From Pelomyxa schiedti (Eukaryota; Protista; Evosea), in NCBI GenBank assembly GCA_020536535.1, contig JAHLWZ010000041.1:7839-71838 (forward strand): a DNA stretch of 64,000 bases, written 5' to 3'. The notes beneath the pieces were generated by a model. That model made no database searches. It was not told the DNA's origin and worked only from the letters and a program-made list of their open reading frames with translations. Below are positions 1 to 64,000 of the stretch, one piece after another. A program made the position numbers and the translations under genes. Each line of letters opens with the position of its first letter. The first letter of the stretch is position 1.

Positions 1-670
1 TGACTGGGGTACCTTTCTCAATCCTTTTATGATGTTTTCTGAATATTATTCAGGGGCGCAACCAAGAGATGATGCCCCAGCCAAGCCGGTCACTGCGTAT
101 ATGCCACCTCAGATGTTATCAGGCAACTATTCCCGAAAAGGAGACTTGTGGGAATTTGCGGTGTTGGTCTGTGAGATGATTTTAGGATCGGTTCCCTCAG
201 TTGAACCTCTAAAAGATACAACACAAACTTCAGCTTTCATTGAGAACCAGCTTCGCCAAATGTCGCCCAGTTCCAGGAAAGGTACCACTTTTCAATCCCA
301 CACGGCGTTGGAATTCTCAAGTATTCTGCAGAAACAAACAAGCTACTAGGGATGCCATCATTTACCTCTTCAATGATGGCCACTTGCTTAGGCAGAAGAG
401 AGGCATGCCTGAAAGTCACAGAGGGGTGCCTAGTGGGATCATTTCCAATATTCACTCCTCTGATAACTCGGTGCCTATCCATTTCAGGTTTGTTTTCTAC
501 CTTGCTCTTACTTCTTTTCACTGAAACCATTCTCAAGAGTCAGAGAGACCCGAGTTTTACATTGCAGAGCGCCTTCTTTCCGTTACCCTGTCAGAGGCCC
601 TGTATCCCGAGGAGTTTACCACTGATGCCATTAACTTGTGCTTGTCTGCTCTCGGGTCATCAATAACTAC
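1..670 (+). CDS. 3' end of a protein kinase-like gene (C-lobe), possibly a pseudokinase; truncated by window start
   Basis: ORF 29..349 reads PVTAYMPPQMLSGNYSRKGDLWEFAVLVCEMILG, matching subdomains VIII-IX (YMAPE...DVWSFG...EM). Downstream LITRCLS and ERP-like text resemble subdomain XI. Confidence 0.55.
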
Positions 671-799
671 CCTAGCATATTCGGCCGCCAACTCTGAATG
701 AACATCACAAACAAATCACCACCCCACAACACCAACAAACACCCACACCCTTTTGCTTCAGACTTGTAGTCTCCAACAGCCTTGTTTTTTCAGTTTCTT

Positions 800-3700
800 T
801 TTTGGCCAAAGTTACCATCAAGGAGACATTCGGAGAAAGCACGCAACAGATGAGGAAGGAAATGTACAATTCAACAAGGAAGCGAAGATGCACCCAATTT
901 GCACAACAATCAAGGCAAAAAGAAGCGTTTTGCGAACGCCTTTCCATCATGCCAAAATTTTTTCAGCAAAAAAGATTTTGCTTTGTTGTGGTTAAGTGTT
1001 GTTGGTTCTGTGTGTCACAACCAACAGTCAGCAGTCTACAGCACCAGGTCACTCATTGTGCATTCCTCCCATAATACAACTGAAAAGGTGGGAGGGTCGC
1101 TTGTTTTGTTGGCGCGCTCTGGCGTGAAGGACAGACTGACACCATAGAGCAGTGTTGCAATTCCCCATAAGTCATTTGCTGTTCAAAATGCCAGTTGGAG
1201 TTGACAACCGTGTTTTTCCGTTCTCAGAGAGCGAATTGGCTCGAAATCATGGAAAAGGTCGTGGCAAGTGCTCCAATTGCAGACTCCCACTTGGTGTTGT
1301 ATTCATTTCATGGACTACGTATGTTTCCCTTACTCCTTCTTTGGGATAAAATTCACTGAATACAGCTCCCTTGTTTTATCTATTGGTGTAATGGTGGTAG
1401 TTACTGAGTACTTCTCTACGAAATCGCTGGAATCAAGTCTATCCAAGTCTTCAAGGGAGGTTGTGAATGAGAGAATTTACCGAGCTGTGGAGAAGTATGA
1501 ACCATTCAACTGTAGCTTCCATTATGGGTCTAAGTTTGAATAGTATTTTCAATGAAGGCATCGAAGCCGCATATTTTACGAGAGACTACACACTGCAGAC
1601 ACCTCTGCTAAACGATACTGAGAGGTTGATCTGGAGAAAGAAATTGAATACTACTGGGAGGTACAGTATTAGCCAGTAGGGGCATAATCATTGAAACGGG
1701 AAAGGTTTGAGGAAGGAAGAGTACTTTATTCATATTCCACTCAGCACCCAGCTGTGAGACTTATTGGATTTTGGAGGTTCAATTGTCTTACTTTCCACCA
1801 GCCTCACCTCTTTGACAGGTATTCATCACGTGAGGATCAGACAATAATGCAAGTGGAGACTGTGACACGAGGTTAGGATCCCTATCACTTTCGAAAGTTT
1901 TTCCCACAGCTAAATAGGGATTCCTCTATTTTGTTTTTCGGACAATTCCACTGGCTACGAGTATGGCCAGTATCACGTAAATACAAGTACCTCAGTATTC
2001 TTTAAATCAGATCAAGCTTATAAAACAATTTTCTACATCGGCGCCAATCCAGTGTGTATCTTGTCATTCATTCACTAGCTCACACTGTCCCAGCTTTTCC
2101 CGTTCTTCATGTCCCATGAAGGGATACATGTATCCGATCCCTACCAGATTATTCTTCCTGGGCTAGAGAGTGTACTTACATTGGTTCTGTTCAATCTTAT
2201 TGAACACTATGAATCTGGAAAGGCAATATGCTGGAGAGCGGCCATCAATGTTGAGGCGCTTTCAGCCTTTGTGGAGGTCTGAGATACCCGCTTTGGCGTA
2301 TCTGATTTTTTTAGGCTTTGCCACTGCCAACAGGGTCTCACGTTGCCGTGATTGAAACAAATTTCCGTATGATGGCTGCATCGGAACCAAACCTCGTTTT
2401 GAATTCTTCAAGCAAATACCGGGTATTCAAATGAATACGTTAACGCGAGAGCTGTTTGTTGCATGTATATCTGACATCAATCTAACAGTATTTCTTGCCT
2501 GATGTCAACGAACCTGTATTGGCAGCTACTGGAAAGTACCTTGAAAGTCGTTATGATAGTATGTAGGCAGCAATCGTACCATTTACTCAAGTCATTCAAA
2601 ATAACCAACGAACTAAAAGATATGTCTATGCTACCAAGGAATTTCTCAGTAGTCACCACTTTTTCGGGAGTTAAAACTGTCATTGATGTAACACAATGGA
2701 GATTAAATGAAAACAGTACAACCATATGGATTATATTGGTACTTATTAATTATTTCCTCCTCAAGTTACCATGACTCCAGGTCTCCCCTGCAAAGGGTCC
2801 GTCTAGCCAATATCTTGCCATAACTGGCTTATGCATTTCCATATTTACTCTTGTTGGGATTATCGCCTCCACCATAACCAGCATGTACACCCCAACACTC
2901 CCAAACATTTTATTCACTGCCTCTATAGGATGATAAAAAAACCTCTCGGACTTGTTGCAAAACTGTTAGGCAGTATATCTCAGCTTGATTTTGAAAGTAA
3001 AGGACGGGAATCGAACTTCTTCAAACGAAATTCCCCGATACGAGAGATAGATGATATTCAGACTAGCTACTACTCTCTGGAGGTTGGCTTGAAGTCTCTA
3101 TCATGCTATGTTCCTGGTTCCCTTGCAAAACTCCTTGTTCGCAGGTACTTTGTATGACACTAAGCTATTACATCTTCAAATTATGTGCATTAAATGCATG
3201 TCTTTAGTGACTATGAACCGCAAATTGGTGTCAAAGAAGGCAATTGTACTGTTATGTTTCTTGATGTCCAAGGATTTTCCACTCTTTGTGAAACTGTAAA
3301 TAGTGAAAAAGGTTTCTCCTTTTTATAAGGAGTTAACTGAATGTGTATTGTACTAGTTTTTACTGCTCTGGGAGAGTGTTTCGATAGCCTAAGTACGATT
3401 ATTTGCAGTTATGGTGGAACAATAGACAAGGTTCGTAACCTTATTGGAAATCTTCATGCTCCTCACTGTTTTTTTTTTAGTTTATAGGTGATGGTATGTT
3501 TTCATTTTCCACATTGATGTGCAATAACCCTTTTTCCTCTACTAGCAATTATGGCGTTTTGGAATGAAGTGCGCACTTTTTTCCTTTACTTCTCTGCGAT
3601 CTCAAAATAAGTAAATATAGCCAGAATATGTTGATAATCATCCATCAGTGGCGATGCACGCCGTCTTCGAGTGCCAAAATAAAATCACTGAGCTACAGGC

Positions 3701-4355
3701 TCAATGGACAGCGCGGGGACTCCCCTGTCTTCACGTAAAGTTTGGCCTGAGTACCGGTCCTGGTGTGCATTTCAAATGCCGTTGGCTCGAAGCTTACAAT
3801 TATAGTGCTTGTGGGCAACGTCGGCGGGAGCAAGCGCTTCAGTTACACGGTCATCGGACGAACTGGTATAACGAATATAAACCAAAGAATGTTTCTAATG
3901 CGATTCCACACACCAGTGAATTTGGCAGCAGGTCTCGAACCACTTACAAGAATTCTTGGAGTAGATGTCTTGATCAGTGAGGAATTATTTCAATGTATCA
4001 AGTCAACATTCATATGCCGGAAGTTGCCGGCAATGCCTCTCAAGGGCTTTGCACTTCCTGTGCATGTATATGAAGTAAACATTCCCAATTTTCCCGCACT
4101 TCCCAACTGACGATTCCACAGCCACTTTGTATGATATCAGACAAAACGGAACGCCTTGCGGATATGTTGAATTCCTTCAATTTTGTTATGGAAGCAAAGG
4201 AAACACCTTCCATATCCCAGTTACGAACAAGCCGGGTATCATTCGTATCAACCAATCTTTTCTATCTTAAGATACCTTTGTAGCTGGAAGAACACTGCCG
4301 AATATTCCCGGAAGATGCCGCTGCAGCCAAAATGCTGGACAGTAAAACGAGTTGA
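800..4355 (+). CDS. Membrane-bound class III adenylate cyclase (TM, extracellular Cache-like region, TM, HAMP, cyclase), multi-exon; start uncertain
   Basis: Spliced motifs CTVMFLDVQGFSTLCET (~3245-3295), YGGTIDK|FIGD|AIMAFWNE (3409-3568), VKFGLSTG, GNVGGSKRFSYTVIG, VNLAAGLE..LGVDVLISEE and LKGFALPVHVYEV. HAMP-like segment IKKPLGLVAKLLGSISQLDF...EIDDIQTSY..L..YVPGSL. Last exon LEEHCRIFPEDAAAAKMLDSKTS* ends at 4355. Confidence 0.9.
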
Positions 4356-4836
4356 TGTTCCTCCTTCCAGTGGCTTGTTCTGTTTTTATTCTCAGCACCC
4401 TTGTATGAAATGTATATACAGTTATCTGGTGCTTTGCGTACGTTCCAACATGAGAACCGAAACGAAACAAAGAAAATAAGCGAAGGTGCAAACCAAGTTT
4501 TTATTTTTCCCCGGATCTACGGGCGGAACGAAAACAGATTAAAATTCTTAACAAACACACCAGCGTAAACCGCAGTAACACCAGATCTCGTTTCAACAAG
4601 TTTCCCGAGAGTAGTACACAACAGCATAAGGGACATCGTTTTGTGGGGAGATCTGCCGCATCTTCGTTTTTCTTTCTCTTTCCCGTTCTCGAACGACACC
4701 ACGGCTAATACAAGCACCAGTCATAGCAAACACAACAACCCACTCATAGCGAGTACAGACACACCTGACTTCTCCGCCCACAACAGAGCTTTCCCTCCTC
4801 CTCTCCCACCACTCCTCAGAATAGAGGCGTAAGGGC

Positions 4837-7800
4837 ATGGACACACGCACACCAGCAAACACTACCGCAACCACAACGAATGAAAACGGGACACAAGACC
4901 AACAGGTAGAGCAAAGCACACAAGAGGGAGAAAAACCTCCTAATGTTACTTCTCAGCCACCCCAGGGCATCTTAACACCGACTTCTTCTACCATTGCCGC
5001 TGCTCTCGCTGTTGTTGCTCGTATCCATGGTGACTTGCAACATGTTGTCAATCTGCTGCGTTCTTGCCATGGAACGTCATGTTTGAAGTCACTTGTGTAC
5101 AATTTCGCACAGAGTCTGGACACCACACCCCATATCCCATCTGGTGTGAAATCCGAGGTCCCCTCTTCTACTGATGAGGATGACCGATTGCGTTCCTTGA
5201 GTGACCAGCGTGTATTAGCACACTTCACTGGGATTTCATCTGAGGCCTTAGTACTCTTTGCAGATTTAGTCCTCGCGGGTCAGGATCCAACCCAAGAAAC
5301 CAAGGCAATTTCACAATTAGTTTTTGGTTTCACTAACCTAAACAGGAATTAATTGCTCACAAAATTGGAGTGTCCTGGTATGTCATTGATGTTCTTTCTC
5401 AGTTGTGTGCCTTGCGCAACTTGTGTACATGCCACTGGGATTCCCTGCAACAAGTATGTCACTGACATGACTTTAAGTCTTAATACTCTTCAGATCTGGG
5501 CTCTTCTTCCAGACGAATTGACACCTTCCCAACAAGGCACTGTATTATTGGACCTCCGGCTACTTTTGGGCAATTTGAGTGGAAACCAAGTCACTCAGTT
5601 GCGCCAAGAAGTCCTTACCCAGGCTCCTGAGAGGCAACTGTGGTGTATGCAACAACTGCTACGTTTGCATCCCAAGCACTGTTACTTGTACCAACCAATA
5701 TACCGTTTCTTGTGCTTACAAATGGATGCCATGCTATTAGTAAAGGTTTCTTCCCTCAAAGCAAAGGACCCGTTCTTATATGCACCCAGAACTCACTTCT
5801 CCTGTTGACTCCCGTTCAGATGAGCCAGTCCATTCAACTACTTCGGTCAGAATCCTTGGTAATACTTCTAAACACACCAGTAGCTTACTCTTAGTAGCGC
5901 TTGGAAGTCAATCTTATGCTGGGGAATTTCGACACAAATACAATGACTCTGCAACACCTTTCAAATCAAAGTTCTGCAGACCAAATTACTCTTCTTAAGG
6001 CAGAGCAGCAAATAACTCAAAACCAAATTGCTGAACAATTGCAAGTTTTAGAGCAGCTCATTCAACAACCTCATTCCGGAGATGGCCAGCATTTAAAACC
6101 ATCTTCCAATAGCCTACAAGTAGTAACATCCCCAAGCTCGTCTCCCCTCCAGAATAACGAGTGTGTCTCTTATTTCCTCCCCTTCTTCTGAATTGAATTT
6201 TAGTGATAGAACTGCTACTTCTTCTAATGGGAGCACCCCGAATACATCAGGGTTCGGAAGTCAGTTGATTGATACAAGCTTCTTACTCTATACAGACGCT
6301 TAAGTCTTCGGATTGTAGAGTACCCTTCTGAAAAATCTGTGTATAGAAGAAATATTAGACCTCATCCGTCTGTTGTTGTTAATGGAGATTGGAGCCACTA
6401 CGACCTGTCACAGTTAGTTGTTGCCCCTGTTCTTGTAAGGTACGGCACCAAACTCTTGTACCTTTCTTTGACTGTCACAGGTGTGATCAAAATATTGCAG
6501 AACAGAAATTGACAGGAAATGCACCCTGTCCTGTTGAACCAAGTAGACTAATTGTATTCCGAAAACTTAAGGTCTAACATAAACTATCCCTTTCATACTG
6601 ACCATGCTTTAGATTTTAGCAACCTCACACCAAATGGGGGAGACCTTATTTGTCTTACGTTTTGAACTGCGGCAGTGCTACAGTCCTAATGAGTACCGTG
6701 TATTGGATACTGTGTGCACTCGCCCAATTGTTGTTGTATCTCACTCGACGCAATTGAAGCCAGGTCTATATACAACTTACTACACAGTTCCTAACTATTC
6801 TCCTAGCATTGAGTACTCCACCAGCCATCTGTGAAGTTGTGCCATGTACTGGGCCGATCACGGGTGGCACAAAGGTTGCCATATTGGGCAAAAACTTCGC
6901 AAATTCTCCGATGACCAAGTATACTCCGCAACCATATCTTTTTTTTACTTATTCATCAGAGTTCGCTTTGATAACATTGAGGTTTCTCCGGAGTTTTATG
7001 GTCCCTCCACTTTGATATGTACCACTCCAGAGCATGCTCCCGGCATGGTTGCTCCTCTTTTAACATATACGTCACTCACACATCAAGATTTCTGTACGAG
7101 TATGCAACGCTTCCCCTGACTGGTCTTCCAGTGCGGCCTCTTTTACATATGAAGCCAAAAAAAAATCTTTACTAAAACCTCCTGGTTCCTCTATGCTTGT
7201 TACAAGAGCTCCACTTGTAACTGAATACACAAGACCAGATATTAACACAGCAAAACCTACCACAGCAGTTGCACCACCCAAAGAACAATCGAATTATTCT
7301 GTGAGTGGTGTGCCAAAGTCTTCATGCAATGCCGGTCCCAGCTTCGAACCATCTAGCCCCACAACTGACTTGGGCACCTTGGCAGAGTCTGGGGAAATAC
7401 CTTTTTCCTCTCCATCGTTTTGCAAACTCCCTCAAGTTACTTGTACCGATAGTGACCTTGCTCTTCTTGAAGGAGGAAATAACATCACGACAGACCCGGA
7501 AAAAAACACTCCTCTTCACTGGGCAATGGCCACAGGTTCTGTTAAGGTAGTTAATAGCTTGATTGAACATGGAGCTTCTCTTGATGCCCAGAATTCATTT
7601 GGAGAAACACCCTTGCACTATGGAGCTGGTTGCCCGTCCACTGTGTGTGGAAACTTGAGATGCTGTGAGATTTTGCTTGATGCTGGGGCTGATCCAACAA
7701 TCACCTCTGCTTGTGGTCATACGGCGTTGCATTATGCTGCCGCTCACGGCAATGTACCTGTTGCGCGGTTGTCTTCTTTCTCCTTGTATCTTTAATCTAA

Positions 7801-8216
7801 ATTTAGCTTAATGATATCCTAGTTTTTACTAACTCTCGCAGATTGCTACTTGAGCATGGAGTACACCCTGACTTGACTGATGACGAGGGTGAAACTGCCC
7901 TGCACATAGCAACTGTTGAAAATCGTCGTGGCATTATTCGTGCTATTCTTTCTGCTGGTGGCAATCCCAATTGTGCGAACGCGGACGGGGAGGTACTTAC
8001 CATCACTATTGTGTATTGTCTCACGCATGTCAATAGACACCCCTCCATGTAGCCGTTGCACTCGGCGAAAGGTCCACGGCGGACTTCCTTGTGAGCCTTG
8101 GTGCTGTGACTACTGCTGTGGATTTATTTGGTTTCACACCCTACACACAGCCAAGGATTGTCACGCTTCCTAACAGGCAAACTGGACGATCTAAGACTGG
8201 TTTGTTTTCACTTTAA
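4837..8216 (+). CDS. Putative transcription factor: Ig-fold (RHD/p53/NDT80-like) DNA-binding domain, IPT/TIG domain and C-terminal ankyrin repeats
   Basis: RIVEYPSEKSVYRRNIRPHPSVVV (~6310-6385), IVFRKLK, LFVLRFELRQ...TRPIVVVSHSTQL. IPT motif ICEVVPCTGPITGGTKVAILGKNF...VRFDNIEV..LICTTPEHAPG. Ankyrin repeats NTPLHWAMATGSVKVVNSLIEHGA, GETPLHYGA, GHTALHYAAAHGN and GETALHIAT. Confidence 0.75.
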
Positions 8217-8651
8217 ACTAAAAAAAAGCTACCCAGCATAACTAAACTTAGCTCTAGGTAAAGTTCCCAACAGCAAAGCATCGATTACAATGACAACCAA
8301 TTCTCTTGTGTCACCACTATCTGATTCAGTTGTATCAGTACAAGAAAAGGCTACAGTGACTCGCCGTGTTGACCAACCAAACACGGCAATCCTCGCCATG
8401 TGACATCTCTACTGTGTAAAACAGCTTCTAAAGGAAACAAAATCCTTTGTGTGTTTTGGTGGCCTTTCACTTTGATCAATGAAACTTCCAACTCCTCGAT
8501 GTAGAAACACGGCAGGAGGCCCCGGTGCCCTCTGAGCTTAATCAATTCGGTACTCAGGAGGTTCAACTCCGATTTTTTTAGAAGTCACGATTTTTTTTTT
8601 TCGTTTTAGTTTTTTCAAAAGCAAGTAACTAGAGAAAAAAACAAAAAAAAA

Positions 8652-10948
8652 ATGAGCGTTAAGAACCTTATCGCTGGACCACCTGAAATCAGACGGGAGG
8701 AAATTCACTACAACCCGTCCACTGACCTTTTAGGTGGCGGTGCTTATGGTGACGTCTTCAAAGGTATTTTTTCGGTGCTTGTGTGGTTTCGCCCCTGTCA
8801 TACCACTTGCTCCTGGCACGAACTTAAAACGAAACGCTCTACGTACATAAGAATTAAAAAGAAAAAAGGGAAAAAAAAATTAACCACAAACCAAAACAGC
8901 CCAAGTGTCTGGTATTCCCGTTGCTCTCAAGGTCCCAAAGAAACAGGAATGGTCCAGCCCGGAAGAGCTTGCCGCTTTCAAGGAGGAAGTAGCTATTTTG
9001 AAGTGCGCCCTCAACCCTTTCTTTTGCCGAGTCGTCTAACAACAACCCAGGAGCATCTTCCACACTAATGTCGTTTTATTCCTCGGTACCTCGATTTTGC
9101 AGTCCTTTTTGTTTGTTTCGCGGTCGCCTAATCAACCGCAGGCGCTTGCACAGCTACAGGTAATGTGATGATCGTTTTGGAGATGATGCGCACGGACTTG
9201 GATAAAGTCCTACATGAGCCTGAGAACTTGCCCCCCGACATTCAAAAGTTCATGCCTCTCACGTTGGCAAAAAAACTTAAACTTGCTCATGATACTGTAT
9301 GACAAAGGGGTTTTGTGCCTGTCTAAATCGCACAAGGTTCTCGGAATAGCATGGCTGCACAATATCTCCAACGTTGTTCACAGGGATCTTAAGCCTGGTA
9401 TGGTGCTCTTCTTCGGTTTCCAGCATTTCACATTCTTTTCAGCCAACTTGCTTCTTGACGAAAATTTCCGAGTCAAGGTATCTGATTTTGGCTTCAGCCA
9501 ATTCTTCCATCCAGCAAAAAAACACATCAGTAGCAAGGAGCCTGTCAAGGGGACCAGTTACCTTTCTTGCTTGGTTGTGTAATAGAATTCTAATGCGCTC
9601 TTAGAGTTGTATCTAGCCCCTGAAGTGTGGCACTCAACACCGGCCTCGACTGCGTCTGATGTGTATGGCTCGGTCTTACAGTAATACAACTCACTTTTAA
9701 AAGATATGCGTTTGGGCTAATTCTTTGGGAGCTGTACACAGAGGAAGAACTGTTCTCTCAATACAGTGATGTCGACCCCTTCTATCGTGAAGTCATAGTT
9801 GGGGGTGTAAGGCCGGCTATACCCCCCTATGTTCCCAACCCACGCGCACCTGCCAATACTCCTGCCATGCCCACGCTTCCATCCTTGGTCCGTTTTGATT
9901 ATACTTGATGTTTTTTCCCTCATTATCTACTCAAAGGCCGACCTGATGCGACGGTGCTGGGATCCCAGACCTGAAGTGGTATGCAAGATGACTCAAGCCT
10001 ACAGTACATCTCACTTGTCTCTTCAAGCGCCCCAGTATCTCTCAGGTGCTTGTTCAACTTGAAAGTATTATGATCGAGTCTGTTGTTGCTGCTCCCTCAG
10101 GCAGAGCCTTCTGGAAGAAGCACTTTGGGTCCACAAGTGGGGTAATTTTAACTCACTCCTTCTCTCTTCTTTAACAAACTGGTGACAGGCCAACTCCGGT
10201 TTGCAACTGATGGTTTCGTGGGAGGCATTTGCAGCTGCAGTATCGGCTGAAACTGGCGTACCTACCACTGCCTTCCCGCACATTGAAAAGTTGGCTTGTG
10301 GTGAGAACTGACCGTTTATATTCCTGAACTAAATCTCGCAAAGAAACTGGTGGTGTTGAAGCCACGCGCTTTGACCTGCTTCAAAAGTGGTTTGGTGACT
10401 TCTTTGTCACAGGGAAAACGTTCATTCTTGCTGAAGTAAGCCCTTGTATCCCTCAAACCACTTTAACCCAACCCCATTGTAGATGAACAACTTGGCTGCT
10501 CAAGAGTACCGACCCATTCTTTTCTTTCAGCACAGAAGTAACATTTACCACTTTATGTAGTTGGTTCAATGGATGGGTGCAGGCCACTGAAGCTGAGCTA
10601 TGGTTGGATAAGCGACCCTCTGGCACATTCCTTGTTCGCCTGAGCACTAATTCACCAACCCAGAATCCGGTCACAATTTCCCGACGCCAAGTCAATGCCG
10701 CCGGAGTGGTAGAGACACACCACCGACGGTTTGTATCCCTCTCACCCGGTTCTTTCTGCTGAATTACTCACAGTGCCACCCGTGTTTCCTATGACCATGT
10801 TCAAGGCAGATACGCTTACCAGATCGCACAACCCAAGGCTGCCACCATTATGCACCCTGACTTGGTATCCCTGGTTGAGGAACTCATTGCCAACCACGAG
10901 CTCACTACTCCCTGCCCCTTCTGCCCCTTCGGTCTCAATTACTCCTAA
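8652..10948 (+). CDS. Shk-like TKL protein kinase with C-terminal SH2 domain
   Basis: LGGGAYGDVFK, PVALKVP, VHRDLKP|ANLLLDENFRVKVSDFGFSQ, LYLAPEVW, LILWELYT and WDPRPE. Then FDLLQKWFG and SH2 EAELWLDKRPSGTFLVRLSTNSP. Ends TTPCPFCPFGLNYS* at 10948. Architecture matches the Dictyostelium Shk family (established knowledge). Confidence 0.9.
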
Positions 10949-11004
10949 AAAAGTGTTTTGGGAAACTGAATACATGCTTCAAATAAACAGTCAATTTGAA
11001 GCTT

Positions 11005-11790
11005 CTATGGACAAGCGGTTGTCCCTTTGCAGTGGTTTGGGCTTTTTGCTGGTTGAAATTCTGAGGTTCTTATCGGGGTGCCCTCGACGGCCATTAAGTG
11101 GTAGTAGCATCTTCCGTGCCTAGGTCTACTGAGCAGTAACGGCAACGCCCCTGGACTCTCCAAGTAATTCAAATGTACCTCCTTCAGTGTCACGTGGAAT
11201 TTGTGGATCAGCCATTCGGCACTCTTGTCTTGTTTGAATTCAGCAATTCCATCAGCACATGATTTGTTCATTTTAACCTGTTGCTTGCGTTCAAGTGGAA
11301 TTCCCTCGAGAGACCTTTGGCAATGTCATGGGAAGTCAAGTTGCCATGTGTCAGGAATTCCTTCCCCAGTGAAATTGTTCCACAGGTTGGCCTCAAGGCG
11401 GCTTCAAGGGCCTCTTCCATGAGGTCTTGTTGACATCACCCACTCTACAACTGCACTGTACAGAAGGCTTCTGTGAAACCTTCCTGCAGTGGTCTTCCAA
11501 CTGTCCCATTAACTCAGAGTCATCTGCAGGCCCCGCGCACTGCGGCGGGAAGTACCGCGACGTTGCTCTAAGCATGACTGCCTTTTCCGACTGACGTACA
11601 GTTGTCCACGCAACTCCGCTTCCCCCCACGACCCGGGCACGAGGGGAAACATAGCCTCTGTGCGCGGCACATCGAGGCGGCGCTGCACACCTCTCCCATA
11701 TCATCGACACCCAAACAACGGTGTCGCGCGTGCTCAAAAGAAAAAATAAGTAGGCGTTTTCCCAGCAGGTGTATTTTGGCCACACTCGAG
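11005..11790 (-). pseudogene. Degenerate member of an ankyrin-like repeat family related to the 15964..16374 ORF; contains an apparent frameshift
   Basis: One frame gives MEEALEAALRPT...LTSHDIAKGLSREFHL and an adjacent frame gives ERKQQVKMNKS...KSAEWLIHKFHVTLKEV. These align with LSSEDIVKGL...HHFHLSGHQV...KCAEWFIREYRV at 15964..16374. Joining them needs +1 nt near 11290. Confidence 0.4.
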
Positions 11791-11806
11791 TCAGGGAGTG
11801 TTGAGG

Positions 11807-14800
11807 CTAGCACCTCACATAGAAAAGTAGATAAGCATCGGCTGCTGATGCGTTGGCACCGGAAGAAACGTGGGTGTCGCTGAAGTGATGCCAGTCTCCT
11901 TCATCCACAGACACAGTGGCTGTGTAGTGGCCTCCAGTCATGGATCCATGGTGTTCAACAATTCCGTATCTGTGGGGTGTGTGAACAAAGTCAATAACAG
12001 GAGAGATACACACAATCTGTATGTGGTGGATCCCGTGACGGACTCCAAACAATAGGGAGATAAGTCCAATGTCATCGGGTAGCTGACGAAATCATTTATT
12101 TTACTGAGCCGGCCACTAGGACTTTGCATGAATCGTTTTACGTGAATAATTAAAACCTATATCTGTGGTGAAAATAAAAGCACCAGAATTTCTGAATACC
12201 GGAGGTAGCTCTTGCAAGATAAACTGCTTAGTAGCAATTACGAGTGTACCCTTGGGAGGAATTAAAACGGTCAAACGTGAAGTGTGCCACGTTAACCTTC
12301 TTGCTACCTTGAGCTTCGGAGCACTTTTTACATTGGAATTTGTTAGAACCACTCAAAATTTCGGGATCTAGTTTGAAGTCAGTGTAAATTTTCCGATTAA
12401 CAAAAGAAACGGAAAAGGAGTGGAACAAATGATACCCGTGAAAGATTTTAGGCATCCCTCCAAACTGTAGCCAGGTCTTTGTGGTGGCGCAGCCCGGCGT
12501 AAATCGTATTTTAACCGTGGAGTGGTGGATGTGGGTTGTGCTGCTGCTGAACTTGTACAAGGTGGTGTGGCTGTAGTCTGTGATACTGAAGATGTGATGG
12601 ACTCTGCTCCAGGAATGGATTGGGGTGGTGGAATTGTGGTGTTGGTTGAGGTTTCATCTTCAAGTGAAGAAGCGACAACCGATGCTGTCCCCTCACTTGT
12701 AACAGTCCCAGTAGTATGTAGGGCAGTGAAAGTGGTTTCTGAGGGAATCGAAGAGCACGAGGCACTTGGTTCGGAAATTGCCACTTGCGCGGGTGGGTCT
12801 GTTTTTATAGACTCGATAGAAGAATCACGAGCAGTCTCGAGAGAAGCATCACGAGCAGTTTCCGTGGGTGGTGTATCTTGTTGTGCAGTGTTGGGTGATG
12901 TATTTTGCAGTATCTGATTCGTAGGGTTATCTGGATTGGAGGATTGAATATCTTGTCCTTCTTGCGCCTTGATATTCAGTGAAGCCACCGTTGGTGAGGA
13001 ATCCTCGGGTGCTACTCCTTTCTCTAAATCACTGGCAGTGTCAGGTTGCTTTCCATTTGTGTTTGATTGTTCGGCTGTGTCTTGCGTAGCTTCTGTTGTT
13101 TCAGTGGTTGTACTTGTTGTTTCACTGACTTCTTCCTCTTTTTTGGAGTTCGATTCTGCATCGGAATCGGAGGAAGTTGTCTGCTTGTGAGTTTGTTTCT
13201 GCTTCAATGTTAATGCGGTTGCAAAATTTTATTTATCAATACCCTGCCTCGCTGCTTCATCATTTTTTTCAATTTCTGGAACTCAGTGAATTACACTACT
13301 TTATTTCATGCTAAATAAATACATGTTTACTTTGACGTCTGGCTGCCCGATTATTAGGGTAGGGTGGGTCCTCAGAAATGGCCTGCTGCTGAGTTCGTTC
13401 GAATTGCTTTTTCTTCTGAAACAAAATGTTACAGACAGATCAACTTGTACATCCCTCACCTCTTTTTTACTTAAATTGTACGTTTGCTCCTCTTCTCGGT
13501 GCGGGATTGGAATGGGTAAAGAGAGGTCAAGAAAGGCATCTTTAGTGAGTGAAACCTATTTTCATCAGGGGTAGAAAAAGAAGGGATGAAATACCGTGTT
13601 ACATATATGGCAGGTCACAGCACTGGCAAGAAATCCACCGAACACCTCATCAACAAATGTGCGTGGGGGAGGTTGTGGAGGTTCCTTGGGAGTGGATGAC
13701 TTTGCAGACGCACCGCCACGCTTAGTGTTAACAGGTTGGGGATCACTCTGTGGTATCCCCCTAATTCTGCAAATCTCTTCTCTCGCAATTCCATCAAGAA
13801 GATAGTGCAATAGCTAGAAATGGAGTAAGTTAAAGCGAAAAAAAAAAAGGAAAACCTCGTGGGAGTCTTGTTGTTGAAATCCCCTAAACCTCGGTGCACT
13901 AAAAAAACAGTGTCATTGCAGAATAAAGAAAATGAACAACTTGTACCGCTTGCAAATATTTGAGAACAGTGCTCCAGGAGAGAAGGTAGACCCACTGCCA
14001 TTCCACATTGTGGCAAGGAAGTCAGCAAGGGACATTGTTAGAGGACCTTGCATTGGTGGGGTGTGGATATCTGTTCCTGCAACCGATCCAACGAACAATT
14101 TCACAAGAGGCAGAGTATGGGCTAAGTTCTGAGTCGTTTAGAGTGAGTATCTAGCAGTGAAAAAAGGCGAAGTGCACACTTGCATTACAGCATTGAAAAA
14201 ACATGTGTTTCCCATGTTTGACAGGCCTTTGACACCAATCAACGTTTTTCTTGTTGGAGCGTCGCTTCCATGTTTAGATGTAATCTTAGACTTCGACGAA
14301 GATGAAGAAGCCGGAGATGAAGTAGATGGGTCTCTCTTTGGTTTTGGAGAAGCTGCACTAGTTCCACCACTTGGCTTTCCTTTGGTAAACGAAGCTAATA
14401 CTGCCAAACAGTCATTAAGTTGTACAGCACTATCAGCAGGTATATATGCGTCACATGCGTAGCACCTCAGTGTAGTAGTTAGTGATTTGACGCGTTCAGA
14501 GCAGTTGTACCAGCACTCAAAGGTCGTGTTATTTACAACAATACTGTGTTTCTTTTGATCATTGTAGTGATCTTCTGCATGCGCATCTGCATTTCGTCCA
14601 CAGCCTACATGCCCACAGCACAAACAAATCCAGAGTGGCTTTGTGAGGGAGTCAGTTTCTGAACCAGAATGAAACAGTAGAGATATAGTACTTGTTCATC
14701 TTTGGGCAATTTTCTGTGAGCTTTTTGGCAATCCTGTGTTTGGATGTCAGAGGCAAACTCTAAATAGCTGAGTGAATACCAAGCATTTGTAAGGTGAGTT

Positions 14801-15163
14801 AAACAAGAAGTACTGCTTCACGTTATTGGCGATTGCAAACTTTCTAGTAGAGCTCGCTTAGGAATGGAGGTCCCGAAGTGGGGAAATTAATAGTATTTCT
14901 ACGCTTCTTCGCGATTCTCACATGTGAGGGCAAGCATCGCCGTCCTGCGGCTGAACAACTGCCGATGCGTTTTCTGTGGGCGACGTTTCGGCACTTGCAC
15001 CGTCGCAGTTCGTGTTAGTTGTTTCCGTGTCGGGAGTAACCGCGGGCAGAGATGAGACCGTGAGCGACGGAGGAGGTGCTTTCCGCCGTTGATTATTGGC
15101 GTTGTTATGACCACCACTCTTGTTGTTGAAAGATCTAGAGATCCTAGGTGTGTTACGACCCAT
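11807..15163 (-). CDS. Ubiquitin-specific protease with ZnF-UBP domain (USP16/USP45-like)
   Basis: ZnF-UBP LWICLCCGHVGCGRNADAHAEDHY...CWY..CYACD. Cys box GLSNMGNTCFFNAVMQ. VDEVFGGFLASAVTCHICN. His box YGIVEHHGSMTGGHYTA..WHHFSDTHV..AYLLFYVRC* ends at 11807. A long S/T/P-rich insertion lies at 12.5-13.2 kb. Confidence 0.93.
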
Positions 15164-15240
15164 GTGCCAACCCACAACACTTAAATACGAAATTGGATTA
15201 CGCTTTTCCGAAAAAAAAACAAAAGGGGTGTATCCCGCGG

Positions 15241-17095
15241 GATACACCAGACTTGGAACCAGAATCAGAGGAAGAATCGGAACCCACTGAAGAGGGGGAA
15301 GGGAGGGTCACAGCATGGTGTCACCATAATAATGACTGCACCTCGCTGCTGCTGTTTCTGGTTGCTTGTGGTTGTTGCTGCGACATCACTGGGCGATGGG
15401 TATTTGAGGTCCTTGCTGTTTATTGTTGGGGGGTCCTGAATTGGAGGTTGGTTCTGGGCCGGTATTATTGTTGCGGTTCCAGGACAAAGTTATAGACGTG
15501 GTCCACGTGGGTGATGTGTGGTTCACAAAGGGTGGTTGGGAGGTACCATCCCCTGTTGGTAGTGATGGTGTGTGGTGATTGCAGGGACTGCTGCGGTTGC
15601 ATTTGTTGGACACTGAGATCTAGTATTGGGTGATCGGGTGTGATTTCGAGAACTGACTCTATTTTGGGCTCTGTCGTTGACTTGCTCTTAATAATAATAA
15701 CCATTGGAATGGCTTTGGAGACGGGCATCTGTTGTGTTGTATTAGTAAACTGATCCAGCTGTGAGAGTGGTAGCACACTTCCAAATGCATTGGACAGTAG
15801 CCGGAGCAGTGCCACGTCCATTGTAGTACGCAAGAACACTGTCACCCGCTGTAGGTCGTTCAGTGAGCACTGCTGTCCAGTTTACATTAGAATTGTAGAA
15901 TTCGGCCCAAAGCAAATAGAATGATGCTCGGCGTACTGTTGTTTTCGTTAGCTTGCATTCCTTTTACGTTTCAATTGCAGCCGCAGTGATGCCGAGCCTC
16001 TGTTTTGTCACACGAATGTGAAGCGGCTGTGAAAAATGTCTGAGTGATGTTGAAAGAGTAACACCCATTGGAACGCGGTATTCACGTATAAACCACTCCG
16101 CACATTTTGTTTTGCCACTTGCCATCAAAGAGTTCAGCAGTTCTTCGCCTATATACCTCACCTGATGCCCACTCAAGTGAAAGTGATGAATGAAGCACTT
16201 GATGACTTTTCCAGAGAGGATTGACGGAGCGAGTTGTAAACCTTTTACAATATCTTCTGAAGATAACCCGCAATTTGAAAACTGAAGCTTCGCCTTGGAA
16301 ATATTTTCGTAGGTGCCGGCATACCTAATGTCCTCTGACGTGATGGGTATTGTGAACATTTTTCGCAAAGCCAAGGAGGAACAACAACAAGTGAGTGGAA
16401 CGAATGCAAAACTGGTGCCTCCTATGGGTCTTGTTGTTCCTGTTTCTCATAATGTTCCTCCGCTTCTGCTTCCTGTTCATGTTCCTCATGTTCTTCTTCC
16501 TCTGGGAATCATCTGGTGCTGCGGGTGTTCATCATCGGGCCTGATAACCCCACACTCGCGCAGTGCTTGTATAAGAGCCGGAATACTTGGTCCCTTGATG
16601 CCCGAGGGCACGCTGTACATGCCAGTTTCCGGTGTGAAGTGAACTCTGTTGTTCAATTAGTTGTGGGTGAAAAGGGGGGATCACAACATACCTGTCTTTA
16701 CCAACTGCTTGTGACAGTCTGATACACCAGACTTGGAACCATAATCAGAATCAGAATCAGAAGAAGAAGAAGCGGAAGGAAGGGTCACAACATGTTATCA
16801 CCATGGTGACTGCACCTGTTGATGAGATGACATCACTGGGCGATAGGAATTTGAGGTTCTTTTTGTGGTGCTTGCAGGACGCTGAGAAGGAGTATTTATT
16901 GGGGTATCGGATCCTAGTTTGGGCTCGGGTAGTTGATTTGCTCTTAAAAATAATAACCATTGGATCCAATGGCTTTGGAGATGCGGGCATCTGTTGTTGC
17001 TTAATTAGTAAAATGCTCACTCAGCTGCGAGAATGATCACTGTCACTTCCAAAATGCATCCATCCATCGTACAACCAGCAGTGCCCCGGCAAAGG
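15241..17095. repeat. Imperfect tandem duplication with offset ~1480 bp: copy A ~15241-15820, copy B ~16721-17095
   Basis: gatacaccagacttggaacc at both 15241 and 16721. Further shared blocks: agggtcaca..atg..tcaccat..gactgcacct, gacatcactgggcgat, taataaccattgg..atggctttggaga..gggcatctgttg and cagctg(t/c)gaga. Copy B is shorter and has indels. Confidence 0.85.
15250..16700 (-). CDS. Ankyrin-like repeat family protein of unknown function, possibly degenerate; exon structure unresolved
   Basis: ORF 15964..16374 contains helical repeat text ELLNSLMASGKTKCAEWFIREYRV and VIKCFIHHFHL. Flanking frames contain stops. Confidence 0.4.
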
Positions 17096-17401
17096 GATGA
17101 AAAAAAAAAACTTGGTGGTCTTGGATTTCCCACTCTTCTTCGATGGTGGTTCTAACATGTTCCCAAAGTTCGCGTTCACGTGACACGACATCACTCCCAC
17201 AAGTGCATAATCACGAACAGACACGGCGGCAAACGTAACGCACGTCACGCGGTCGAGCTTCCTTCGAACACAGACGTGACGTTTCCTTCCTTTTTTTTTT
17301 TTGATGGGGAAGATGTGATGAAAGAACGGATCGCAGTTCTGGTGTTTTTTTTTTATTCAGAAGAGAGCTCTTTTTTTTTTGTTTTAGGCTGTTTATTTTT
17401 T

Positions 17402-20400
17402 TTATGGTTGCTCTACTTTGGGAACAACTATCCTGGTGAGTTGCATGGGGTTATTGTATGTGATCCTGGTGCATGGGGAGCCAAGTATCTGCTCCCCCAT
17501 CAACTTCCTCATCAACTCGATTGGAGATACCCCTTGATAGGAGAACCCTTTATGTTTGTAGACATATTCTTTTTGTTCTCGGCCGTTATCCCTGGTGCGA
17601 ATTCTGTTTGTTTTGTGCATAGTTAGTTTGGAAGGAAGTTTGGTTGGGTTTGAGCGAGACTGTGGGTGACACTTGTGCTGTGTGGGTGCAGGTTCTTCTC
17701 ATAAATAAGAATATAGATCACAGAATACATACCTCTTGTACGAAACTCTGCCTTTTTGCCGAACGCAGAACTGAAGTCCTCTTTTTTTGTTACGGCCAAG
17801 TCCGCTTTCGTCTTTCGTCTGCTTTATCCTCACGATGAATTCCTTTTCTTCTCTGAGAATATCCTCACAATCCTGGTCTGTGGCAAACGGGAGGAACCAA
17901 TGTTCTCTTGTCCAGTTGTTCATCTGTGGTGGTGTGAATGAGCTAATGTGTTTGGGTTTTTGGTGGTTGCATACGTCAGTGAGAAGCGATTTCTGAGACA
18001 TGAATCCAAATCCCAAATATCTGAGTAATCTCCTGCAGCGAGTTGTTGTGACCGTATCGGTTGTGTCATCTGCGTGATATCACGATTAAATGTTAGAATA
18101 GAATAGAATAGAATAGAACAGAACAGAACGAAAGGAAAATTTTGAACTGAGTATGCTGGGTTAAGACAAAAATGTTTCATCATCATACCACAAGCTAACT
18201 TTTTGATGCCCGGGAGATATTCACGGCTATCTTCGGCAACAGCGGCCACGAATTCGTCCCATTGCACAGTCTCCTTGGCGCCGAAATTTGAAAACCACCA
18301 CTGGGTGACTTCCGTATCTTTGAGCTGCAGTCCTATCCTTATCCTTGTCAAGGTCTCAATTACTTCTTTGATCGATGGTCTCTGCAAGAGGAGAGAAAGT
18401 GAGTAAGTACAGAAGGAACACGGGAGAGCCAGAAGATTGAGAAGGAGGTGGGTTGGGAGGGAAAGAACAAGAGTGTTGATTCAAAACAAGTGGCGGCACA
18501 CCGAGGTTGGGTTCGAGTCCCACATCCTGGTTATCAGATCCCTCTTTAGCAATTTTAATGGGTTAAGAAGAAGTGCGCAATCACGCCATACCAATCCAGG
18601 GTGCATGGTGGGTGGAAGGCCAGGCCTGTCGCCATTCACACAGACACTTTGATACAATTCAATACGGTCATCCCAACCTCTGTCCTTGTGAAACTGCTCT
18701 TGGCCTGTGAATAACTCGCCGAATGTAAGCCCCAACGAGTAACTAATCAGTGAATATTAGCCACCCGCATCACTCCCTCCACTCTCATCACGTACACATC
18801 CGCAGCCGTCGAAGCAGTGTGTTCCGCATAAAAGAACTGTCCAGATTCGTCCACAAAATGTTCGGCTATTGCCACCTGCTCGAGCAATTCAGGCGCGAAG
18901 TACCGCACTGGAATGGGGAAAGAAAGGAGTGAAATAAGAAAGGCAAAAAAAAAAGTAAAAGGTGTGGCAAAAAGTTTACCATCTCCCATAACATCTTCAT
19001 TCTCAAGGCTGGTTTTCCCTGGTGGGAGCTTGCAGCAACATCCGAAATCGCACATCTGGGGATGAAAGAGAGTGGCATTTTCTATGTGAGTTTCGAAAAG
19101 TCGTGAAGGAAAAGCTCACGGCCAGGCACACACCTTTATTTTGAATCCTTCTTCCAGCAAGAAGTTTTGGGGCTTGATATCACTGTTATTGGGAGCGTGA
19201 GTGGAGCTTGAATATGGCAACGAGTTCTACCGGTGAATTACACCGAGGGTCCCATGAAGAAGAGCAATTGGACGGGCCATCTGTGTGGCCAGCTGCAGGT
19301 TGATTTTCATATGCAAGCCGTCGCCAATGAACTTCCTCAGGCAGGATGGCACGTGCCGTGGGTCCTGAATGACCTTACCCAAGTCGGTGCACGACTTTGG
19401 CATTACAAGTTGTACTGTGTAAGTTGAATTGCTGCCTTCCTCGGGGAAAACATGAGCTCCTGAGAACGGGAAGAACGGTAAGTAAATGAAGACTTCAGCA
19501 GTCATTATGTGAGAGCACAGCACAAAACATGTGCTTTAGAAATAATGATAATATCTCTTAATAATATTCCAGCTATAAGAAAATATTTACCCATCAGTCT
19601 CACGATATTCTCATGGCCACAAGACCTGCAAAAAAAAAAAAAAGATGATGAAGTGAGAAAACACACATATTTTTGAAAACCAAGCACAACAGCACAGCAA
19701 ACGCAAAAGGGTTGAAGTGAGGGACATTACTGCAGTATCAAGGCGTCCCTCTCCAGGAGCTTCGTCGGGTCCGCAACTTTTTCGATCTGTTTTACAGCAA
19801 CATGACCTGCTCCACCCAGGTGGATTCCTTTTTTTGTTCATGGTTACACTAGAAGGTGGACTCTGAGAGATCAAAAAGTTACCTGCAAACACTTTACCAA
19901 AGTAGCCCTTACCAAAGGGTTTCTCCTGGAGCTCGAGTTCACTGGGTTTGATTTCCTGCAGGGTCATCAACTGCTTCATCTTGTGCTGTTTTTCTAGCCA
20001 CGTCTCCTTCTCTTTCCTGTTCTGGTCACTCTCGCTCTCTCTGCTCTCGCTCTCGCTGCTCTCGCTCTCGCTATGGATACGGCTACTACCAATATCCTCC
20101 TGAGACTCAAAACCATCATGTGTGTCTGGAAAACCTCTGTATATGTCTCTCTCTGCGCAGGTAGTTACCCGGGGCCTCTTCACCTGACTACTACGGCCAG
20201 CCCCAGCACCACCACCACCATGGTAGTAATAGGATACATCCCTCCCCGTCCTCACCCTCCTCCTCGTCCTTCCGCGACCATGGAAACCACTACTTGTACT
20301 TGGTGATCTGCTCCTTGAGTGTGGGCTACTGCCCCTGCTCTCACTCGTTCTGCCGCCTGTGGTAGACCTGCGATTCATCGAATCTGCACAACTAGAAGAC

Positions 20401-21505
20401 CTCGTCTTGCTCCTGCTCCTGCTCCTGCTCCTGCTGTTTCTCCCTCTCGTTTGCAAGGTAACAGGCAAATGTGCGGTCGAGGAGGCCTCAGAAGCAGTCT
20501 TCGCGGCGGAGTGGTGCCGGGGAGGTTTCGCAAGCAGCTGTTGCTCAAAGTAAGGTTCCACGTTTGCCGCCGCACCCAATGTGCGCTCAGTACTTCTTCT
20601 TTCATCAGAGTTATCGTAAGTTTTCGTGCTGCTGGCGCTGCCTTGATGATGAATGATGGTGCCACCACCATACCCCTTTGTGGTTGCTGTTGTTGCACTT
20701 GAAGAAGAAGAAGAACTGCTGCATGCGTAATGGAAGCCGCCCTTGTTGTTGTAGTTGTGGCTGTTGGCTGCAACGTCATTGGGGGGGATTATCAGCACAC
20801 CGTTTTCAGAACGCCATTTGGATGTTGGAGCGGGGGTTGGTGTTCTAGGTTTATTGGTTGCAACTGCTGTGATTGTTGTTGTTGTTGTGGTTTTCGGTTT
20901 CGCTCTCGGTGGTTTGCAGTGCAACTTGCTTGGGTTTTTCCTTACTGGACCCTTGCCCTGATGCTTATAGGCGTATGCGGAGCTCATTTCGTTGAGCACT
21001 TGAGTGGGGGTTTTGAGGGGGAGGAGCGATTTGCCATCGCGTTGCCGTTGGTGATCTTGGAGCTGGGATATAGAGAGCCAGGCAATGTGCTTGCCTAAGT
21101 TTTTGAGGAAGGGTGGGCTGGAGGCAGCCTTGCGCTGCGCCGCAGCTGATTTGAACAGTACCATGGTCACGTCTCCATCGCTTTTCCAGCGGTCTCTGTT
21201 GTTGTGGTTGGTTTGTTGTGTTGGTTTGTGTTGAAAGAGAGGGAGGAGAGCAAGTTGGTTTTTGTGCGAGACGAGAGAACAATCAAATCTGAATAAGTAA
21301 ATAAATTGGTCTGTGGGTTTGTGCGGGGGGCACACATTCCGGGCGCGGCTTCGTCGAGTTCCTTCCACTTCAAACCAGTCAACGAATCGGTGGTGTAGAG
21401 CGCGTGGCAGTCCGCCGACAAGAACACGCCCGACGACGAAGTCGTGGTCGTTGTCACAGTAGCACCAACACCGCTGTTGCTGTTGCTGTTGTTGTTGCTC
21501 GCCAT
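17402..21505 (-). CDS. TKL kinase with N-terminal divergent RRM-like domain, long low-complexity linker, EF/helical region, SH2 domain and Tyr tail (paralog A)
   Basis: EIKPSELELQEKPFGKGYFGKVFAG, VAVKQIEK, HENIVRLMG, VIHR|DIKPQNFL, MCDFGC, YFAPE, AADVY, LTFGELFTG, RMWDSNP, QRPSIKEV. SH2 WTREHWFLPFATDQDCEDIL..EFIVRI. Tail TYNNPMQLTRIVVPKVEQP* ends at 17402. Candidate ATG (MASNNN) at 21505. Confidence 0.85.
18093..18130. repeat. (ATAGA/ACAGA)n pentanucleotide microsatellite, intronic
   Basis: gaatagaatagaatagaatagaacagaacagaacg read directly. Confidence 0.8.
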
Positions 21506-22111
21506 ATTCACGTGTATATTTCTTTTCCCACTTCCTTTTTGTGCTTGTCGGTGGTGCGGCACCCTCCTCCGCGCGGTGAAAAAAAAAAAATTGCACGCAG
21601 CTATAATTTTTTTTCCTTTTCTTTTTTCAAAAACATTTGGCTGAGATACACAACTTACTGCACTGCAAAGCGTCAATCCCATTTCATCCTTCCAAACAAC
21701 CCCTTTTGTTTTGGCTACAACACCAAATTATTATATTAGCACAGGTTCTTTGCTTGGGTGATTCATTCAGCCCGCCGAAAACCGTGTGTACAGCACACAT
21801 CCGCACACAAGTAGGCATAATGTGGAAGAAGCTCTCCAGAAGATTGCCTGCCCAACCAGCTGGTCTACACACCTCTTAGAAGGTTCCTAATGAATGACAT
21901 TTGACATTTACAGCAGTGTGATTCTCAGCACACCCTCATAACTCTCTTACAACATGGAGCTCTCTCGTTGTTGGCAATAAGAGACCCACTCCAGCCAGCC
22001 ACTACGGCCGTTTTCTGTGCTTTTATAGAAAGGAATAAAAACCTCACACCACCACAGCTGCTGTTTGGAGCCAGGAAAAAAAAACAAAAAGAAAAAAACG
22101 GAACGGATTTA

Positions 22112-22850
22112 TTTTTGGAGAAAGTCTAGGAATAACCTGTGTCGGCACAATAACTCGGCTCGGGGGGTGTCTTGGGGGGTTGCGGTGCTGGGTTGGTTTC
22201 CCGCGGGTGGTTCTTCCTTCTCCTGCAAAAGTACAAGTTAGTGCTATATTCAAANNNNNNNNNNNNNNNNNNNNNNNNNNNNNNNNNNNNNNNNNNNNNN
22301 NNNNNNNNNNNNNNNNNNNNNNNNNNNNNNNNNNNNNNNNNNNNNNNNNNNNNNGTAATTTTTCAAAGTCAGAAAAGTACACACTTTAAAAGTTGGACCC
22401 ACACACCACAACCCCCCAAAACAACCTGTGTCGGCACAATAACTCGGCTCGGGGGGTGTCTTGGGGGGTTGCGGTGCTGGGTTGGTTTCCCGCGGGTGGT
22501 TCTTCCTTCTCCTGCAAAAGTACAAGTTAGTGCTATATTCAAAGTCGGAAAGCACACACTTTAAAAAAGTTCCAGGGTCCAATAATATCCAAGAGAGAAC
22601 AGAACCACAACCCCAATAACCCTGTGTCGGCACAATAACTCGGCTCGGGGGGTGTCTGGGGTTGTGGTTCTTCCTTCTCCTGCAAAAGTACAAGAAGTTA
22701 GTGTTGTAATTTTTCAAAGTCAGAAAAGTACACACTTTAAAAGTTGGACCCACACACCACAACCCCCCAAAACAACCTGTGTCGGCACAATAACTCGGCT
22801 CGGGGGGTGTCTTGGGGGGTTGCGGTTATTCCTGGAATTTTCTACCAAGT
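22112..22850. repeat. Tandem array with at least 4 copies of a 36-bp invariant core, internal hairpin arms and imperfect terminal inverted repeats; includes a 100-N assembly gap at 22255-22354
   Basis: Core cctgtgtcggcacaataactcggctcggggggtgtc at ~22136, ~22426, ~22622 and ~22776. Block gtaatttttcaaagtcagaaaagtacacactttaaaagttggaccc at 22355 and ~22706. Left end ttggagaaagtctaggaataacc vs reverse complement of the right end ttggtagaaaattccaggaataacc. Confidence 0.85.
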
Positions 22851-23959
22851 CTCGAATCTTCGCGCACAGAGGCACTATGTACCTTTGAAGCTGTTAGTGG
22901 TGCTATACAGTAAATTAGTGTGGATCGTTACCGTTGTATGTAATTCCGATTTGTCCGTAAAGTAGTTCGAGGTATAGCACGCAAATGAGAGTAATTTCTT
23001 AACATGGTGTGCGAAGCATGGTGAAAAACAGCAAGCAATAATTTTGACTGTGTTGCGATTTGAGGGCAGGGAGGAAAAAAAAAAAAAGAGCGCAAACAGG
23101 GGGACAAGCATACACTGCGTTTGTGGTGATTTGGTATCCTTCTTGCTCCCCATTGTCGGGGGTACTACGGTGGTCGTGGTCTTCGTACTTGTGCGTGCCG
23201 CTAGATCTTGATTTTTGGGTTTGTTTTGATTTGCTTTTTGCTTTTTTTTTTGGTTTTTCTTTTATGTGTGTTTAGAGCCGGAATTTACATTTTTTGGCAA
23301 CTCCGCCAGACATAAAAATATCATACGAGACAGAAATTATGTCAAGATCTGGAACGTGACGATGAGATCCGCAGCGAAGGGCCCAGTTGTTGTCCTCGTT
23401 GTTGTTGTGGCGGGTGATACACGCGCAGTGGGAGTGGGGCCCATCGTGAAACCAACCAACGTGATCGTGAGATCGAGATCGCTCGCGGTGCTCGCTCGTG
23501 CTTTGGATGGACAGTTTTGCCGCCATTTGACTACGACTGCGATGCTGCTGAAAGTGTGGAATCTGGTCTTTTTTCAGCGCGCACTACTTGCCCGTCGTCG
23601 TTGTGTGCCGGCGGAAGGAAGCGTGATATTGATGTGATGGGGGTTGCGTGATCACGTACGTGACTCAGGACACGCGAACTCGTAAGTGAAAGTACAAGGT
23701 AGTATCTCGCCCATCCATTATCTTTTATGGTCACTTGGTTGCACAGTTGTTGTGTTGTTGTCTAGTGCCGCGGGGCACTTCTGGCAGAAACCGTTGGTTC
23801 GTAGTGTGAGTTTTCCTTTTTTTTTGTGCTTATTGATTATTCAGAACTCCCAACTTGAAGCACACTCTATGGAGAATCTTCCTTCCCTTCAAGTAGTGTG
23901 TGTATTGTGGTATGTATTTCTTTTTCTTGAACCAACATACACCTTAGACTACTGTAGGA

Positions 23960-24912
23960 GTGCATTTCTTCAAACTTACAAAGTTTGTTCAATTCTAGCG
24001 TCTGGCTGTTGCACGCCATTGTGCGAAAATCAACCCCTCATGCATTGATAACAATGCGGGAACACATCGCGTTGGGTTCATTTCAACACTATGACACCGT
24101 TATTGTGACATTCGCGTGCTCACTGCAAGCTTCAATGAACCAACCAACAAGTAGGTTTCCTCAGTCATTATTGCATTGCTCGGTTAACGAACAGCCAAGT
24201 CTCCTTCCTCTCTCTACATTTGCAAAAAAAGAACCTCTTTATATCTATCCAACGCCAACGCATCTCCTCCTCATGAGTGCCAGCTTTATGAACCATTTTG
24301 CCAAGTATGTTGGAATATATATTCTTGCCTTTTTTGCTTACCACTCTCGATAACCGCGAGTTACTTTCGGATTTGTAATATGATGAGCTTGATGCTAGAA
24401 AGAAGTCACCACTCTCGCACCCCAGGGGGGACTGTGTGGCTCTGTCAGGTGATGAGAAATCGCAAATGACATTGCCAATCAATCCCTCTTGGGAGGGAGG
24501 ACCCACAACGAGCTGGCCCATCCTCTCTCAGACCCGAACGAAGCTTATTTTGTCTGTGCCGGAAGTATTATCACGGCTGCTATTCCGTAGTGGCGACCTC
24601 CCACGAAAAATGAGTATCACCACTGCCAATGACTGCCCTTTTCGGAGATTCAGCACGAGATGGTGTACATTACAAGAAGATTATCGTGGAGATAAATGGA
24701 AGTCAGATGCAGTACAAATCTTAAAAAAAGTCTCCCCAAGTAATTTGTGTTGGAATCACCTTGGTAATGAAGGTTGTATTTACTACATTCTCGCACTTAT
24801 ATTTATGTATGCCAATAGAGAACTTAGAGAGGAGTGCTACTTGGCAGGTATACACTTCTGGAATACATACAAATTCCAAATTAAATTGCAAAGAAACCTG
24901 GTTCCTGATTAG
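23960..24912 (+). CDS. Possible hypothetical or degenerate gene with one LRR-like motif
   Basis: ORFs 23985..24353 and 24436..24912. The latter has NLCWNHLGNEGCIYYILAL, resembling an RNI-like LRR. No other support. Confidence 0.2.
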
Positions 24913-25245
24913 TGGGAAAAGAACAGTTTGTTACACTAAGAACACACCACCAGCAGCTCCAAATGCTGTAATGGGGCTTCTTTCTCCACTTAGTTTTTCA
25001 TACAAGGAGCTTCCTGTTGTAGGTTTTATCTGAGTAGATTCTACCTCTGAAGGGTGATTTGCTCTGCGGAAAATCATGAGTAGCCTACTAGTGTTTCACC
25101 TCTGGTGAAAGTTTGGACAGCAGTAACATCACTTTTCACAAGTTTGGTGTCTTTGGATGGGAGTTCCGCTTGCGCAGAAGGGGTTGATCTTCAAAGATTC
25201 ACAATCATCGGGTGCGAAAAAACCGTTTTGCAACACGCAAGCCAC

Positions 25246-27898
25246 ATGTCTCTCCTCATGGACGTGGCCGCGGCTGTGTCTGCCCCCGCACAGCAACCAA
25301 GCAAGGCTCAGGCCTGCCCGCCGGGCGCAGGGGGAGGCACCAGCCGTCCCCCGCTGCCCCAACACCCCCTTCCCCCGCTGCCTCCCCTGCCCCCCGCGCC
25401 CCCCTCTGCCCCCCCGCGCTTGACCCCACCGCCTTCATCTCCCTCCTCCTCCTCCTCCTCCTCGCTGTCCTCCTCATCCTCAGGCTCCCCCTCCACCACC
25501 GCAACCACCTCCACGAGCTGCCCGAACTCCCCCCAGGCCACGGGGGCGGCGGCCGCAACCTCCGGTGCGTCGTCATGGGCTTATGGGTCCATGCCCCCGG
25601 CCACGACGCCTCATCAGGGCACGATGGCCCTACATCACATTCACTTGACCAAGCCATCCCCCGCATGTGGCGAAATATCTCCTTCTTTATCTCTATCTTC
25701 TCCCGCTCTTTCTTTTCCTTCTTCTTCTTGTTCTTCTTCTTCTCCCTCTGCTTCATCCTCAGCAGTACCATCTTCACCGGCTTCTTCTTCTTGTTCTTTA
25801 TCTTCATCGTCGCCGTCTTTGCCTATTTTGTCTCAGCAAGCAGCTTGTTTGACGGAGGGTTCTGTTTCCATTCCTACTGTGCCCCCAGGGGAATCCAATG
25901 TTACTGTGGAACCTGCATCAAAGGACCCTTCTCCTTCTCTTTGCACGACTCCTCGCGGTTCACCTAAATCGAATCGAGTTCGACATTCCCTTCCCAAACA
26001 CATGCCACCTCCTATTCCTCGAAATAGGCAGCAACCCCGCACTTTACCAGATTCTTCCCCTTTGTCGAGTGAGGGTTGCTCATCCACATCAGAATCAAAG
26101 AATTCTTCCCCTGGTTGCTCTATGGCTACACCTGCTATGCCAAGTCACATGAAGAACTGTACCAAAAGTAGTCAACGGTTCGTGCCACTACTGATGGGGA
26201 GAAATTATCCAACAAACCCTACACACTTAACAACTAACCGTAAAAAAAAACAAACAGGATTGCCCTGTTTGAGGAAGCAATTTCACCTACTCTTGAGACA
26301 TTGTCTCTTACCCGGATTAGAGAATTGGCATTTCAAGGAATACCTGATATGTCTAATTTGAGGCCTCTCTACTGGAAGGTACTAGTTGTAAATGACTGCT
26401 TCTCTTTTAACTTTGTCAGATTCTTCTCGATTTCCTTCCATTGGATAGGAGTCAGTGGGCGACCACTCTTTTCGAAAAGAGAAAATCCTACTGCAGCTGG
26501 AGAGTGGAATTTGATCTCGAAATGAAAACACTCACTGAACTTGTATCAAACCTCTTTTTTGTTTCCGGAATGATATTTCATTTCAGCCTTCAGTCTCACC
26601 ATTAGCACCCGACAAACTCGCAATAGACGAAATTATTAAAGACATTACGAGAACCTCCCCTCATCTCCAACTTTTCAACTTCACAGTAAGCAGAGAGACT
26701 ACACTTCTTTACATAATGTTCCCAGTCAGGTGAAACTGTGCACTACCACGCCTTAAAGCATATTTTGTTTATATTTGCCAAACTCAATCCAGGAATTCGT
26801 TATGTGCAAGGTTAAACTCTTATCTTTTTTCATTTCTCTAGTTACTTATCTTAGGCATGAATGCAATCCTTGCTCCATTGTATTATGTTTGCACATCTGA
26901 GGCCGGAAAAGATGACCCAGGTATTTCTCTTTCTCTGCAATCCCAATTTACTTTGATATTAGAAGCTCTTTTAAATGCAGAAGCTGATACATTTTTTTGT
27001 TTCAGTGGTCTTATGGCAGAAGTAATGGATCATTTCATCAAATCGTACGTTTGAGTGTATTTTCATTATCACCCTGAGAATTCCAAATCAGAATGGACTC
27101 CTCATCAGTTGGTGTACACAAGACACTTGGAAAGCTTGATGCATTACTCGAGTTCCACGATTATGAGGTCCAACAACTCAAATTATATCAACCAACAATG
27201 ATACTGAATCGCAGTTGTGGACGACCTTAGAAAGCAAAGGGCTTACCATTGAAGTTAACATATGTCTCCTTTTTTTAGTTCTTATTTTTATTCAGTTGTA
27301 TACCCTGCGGTGGATATTGTTACTAGTTTCCCAGGTGATATCTTCACTTGGTATGTACATTGCAGACTAATTTATAATAGGAATTTGAACTTCCTGATGT
27401 ATTGCGCCTTTGGGACTCCTTTTTAGCCGACGCAAATAGGTTTGATTTCATGCTGTATTTCTGTTGTGCTATGATAATGTACGCTCAATTCTTATAACAA
27501 TTAATGGCTCATTTACCAAACAGAAATGTGAGAGATGAATTATTGATAGGGGACTTCCCTTCCAACATGTTCCTTCTTCAGGTCTACTATGCAATAGGAA
27601 AACGCTCATAAATCTTAATCTGCTCAAAACAAAAACAAAAAAGAATTACCCTCCGATGGAACTTAATACTCTTCTACAACAAGCTGCCGAACTTCGTGAT
27701 AACACCGATCCTCTACTACTTAAAAATGCCATACCCCTGAATCAAAAGAGAGAGGAGGATTTCTCCCCTACCCGGCATGACACTGGCAGTGATAGTGAAG
27801 AAAGCTCAGATAGTGACACGCAGACAATAACTCGCACTCTAATGAAGGTACTTATCACAGAATCCAGAATCCTCCTTTCCGAACTCAAAACCTTGTAG
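25246..27898 (+). CDS. TBC-domain Rab GTPase-activating protein (TBC1D13-like) with long Pro/Ser-rich N-terminus
   Basis: LTRIRELAFQGIPDMSNLRPLYWKV, IIKDITRT (IxxDxxR), ILFIFAKLNPGIRYVQ|GMNAILAPLYYV (YxQ), EADTFFCFSGLMAEVMDHFIKS, LRWILLLVSQ|EFELPDVLRLWDSFLAD. Stop at 27898. Confidence 0.92.
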
Positions 27899-28159
27899 GT
27901 TGCTCACATCACCAAGGGGAAAAAAAAGGCATCCAAAAAAGGACCTCCTTGACTGACTGTTCTCATACTAGCAGTATCCCCAAGCATTTCCCAGGGGAGA
28001 GACTCCCCCTGAAAATGCTCCAAGGTTGTTGTGTTTTTTTTATCAAAACGAGAATGGAAATGCTGCCTTTTGTTGGGCAGGTGGTATTCCATTCAAAACA
28101 AAGCACTTTTTCTTTTTTTTTTTCCCAATGAGTGAAATATGATGAGTTTTAGTGTGGCT

Positions 28160-29800
28160 TTATAAGTCTTTTTTGTGCCCTGCTGGCTTTACTTTCATTT
28201 GGCATGAAGCACTGTAATCAGGGTTCTTCTCAATCCTCAAGACGTAGTCAATGTACCATTCATAAAGTGGATCCCCAATTGTTGTGGTTGGTGGTTCTGA
28301 AGGAAGTTCAAATTCAAATCGGTGCTCAACTGTGGATCCACGTGTGAAAGCCTTTTGGAAAGAAAACCATATCAGATATAGTACCTTTCCATAGAAGTGG
28401 GTCTATGTACCTTGTTGGCATATCGGTCGTCAACACATTTTTTCACCCACCATTCACTGATGGTGCGGTGTTGCTTTTTGCCTTTGGAGCTTATGTCCAG
28501 TTAGATAGGACAGAGGAAAAAGTTCGTTGTAGTAGCTTACTCAAGATATGACTCCTTCTTTTCAGCCCTTAGTGTCATTTGGGCATCTTGTATAAGTGGT
28601 GCAAATATGCCAGCAGTATGGGAAACCACAACTTCGAACTTATCTCCGACTGTGAACGGAGTCCAGGAAAGCCTTTTAGCCGAGTCGGAACTGAGTAGGC
28701 GAACTTCAATGATGGGCTCGCTGACAGACAGTAGGGCGAACATATGGTAAAAGGCCAATATGAAGAGACCTAGATATGGAATTTAGTGAGATAAGGTTTC
28801 GACAAGAACAGACAGACCTAACCCATAGGCAACCATTTCAGTGTACCAATAATAGTGTGGGGGGGCAACTGGGCTAAGGAATTAGGGGAGGATTATGCCA
28901 TAAGTAGAAAATACCTGTTAATATAAAGATTTAGACAAAAACCGCAGACACAGCAGTACACGACAGCAGATAACATTCCCCACTTCCAAGCAAACGAAAA
29001 GGAATATGAAGTCTGTCAAACTAACGTCACGAGGGAAATAATAAAGAGTTAAGCAGTACCTTGTTTATTTCAATGAATCCTTCAGAATCAGCTTGATGTT
29101 CTTTCCATTTGGCATTGGGATCGGAAACCAAAAGAATAACCCAAAATAGAACTAACCCAATTTGCACAGAGCCAAGTAGATACACTGAAGGGATTATGTT
29201 AGAAGTTGGGCTGTTTAAACTGCATACCAAACGGTTTGAACGAGAGCTCTGGAATTAAGAAAGAAACTTCAGGGTGATTCAAGTCAATGCATACATCTAT
29301 CGTACTGACTGCAGTTTGAGGGGTAAACAAGTTGACTTGTGTTCCCTTTACTCTTGACTCCCTAGGGATGTCAGAGCCGATTCAAAGGGTTAATATCTAG
29401 TACAGTTCCATATTGTATTGTACTGCAGCAGAGCGGGTACTGAATTCCAATCTTCTCCTGTGAGCAAAGATGTCCTGACCAGTGAATATTCGTCCTACTT
29501 CTTGGGGATACTGGTATTGATATACAACCTTTAAAAATGGTAAGAAGGAGAAGAGGAAGAATGAACAGTACAGAGGGGGCATAAGAGTAATAACCCCTTT
29601 TGCTGCCCCTGTGATATATTTCATCCACATAAAATTGCCCTTGCATAACGCCTTTTACTTTTCCCTCCCCATCAAGGCAACTCTGGCACAAGGGAAACAA
29701 ATTAAACTACAATAAGAAGAATTAGAAAAAAAAACCTGGACTAGGGAGACATCATAGTAATGGCCACTCAACCAATGGTAGCCTAAGTATAATTGCACAA
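28160..29800 (-). CDS. Multi-pass membrane protein of unknown family, multi-exon
   Basis: Hydrophobic exons YAPSVLFILPLLLLTIFKG, YLLGSVQIGLVLFWVILLVS and LFILAFYHMFALLSVS. The final exon ends EWYIDYVLRIEKNPDYSASCQMKVKPAGHKKDL* near 28160. Confidence 0.45.
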
Positions 29801-30081
29801 CCAAAAGTACAATGATAATGCCAAAGTCTGACCCACACTTAGTGATTGAGTTAGTTGGCAAAAAACATTTCGCCGCACATCCCCCCCATAATGAGCACTC
29901 AGTTACACACCCGTCGCCCAAACAGCTGCATGGCTGGCTGCTTTATTATTTGGTTTTTTTCTTTGTTTTGTTTTCGGATTTCCCTTCTCAAAAAAGTGGT
30001 TGTGGAAAAGGTCAGAAAAAGAGCAAACACGCAGAACTAAGAAATACGAGAAAAAATTTGGCGGAAGATGATTCTCTAGTC

Positions 30082-33010
30082 TTAGTAGACAGGGCGAGTC
30101 CAATGTGTGGTTTTCGTGTTGTGGTCAATGTAGAATGTCCTCCCGGATTTATCTCGTGACTCTTCCCAGCCAGGAGGCAGAGGAGTGGTGGTTGTGGTAG
30201 AGGGAAGCGGTGGTGTCATCGTCATTGTCATTGTCATTGTGGGATGTGTTTGCGGTTGTGCTGCGAGGCCGCTGCTTGTGCCCCAAGGCGTGGGCTGTTG
30301 CTGTGGCATAGGGGGCGTGGTGGGTGATGTTGAGGGTCCCCAAGCGGTCTGCGGCGTCGCGGAGGTTGCAGCGCCCCAGGGTGTCTGCGGCGCGGTGGAT
30401 GTTGCCCCTCCCCACCCCGGGGATGGTGTTGGGTTTGGGTTTGTTAGGGTGGAGGCCGATCCCCAGGTGGGCTGCGTGGGCGTGGGCGTGGGTGTGGGTG
30501 TGGGGGTTGGTGTGTATTGGGTTTGGGGAGTGGTGTGAGGAATGCCGTACTGTGTCACGGGATTGTAGGAGGAGGAGGGGGAGGGCAAGGGAGAGGGAGA
30601 GGGATTTATTTGAGGGTATAGAGATGACAGCTCGGGGTACATGGCGTTACTGGTTGGAGGTGTTGCGGGCGGCTAAACAGGGCATTAGGTGTGAAAACAG
30701 AGAACAATCTGTGCACTTACAGGGGGTGTTGGGTGAGCACCATACGTTGCATTATAGGCGTTGCTAAGTCTAGCCCATCCTGAGCTTGTGCTGCTGACTG
30801 GAAGATTTTGGTGTGGTTGTGGTACTGGAGGTTGTGTTCCTCGGGACTAGTATTTGTAAAAAGGCAAGAAAAGGAAAGTAGCAACGCAAACTTGGGCAAT
30901 TAGTGCCGAAAGAGCCTGATCCCATTTTGCCATAGGACGTGATGGCTGCTGTTGAGGGGGTTGCATATTAGGCTGGAACATACCTGACCAAGATTGAGAT
31001 TGTGGTGGTTGAGTTTGTGGTTGTGGTGAGGAAGTTTGCGGGTACGGAAGTGAGGGATATGTTGACTGCTGATAGCTTGTTGTTAGATAAGAGGGATTTC
31101 CAGGAGTCTGTGAGGCATAAGTATTTGGAGTTTGTGGAGAGGAAGGAATAGTCGGCTGAAATGGAGGCTGTGAATAGGTTTGTGAAACGGGAGCTGGTGA
31201 GTAAGACGTATAAGGAGGTTGGGTCATGGAGGAAGTCAGTGGTGTGGATGTAAAGGATGATTGTGAAGTCGGGGTGGATGCAAACCCTGGTTGTTGTATG
31301 TTTGTCGAAAATGCAGTGTTTGGTGTAGAATATGAAGGCTGAGATGTTGGCAACGCGTAGCTTGATTGAGTGGTAGGCAACTGGTTGTAAGTTTGCTGCG
31401 TACCTGGTGATGTGTATGTTGGCTGGGTGCTTGGTGATGTATATGTAGGCTGCGTGATTGGTGGTGTGTATGTGAACGAGGTTGAAGGTGTGATAGTGGG
31501 GGTCGGAGAAATTGCTAGATTGGGAGTAAGAGGCGATTGATATAGTGGTTGAGGGGATGATGGAAGTGGTGGAGTTACAAGTGGTTGTGATTGCGTTAGG
31601 CTTGGTGGGAGTGTTGGAGTTGTGACAGAGGGTGGTAAGTTGGAAGGTGGGAGTGTTTGTTGTGTCTGCGGAAGTGGTTGTGCCGAAACAAGAGTCTGGC
31701 TTGATTGGGATGCTGAAGGGTAAGCAAAAGCTCTAAATAACTTGTAAAAGACAATACAATAAAAGTAACAGAATTACATAGGTTTGACTTCGCTAAGTGG
31801 GTTTGGAAACCCTGTCAGTAGGGGTACTCCTCCAGTATCCCCTATGTAAAATAAAATTAGGCTCTCAGGAAAATAGTTTTACCTGACCCTCTATTCGCTC
31901 CCCCTTTCATCTGCCCAATGTGGGGAATGTTGCACAATATAATTTCTCCCTCGATGTTGCATTTGCGTGTTGACTGTATCTCTTCCTGAAAGTGGGACGA
32001 TACTATGGGAGAATACGCAGTTAGTGCCTTTCCAATATCAACCTGCACATGTAAGGAAACAGAAAAAGAGGGAAACAATTCAACCGAAGCATATCCTAAA
32101 TCAGGACCTGCCTTCTGATTTCGGATTTTGAAGATGACACTTTCGGACATTAGAGTTCTTAAGGACCCTTCCACTCTCAAAGGCTCAAGTTGTCTCCATA
32201 CAGCACTTGCACACGGAGGTGTGCGCTTGATTTGCCTCACATCCCTTTGGAAAGTGGGAACTTTATTTAAAATCAGGAAAGCGTACCCAGAGTAGAAATA
32301 CTCCAGAAACGGCTCGAAGAGAGGATCGGAAAAAGGCTTCACGCAAATGTTGTCAAATCCAATAAAAATGGAATCGCATAGAAGGTCCATCTCCACGTCA
32401 AGATCTAGTACACCAACGGTCCCATGAGCCTGTAGACTTTGATTGACATTTTAATGTGAAAGTGGAACAAACATCAAGAACACTCAAGGTCAAGTGCGAT
32501 GGCCCAGTTGCTATAGAAAGAAGGGATATTGATGTTCCGCCAAGGCAATCATCAGTTCCAAACATTGTCACTCCAAAAAGGTCTGGTAGAGACTAAGAAA
32601 TATTCCACTATGTGCACCAACCTAATCTAAACATCTTTTGCCCTAGACCCTCAGCGTGCCTTGTAGCATACTCAAATGTTTCTGACTTTTGTTAGGAAAA
32701 TGAGAAGACTGTTTTTTTCTTTAAATAAAAGACGTGTTCATACGGTCCAAGGTCCATTGTACAGTTGCCCCTGTGGAACAAAGTTAACAAAGACATGTGA
32801 CTTCGATTTCCACAAACCCCTTCTTCCCTGCTCAGTTTGAAATAGTCTTTCGTTATCCCAGTTGCACTTTACATAGCAATCATAACCACTCGCCTTGGCA
32901 TTCAACATGCTAGCAGCAGTAAAAACAAAAACTAACTACCAAAAACCAAACACAAACCTGGCACTCAAACGAAACACCCGAACTTTGAATTTTGCACAGA
33001 CACCGTCCAT
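30082..33010 (-). CDS. Putative C2-like domain protein with a long Pro/Thr/Gln-rich region and a C-terminal WW domain
   Basis: WW domain [31 protein letters not shown] followed by stop at 30082. N-terminal C2-like strands [17 protein letters not shown] and [14 protein letters not shown]. The C2 call is weaker than the WW call. Confidence 0.65.
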
Positions 33011-33114
33011 GGCTGTGATGATGTCTGTTGGCTTTCCTTTTTTTTTTCTTTTATGTTGTTGTAACTTCCGAAAAACGGGATCTAGCATCATTCCCCAAAA
33101 ACACTATTGAGTAT

Positions 33115-34838
33115 TTAGGGGAGGCACAATTCTGGCTCATCCCGTTTCTCTAGTGAGCTTTTGGTTGGAAACATCTCACATAGTAGTGATTGTAGGTATG
33201 CAATCTCCTTGTCTGATTGGGCATCGAACTCGAGGTCATCTTGTAGGCACACACAGAAGGGCCGCATGGATTTTAGCTTTGACCAAAGTGCAGTGTTCAA
33301 TGTGTGATTGGCAGTCCATGCCCCGCCAAAGTTAGGAGAACGCTCTTTCTTTTTAAGAGTTAGAGAGGAAAGAATACAACTGGAGAGGAGGATACAGTAG
33401 CCCCAAATTCTTCAATAGCCACGTTGGCATGTATGAAGGGAAAGGCGGTATCACGTTCCTGTCTAAACCTATTTCGTGAGGTTCTGTCAAATTCTACATC
33501 ATGGAACTGAGTTAATATAAATTGCAAGAAACAGAGATCAACCTGTGTGCCATCTCGAGTACATTACATCAGCAATCTCTTTTTTAATAAAATAGCAGTG
33601 ATGTCCAGCGTAATTGTGTTTCACAGGACTTGTGGAATTTGGATAGTAGTAGGAGTTTATCATCTCATTTGAGAAGCCCACACTCTTGTGCCAGATGTTT
33701 GTTTTCATTCTTTCCACTTCTGGGGCACTGAGAACGTTTTATATATTTATCATACTTCTTTAATATTATCTAATTTGTGTTCAATTACACAAATCCATCC
33801 ATGTAAAGCTGAGAGGAGAATGAGGGGTAGGAAAACTGTAAAAAGAAAGAAACCTTCAAATGCCCCGTTTCTAAATCTACAAAGTGAGCCTTGGGAGTAG
33901 GTCTTAAACAGAGGAGTAAGTAAATAACGAGGGAAAGGACAAATGGCAGACTTTGCAATGAAGAAGTCGTCATTTAGGTAAAGAAAGCATGGTGCCACTC
34001 CTGGAAAAACTTAATTTCGAAGTACTCGCCTAAGTAAGATACCTGGAATTTTATGGAGATGCGCTTCAATTGCATTCGAATTGAATGTAGGTAAGTCTTC
34101 CTTATTAGGAAATATTTGATCGTGAGTGACAAGACGAAATCGGGAGGCACTAGTGTTGAGCCAAGTTGGCACCTGGAGATTACTCAGTAACATTCTCTTG
34201 GGAGAAACTATACCTGGCCATTAGTAACAAGAATAATATTTCTTATATAAGGCATAAAGGTTTCAACCGACCGCATTGAAAACCTTCCTTGAGGTGAGTG
34301 CTCTTTTCGAAGCAAAAAGGTGAGTTAACTAACCTTAGTATGCCATATTCACGAAATCTTCTAGCCAGATCCAAGCTCACATGTTGTTTGTATCTGGGAA
34401 TGGATATTTGGATTGGGTTCTGAACGTACTTGAAGCTACTTGTTGAGAAGCTCAACTTGTTTTGGGTCACTTCCATTTACCCACGTGTAGACCACGTCAA
34501 TGACATCACATAGTTCTGGCTCGTCTTCCTCAAACGAGCTGACAGAATTTTCATCCACTGATGGCACTCCTTTGGCTTTATGCAGCTTTGCCTGCCAGAT
34601 TTCATTGAGTTCATGGGAGAATAGTACAAACGAGGGGTTTTCGAATCGGTTGTGTGTGCGCAGTTCAATACATCGTGGAGATGAGGCAGCCCCTCAATGT
34701 CGCCAAAGTCATTTTGAACCGGTTCATAGTAGTACCACAGAGCAACATTGACCAGCAACCACGTCATAGCAAACAACGGCAGTACCACCCATCTCAACGG
34801 AACACCAAAGATCCGGCCACGTGGCCCCCCACACGACA
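33115..34838 (-). CDS. Stealth-family (GlcNAc-1-phosphotransferase-like) type II membrane protein
   Basis: N-terminal TM WVVLPLFAMTWLLVNVALWYYY. CR1 IDVVYTW. CR2 RFSMRSVETFMPYIRNIILVTNGQV..PTWLN..RLVTHDQIFPNKEDLPTFNSNAIEAHLHKIPG..LYLNDDFFI. CR3-like ERDTAFPFIHANV. CR4 FCVCLQDD...LQSLLCEMFPTKSSLE. Confidence 0.9.
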
Positions 34839-35126
34839 TTAATTGCGCTGTTTTTGATGAAATCCTCCACATGGCAGTTCTACATTAATGGCACTCATTC
34901 ACTTTGCTCCCGAAGCATGTTTAGCAGAAGGCCTCGAGTGGAGCCCCGTGTCGTACCCAAATTGAAGAATGTCGAGATGCTATTCCTGGAATCCCCTCCC
35001 AAGTTGGGGTCGCATTTAACCGAGAGGCGAAGCAACAGAAGGAAAAAAACAAAAAAAAACAAAACCAAGACACACACCACCACCACCAACAACACAACCG
35101 TAGCCCGACCGACCCATAATATTGCA

Positions 35127-37109
35127 ATGGCAACAAGACTACCCGTACGCAGCGGCGGCGCCGCCACCAGCAGCAGCACCTCAATGTTCCCCGCGCCCGC
35201 AGTCCTCAGCACGGCCCCGCCCCCAGCGCCCCCAGGGGTCACGCCGGTAGTATTCCGGAATCCAAACCTCACAGGGTCCGGCCCCAGAGCAGACACACCC
35301 ACCACCCCCACGGGCACTCCCATAATGGGGCGCGGCACGGGTATGATCATGCCCGCGGTGATTAAGAAGGAGGACCCGTACACCCCGCAGTCTACTGGTC
35401 CCGTGGTGCTCAACAGGCCGACGGAGCACGGCGCCGCGGCGTTGGGAGCTCAGAACCAGCCCCCGCTCGCAGTGACCAAGCAGCCGCCTCAGGAGCAGGC
35501 GCAGCCGCTGTCCCATAATGCGGCGCAGTACCAACCTAATGTGGCTATGATGGTGATGGGTGGCGCCGCGGCACAGGAGGAGCCGTACGCCCCGTGGCCA
35601 AAGGCGGCTGGGCCCAAAGCAGTGCCCTCACAAACGCCGAGTTATGGGAATACTGGGACTGATACGAGTGGAATGGGATTCCATGGAAGCGGGGGAGTAG
35701 TAGTACCGGGAGGAGGAGGAAATGGAGTAGTAAGCGGAACAAAGAGGGATGCACCTGCGAATACTAATACAGGAGCCAAGACTCCTCAAGGTTTCCTCGA
35801 GTCTGTTCACATTCGCGCGAAGGCGGATATTGCGGGATTGCTTTCGCAGAAGGGGGGCGAGGATTTGGCTTCCACACTCACAACAAAGAAATTGCAGCCG
35901 GTGACTGAGGGTTTTCTCCTCTCCAAGGAGCTTCTGGGTGACGTTCGCTCGGAGTCATTGCCTTATTCTCACAAGGCTTCCGCTAATGCGATGATATCTG
36001 ATATGTTATCCAAGAGTGCCGAGACACTAGCCACGTCTGTTGACAATTTGAACCAGCAAATACAGAGTCTTACCATGGAGGAGAAAAGACATGCTATAGA
36101 AACAGAGCGTACTGAGGAGAGGGAAAAGGAATTAATGGAGGAATTGGAACGGACCCGGCAACACCTCGCGGAAGAGAAAAGGCTTACAGATGAATATAGG
36201 AAAAAAAGAGGTGAAGCAGAAACAATGATCCATGTGGAAACAGCCAAGGTCGTCCTATTGGATGCTGAGCTGCGAAGTACATGCTCTGTAGTAAAAAATG
36301 CAATCGAAGCATTAAGCACCATCGAGTCCAAAGTGCGTTCTACATCCTTGGATTCCTTAACTGCCGTCGAAATCGGAGTTCTTCTATGTGAACTGGGCCT
36401 GGCAAAGCACTCTGAAGCGTTTGTGAAGGCCGGTTGTGATGGACACATGCTTGAGCTCCTTGTTAAAGATGACATGTGTAAGTATTATGGTGTTACCGAT
36501 ATGGTAGAACGTAAATTGATTACACACACCGTCTGGCTTATAAAGGCTACCGGGAAGATTCGCGCACTCCCTCCTTGCAACTCTGAACTTACTGCAAGCC
36601 GGCTAGGGATGCAGGATCCCATAATGCTTCAACTTCCTCACATGCCAGCCCAGGATGTTGTCCGCTGGCTTGAAACCAACCCAAAGACCCAGGTTCACGC
36701 TCACAAATTCGCCAAAGTTCCAGGATATGCCTTTGTCCACCTCAGACTTCCTGACATGGCTGAACTTGGAATTATGGAACTGAGAGCCAGGACAGAAATA
36801 CAGGACCTCGTGGATGCCGCCCACTCTGCGCTAACTTTTTCCTACCAAGGAGTTCCGGAAAATGATTTTGTCATCAATGGGGTGCCTCCCCAGTGGTTAT
36901 GCACTCTAACCGGCAGACTCATGCAAATGCCGGTTCTGGGAAAGGACTGCCTTGTATATGAAAGTGGCGCAATCGGGCCTGAGACTGACTGCAGCCCAAT
37001 GACACATGAGCCTTGGACTCCAAGTGACTGTCCTCTACCTTGGACTTGCCCTACCTGGAAAAAACTCCTAGAGGCTTGGAAAGAACAGAGCCCATACCGC
37101 AATTTTTAG
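35127..37109 (+). CDS. Intronless protein with Pro-rich N-terminus, coiled coil, two SAM-like domains and a C-terminal U-box-like domain
   Basis: Single open frame. Coiled coil LNQQIQSLTMEEK...AEEKR. SAM-like LTAVEIGVLLCELGLAKHSEAFVKAGCDGHML and AQDVVRWL..KFAKVPGYAFVHLRLPDMAELGI. U-box-like VPPQWLCTLTGRLMQMPVLGKDCLVYESGAI..SPMTHEP. Confidence 0.75.
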   Translation: MATRLPVRSGGAATSSSTSMFPAPAVLSTAPPPAPPGVTPVVFRNPNLTGSGPRADTPTTPTGTPIMGRGTGMIMPAVIKKEDPYTPQSTGPVVLNRPTEHGAAALGAQNQPPLAVTKQPPQEQAQPLSHNAAQYQPNVAMMVMGGAAAQEEPYAPWPKAAGPKAVPSQTPSYGNTGTDTSGMGFHGSGGVVVPGGGGNGVVSGTKRDAPANTNTGAKTPQGFLESVHIRAKADIAGLLSQKGGEDLASTLTTKKLQPVTEGFLLSKELLGDVRSESLPYSHKASANAMISDMLSKSAETLATSVDNLNQQIQSLTMEEKRHAIETERTEEREKELMEELERTRQHLAEEKRLTDEYRKKRGEAETMIHVETAKVVLLDAELRSTCSVVKNAIEALSTIESKVRSTSLDSLTAVEIGVLLCELGLAKHSEAFVKAGCDGHMLELLVKDDMCKYYGVTDMVERKLITHTVWLIKATGKIRALPPCNSELTASRLGMQDPIMLQLPHMPAQDVVRWLETNPKTQVHAHKFAKVPGYAFVHLRLPDMAELGIMELRARTEIQDLVDAAHSALTFSYQGVPENDFVINGVPPQWLCTLTGRLMQMPVLGKDCLVYESGAIGPETDCSPMTHEPWTPSDCPLPWTCPTWKKLLEAWKEQSPYRNF

Positions 37110-37228
37110 TTTTTGGCCTCAACACAACTCACGAATGAACTAATAGGAAACTTGTTTTTTTTTGTCACCTCTCGGCACTTCAACTTCGGCGACGCCTCCC
37201 CTTCAGGGAAACAACAAAAAAAAAATCG

Positions 37229-38776
37229 ATGGACGGCCATGAGACCGACGGCGTCAGCGCGCCGACAACGACTACAACAACAGCAGTAATGGGCGTCGAT
37301 GGAAGTACTGATACCGACGTCACCAAAGATGGCGGAATAAGAAAGAGAATTGTCAAAATGGGAAGCGGGTGCAAAAACCCTGGTGTGAGTGCCATTATTG
37401 CTGTCACTGGTTTTTTTTTTTTTTTTTTTTTTCGGTTGGGGGGTGTATGTATTGTGTGCGTGTGGCGCGGCAACATTTCATGTTGTAATAGTTCGAGTAG
37501 TAATGAGGTAACAGCAAAGGCTGCCGAGGTAGTGATTCATTACGTAGGCACTTTCTTGGATGGAACAGTTTTCGACTCTAGTAGAGCTAGAAACAGCCCA
37601 TTCACTTTTAAGGTTATTCCTTTCCTTACCCGTTTCTTATTTCTGTTCTGACTTTTACAGCTTGGAAGTGGTAATGTAATAAAGGGATTGGATGAAAGTG
37701 TACAAACAATGCTGAAGAATGAGGTGGCAGTTTTCACAATTACACCGAAATACGGCTACGGAGAAAAGGCTCCCGCCACAATCCCACCAAATTCAACTCT
37801 CGTTTTGGAAGTGGAGCTTATTTCCTGGAGGGAGGAAAGGGATGTTAGTGATAAAAAAGACAAGTCTATTACTGTTAAGGTACCTGGGTCCCTAGCTACT
37901 TCTTTACCTACTGTTTGGAAGGTGTTGCATGACGGGGAGGGCTGGGAGAGCCCAACTGATGAAGCTCTGTGTACAATCACCTATATTGGTAAAATTAAAG
38001 AAACTGGAATTATATTTGACCGGCAAGAAACTTTTTCATTTACTATTGGAGAAGGTAAGCTTAACTAATGCTTTTGTATCATTCAATTCTTTACAGAGAC
38101 TGTTGTTCCTGGTCTTGAGAAGGGAGTGGAGTCTATGAAAAGAGGTGAAACTTCTGTAATCTCCATCATGCCTCAACATGCCTTCGGGCTGGTTGGGAAC
38201 AATCAATTTAATGTGTCTCCCTGTGATGTCATTGAATACGAAGTCACCCTCACATCTTTTGATCAACCCAAAGCTGCATACCAACTCACGGCCCCTGAAC
38301 AGCTAGAAATGGCAGAGAAAAAGCGATTGGAGGGAAACGCTCTGTATACACAGAACAAGCTTGTACGTGCCCTTAAAAAGTACAAGAAAGCACTTGAGTT
38401 CATTGACTCGGACATCAAAATGAGTGAAGAGGAGAAAGCCAAAGCCAAAAAACTGAAGCTTCCATGCTATCTCAACATTGCGGCGTGCAAAATTGCAACC
38501 AAAGAATGGAATGAAGTGCTTGAGAATTGCAAGAAAGCTCTTGATTTGGACCCGCGAAACCCCCGCGGCATATTCAGAAGAGGAAAAGCTTACGCTGCAA
38601 TAGGAGAATGGGATTCAGCTGAACGGGATTTCAATGAAGTCCTGCTACAGCAACCAACTAATGCCGATGCACGAAAAGAGCTGCAGCTATTGAAAGCTAA
38701 AATTGCTAAACAACAGCAGAGAGATAGAAAGACATTTGACAGTATATTCTCCAAACTTTCAACAGAGGACCATTGA
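37229..38776 (+). CDS. Large FKBP-type peptidyl-prolyl isomerase with TPR repeats (FKBP52/FKBP62-like Hsp90 co-chaperone)
   Basis: DVTKDGGIRKRIVKMGSG, VIHYVGTFLDGTVFDSSRARNSPFTF..LGSGNVIKGLD, a second FKBP domain (GEGWESP..VPGLEKGVESMKRGE), and TPR KRLEGNALY..CYLNIAAC..LDPRNPRGIFRRGKAY. Confidence 0.95.
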
Positions 38777-38999
38777 ACACACTAATTCAACAAGACAAAT
38801 CACACAAGTGTTGGCGGGTCATTTTTCACGTTTTAATACAAAAAAAAAAACCCCAACAGCCCATAACACCCTTCCTGTCACTGCACACAGCCTCCTGATG
38901 TATACATCATAACTTCTTGTGTGGTGTGCTGCTTGGTGTTGTTGTATTTGATATTGGTGATGATGGTGGTGATTCAGCCTGAGCCTCCTGTGACCTCCC

Positions 39000-39446
39000 A
39001 GGGACTTTCCTCTGTCGTTTCTTATTTTGTTTGGTATAGTGAGAACGAAAAAAGATTGGGGGGGATGCACTACATGTGTCCCTTTTTCATTAGCCAGAAT
39101 GCTCTCAGCCAAACCCTGCAAGTGCTCCGCAATTGCTTTCACTTTGGCTGCATGTTCAGCAGTTGACCCCATTCTGAGTTCAGCATCCTTGGCCAATGCG
39201 GCAATGTCGTTGCTAGCACTTTCTATCTACAAGAACATCACATTAGCCATTTAACTTCAATGAAATCACACAATGTAAACTACTAGTGATTGCACAATAG
39301 TGGTGGTAGGTGGCCCTGCCAACACAACAGTAACAAACCAAACCCACCTCTCGCCAGTTTTCACGCCTCTGGTATTCATTTGTCTCGTTGAAATGAGCTG
39401 TGCGCTTTGCCCCCACTTGTCGTGATTGTGGTCCTCGGCCTGCCAT
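39000..39446 (-). CDS. Small (~100 aa) coiled-coil protein of unknown function, three exons
   Basis: Spliced reading MAGRGPQSRQ...RRENWRE|IESASNDIAALAKDAELRMGSTAEHAAKVKAIAEHLQGLAESILANEKG|...EVTGGSG* using GT-AG introns. Confidence 0.45.
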
Positions 39447-39869
39447 AATGATAGTTGCTGAAAAGCTTATGTGTGGTCTTTGTCTTTGTACAAAATATAC
39501 AGCGGCACAACGGCACCCCGTGTGGTGCTTTGTGTTTTGGTTTTTTTGTTTTTCTTTTTTTCTTTGTTATCGTTTTTTGCTGTTTCTCAAAAACGGAACT
39601 AAAGTGGTTGGAGCTTGTGGTTTACCGTGAATTTTTTCGCTGTTAACGAAAGGAACTATTGCCTTCTTTTTTGTGTGGCGGTTTAGTTCTCTGTATTGTT
39701 GTAGGTAAGATGAGGTGACAAAACTTGTTGTTGTTCACGTGATCAGGTGAACACTTGGAAATATGTTATTTGTACACTACAATAAAAAGTGATTTAACTT
39801 AGGGATGTGACTGGAGGTATGATGTTGACACTGTGGGAGGGTTTCTCCTTCAAGGTTTGCCTCTCTTTT

Positions 39870-42800
39870 TCGCCAACCTCGTGGCTGCTTCTGTTGTCTG
39901 CTTTTTGAGGTCTTCGGTTGCTAGACTGAGCTGGCTCACTAACCGCTTCAGTGGCTCTATGTGTGGTGACTTTTTATTAGTGTAGTGCATCATTTCCTGC
40001 AGACGGTGTTAGTAACACGAGTTGTTCCCTGGAAAAAATTGGGAACCTGTGCCAGAAGATAGTAGGTGGATATCCTTCTTAGAGGCTTTTCGAGCTCCGT
40101 TTTCATTTCTAGTTTCCTTGTTTTTTCGGTTGTCTGGACAAGTAAGCCATATACGTCTGAAGTAAGAAAGGAAATACCAACTGCCAGCCAGCAAATGGAC
40201 CGTCATTCATTGCCGTATCAAGTGCTACAACTTGATTTGGGTAGTTGGTGAAGTAGTTGGAGTAAATATCGAGCAATGCTGCATCAAAAATATCGGTAAT
40301 TGTGGTATTCGAGTCATAGGTTGCAAGTTTCTGCTGAAGTGCCACTGATATTCTAAAACAATACTGTCACTATCACTGTCATGGGAGCCCAACATTAACT
40401 TACTTGCTGTGTTCCGAAATAAGTTTCTCGAAAGTGGTAAAAAGAATGTTGCCCGTTAATGAATCAACAGCCGGGGAGTTCCTTATCGGAATAACAAAAA
40501 CCTAGGGAAAAAAGGTAAATATATGCTTCACTTAACTGTACAGTACCTCAAAAGCCAATTTCAAACCATTAAGATATTCTAATTCGGTCTCTGCGAGTTT
40601 GATCAATGTTTCTTGACACTTTTTTTCGTTTTCTGCAGCAACTAGTGAGGCATAGGATTTGGATCCCTCTGATGCACTTTGAACCTACACCAGATATTGT
40701 AGGCTGTCAAAAGCTTAAGTAATAGCACCCATACAGTGTCAACAAAAGCACTAGCAATCATGCATTCTCGAGCGCTGTGTAGGGCTCCATTTATCGATTT
40801 TGTCCAGTCTTGAGCCTCCTGTGGAGTCGTGAAGTTGTACTTGTACATTCCATCTGTACAGATCATTCCAAAGGTTTGTGGTGTTGTTCCGGACTTTGTG
40901 AAGTTTAATGTTACAGAAGTATTGAAGATTGCAACCTGAAGAGACGAGGTACTTAAATTTATTGATTGCTCATATGTGTACTTGCCCGTTTTATCGGCTA
41001 CCTTTGTGAGGACAAAAATATCACTGAACAGCCAGAGGTGCTTTTTCTTCTTATTTACTACAGCAGCGCCCTCTTTCACAAATTTCCTCTTGGGTTGAGA
41101 GGCGAGTTTTAAGTTGGATGGATAATCAATCCACTTGGCTTGGATATCACACAACTGCGCAACACTTTCGGCATCGTGTTTGTTCTCGTTAATGTAATCA
41201 GCGAGTTCCCGAATAAAATTTAGAGCGCCAGAAAGTAAACTGTGATCTGGGTGTGCTTTGGGAGTGGACCGGAGCATATCATTCAGTAATAGTACATCTG
41301 AAAGAAAGCTTGGGAAATGAAGACATTCGATAAAGCAGTATACATCTAGGTATTCTTTGTACGGGAGTAATCAAAAGCCCTTCGAGATTTAATCCAAATA
41401 GAGAACTGCTATAATCTAAATGCTTTTGCATTCAAGTTACCCATAGAAAGGGTGCTCTGCATATACCTCAAGATATTTCTTGAAAAGTGGTGCTTTCTCC
41501 TTACACTCCTTGAGAACAATAAGACTTGGACCATAGTTATTCACATAGTGCTTATAAAGTTTAATCCAAGCTGTCTAAGGATTGGGGTAAAAAGGAAATA
41601 ATAGGGTAAAAAAAACATCGATTTCACCTCATTGAGGAAAATATCCCCAATTACAGAGTTCCCCTCCCAAGTAGCTAGCCTTGCTTCTATTGCCGAAAGT
41701 AGTCTGTATCATGAGTGAGGTTGTACATTTCCTTGGTGGATACCTTTCATGGCAGTCACGTATTACCTCCATGTTGCTTTTTTTTTAAAAAAAAACCTTA
41801 TTGAGAAGTGGGATAAAAGAATGTGGAAAAAGAAACCTGAAAATATGGAATATATCTTCTTTGGTTATCCCTCTTGGAACTGCTTTAAGTTGATCGATAA
41901 ATCGCTGAAGAGAATCAAATTAGGCCAAAGAAAAAAACAGGGAGAAAGCACACCCCAACAACTGTGTTGAGTTGATTTGTATAGGTTTCCTCTGTTGATA
42001 AGATCTCCCCGGCAATTTTAGATCGCTTAGCAAGCATGTCTTGCAATTTAGGCATCTCCTCCGGAGTAACTGATGATACCCACTCGCCTAAGGAGCTGAT
42101 ATTGAAAGATACAATGGTCTCTGGGGCGGGAGTGGTGACAGGTGGCGGCCCTATTGAAGAAGTATCCGAGGGTGGTGGCAGAATGGGTGGAGGAGGAACA
42201 AAAACAGGCATGGATGCAGGAGTTGACTGCGGTGGGAGAATAGTTGTAGCAGGGGTGACTTCGGGAGGCCCGATAGGAGGAGGAACGTCACATGGGGGTG
42301 GTACAAAAAGTGGCTGGTCTTCGGGATGTGGCACAGTAACCAGTGGTTCTATTGCAGGGGGTCCAATAGATGGGGGCCCAATAACCAGCGGCTCCACGAA
42401 GGGTACCGCAGAGTGAGATACTTCAGCAAGAATTGTGCTGGGGAGATCAACTGGTGGCTGAATCATAGGCGGTGGTACAATGGGAGGACCAATAAATGGT
42501 GGAGGCTCAGCAGGCGGCGCATCGGTATTCGTTGGTGGTAATGAAGGTTGTTCGGAACTTTCCGTCCCTCCTAGCTCTTGCTCTAGGGGTATTGGGTGGG
42601 CTACAGGGGAATTTACGGGAGCAGAAGATTGAAGAGAGTACTCCGAAGAGTAATCAAAGTATGAACTTGGCGGACTGACTCTGTCTAAACTCTGAGTTCG
42701 AGTGAAAAGTTTTGGAGGACCAGCAGCAAGGCGTGGGGCAGCAGGAGCATGCTTTGGAGGCGGCCCCGTCCGAATAGTGGAAGGTGGTGCATGATGCGCT

Positions 42801-43813
42801 GGAGGAGTGCCATGTTGTGGTGTCGGAGAACTATTTGAGGTATTACCTCCAACTTGGTTCGTTGCTTTGGCAATCTCATTGCCTTGATCCATAGGTGGTG
42901 TGCTAGGTGCAAGGGTATGTGGATCTGATTGCATTGTATTCAGAGATGCAACCGACGGCGTCAGTACTAAAGGCCCAGTGTCTTGCTTATTTGATTGATT
43001 CTGTTCTTGTTGGGAGAGTGGTTTAGAGGCTTCCTGAGGTGCCTCGGTTGGCACCTGCACTACAGGAACCGGTTGGGAAGGGAGAACAGGATCAACTAAT
43101 TCCTGTCCAGATTGTATTGGAAGAACAGAGTCATTTTTTTCACGTGCTACGGTTTCTGGCTGCACCTGTGCTGACTGCAACAAATCACGCGAAGGAGGTG
43201 TTGCATGCGCATGTGCTTGTTCTGCTGTTTGTTGTGACTGCGGAGAGATGGGTGAATGAGCGGTCCGGTGATCGCTATTCAATTGCAAATTCGGCTTTGC
43301 CCTGCAGATGGAGTCGAGGCTTCCAGGTCTACTTGTTGCACCAAGTGACATGGAATGTGACCGCTGAGCCCCGGAAGTTGTAGCAGAAGTACGCTGAGAA
43401 GGAGACCATGTGTGAGACGGCGTTGGATTTTGGGCCGGAGTTCCAGTGGGCGTTGCCTTATTAACAGCCTTAAGTGCAACATGTGGGATAGCATTAGAAG
43501 AAGGGGAATTCGGATTCGAATTCCCCGTGCCTGTACCGACGGTATTTGCGCCTGTGGATGTGCTAGTACCAGTTTTTCCAGTGTTTACGCCACCAGGAGT
43601 TTTCCTTAACTGAACGAAAATCTGCGGTTGTTCATCGGCGCTCTTGGCGGGAGGTTGTTGCGAGGATTGCGCGGTTCTATCGGCAACAGATTTGAGCTTT
43701 ACGGCGCCGAAGGGTGAGGTAGTAATTTTGACATCGCCGCTGTTAGACGACGCACCAACAGTGGCCTTTACGCTTGTAGTCGAAGGTGTCGCAGATCCGG
43801 GGCTCTGTCGCAT
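39870..43813 (-). CDS. Dbl-family RhoGEF: long Pro-rich N-terminus, DH-PH module and a second DH-like segment
   Basis: KRSKIAGEILSTEETYTNQLNTV, WIKLYKHYVNNYG, LEGLLITPVQRIP..VLLLNDMLRSTPKAHPDH..ALNFIRELADYINENK. PH KRKFVKEG..HLWLFSDIFVL. Then KCQETLIKLAETELEYLNGLKLA and LLDIYSNYFTNY. The 3' end is approximate. Confidence 0.88.
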
Positions 43814-44203
43814 CTTGGGACACCGGTACCACGCCGCACTCGCAGGTGTCCGTTGGGGGGAAAAAATTTATTTACGGATCTTTCAGTTCCTCAAAAGGGG
43901 AGTAACACCGGAAGAAGCGAAACATCGCGTTTCTTGTAACGGAACAACGTAACTTTTAACTGGGAGAAACTGAGGGGGCATGCAAAAAACACCAGCCTGA
44001 GCGACGAGTCACTGCTGATTTATTCAGCCAGTTGGCAGCATGCGATGGGGGGCTATAACGCATCCAAAAGGGCAGGCACAACAATGATCAACCCTGAGTC
44101 CACTAAAAAAATGTTGCTCAGTTCGTCGAAAAGACCCAATCGAGTTGATTATTTTATTCAGCCACTTACTTACATCTGATCATTTACACAAAACAAGAAA
44201 AAC

Positions 44204-44733
44204 ATGGGTATTGCTTTTGGAGGTGATAAACGCAGGATCGAGTATCCTTTCAACAAGAATTCGTCGATAGTACGCGGATCTGTCTCATCTTCCGACGGAT
44301 CTTACGACAAAATCGTTTCCGTCGATCTTGATCGTGTCGCCAGCATATCGTCGTCACGAAACCGGCGATTTAGAGTACCCTATATTTTGGGCACCGGTGT
44401 AATTTGCGGCAGCCTGGGTGTGTGTAGTTTTTTTCCCGACCTTTCTATGTAACCTTTTGGTATTCAGCTTTTCCTGTGGCGAAAGCACTTACTGAATCGC
44501 GGCGCGAAGAGGATAGAACTGCTATTGGGCTAGGTTCTGCTGGAATTGCCGCTTTTCTTGGCTTTGGAATTGCTACAATATGTGGTGGCTATGTTGTGCG
44601 ACATGATGTGGAGTTTGCGTGGGGAGGTGGAAATACTCTCACTATGTCAGAAGATACCTGGGCACTCAATAAGTCTCCAGAATCAATTGCTAGACTACAC
44701 AAGTACATGGAAGAAAGACAACATTCCTCTTAA
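44204..44733 (+). CDS. Small two-TM membrane protein of unknown function, one intron
   Basis: MGIAFGGDKRRIEY...VPYILGTGVICGSLG | AKALTE..TAIGLGSAGIAAFLGFGIATICGGYVV...HSS*. Two hydrophobic segments. Confidence 0.55.
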
Positions 44734-44801
44734 CACAAAAGCCTCATCTTTTCTTTTTCTACAACTTGCTGGATAATATATTCACAACGCAAATACCCGC
44801 A

Positions 44802-45528
44802 CTATTGTTGGCGGCACTCAGGAAGGTCTCTAAGCCTCAACCCACGTTCTTTAGAGAAATCAGAAAATGCCTCAGGCCCGACACCAGCTTGTGTGAAGGC
44901 AACAATTTGAGCTGATCTTCCTTTCCATGTAGAGTGGCACACCTCAAAGTTCTCCCGAAAGAGTCCCACAAAATCTGGCATACTCAAAGTCTTGTCAAAT
45001 ATGCAACCTATTTTTTTTTGGTTTGCATGGTATGTTTGTGTTTGTGTTTGTGTTGACTCTTTCCTGTGGCACTCATGTTGTGATACACATACCATAACGA
45101 AACAGTAGCTGGCCATCATTAGCGTCCATTTCCCAATTACCAGCAAGCAAATTGTCATTCCAATCATTGAGAACGCGTGCAACTAAATGTGGTGTATGTG
45201 ATTTTCGGTTAGAGTGTGCATAGGAAATACTCAACAAAAACGGTAGAAGAAAGCTAAAGCAACCTTCAGTGCGATTCCCCTCCTGCACGTTGCGTAGGGG
45301 CATGTGATGAATCATCATCATGGTGTCTGTCACATGCAAGACAACACGGTAGTCATGTGAACTGCTGCTGATCTTATATGCCAAAGCACCACTCTACCAG
45401 AGAATAAATAAAACAAGAATTTTGGAAAATGCAAAAGTAACTGATGTTTCGCCGTTGGCAGTCCACCCATAATCACTTTTCAGTGTATCTCTGGCCACTT
45501 GTTGCCGTGATGCTAGCGCTCGTATCAT
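44802..45528 (-). CDS. YbjN-like (T3SS-chaperone fold) protein, spliced; copy 1
   Basis: YRVVLHVTD...PLRNVQEGNRTE..VARVLNDWNDNLLAGNWEMDANDGQLLFRYG..FVGLFRENFEV, matching the YbjN pattern (LN.xN...G.F.xD..DG.I.FR). Family call is from motif recognition only. Confidence 0.65.
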
Positions 45529-45579
45529 TGCCAGCAGTTCGACGAAAGCAATTACTTTTAAAAAACCAAAAATCTAAAA

Positions 45580-45587
45580 TCACGTGA
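45580..45587. promoter_or_regulatory. Palindromic E-box TCACGTGA in the ~92 bp divergent intergenic spacer
   Basis: aaaaTCACGTGAcaa lies between the ATGs at 45528 (-) and 45621 (+). Function is inferred only. Confidence 0.3.
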
Positions 45588-45620
45588 CAAAGTTGTTATT
45601 TACAAAAAAAAAAGTTGGTG

Positions 45621-46350
45621 ATGTCCGCTGTTACGAGGAAGGATCTGCCACCGTCCAAGATCCGCGATGCAGTGTTCGAAGTACTGAGGGATACGAGGAT
45701 CATGTACACTGTAAAGAGTGACTCGACTTCAATGGCGTCGTTCACTTTCGATGTGCGGTTTTTTTTTTTTCCCTCCTCTTTGTTTTTTTGACACTATGAT
45801 AGCAACTTTCTTGTGAAGTTTCGTTTCGGTACCCTCGTGAAAAGATGGCGTTCTCTATGGACATTCGTGTACCTTTTCGGTTCCCTGGTCAGTTCATGCC
45901 AACACTGAAGGAGTGCATGAACAACCTCAATTTCTCTGAGGTATCAGTTGGTTGCTTCGTAGCTGACCCTGTAAGCTTTTTTTTTTTTTTGTCTTCAACT
46001 GGAAATAACACCACTTAGGATGATGCACATGTCTACTACAAAACGTATTTTCCACACCTTTTTTGTTGGCCTGTTACCTAATTTATAGAAAAGATCCGTG
46101 TTCTTGAGGGATGTATCTGAGCCAGCACTTGTTATCAAAAAGATAGTTAAAAAGGGTTTGGCCACATTTGCTGTTCGCCTGAGGCATATTGTATACTTGT
46201 TTAAGTAAGGCTTTGAAACAAAAAGTAACACTTACAGTACTTTTAAAGATTTGCTGAAGGCTTCTCTACTCCCAAGCACAAGCATCTCTTGTTACCTTTC
46301 ATCCCCCCAAGGAATTCCAGTTGCACTTCATGCCGAACCTCATTAGAATC
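45621..46350 (+). CDS. YbjN-like protein, spliced; copy 2, possibly the N-terminal domain of the downstream kinase
   Basis: MSAVTRKDLPPSKIRDAVFEVLRDTRIMYTVKSD..FTFD|QLSCEVSFRYPREKMAFSMDIRVP..TLKECMNNLNFSEVSVGCFVADP|DDAHVYYK|TSVFLRDVSEPALVIKKIVKKGLATF, built with canonical GT-AG introns. Confidence 0.6.
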
Positions 46351-46439
46351 TTCCACATGCTTGTACTGTTCCGAGTGTACTTTTTACTTATGTGAAGTAC
46401 TAGCTGCAACTTTTTTTACAAACTGTTCACCAAATACAG

Positions 46440-48783
46440 AAATGTAAAATTTCCAGCACCGATTCACCAGTTTCCACACCCAGCAGTGACTCAAGAGGTA
46501 CAGAACTAAGATTGTCCGATCCTCCCAGGGGTCTTACAGGGCCTAGTCCTGCTCCAGATCGTATCACAACCTCTCTTCCAAAGATTGACTATAGAGAGCT
46601 GACATGCATGAAACCGATAGGACAGGGCACGTTTGGGGAGGTCTTTTTCCTTCTCTTTTCCAAAGTTGTAATGGTACCAGGTTTTTTCTGCCAAATTAAA
46701 TGGATTAGATGTAGCGGTGAAAAGGCACACCCAAAACGATCCAGCCGGCCAGGCACAATTTTGGAAGGAAATTGAAATATTAACGTTAGTATTGTCCTTT
46801 TCCTTCGCAACTTACCAAAAAAAAAAAAAAGGCAAGTTCGGTCACCCAATATAATTCTTAGTATGGGATACTGTGTTGAGCCGCCTTGTCTAATTTCTGA
46901 ACTAATGGGTAGAATTGAAATCAAGCTGTCTTACATCTCACTTACCAAAGACTGTTCACTTTATGATGTCATACACACTAAGCACATGGAGATTCCCAAA
47001 GAAAAACAACAAAAGATTGCTATTTCGGTGGCGAGTGGTCTAAGGTAATGGTAACTTTGGGTTACATCTATCTAACGAAAAAAAGTTCCCTCCATTCGCA
47101 GAAATTTGCACATCGTGACCTGAAGAGTCCCAATGTGCTGGTTTGTGCCATACCCCGCAAAATAAATACTGAAACTTTAATTGACTAACGGTTTTTGGCA
47201 GGTAACGAATGACCTCTCTTCCATTAAACTATGTGATGTGGGGCTGTCAAAAGTTCTCCCCACCTCTGGGACTGCTTCGCAATGTGGTTCACCGTAGGGC
47301 ATCTCTGTATTGGCCTTTATTTCACCTTTGAAAAGATATTGGATGGCCCCAGAGGTTATATTACACAAGCCATACAATCTCAAAATCGATATTTACAGGT
47401 GTGTAAACTCATTGTTCTTTTTTTTTTTTATTCATTCCCACAGTTTTGCAATTTTACTGTACGAAGTTATTGAATGCAAGCTGCCAAGCTGCTCTGATTC
47501 CCCAAATCCCTTAATGTTTTTGGCAGAAGCTGCCAAGGGACAGAGACCCACAATGGTCAAGGCTACTGATTTTTGGCGTACACTTATCACAATGGTTGAT
47601 AATCCTGTTTTCTCTTTTTCTTACAAATAGAAAGTGTTGGGCCCATGACCCAGAGAAAAGACCTGACATTGCCAGTGTTCTGGCATACCTTGATCCGGCA
47701 CCACCGCAACCTTCACCCCCCGCGGACAACATACCTCGCCAACCACCCAGTAATCCTTCAATATCTTCTTCCTCAAAAAAGCCTGTCTCAATAGGTCCCG
47801 AATCTCGCACATCTGTCGTGATTTCCCCTTTTTCTGTTCTTGTGGCAAAGCCTTTTGTGGCCCCAGACGACTCTTGCCTAAGTCTAGAGGCAGGAAACAG
47901 TGTTCTCATTACTGATATACATGATGCAGACTGGTGGCAAGGCTTTCTGGATAACCAAGAAGGCCGAGTTCCTGTATCTCATCTAAAAATCACCCAGGAG
48001 GTGAAGACACAAGCTGAGCAGTTAAAGCAACAATGTGACTTCGTACGGTACAAATCGCGACTTGCACAGAATTCAAAATCTGGTGCACCTGGTAGCCCCA
48101 CAACCAGCTCTACACCACCCACTGTCCTCAGCGGTGGCTCTAGCCCATATGGAAAAGGGCCAAGTAAAATCAATGCCACTGAAAAGCCCAGTTTTACCCC
48201 TGATAAACCTGTCTTAGAGCCTGCCCAATTTCCCCCACCTCCAGTAACCCCAGCCTCTCCAGTTGTATCTCCACCTGCTTATACACCTGCGCAGATAGAG
48301 CACAATACACCGCCACGAGGACCGCCACAGCGCAGCCACGTGCAAACTCAAAACACAACACCACCTGTTCATACACTTCCCACACCTCCCCCAATGGCCG
48401 GACCTCCTAGACCTCCAGCCCCTGCTACTTTTCATCGCTTGGATCAAGAATTCGTTGTGGCTTATGATTGGCAATCCAATATACGAGACGGCTTACCGCT
48501 GGTCAGAGGTCACATTGTAAAATGTCTGGAAACCAATGATCAAGGATGGTACCGTGGCATAGACATGACAACTAACATTAAAGGAATATTCCCCGCTTCA
48601 CATGTTGTGGCACGGCAAGCAAGGGTTCTATATGATCTCCCCATCGAGCGGCAACCTGGTGATTTGCCTTTCACTGTTGGCGAGATCATTACAGTTTTAA
48701 GCACCACTGAACAATGGTGGCGGGGTTTGAACTCCAAAAATGAGGAGGGAATATTCCCACCAGAAATTGTACAACTTCTGTGA
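46440..48783 (+). CDS. TKL protein kinase with three C-terminal SH3 domains; 5' exon(s) unresolved
   Basis: IDYRELTCMKPIGQGTFGEV, AHRDLKSPNVL, IKLCDVGLSK, YWMAPEVI, CWAHDPEKRP. SH3 motifs LSLEAG..DWWQG..GRVPVSHL, YDW..LPLVRG..GWYRG..GIFPASHV and LYD..DLPFTVGEII..WWRG..GIFPPEIV*. Confidence 0.9.
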
Positions 48784-49014
48784 TGTCCACCTTAAGCTTT
48801 CCACGTCGTCAACAGAGGCAACTGATTTCCTTCCGTTTTTATATTCTCAAACATACACTAAGTCCCCATCCAACCACCAACAAACAAACCACCCAACAAC
48901 CACCGAGTGTATTTTTCCTTTACCACCCCAAAAAACTAAAACACTTTTTTTTCCCGACATGCGTGAATCAACACATTCCATTCCCCGTTCATAATCCCTT
49001 TTTGCACATCAGTA

Positions 49015-50366
49015 ATGGCAGCTACAACAGAAACTACTAGCACGAGTGTCCAGCCCTCCAGCTGTGACAATGTGTGTGAGAACAACATCATGGACGTTGT
49101 GTTCGACATGGAGACATCTGACCCCGATGACTTTATAACTCTTTTGTTGTTGGGTTCGTTTCGTGTGAGAGTTGTGGGATGAGAAACGTGGGAGCGTTGG
49201 ATACATAGAAATGTGATAATGAGCCCTTGCTGTGGATTGATAAACTGAATTCCACTGCACTTAGGGAGTCACCCAAGAGTGAATTTGAAGGCAGTTACTA
49301 TCTCTCCCGGGTCTGTGGAACAAGTGCGGCTGGTGAAATTTGCTCTGCGAGAACTAGGTACATTTCCACTTTTAGTTATCTCTTTTCTCTTGTGCTGGAA
49401 GATGACCTGTGTGTGCTTTAGGTCTTACTCACACAGTAATTGGGTCTTTCGACAGAAGCCCCAAACCGAAGGTTGTAAGCGGTTGGCATTATAAAGCTTT
49501 CGGTACACCAATTCCTACTGGAAATGATGACTCTCTCCCCGCTTGGCAAGTTCTTCTTGACTGTTGTGACATGAACACGACTCTAATAACTGGTTAGTAC
49601 TACCAAGTGTTCTACGATACCAATAGAAACAATTAGGAGCACCTCTGAAAAACTTGGGACAAGCAATACAAAAGAGCAATTCCGGTAAACCTCTCACTAT
49701 TGGGCGTTGGGTGTGTCAGGGTGGCTTTGCTGGAGAGGGTGTTGTTCCTCCAGACTTGCAGATGAAGAAGTTTCGAGGTATCGTTGCATTTATGTGTCTT
49801 TCTTCTCAGAAAAACACCAAGGATTAAAAGTCTGTCCTACATTCAATTTCGGAGGTGCCCCACAAGCAGCTTTGGCAGGAATTGCCTACCCCGGGATTAC
49901 AAGAAAGCTCTTTGTGTCAAAGAATGTTTGCCATCGAGTAGTATATGACAATACTATGCACAATGCTGTTAAAGCTGCTGTATTAGCCGCGCAAAGTGCT
50001 TCCTCCAATCCTCTGTCAAGTGATCGTATATCAAAGCAACTCCTGAACTCCCACTAAAAAACTAAGGTTGCAAACGGCGCCTGCGGGGACTTCAATTGAT
50101 TGAACAGGGAATGACTGAATACTTGAAAACACACCCTGGTAAAATGATGCACGACCCACTTGCTGCCACTGCGGCCTTGAACGAGAGTGTTATCACCTGG
50201 GCTGAAGTCGAATTCATGAGGCAGGAGTAACCCTCACGTTTTTTTTTAACAATCATTTCACAGAGAGAAAGGAGCTTGGGGAACTGTTCTAGCACCAGGT
50301 TCTGGCAAGTGGATTGCAATTGACTACAACCATGAGCTTTTTATCCAAACATTTACAGAGTTGTGA
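49015..50366 (+). CDS. Nucleoside hydrolase (IU-NH superfamily, bacterial-type DMETxDPDD subgroup), spliced
   Basis: VVFDMETSDPDDFITLLLL, NLKAVTISPGS..QVRLV, RWVCQGGFAGEG, CPTFNFGG, LFVSKNVCHRVVYD, KMMHDPLAATAALNESVITWAEVE, KGAWGT..WIAIDYNHELFIQTFTEL* ending at 50366. Confidence 0.85.
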
Positions 50367-50427
50367 TTTCTAAATTTGTATCCAATGTTTGACCAACAAA
50401 AATAAATTCTACAATCCTCTTTTGTGT

Positions 50428-51877
50428 TTACAACAGGCCATGTTTAACGTCAACTGATTTAACCTGGGAGAAGTCGACTTCATGGGAAACTACTGCTGAC
50501 GTTGGTGGAGGTGCTGGAGGTGTGAAGGTTTTTGCGGGTGGTTCTGTAACAGGGTCAACTGGGGTGGTAGATGTTGGTGGTGTGAACTCAGTTTGAACAG
50601 TGGGTGAAGTCTTCTTCCTCCAAAACCCCCAGCCGGAGGATTTACGGGATGAAGGGGGTGATGCTACAGGCAGGCCTGTCTGTGCCGAAGTGCGGGCGCG
50701 TGACTGGAAATTGAACTCCACATTGCCTCCTTGATACTCGTCCTCCTGTGCTGAGTCGGACTCTCCCAAAGGCTTGTTCATGTTCATTTTGCCGAAATCC
50801 ACTTCTGAGTCGGAAACTTGGTAGGTAGTAGTTTTCTTTTCTACTGGCTTCATCTTCTGCATTTTTTTGGGTTCTGGAAGAAGGCTGGCTTCTACACTTG
50901 GATCTTCTCGAGTAACAGGGCGACGGGGTGCTCGGAGCCACAATATATCACAAATTGCTACCAGAACCTTTATTTTGTGGTTTGTATGAAGAATTAGAAT
51001 TATTGTAGGGTTTTGGATGTTAAAGTAACTAGGTTATTTTTGTAGAACCATACAAAAGTAACAGCACAGGCCCCGTCCAGTAAGCACACCCACACTAAAC
51101 TCCAGTAGGGCTGGCAATGTATAACTGGTGGTGTCCCTTGCCAGGACACACCTTCGAGGTTATCTTTGTAACACCAGGCATCAGACTTTCCTACAGCTAT
51201 CGAGTCGCGGAAGATAATATAAACAACCACACCCCCGCAAGCCAACAGCAAAAATGCAAACTTATCATCAAAATTAGAAAGTGGAAAAGGGAAAGTGATA
51301 GATGGCACACAATGTAGGCTAGTTTTCGGTAATCGAAGAAGACAAGGAAGAAAAGGGCACCTAGTATCAGTAAGCCTAGAAGTACCATTGATAGCCTCAA
51401 AGCACTGAAGTATGTGTTAGCGGAGAAATCTTTTCTTTTTCCGTGAGTACCTAAACTGTACAGCCCAAGCACAACCAAGTTCTTCTGAGCTGTTGTCTGC
51501 ACATTGCATTGGAGGTAAGAGGCAATGATCAATTCCTGAGATGAAAAAAATGCCCACCGTAACGGAAAAGAGACGGCGTGTGAGACTTGAATGGTTCTTC
51601 ATCGCATGGATTCGTTGTCAAGTCGCCATTACCATTTAATATCTGTTTTCAGCATGTGTAAGTTAGTACAGTCTTGAAGTGAAATAGAGGTTCCCTACAT
51701 TGCTAGTAGATGTGTACAAATGGTCACCGAGCTGTGTGCAGGACAATATAAGGATGGTGATAACTGATGCCTGTGTGATGGGGAATCCAAAAGGAAAAAG
51801 CACTGGTATCCACGTACGATGCACAATAGGTTAACAACGAACATAACCAAGATCCGTGCCGGCCGGCCGCACTTCAT
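50428..51877 (-). CDS. Multi-pass membrane protein of unknown family with a low-complexity cytosolic C-tail
   Basis: Several hydrophobic exons (ILVMFVVNLLCIV, MVLLGLLILGALFFLVFF, LLACGGVVVYIIF, WSLVWVCLLDGACAVTFVWFY) followed by ORF 50428..50943. Confidence 0.55.
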
Positions 51878-52116
51878 CGTTTTATTTTGTTTGTGTTTGT
51901 CTGTTGGTCTGTTTTTTTCGGGTTGACGATCCGGGGATTTAAGTTGTCTGATATCATCCATGCAGCCCCAAAAAATGTTTTTCGATCCACATTCGACGTC
52001 CAGGTCGTACTCTTGGACCCACGTTACAGCGGGATCTCGTCTTCACTACTTCTGAATTGACCTCTTGTGGGGAATCAGCAATTCCGAGATCTCAGAGTAT
52101 TTTTTGGCTGTTTGAC

Positions 52117-53539
52117 ATGGTACCGGCGTATGGCTTTACACCAGAAACTTACCATTGCATTGACAGCACGGAGTGAAACGTATTAAGACCACTGAAGAAA
52201 AGGAGCGTGAGCGTAAGGCGGAAAATGTGGCCAAAATTAAAGACTACACAACCATGTGCAGTGAAATGCTCATCCAGGTAAACTATTGCTTGCTTCTTAT
52301 ATATTTCTTGACTATCCCTCAAAAAAGAAAAAAACACAAAAACATGATGCAGACTCACTCAAACTGAGTGAAAAAATCCTAATGACCAATCCTGATTTCT
52401 ATGTTGCGTGGAATTTTAGAAGAGAGATATTCCTAACCTTACAAAAAACCGATATGTGTGTGTTTCTAATTGTACTATAGGAACTAATTTTGTGTAGTCC
52501 TCTCTTTGAGGAGCAGATAAAAAGAGAGCTCGTAGTCACTGAGAAATGTATCGCGGCACACAGCAAGAGTTACTGGGTTTGGCTCCATCGTAAATGGCTG
52601 TCTACAGTACTACCTGACATGGATTGGGCACGAGAGCTGGCATTATGTGAAAAACTACTATCCCGTGATGCCAGAAACTGTAAGCAATGAATAATACGTT
52701 GGTTCTTCTACCATCCCACAGTTCACTGCTGGAATTATAGGCGCTATGTCAGTAAGTGTGCTGGCAAAGTTTTCGCGGATGACCTTGCCTTTACACTCAC
52801 CAAAATCAACGACAATTTCTCTAATTATTCCGCCTGGCATCAACGCAGCTTTTTGCTTCCACTCGTATACACTGACCCTGCAACACTTATATTAGCAATG
52901 CTTAAAGGTATGCCTTGTAAATGTGCCATTCACTTTCATACACCAAATAATAGAATTGGACCTTGTGCGCTCTGCGCTTTATACAGAACCCTCAGATCAG
53001 TCCGGGTGGATTTACCTTCGATGGTTAGTGGGAACTTCATGTATGTCGCAGACCCCCTTGTCACACTTAACAGCTACACAGTACAACATATAGAAAAATT
53101 TGAAAGTACTACTTCCGGAAGTGAACGTGGTGTGCCTCTTACGCCACATTGAAACAACACTTAACATTTTGGATTTTGAAAGGTGCCATACCTAGATCCA
53201 TTGATCTTATTACATCAGAAATTGGGCAGTGTATGCAACTAAGGGAAATTGAACTCGGGAGCAAATGTATCAATAGGCCTATTAATTAATCTTCTAATGT
53301 CTTTAGGGGTAATACTCACCTGTGTGTATCTAAACACTCTTCTGGTTCAGTGCATGACTCCACCCAAGCCCGCATCGCCATCAAGTGCTGATGCAGCACC
53401 ACAACCTACGACAACCGACCCCAGGAAAGCCGAAACCTTGCAATCCATCACCAGTGACTTGAAGGAGCTGGTCACCATTGATCCCTGCCACTCACATTAC
53501 TACACCTACCTCCTTCACCACTCAGACCTCAATCCCTAA
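52117..53539 (+). CDS. RABGGTA: Rab geranylgeranyltransferase alpha subunit (BET4/RABGGTA-like)
   Basis: M|[47 protein letters not shown]|[47 protein letters not shown]. These are PPTA repeats typical of the GGTase-II alpha subunit. Confidence 0.92.
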
Positions 53540-53620
53540 AAAAAATTGTACCTCCCACACAGTCTTCAACAAAAACTTACTGTGGCACAACAAGTCACAG
53601 GTGTTTTGTCTTTACCTTAC

Positions 53621-55926
53621 TCAGTTGAAAAGGGAGGCACTAACAGAGCCCGTGACACTCAGCGGCTCCCTGCACAGAGGGCAGCGCAGCTGCCTAGAGC
53701 CCTGCGCAGCCCCGACGAGCTGCTGGGCACACTCGAGGTGCAGGGGGTGCCCGCAGGGCAAGGTAGCGATCGGGGGCACCAAGCCCCGCAGGGCGGACAC
53801 GGCTTCCGCGGTGGGCTTGGAGCCGGCCTGCGTGGCCTCCTCGCTGAAGTCCTCCAGGCACAGGGGGCAGGTGGCGCCGGCGGCGAGGAAGCACTTTGCC
53901 GGCGCCGCGGTCTCGATGGCCTCGATGGCTTCCGCGGTGGTGACCTGCGCCACGGGCTCCGGGCGCCTGCCGCAGCACGAGTCCTCCTCCGCGGTGTTCA
54001 GGTGCCTGGCTGGGTACACTGTTGAGGAGGAGCAGCAGCCTGAGCCGGACATGATGGCGAAGGTGTCACTGTTCTCGGCGGCCCAAGGGACGAGGTAGCC
54101 TATGGCCAAGAGAGGTCCAACGAATGATGGCATGTAAGGGATTGCTCCGGCAACCTGCAGTATCAGGAAAGGAATCACACACGCCTTGGCTGCTGCCCTC
54201 AGGGCCATGGCAATGTCATTGAAGGTGCGGACTCTGATAGTACTGCTTGCACCGCCACAGACTTGATCGGGATTGAAATACGGCCAGTAATCAAGGCGCG
54301 GAACAAACCAGCCACACTGTGGGCAAGCATTGGAAACTACGCCTCCACCACGTCTTTCCATGTGGTGTGAAGTGAGCATGTTGCATCCCGTGTAATCAAC
54401 TGACAGGAAGGTTAATGTAATGCAACACGAGTTGTTTGGATACCTGGGCCAAATGTGCATCTTCCACACTGCCTGGGGTCGTTCATCCCTCCAGCAAGAC
54501 CAGTAACGAGGGATGTATCCTCGGGAATGTACCATGTTCGTGGCCATACTGTAAACATCAGTTGCCACACCAAGTAAAATATCATTGTCTGTGAAAGGCA
54601 TATTGCAACCACAGCAAGAGTAGAATCTGTGGATTCGGAAAGAGAACAGCTTTGTAGTACTCCAAATTGTGAAGCAATAACACGGAGCACAAATACGAAG
54701 CCGGTAAAGACCTTTGTGTAAAAGAACGTGAAGTACGTTCCGACAGGGGTGCAATAGCCGAGTATCAGAAGGGAAATATTCGCAAAGAATGTCAAGATAA
54801 GAGCTGGTAAAGGGTTTCGCGTAGCAAAACGCCCCAGTTCCTCCAGGACCGCCCAACATAATCGTGCAATTGTGCCCTGCCGAATCTTCCATACAATCCA
54901 TTTAAGGACAATGAACGGGATGCAGAGAGCGTGGGACATTTGACCCAGCACAGCACAGAGAGTACCATACCTAAGTGGGTCCAACCCAGTCAGCCGCAGA
55001 ATTCTTCCCACTCCGTGGATGGCCAAAACAAGAGTCGTCAGCCCCGAGCAGACAGAGCAAAATACCTGAGCCGCACACAGCACAGGGTTCACAGTAGTGG
55101 CCAAGGAGCGGTACGCCGACCTAGCCATGAAGAAGGTGAGCAGCGACGTGGCCGCGGGCACGGCCATAGGCGACACAGTCCTCCACACCGGCTTGAACAC
55201 GTACTCCTGGGCCAGGACAGCCGCAGGGTGGTAGTTCACCAGGTACCACGCCCTGAGCGCAAAGTCCCTGACGTGGGGCCACACCCTGGTCGCGAACAGC
55301 CACACGCTCCCGGCCGCCGCGGCCGCGACCTTGAGCACCGCGGCGCAGGCGCGGCCCACGGCGTCCCAGAAGGACTCGGGGGTGACCGCCGCCACCAGCA
55401 GCGGGACCGACGCGGCGCAGAGCAGCGCGGGGCTCGCGGCGAACCCGGCGGCGCGCAGGCGGCTCGCGGTGACCCAGCAGGCCAGGCTGCCCGAGGCCAG
55501 CGAGTAGCGGAGGATGAAGGAGACGCCGAACCGGCCGCGGAGCGAGGCTTCCGTGACCAGCACCACGAAGGCGCCGACGGCGAAGAGCGTGCCGAGCATG
55601 GTGCGCTCCGCCGGGTAGATGCGCTCGAGGCCGCCGAGCCAGCACAGCAGGGACGCGCCGAGGTCGAAGAGGTAGAGCCCAGTGTAGGCGTAGAGGAGGC
55701 GCTCCGGGACGCGCAGGGCGGCGAGGGCGACGGCCACGAGGGTGACGGTGACGGTCGACATGATGCCGAAGAGCAGGGTGCCCTGCGCAACCATGAGGAA
55801 CCCGGGCGACCCGCGCATTATGGGAGCGAGGAAGGGGAGGAAGCAGCGGAGGGGCAGGTTGAGTGCATCGAGGAGGATGTAGTAGAGAACAACCGGTATC
55901 GAAAACACCAAATCCCCCACTACCAT
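53621..55926 (-). CDS. Polytopic membrane E3 ubiquitin ligase candidate with an Rcat/IBR-like Cys-His motif and a C-terminal RING-H2
   Basis: About 10+ hydrophobic segments in ORF 54412..56064 (likely ATG at 55926). After a 44-nt intron (54400-54443) it reads CGRCTFGP|VDYTGCNMLTSHH..NACPQCGWF..WP. More TMs follow, then CPLCLEDF...LPCGHPLHLECA...CPLCR. Confidence 0.8.
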
Positions 55927-56060
55927 TTTTTGAAAATAATGATCACTGGGCTCAAGGGGCTTCTTCTCAAAAACATCGAATAAAGCTGTATTGACAAGTG
56001 CCTGCAGTCGTGTCACCCCAAAGGTATTTTCTTTTGAATTCAGAAACAAGCACTTCTTTT

Positions 56061-58442
56061 TCAAATCTTCGCAGAAATTTGTTGTGTGTAATAGGCACTG
56101 TATTCTGTGTACATTTCAGCAGCTGCGTCACCACCGAGATGAAGCCGGCTATCTGGGCTATCCATCAACCCTGCAGTTTGAGGTTAAAGCTAGGTGTTAA
56201 ATGTGTGGGTCAACCCAACCTGTGAATTCATATCCAACAACATTGGCCACGGTGGGGTACAGTTGCGTTATCTCCGCGATGACGTCAGTGACGTTCTTTG
56301 GGACAAGTCCATCGTCACCAATCGGGTATTGGAAGAGTTCCATGTCCACCCATAATGTCGTTCCGCTTTTGGCACAGACTTGCTCCACGGATTTGAGGGT
56401 GTCGAACGAGGGATCGCGGGCAAATCCGAATGGAAGGAGTACATCAACGTGCCTCAGCACACGTTCCCAGTCCTAATTCCGGTTGTTAGTTGGTCAGTTG
56501 ATTCTTGTTGTTGCGTACCGTGGTGTAGTCACCAAAATCCTGGGAATTGCAGGCAAATGCAACTCGGTGCAGCGGGTTGTACTCGTGCACAAGGGCACTG
56601 AATGCATCAAAGAACTGAACCATATCCTCCACGCAAAAAGGATACCAGTAGGCAGGTGTTTTGTAGAGAAAGCTTGAAAGCGTTGGTTTGTTTCAAACCA
56701 ATTCTGAGTGGTATGTATAATGCTCATACCTGCCAAACATCTCCTCGGATACATACCAGCCAACAACACTCGTGTGGTCTCCATACGTGGAAATGAGTTC
56801 ATCGTAGACTCTCTGAAAAAAAGTATTAAAACCATCGGAAACAGAAATGGAAAAAGAAACCTCATGCCAGCAGAGGCTTTCGTCCTGCAAGTCAAACCAA
56901 GCAAATAGTCCGACCCCAACAAAGATGCTCACACCATAGTGGTCACAGGCATTCAAAATGGCCTCGAGTTTATCATTTGGGTCCGTAAAATTGGGATACA
57001 GAACAGGATAGACAGTTGAAGGATACAGGGCTTGCCCTGAGGTGCCAGGAGGTTAGTCTGTCAACATTGAGGGTTTGTAACCTGCCATTGTAGATGTCAC
57101 AAGTCTGGTCTAGGAAGGTACGTTTATGTTTGTTTTATTCAACTGATAGGAGTGAATGAGGAGTACCTGTATGTCGCACATATTCATCATCCTGTTGAAA
57201 TAGTGAGGTTACTCATGTTCATGTTCCCTCCCCCACCCGGAGATGCCACACCAAAAAAATTGACTGTAAAACTGCGGTCCTGATGCCAACTTCAGCCATG
57301 TATCGAATTTGATCATCCCTTTGGGGAGCAAAGTTAATCAATCAAGACTGAGATTTGAGGCCAGCCATACCAATCCTGTGGAGTCATTTCTCGCAGTTGG
57401 TTGTTGTACATTAAAGCCTCACTCTCAGACCAGTGGAGCAAATCGATAAATGCTTTGATTGTTCCATTTAAGGTCACTTATCAACTGACCTTATGAAATT
57501 CTGTTTTACCTCCGTCAATAAGTAGGGTACTGTTAACTCCAGTGGTAACAAGCTGGTAAGGAAGTTGAAATGCAACAGGGTCACCTTACATGGGGGCATT
57601 AGTTCTTTGGTGGGTGGGTTGGTTGGTTGTAATGAGTGTAAGTGAGTGTTCCGCTCCTACATACTCCCTTGGATTGTCACAGTTATGTGTAAACTTAAGT
57701 CCGAAGCGGGGGAAAGCTTGTTAAACTCTTCGGATAAAGTAAAATATCTTGCCCCCAGTGCCGTGTCAAAACTTTCATCTAGAACCTCCGCACTGGTGGT
57801 TCCTATAAGTTCAGTTAATGAATGAGTGAGTTTCACCATCCTCCCGTTTTATTTTTAAAAGAGAAACACCACCCAACAAAACTCGCAAAGAGTACGCACA
57901 GAATATCAAACAAAAACAACAGAATTAAAGCCACATGCCAGTATTAGCCACAACCATAATCCTAGCTGCTGTCTGTGGCACACTTACGTATACGCCGAGT
58001 TTTACTGGCACCACAGATGATGCCCTGAACGGCGGATCCAGAGACACCCTCACAGTGGTGGTGCCGCCGCTATTGGAATAAACATCATCACCATCCAACA
58101 CAGAATGAGCAGTTCTGTGGGTGCAACGGCAATAATAATAATAAAAAAAAAGAAGTCAGTAAAAAGCGTATAGCATGGGGGAGGTAGTGAGAATGGCACT
58201 GGCCACAACCCCAACAAACAACATATCATTAAACCCCAATCAACAAAGGCCAATTTGGGTATAACTGCGTTGATACGGGGGATTACTATTCCATTTATGA
58301 GTAATAAGTACCCAGGTGTCGGCAGGGCGACCGCAACAGAAGGAAACAACAACAACAACAAGTTCACGTGCAGCAACATCACCACTCCCACAAGTGCGTA
58401 ATTACGCACAGCCGCCGCCCCCAACGTCACGGCCAGCTTCAT
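56061..58442 (-). CDS. Secreted DUF4434/DUF5109-like glycoside hydrolase-like (TIM barrel) protein, Bacteroidetes-like, multi-exon
   Basis: Signal/TM segment MKLAVTLGAAAVRNYALVGVVMLLHVNLLLLLFPSVAVA. Then VSLDPP, LIDG|..FIDLLHWSESEALMYNNQLREMT, LEAILNACDHYGVSIFVGVGLFAWFD..SLCWH, YGDHTSVVGWYVSEE, LWVDMELF, VGYEFT|GLMDSP..MYTEY. Stop at 56061. Confidence 0.8.
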
Positions 58443-58520
58443 TTCGTGAAAAAAGACTTTTAGGGGAACAGGTTTATTGTTTTTCGTAAAGGCACGCTGT
58501 GTTTGTTGTTGTTTACGGCT

Positions 58521-61500
58521 AGGGTTGTTGGTTATGGTCTTCAGCTTTAACGATCCTGGTGAGCTGCATGGGGTCATCGTAGGTGACCTCGGTGTACGCA
58601 ACCTCGAGAAGCTCTTGCTGCATCATTTCGTCTATAAGATCGATGGGTGAATTACCACGGATGCATCTGTAATCTTTGTCGTAGACGTAATGTGGTTGTC
58701 CGTTCTCAGCGTAGTAGTGAAATCTGTGTTGTTGTGTATGTGGTTAGCGGAAGGAGGTTTGGGTGTGAGTGCGGTGCGTGCGAGAGAGTGCAGTGGGGCA
58801 GTGGGGGCAGTGAAAGTGTTCATAATTGGCGATTTGTGTGCCTTCTAGTGGTATAAATAAATATTATGTATGGAATAGACAATAATAGACAAGTTCAGGA
58901 TTCAATCCATACCCCTCATATTCCACCGTTTCGCCACGCCTAATGCAGAACTCAAGTCCCGTTTTCTGGATCCTAACTAGGAATTCGCCTTCTTGTGTGA
59001 GGAGATGCGTACAATCCTGGTCTGTTGCAAAGGGCAAAAACCAGTGTTCCCTTGTCCACTTGTTCATCTGGTTGTGGGTTGAGTGGGTGTAAGTAATTAA
59101 GTAAATGAGCAAACAACTCTACGCGGGCACGGGAATTGTTGTTGTTGTGAGTGGGGTTGGGCATACTTCGGTGAGAAGCGATTTTTGAGCCATGAAGCCT
59201 AATCCCAAGCATTTGACCAACTCGCTAAAGCGTTTTGTTGTGAGAGTTTCGGTTTTGTCATCTGAGTGTGATTAGACAGATGGAGGAGAAGTTTGTGGTG
59301 TTGTTGTTATTGTGGGTGGTGGTCGTGTAGGAAATTTAAAACAGGTGTCTGGAAAGTACTCATACCACATGCCAGTTTCTTTATTCCTGGGAGATATTCA
59401 TTGGTGTCTCCCGCGATGGCTGTCACAAAGTTTTGCCATTCCACGGTTTCGCGGACCCCAAAGTTGTTTATCCACCATTGCGTGGCTTCCGAGTTCTGGA
59501 TCTCCAGCCCAATGTTCATAGCCGTCAGTGTCTCAGTGACCTCCTTGATGGAGGGTCTCTGGCAGAGAGAAATAAGTACAGTACAGAAGAGCATAATACT
59601 CACCACTGCTGGGTCAGGGTCCCACATCCGTGCAATCAAATCCCTCTTTTTTTTAAATAAATTTTATAATGATGAGTCCGGTTGTCGATGAAGGGAGAGA
59701 AGGAAAACACAGCACAACGCAACACAACACAACACAACACCAGCACGGAGGGTTGGTTCATTCATATACACACCAATAGCGGGTGCATGGTACGTGGAAG
59801 GTCAGGCCGCTCACCGTTCACACATATACTTCGATACAATTCTTCACGATCCCTCCAGCCTTTATCCTCCTGAAACTGGTCCCTTCCTGTGAATAACTCA
59901 CAGAAAGTAAGCCCCAAGGAGTAACTAAGAGGGAAGTGCCATCATGAGTGGAGGGTTATATTAAGTCATTCACGTTTTTTCAGTCTCACACATACACGTC
60001 GGTAGCCGTCGATGCAGTGTGTTCGGCATAAAGGGGCTTTCCATTTGCAACATATTTGCCAACAAAGTTTTCCGCTATTGCCACCTGCTCCAGTAGCTCG
60101 GGCGCAAAGTACCTCACTAGAATGGAAAGAAGAAAGGAGAGGAGTCAAAGCAAAGCAACAAAAGTGACTGCGCAAAAGCTTACCATCTCCCAAGATATCC
60201 TTAACATCGAGGCTGTTTCGCCCCTGTGGGAGCTTACTGCAACACCCGAAATCGCACATCTGGTGTGTAGAGGGTGGGTGGATTTTTCCATGAGTTTCGA
60301 AAAGTGCATTGAGTGACACACCTGTATTCTGAATAGTCCCTCATCCACCAAGAAATTCTGCGGCTTGATATCTCTGTTATTTGTTTTAAGAGGGTAGTGT
60401 GCCAGTGGTTATTTATTAGAGAGTTTGATACCGGTGTATTACACCGAGAATCCCATGAAGGAAAGCAACGGGACGGGCCATCTGTCTTGCCAGCTGCACA
60501 TTAGTTCGCAGCTGCTCCGACCCGTTGTGATGACCAATGAACTCCTTGAGGCAAGAGGGCACGTGCCGTGGGTCGTGAATGAGTTTGCCCAAGTCGGTGC
60601 ACGCCTTTGGCATGACAAGTTGTACAGTGTAAAATTGACTTCCTTCGGGGAGGAAAACATGAGCTCCTGATGAGAGATTGGGGTAAGTGAATAGTAGCAA
60701 GCAGAAGCAGAAGCAGAAGCATAAGCACAGCATAAATAAGAGATAGATAGATATGTATGTATTTTCCAAATTTATAAGAAATCTGATAGGTTTTTTTTTT
60801 GTGGATGTTTACCCATTAGCCTCACAATATTCTCGTGGCCAGAAGAATCCCTGTAGGTGGTGGTAGTCTCAGTGAGTGCAAAAAGAAAAAGAAAGAAATT
60901 TGTGTTGTTTAAAATTAGGCAGGCTTCTTAAAAGAGTCAGGAACCAACAACAAAAACAGCAACAATAACAGTCAACACAAAGCCATCAAAAAAGTGTAAA
61001 AGTCGGGTACATTACCGCAGTGGCAAAGCCTCCCTTTCCAAGAACTGCCTTGGGTCTGCAACATTTTCGATTTGCTTCACAGCCACTGGAGTTGCTGCAC
61101 TCACGAGGATCCCTTTTTTTTTGTTTGTTTGTTTTTCCCAGTTACACTCAAAGAAGATTGATGTGATGAGAGGGAAATTACCTGCGAATACTTTCCCAAA
61201 ATAACCACGCCCAAATGGGTTTTTTTGCAGTTCCAGTTCACTTGGTTTGATTTCGTGTGGGGCTGAGGTCCACCCCGCCCTCTTCTGTGATTCAATCCAT
61301 GTCTCCTGTTCAGTATTTCCCTGTGCACCAATGCTCCCACTCCCACTTCCACTCTCGCTGTCACTCTCATTCTCACTACGCGTTCCATAACTTGAGCTTG
61401 AGCTATCCCTGTCAGAGTGATTGTAGGCTATCTGGTTCTCCCTTTCATCACAATCTCTTTCACTTTCATCATCATCTTCATGATCACCACTTTTAGTACT

Positions 61501-63269
61501 GCCTCCATGGGTGTGTTCCCTGCTGTAAATTCTCACACCACTCCCACAGGCACTCCCCTTTCGGCCCCAGGTCATGCCTGTTGACAACAATGGAGTGACG
61601 GAGGCCGACGGCGGTGAAGAGGACGACGACAACAACGATGTGGCACTGCTGCCGGAACTTCCAGATGGCAGCTGCTGATTATTTGGGGCATGGTCCTCCT
61701 GCAGTGATGGTGGTTGTACTCCCATTACCATTGCCATTCCCTCACGTTCTTGTTTCTTCTGCTTTTCTCGATCAATAAGTGGCAGTGGACGGAGGAGTTG
61801 AGCTTCTTCATCTTCTGGGTGGTGCTGGGACACACGCCGCTTTTTGCTCATTCTTCCGCGCAGAAGCTCGTCACCACTGTAGCAGTATCTGGTCTCCTCG
61901 TCCAAAACTGAAGAAGATACAGCGGCTGACTTGTTTCTGGATGAACGCAGGTGTGACGGCGAGGATGTAATTGGGCTGCTGCCTCTTTGAGATTCTTCTC
62001 CCCACTCCCGGTTTATTGCAGTTGGGGGAACGACGACCTGTGCGGGCGGCAAGTCCTCCTTTTCCCGTTCCTCCTCGTTCTGAGCGGTGAAGCTCATGGA
62101 AGTGGAAAAGGAACTGCCATTGTGATCGTGATTGTAATTGTAATTGCAATGGCAATTGGAAGCAGAAGAAGAGCCAGCAGAACTGTAAGAAGTGCAATTG
62201 GTGGCAGCATCATTACATTTGGGACTGAAATTGAGCCTTGACGACCTGGAACTGGAAGTGTAATTGTGCTTGGCAAAGGCAGAAGTTCTGCTGGAGGATA
62301 CATAGGGAGTACAACGGGAAGCGGGACCATTGGTATTGCGAGATGAGGAACTGTTGTACTTTGGTGATGTTATTGTTGGGGTGGTGGTTCTTGGTGGTGG
62401 CGCATAAGAAGTAGGGGGTGGAGCAACTTGCTGTATCGGGCGCTGCAGGGACCTTCGGTTTTGCTCGTCTCGGTTCGCCCTGAACTTCTCCATCTTCTGT
62501 CTCAACTGTGTTGGAGTGAGAAGACTTCGTCCATGAGCGATAAGTTCTTGTTGATGAGCTATGTACTGAGACTCGGTGAGCCAAGTGATTTGAAGTTTAC
62601 CCGATTTCGGGGGATTCAGAGCCGCAGTTCGTTGGGCTTGTAGTGATCGGAACATGACGAATGTAAGGCCATTGTCATGCCCAAAGCAGTCTCTGTGTGT
62701 TTCGGGTGAGTGTTTAGTTTGGTTTGGTTTGGTTTCAAGAGTCAATTGTTGGTATTATACACAGCACACAAACAAAAACAATAAGTAAGTAATTGTGGGT
62801 TTTAGGGAATTGACACAACAGGCACACCACAACACACGTGACGGTTCGTTCATTTTACCCGAAAAACGGGATTATTGATACGGAAGAAAGTGGTGAATCA
62901 CCGAACAATGCATTGAATTTGTTCACAGTGTTGTGTCACATGAGAACAGCACAATGATGGAATGTGAAGGGAGGAGAGAGTAAGTTGGGCTGAAGGGACC
63001 GCAGACAGGAGATACGAGATACAAGATTTCTTGTTGTTTTGTGTGTTACACGGCCAGAAGCACACAACACGAAAGAAAACAACCCAAGCGCTGGAGGGTG
63101 AGTGTGGTTACAGATGGATGGGATCATACAGTCCGGGGGCCACCGCTTCCAACTGCTCTCGTGTCACCTTCGATAACGGGTTCTCCGTGTACAGCGTGTT
63201 CGAGTCCCCACACATGTACACCGGCGACGATCTTGTCGTCGATGTGGTCGCGGTTGTAGCAGGGTACAT
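58521..63269 (-). CDS. TKL kinase with N-terminal divergent RRM-like domain, low-complexity linker, SH2 domain and Tyr tail (paralog B)
   Basis: EIKPSELELQKNPFGRGYFGKVFAG, PVAVKQIENV, HENIVRLMG, VIHR|DIKPQNFL, MCDFGC, YFAPE, RMWDPDP, QRPSIKEV, WTREHWFLPFATDQDC and TYDDPMQLTRIVKAEDHNQQP*. Intron positions match paralog A. Candidate ATG (MYPATT) at 63269. Confidence 0.87.
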
Positions 63270-64000
63270 ATTCTCTCTTTGTTGTTGTTGTTCGCTTTGC
63301 TTTCCTTTTTTTTGGTTTTTTTTCTTTTCTTTTTGTTGTTGACGGTGGCGCGCGGCACCTAATGCTTGGCTTTTTTTTTTTGCAAATTTTTTTCGCATTG
63401 ACTCAAATATTTCCATATTTCCTCCTTCCCCTAACTATGCTGTTTCGTTTAGCACCGCCAACAAAAGATACAGCAACGCATAACCCCACAGAAAGTCACT
63501 GCATTGACATGATACCTGCACAGTGGAAGTAACGCCTCAGCAGCGCGATTGACTGAACCCCTGTCAAATGATTGGGAAGACCATTTGGACACGAGCTGTT
63601 GTGTGTGGCACCCTCGTTATGGAGCTCTCCTTTCAGTCCAAATGTTAGCCCACCCTTCTCTTGCATCCCCGCAATAAGGTTTAACCCTTTTAAAGGCAGG
63701 GCATGCATTAACACCCAACATACCAATCAAGCATATCCAACACACCACAATACAAAAGCGAATGCACATCACAAGCACGTTGTTCCCAAACACATAACAT
63801 AAAGACTCCCATAAAAAAAGGTGGTTTTGTTCATAAAGACAGACCACAGTTTCATTAGTGGTCTTCTTGCTGCTAGTAGCAGTCGATTTGATTCGATAAT
63901 TCCGCGAAAATTTTGAAGTCGATGAGGTGGTTCTTTTCTCATCAGCCACAGAAAACAACTGGCAACAAACCACCCCAAAAACCTTGGTGGGGTTGGTTGT

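Follow-up and report, generated by a model that had tools for sequence, protein, structure and literature searches.

On balance, we favor the view that gene A of Pelomyxa schiedti and its tandem copy, paralogue B, are lineage-specific SHK members that carry an orphan module in an N-terminal extension and end in an SH2-type tail. Proteins of this amoebozoan family are TKL-group kinases, probably of dual specificity, in which the kinase domain is followed by an EF-hand-like segment and then by an SH2-type domain. The N-terminal module common to A and B, about 105 residues split by intron 1, is a conserved, so far unannotated and apparently orphan domain fused to these SHK-type kinases. The original prediction of an RRM-TKL-SH2 protein was partly supported, with the kinase, a probable SH2-like tail, and a conserved module upheld and the RNA-binding identity of the module not.

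Gene A occupies positions 21505..17402 on the minus strand of the window (the whole 64,000-nucleotide stretch analyzed) and was modeled with 14 exons, GT-AG ends at every intron, and a stop-free frame; exon 3 was taken as 19827..19731, with the acceptor AG at 19829-19828 as in the NCBI model. The product is 984 residues long by arithmetic, and translation could begin at the ATG at 21505 or at an in-frame ATG at 21682. Paralogue B lies 41.7 kb from A on the same strand. The peptides quoted for both genes in the original prediction were present on the minus strand, at 21380-21403 (ALYTTDSL), 21171-21194 (DRWKSDGD), 21075-21089 (HIAWL), and 20409-20432 (RSRSRSRS) in A and, for the counterparts of the three N-terminal motifs, at 63174-63197, 62668-62691, and 62578-62592 in B. 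The features discussed here are as follows.

21336..21505, minus strand: exon 1 of A, 56 codons plus 2 nt, starting with the ATG at 21505 and followed by the GT donor 21335-21334
21196..21335, minus strand: intron 1 of A, 140 nt, phase 2, GT..AG ends
20985..21195, minus strand: second part of the module, encoded by the beginning of exon 2 (~70 aa); 42% identical to the B counterpart, E 1e-9
20013..20984, minus strand: linker of ~320 aa, rich in Ser/Arg/Thr/Gly and of low complexity; predicted to be disordered, pLDDT 23-39
20408..20435, minus strand: RS run, encoded by a perfect microsatellite of 4.7 hexanucleotide units (AGCAGG, coding strand); Tandem Repeats Finder, period 6, 100% matches
18337..19925, minus strand: TKL-type kinase domain, end of exon 2 to start of exon 11; Pfam Pkinase E 2e-36
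17975..18336, minus strand: EF-hand-like region, remainder of exon 11 plus exon 12; Cbl_N2 match below cut-off
17402..17923, minus strand: divergent SH2-like domain, exons 13 and 14, collinear with SH2 relatives; stop codon at 17404-17402
62491..63269, minus strand: N-terminal module of paralogue B, used as comparator; exon 1 63269..63130, intron, exon 2 from 62692

Multiple observations support the SHK assignment. First, the kinase domain proposed originally was confirmed. The Pfam Pkinase match spans residues 414-700 of P0001, the NCBI model of A, and PK_Tyr_Ser-Thr also matched (E 1e-29); the best solved relative by sequence match to the PDB was TAK1, and the modeled domain gave structural matches with Z scores of ~25 to MerTK, Raf (C-Raf), CTR1, RET, and JAK2. 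The domain has the VAVK motif with the catalytic lysine as well as HRD, DFG, and APE, and sequence motifs, profiles, and structural matches agree in pointing to an active TKL-type kinase. Judged from its sequence, the A kinase is a catalytically complete TKL-type domain. The full-length AlphaFold model of A, built from a 6-sequence alignment, was good for the kinase only.

Second, the region directly after the kinase resembles an EF-hand unit. Cbl_N2 matches fell below the cut-off in exon 11 alone (E 0.0011), in P0001 (E 0.03), and in P0002, the model of B (E 0.007), and AlphaFold placed helix-strand-helix pairs at residues 713-774 with pLDDT values of 65-80. The BLAST alignment of A to the SH2 kinase P0007 continues through this region, and about 10 further EF-hand-like linkers occur in the genome.

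Third, the C-terminus of A is probably SH2-like. It is collinear with the Pfam-positive SH2 domains of P0007 and P0017 and has in common with them a Trp-Phe start and the FLVR arginine, the residue that binds phosphotyrosine; AlphaFold predicted αA, five strands, and αB at low pLDDT, and the best protein-language-model cluster was an SH2 cluster (score 0.80, which has the standing of a lead only). Pfam SH2 (PF00017) did not match this C-terminus above threshold, an exon-level hhalign comparison between the exon-13 pair and two SH2 kinases found nothing, and a word-based search with the C-terminal region of A matched only A and B. Given the absence of Pfam recognition and the low model confidence, the SH2-like domain could be degenerate. 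The weak Cbl_N2 match that immediately precedes the SH2-like domain of A, B, and P0007 recalls the TKB domain of Cbl, an EF-hand plus SH2 unit, and the SHK-like P0007 also has a weak Cbl_N3 match. By contrast with Cbl, these matches lie below Pfam cut-offs, four-helix bundle and RING are lacking, and the unit follows the kinase.

The closest known system is the SHK kinase group of Dictyostelium (Shk1-5 / ShkA-E, TKL group), likewise amoebozoan and likewise built as a TKL kinase followed by a C-terminal SH2-type domain; A and B are collinear with the kinase-SH2 proteins P0007 and P0017 through the kinase, the EF-hand-like segment, and the start of the SH2 domain. They differ from the Dictyostelium proteins in having SH2 domains below Pfam's threshold and an N-terminal extension of ~480-540 residues, in which the orphan module is followed by a disordered linker. 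SHK-type architectures are widespread in the P. schiedti genome, which has 39 SH2 matches at E<=1 (35 above Pfam's cut-off). A third SHK-like gene in the window (~8650-10760, plus strand) has a canonical SH2 domain, and neither it nor the other ordinary SHK genes have a counterpart of the N-terminal extension of A and B. Shk1 has dual specificity and requires its SH2 domain for membrane localization (PMC1420674). In A and B, the SH2-like domain might similarly dock the kinase on tyrosine-phosphorylated partners.

The linker between module and kinase shows how differently the parts of the extension have evolved. As originally proposed, it has diverged completely, with no alignment between A and B until ~40 residues ahead of the kinase, but its length is ~320 residues in A and ~385 in B rather than ~400. 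Through this disordered, fast-evolving linker, an α/β module of ~105 residues would be tethered to the kinase. The linker of A contains 20 RS/SR dipeptides in 319 residues, 15 of them in a local patch of 50 residues that is reminiscent of SR proteins, which combine an RRM with an RS domain. The core of this patch is nevertheless a perfect microsatellite, no RS run was found in the linker of B, and no RRM was detected, so that A and B lack the extended, conserved Arg-Ser dipeptide domain of SR proteins. The RS run of A is real, but its microsatellite nature and its absence from B speak against the RRM reading.

Conservation of the N-terminal module was borne out by both of its parts, the one encoded by exon 1 (pairwise E 2e-6) and the one at the start of exon 2, although the module is larger than the ~90 residues first proposed, extending to ~105 residues with two further helices after the last strand. 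The exon-2 part is predicted to form a β-hairpin, then a helix, a probable strand, and two more helices; AlphaFold, applied to this part of B alone, gave E2-6, E9-13, H17-25, H40-52, and H60-74 at pLDDT 69. Within the genome, only A and B have the module. A HMMER search with an A+B module profile of 1.84 billion representative proteins returned A, B, and three repeat-driven false matches and no relatives; a word-based homologue search with the module of A matched only the gene itself, and an ESM Atlas search gave no usable match. Pfam scans of the exon 1 and exon 2 pieces separately found no family at E<=10; exon-wise scans were mostly without matches because the exons are short. For the partial model of the exon-2 part, Foldseek found no significant match and the best VIA match, at Z 3.0, was in the noise range. 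The module may have a ferredoxin-like (RRM-like) or a β-grasp-like fold, and it would be an orphan protein-interaction or autoregulatory domain.

One alternative, which we regard as possible but rather unlikely, is that the module is a β-grasp protein-interaction domain of the ubiquitin-like, PB1-like, or Ras-binding-domain-like kind, as at the N-termini of other TKL kinases. Modules of the β-grasp type are common at the N-termini of TKL kinases, Raf and the PB1 kinases among them. Conservation begins ~12 residues ahead of the supposed β1 strand of an RRM, which suggests an extra strand and argues against an RRM; this block ahead of the Leu-Tyr-Thr motif fits an additional N-terminal strand in a ββαββαβ arrangement, and the hairpin, helix, and probable strand of the partial model are also compatible with a β-grasp. 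Arguing against this alternative, the exon pieces matched no Pfam PB1, RBD, or ubiquitin family at E<=10, and the partial model had no significant structural matches.

The original prediction was that the module is a divergent RNA-binding RRM, which together with the RS-rich linker may couple SH2/phosphotyrosine signaling to RNA processing. We consider this unlikely. The spacing of hydrophobic and turn residues is compatible with β1-α1-β2-β3-α2-β4, and the β-hairpin followed by a helix in the partial model of the exon-2 part would suit an RRM. Hints in this direction, all weak, came from three sources: in hhalign the exon-2 stretch aligned with RNP1/α2 of RRMs from the same genome, with the exon-1 column in matching register; the RNP1-like stretch of B scored 4.8 bits in a half-profile test, a value reached by just 2 of 1000 shuffles; and RRM chains made up ~6 of the 36 sub-threshold structural matches of the partial module model (Z 2.1-2.8).

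Several results speak against an RRM. First, no Pfam RRM family matched the exon pieces at E<=10, and a six-frame scan of the genome with RRM_1 at E<=0.05 gave 159 matches, with no match to this contig among the 150 listed. Second, remote-homology comparison of the separate exons by hhalign with 11 RRMs of the same genome gave probabilities of 1% and 0.3%, with 1% for the exon-2 part and a single local alignment in the RNP1 register; exon 1 found nothing among these RRMs. Third, copy A did not rise above shuffles in the half-profile test (137 and 621 of 1000), where the RNP1-like stretch of B alone stood out, and all structural matches of the partial model lay in the noise range (Z<=3.0). Fourth, in the hhalign register the RNP1 aromatic positions 3 and 5 are occupied by Val/Met in A and by Leu/Phe in B, only Leu-Tyr-Thr is kept of the RNP2-like stretch, and the α1-β3 span falls ~10 residues short of that in RRM_1. 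The module therefore lacks both the profile match to RRM_1 (PF00076) and the RNP1 aromatics and RNP2 hexamer that mark members of that family, and as far as its sequence can tell, an RRM and RNA-binding reading is not supported. Most simply, the module would not be a canonical RNA-binding RRM.

A more derived version of the same idea seems improbable. Here the module would be a strongly diverged domain, with an RRM fold or UHM-like, whose target is RNA or an RNA-processing protein, and A and B would be the first RRM-TKL-SH2 kinases. The nearest precedent for a kinase joined to an RRM-fold domain would be KIS/UHMK1, where the fusion partner of the kinase is an RRM-like domain of the UHM type. 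That domain lies at the C-terminus of KIS, whose kinase falls outside the TKL group and which lacks an SH2 domain; moreover, no sequence similarity to any RRM family was found for the A/B module. A search of the genome for sites with adjacent RRM_1 and SH2 matches gave one close pair, on contig C802, and this candidate fusion proved to be two separate genes, an SHK-like gene with its own stop codon and then an eIF3g-like gene whose product combines a zinc knuckle with an RRM.

The orphan module also depends on the splicing of exon 1 to exon 2, which is well supported in both paralogues by sequence comparison and agrees with what had been predicted. Intron 1 has the same position, phase, and GT donor in A and B, directly after Ala-Pro-Gly codons, although it measures 140 nt in A against 437 nt in B and no alignment was found between the two introns. 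The last 33 codons of exon 1 of A encode the first part of the module. Over these 33 residues, the peptides of A and B are 36% identical; the corresponding DNA is 58% identical, compared with 27-32% in ungapped intron and upstream controls, and the differences are distributed 14/10/18 over the three codon positions. This codon-position pattern and the excess of identity over the flanks fit coding sequence. The NCBI models (917 residues for A, 977 for B) both begin at an internal methionine, at position 21164 in A, and omit both exon 1 and the initial residues encoded by exon 2, so that 67 N-terminal residues are missing in A and about 60 in B. That these models are correct, with exon 1 outside the mRNA and the upstream similarity reflecting a conserved non-coding or uORF element, is very unlikely, because in both copies protein-level similarity reaches beyond the annotated methionine as far as the upstream acceptor site, the part of the open frame that precedes this methionine in A has no other ATG, making its conserved codons reachable only via an upstream exon, the GT donor is shared, and third codon positions are the most variable.

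These results correct the public annotation of two P. schiedti kinase genes by adding exon 1 and the N-terminal residues. An RNA-binding RRM at this place would make the architecture unprecedented, but the present evidence does not bear this out; were the module a derived RRM-like or UHM-like domain, phosphotyrosine signaling would be tied to RNA metabolism in an anaerobic amoeba. The 39 SH2 matches of this genome further document how large the SH2/TKL phosphotyrosine toolkit of Archamoebae is.

A and B appear to form a tandem pair of SHK-family kinases that would have gained an orphan ~105-aa α/β module, joined to the kinase by a long disordered linker. The window is eukaryotic in character (~45% GC, short GT-AG introns), and a 14-exon model of A built from coordinates runs on the minus strand from 21505 to 17402, with introns of 48-140 nt that all have GT..AG ends and exons free of in-frame stops. 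P0001, the NCBI model of A (917 aa; product name 'Dual specificity protein kinase'), is the same from exon 4 on and makes the better choice of exon-3 acceptor (AG at 19829-19828). Its first residue is an internal methionine at 21164, inside the conserved module, so that exon 1 (21505..21336) is missing and exon 2 loses its first 10 codons; the product including exon 1 would by arithmetic be 984 aa. B, the paralogue of A, is encoded on the same strand and spans about 63269..58520; its model, P0002 (977 aa), also begins at an internal methionine inside the module, at about 62655 (minus strand), omitting exon 1 and the first exon-2 codons. The corrected models of both genes are new; each gene has an additional in-frame ATG upstream that is not conserved, and the exon-1 start codons are candidates. 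A 100-N assembly gap (22255-22354) lies ~750 nt upstream of A, within a repeat array.

The kinase domain of P0001 is complete (Pfam Pkinase E 2e-36, PK_Tyr_Ser-Thr E 1e-29), with Gly-rich loop, VAVK, HRD, DFG, and APE motifs. Its best solved sequence relative is TAK1, a member of the TKL group to which the original prediction had assigned it, and the AlphaFold kinase part matched MerTK, C-Raf, CTR1, RET, and JAK2 with Z ~25. Directly after the kinase comes a weak match to the EF-hand-like Cbl_N2 family (E 0.0011 for exon 11 alone, 0.03 for P0001, 0.007 for P0002), which, like that of the relative P0007, is below Pfam's cut-offs.

Weak Cbl_N2 matches between kinase and SH2 in SHK-type kinases, and the EF-hand plus SH2 unit that they suggest (protein residues):
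P0007, 305-338, 416-488
P0001, 710-741
P0002, 781-810

These sub-threshold matches suggest that SHK-type kinases may carry an EF-hand plus SH2 unit resembling the Cbl TKB domain. The nearest kinases beyond the A/B pair, P0007 and P0017, consist of a kinase, then a weak Cbl_N2 match, then an SH2 domain that Pfam recognizes clearly, and a BLAST alignment of B with P0007 covers both the kinase and the EF-hand-like segment. Pfam found no SH2 in A or B. A multiple alignment placed the beginning of SH2 and the FLVR motif, arginine included, in line with those of the SH2-positive relatives; residues 803-887 of P0001 are predicted as helix, five strands, helix, the order found in SH2, though at low pLDDT (35-56, AlphaFold); and among protein-language-model clusters an SH2 one ranked first for residues 705-917 (score 0.80, a lead only). 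The C-terminal domain of A and B, originally proposed as an SH2 in A, is probably SH2-like and divergent.

Within the genome, the N-terminal module occurs in A and B only. When 1.84 billion representative proteins were searched by HMMER with an A+B profile of the exon-2 part, A, B, and three matches driven by internal repeats were all that came back, and the ESM Atlas gave no usable match. The module had been proposed to be an RRM, and the tests did not bear this out. First, neither exon piece matched a Pfam family at E<=10. Second, when the genome was scanned in six frames with RRM_1 (159 pieces), no match among the 150 listed fell on this contig. Third, hhalign compared the module with 11 aligned complete RRMs of this genome and returned a probability of 1% (E 0.054) for the exon-2 part; the value for exon 1 was 0.3%. 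The lone aligned exon-2 stretch fell on RNP1/α2, and a single exon-1 column was in matching register. Fourth, we cut the RRM profile at the module's intron site and compared every exon piece with the corresponding half, using 1000 shuffles each. The B exon-2 piece scored 4.8 bits, equalled by 2/1000 shuffles, and the A exon-2 piece was equalled by 137/1000; for exon 1 the counts were 100/1000 (B) and 621/1000 (A). Finally, the RNP1 aromatic positions hold Val/Met in A and Leu/Phe in B.

Conservation of the module begins ~12 residues ahead of the putative β1, suggesting an additional strand there. Such a strand would fit a β-grasp fold (ββαββαβ) and an extended RRM alike, and we consider a β-grasp unlikely. 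For the B exon-2 part alone, AlphaFold predicted a β-hairpin followed by one helix, then 14 residues of coil and two more helices (pLDDT 69); Foldseek found nothing with this model, and the best VIA match had Z 3.0, in the noise range, with several RRM chains in 36 rows at Z 2-3. An RRM-like fold, whether RNA-binding or not, is possible but doubtful, and a canonical RNA-binding RRM, favored by the B exon-2 score and disfavored by the hhalign result and the RNP1 residues, is improbable. Most likely, the module is a protein-interaction or regulatory domain.

That exon 1 is not real is improbable, although both NCBI models omit it. The last 33 residues of the exon-1 peptides are 36% identical between A and B (pairwise E 2e-6), and the first ~70 of exon 2 are 42% identical (pairwise E 1e-9). 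At the DNA level, the last 33 exon-1 codons are 58% identical, compared with 27-32% for ungapped intron or upstream controls, and differences by codon position (14/10/18) are most frequent at the third. In both genes a phase-2 intron directly after Ala-Pro-Gly splits the module; these introns differ in length (140 nt in A, 437 nt in B) and do not align with one another. The A/B similarity also extends upstream past the annotated methionine as far as the acceptor site. Because the open frame upstream of Met 21164 in A contains no other ATG, the module codons there can be reached only via an upstream exon. The splice between exons 1 and 2, which the original prediction had asked to see confirmed for A, is well supported by these comparisons, though not proven.

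As the original prediction had noted, the shared module gives way to a diverged linker: A and B do not align again until ~40 residues short of the kinase. The A linker is predicted to be disordered (pLDDT 23-39) and has 20 RS/SR dipeptides in 319 aa, 15 of them in one 50-aa patch. The RSRSRSRS run noted earlier is present, but at 20409-20435 it consists of a microsatellite, (AGCAGG)x4.7 with perfect repeats, and the B linker contains no RS run. We read it as an ordinary low-complexity expansion rather than a conserved RS domain of the kind found in RNA-processing proteins. Another tandem repeat within the coding sequence of the A linker (20029-20072; 15-nt unit x 2.9, 96% matches) encodes a Ser-Glu run.

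We scanned the whole genome (52.4 Mb, 5337 contigs), which is presumably the assembly that PMC8887013 reports from a single cell. At E<=1 there were 39 SH2 matches, of which 35 exceeded the Pfam cut-off, and ~10 further loci resembled the EF-hand-like exon. A third SHK-like gene in the window begins just ahead of its kinase, without an N-terminal extension. Among the matches listed, contig C802 has the genome's only site with Pfam-level RRM_1 and SH2 matches <5 kb apart; we rejected an RRM-kinase-SH2 fusion there, as a stop codon separates two genes.

~8650-10760, plus strand, third SHK-like gene (kinase HRD 9379-9387, DFG 9484-9492)
10165-10299, plus strand, its weak EF-hand-like match
10562-10747, plus strand, its canonical SH2 (Pfam 25.1 bits, over cut-off)
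830-1945 of the C802 locus (L033, contig positions 20500-29000), plus strand, SHK-like kinase gene (stop codon at about 1944)
2320-3200 of L033, plus strand, eIF3g-like gene (CCHC zinc knuckle and RRM), beginning ~400 nt downstream of the kinase gene

In Dictyostelium, the kinases Shk1-5 belong to the TKL group and carry SH2 domains, and Shk1 has dual specificity and requires its SH2 domain for membrane localization (PMC1420674). With a kinase followed by a probable SH2-like domain, A and B would share the architecture of these amoebozoan SHK kinases, and by analogy their kinase and SH2-like targeting may act as in Shk1. From these gene counts, phosphotyrosine-reader genes appear strongly expanded in this anaerobic amoeba. 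The kinase-EF-SH2 core of A and B is of a known kind and the N-terminal module is new; interest in the pair would rise if the module proved to bind RNA and would otherwise be moderate to low.
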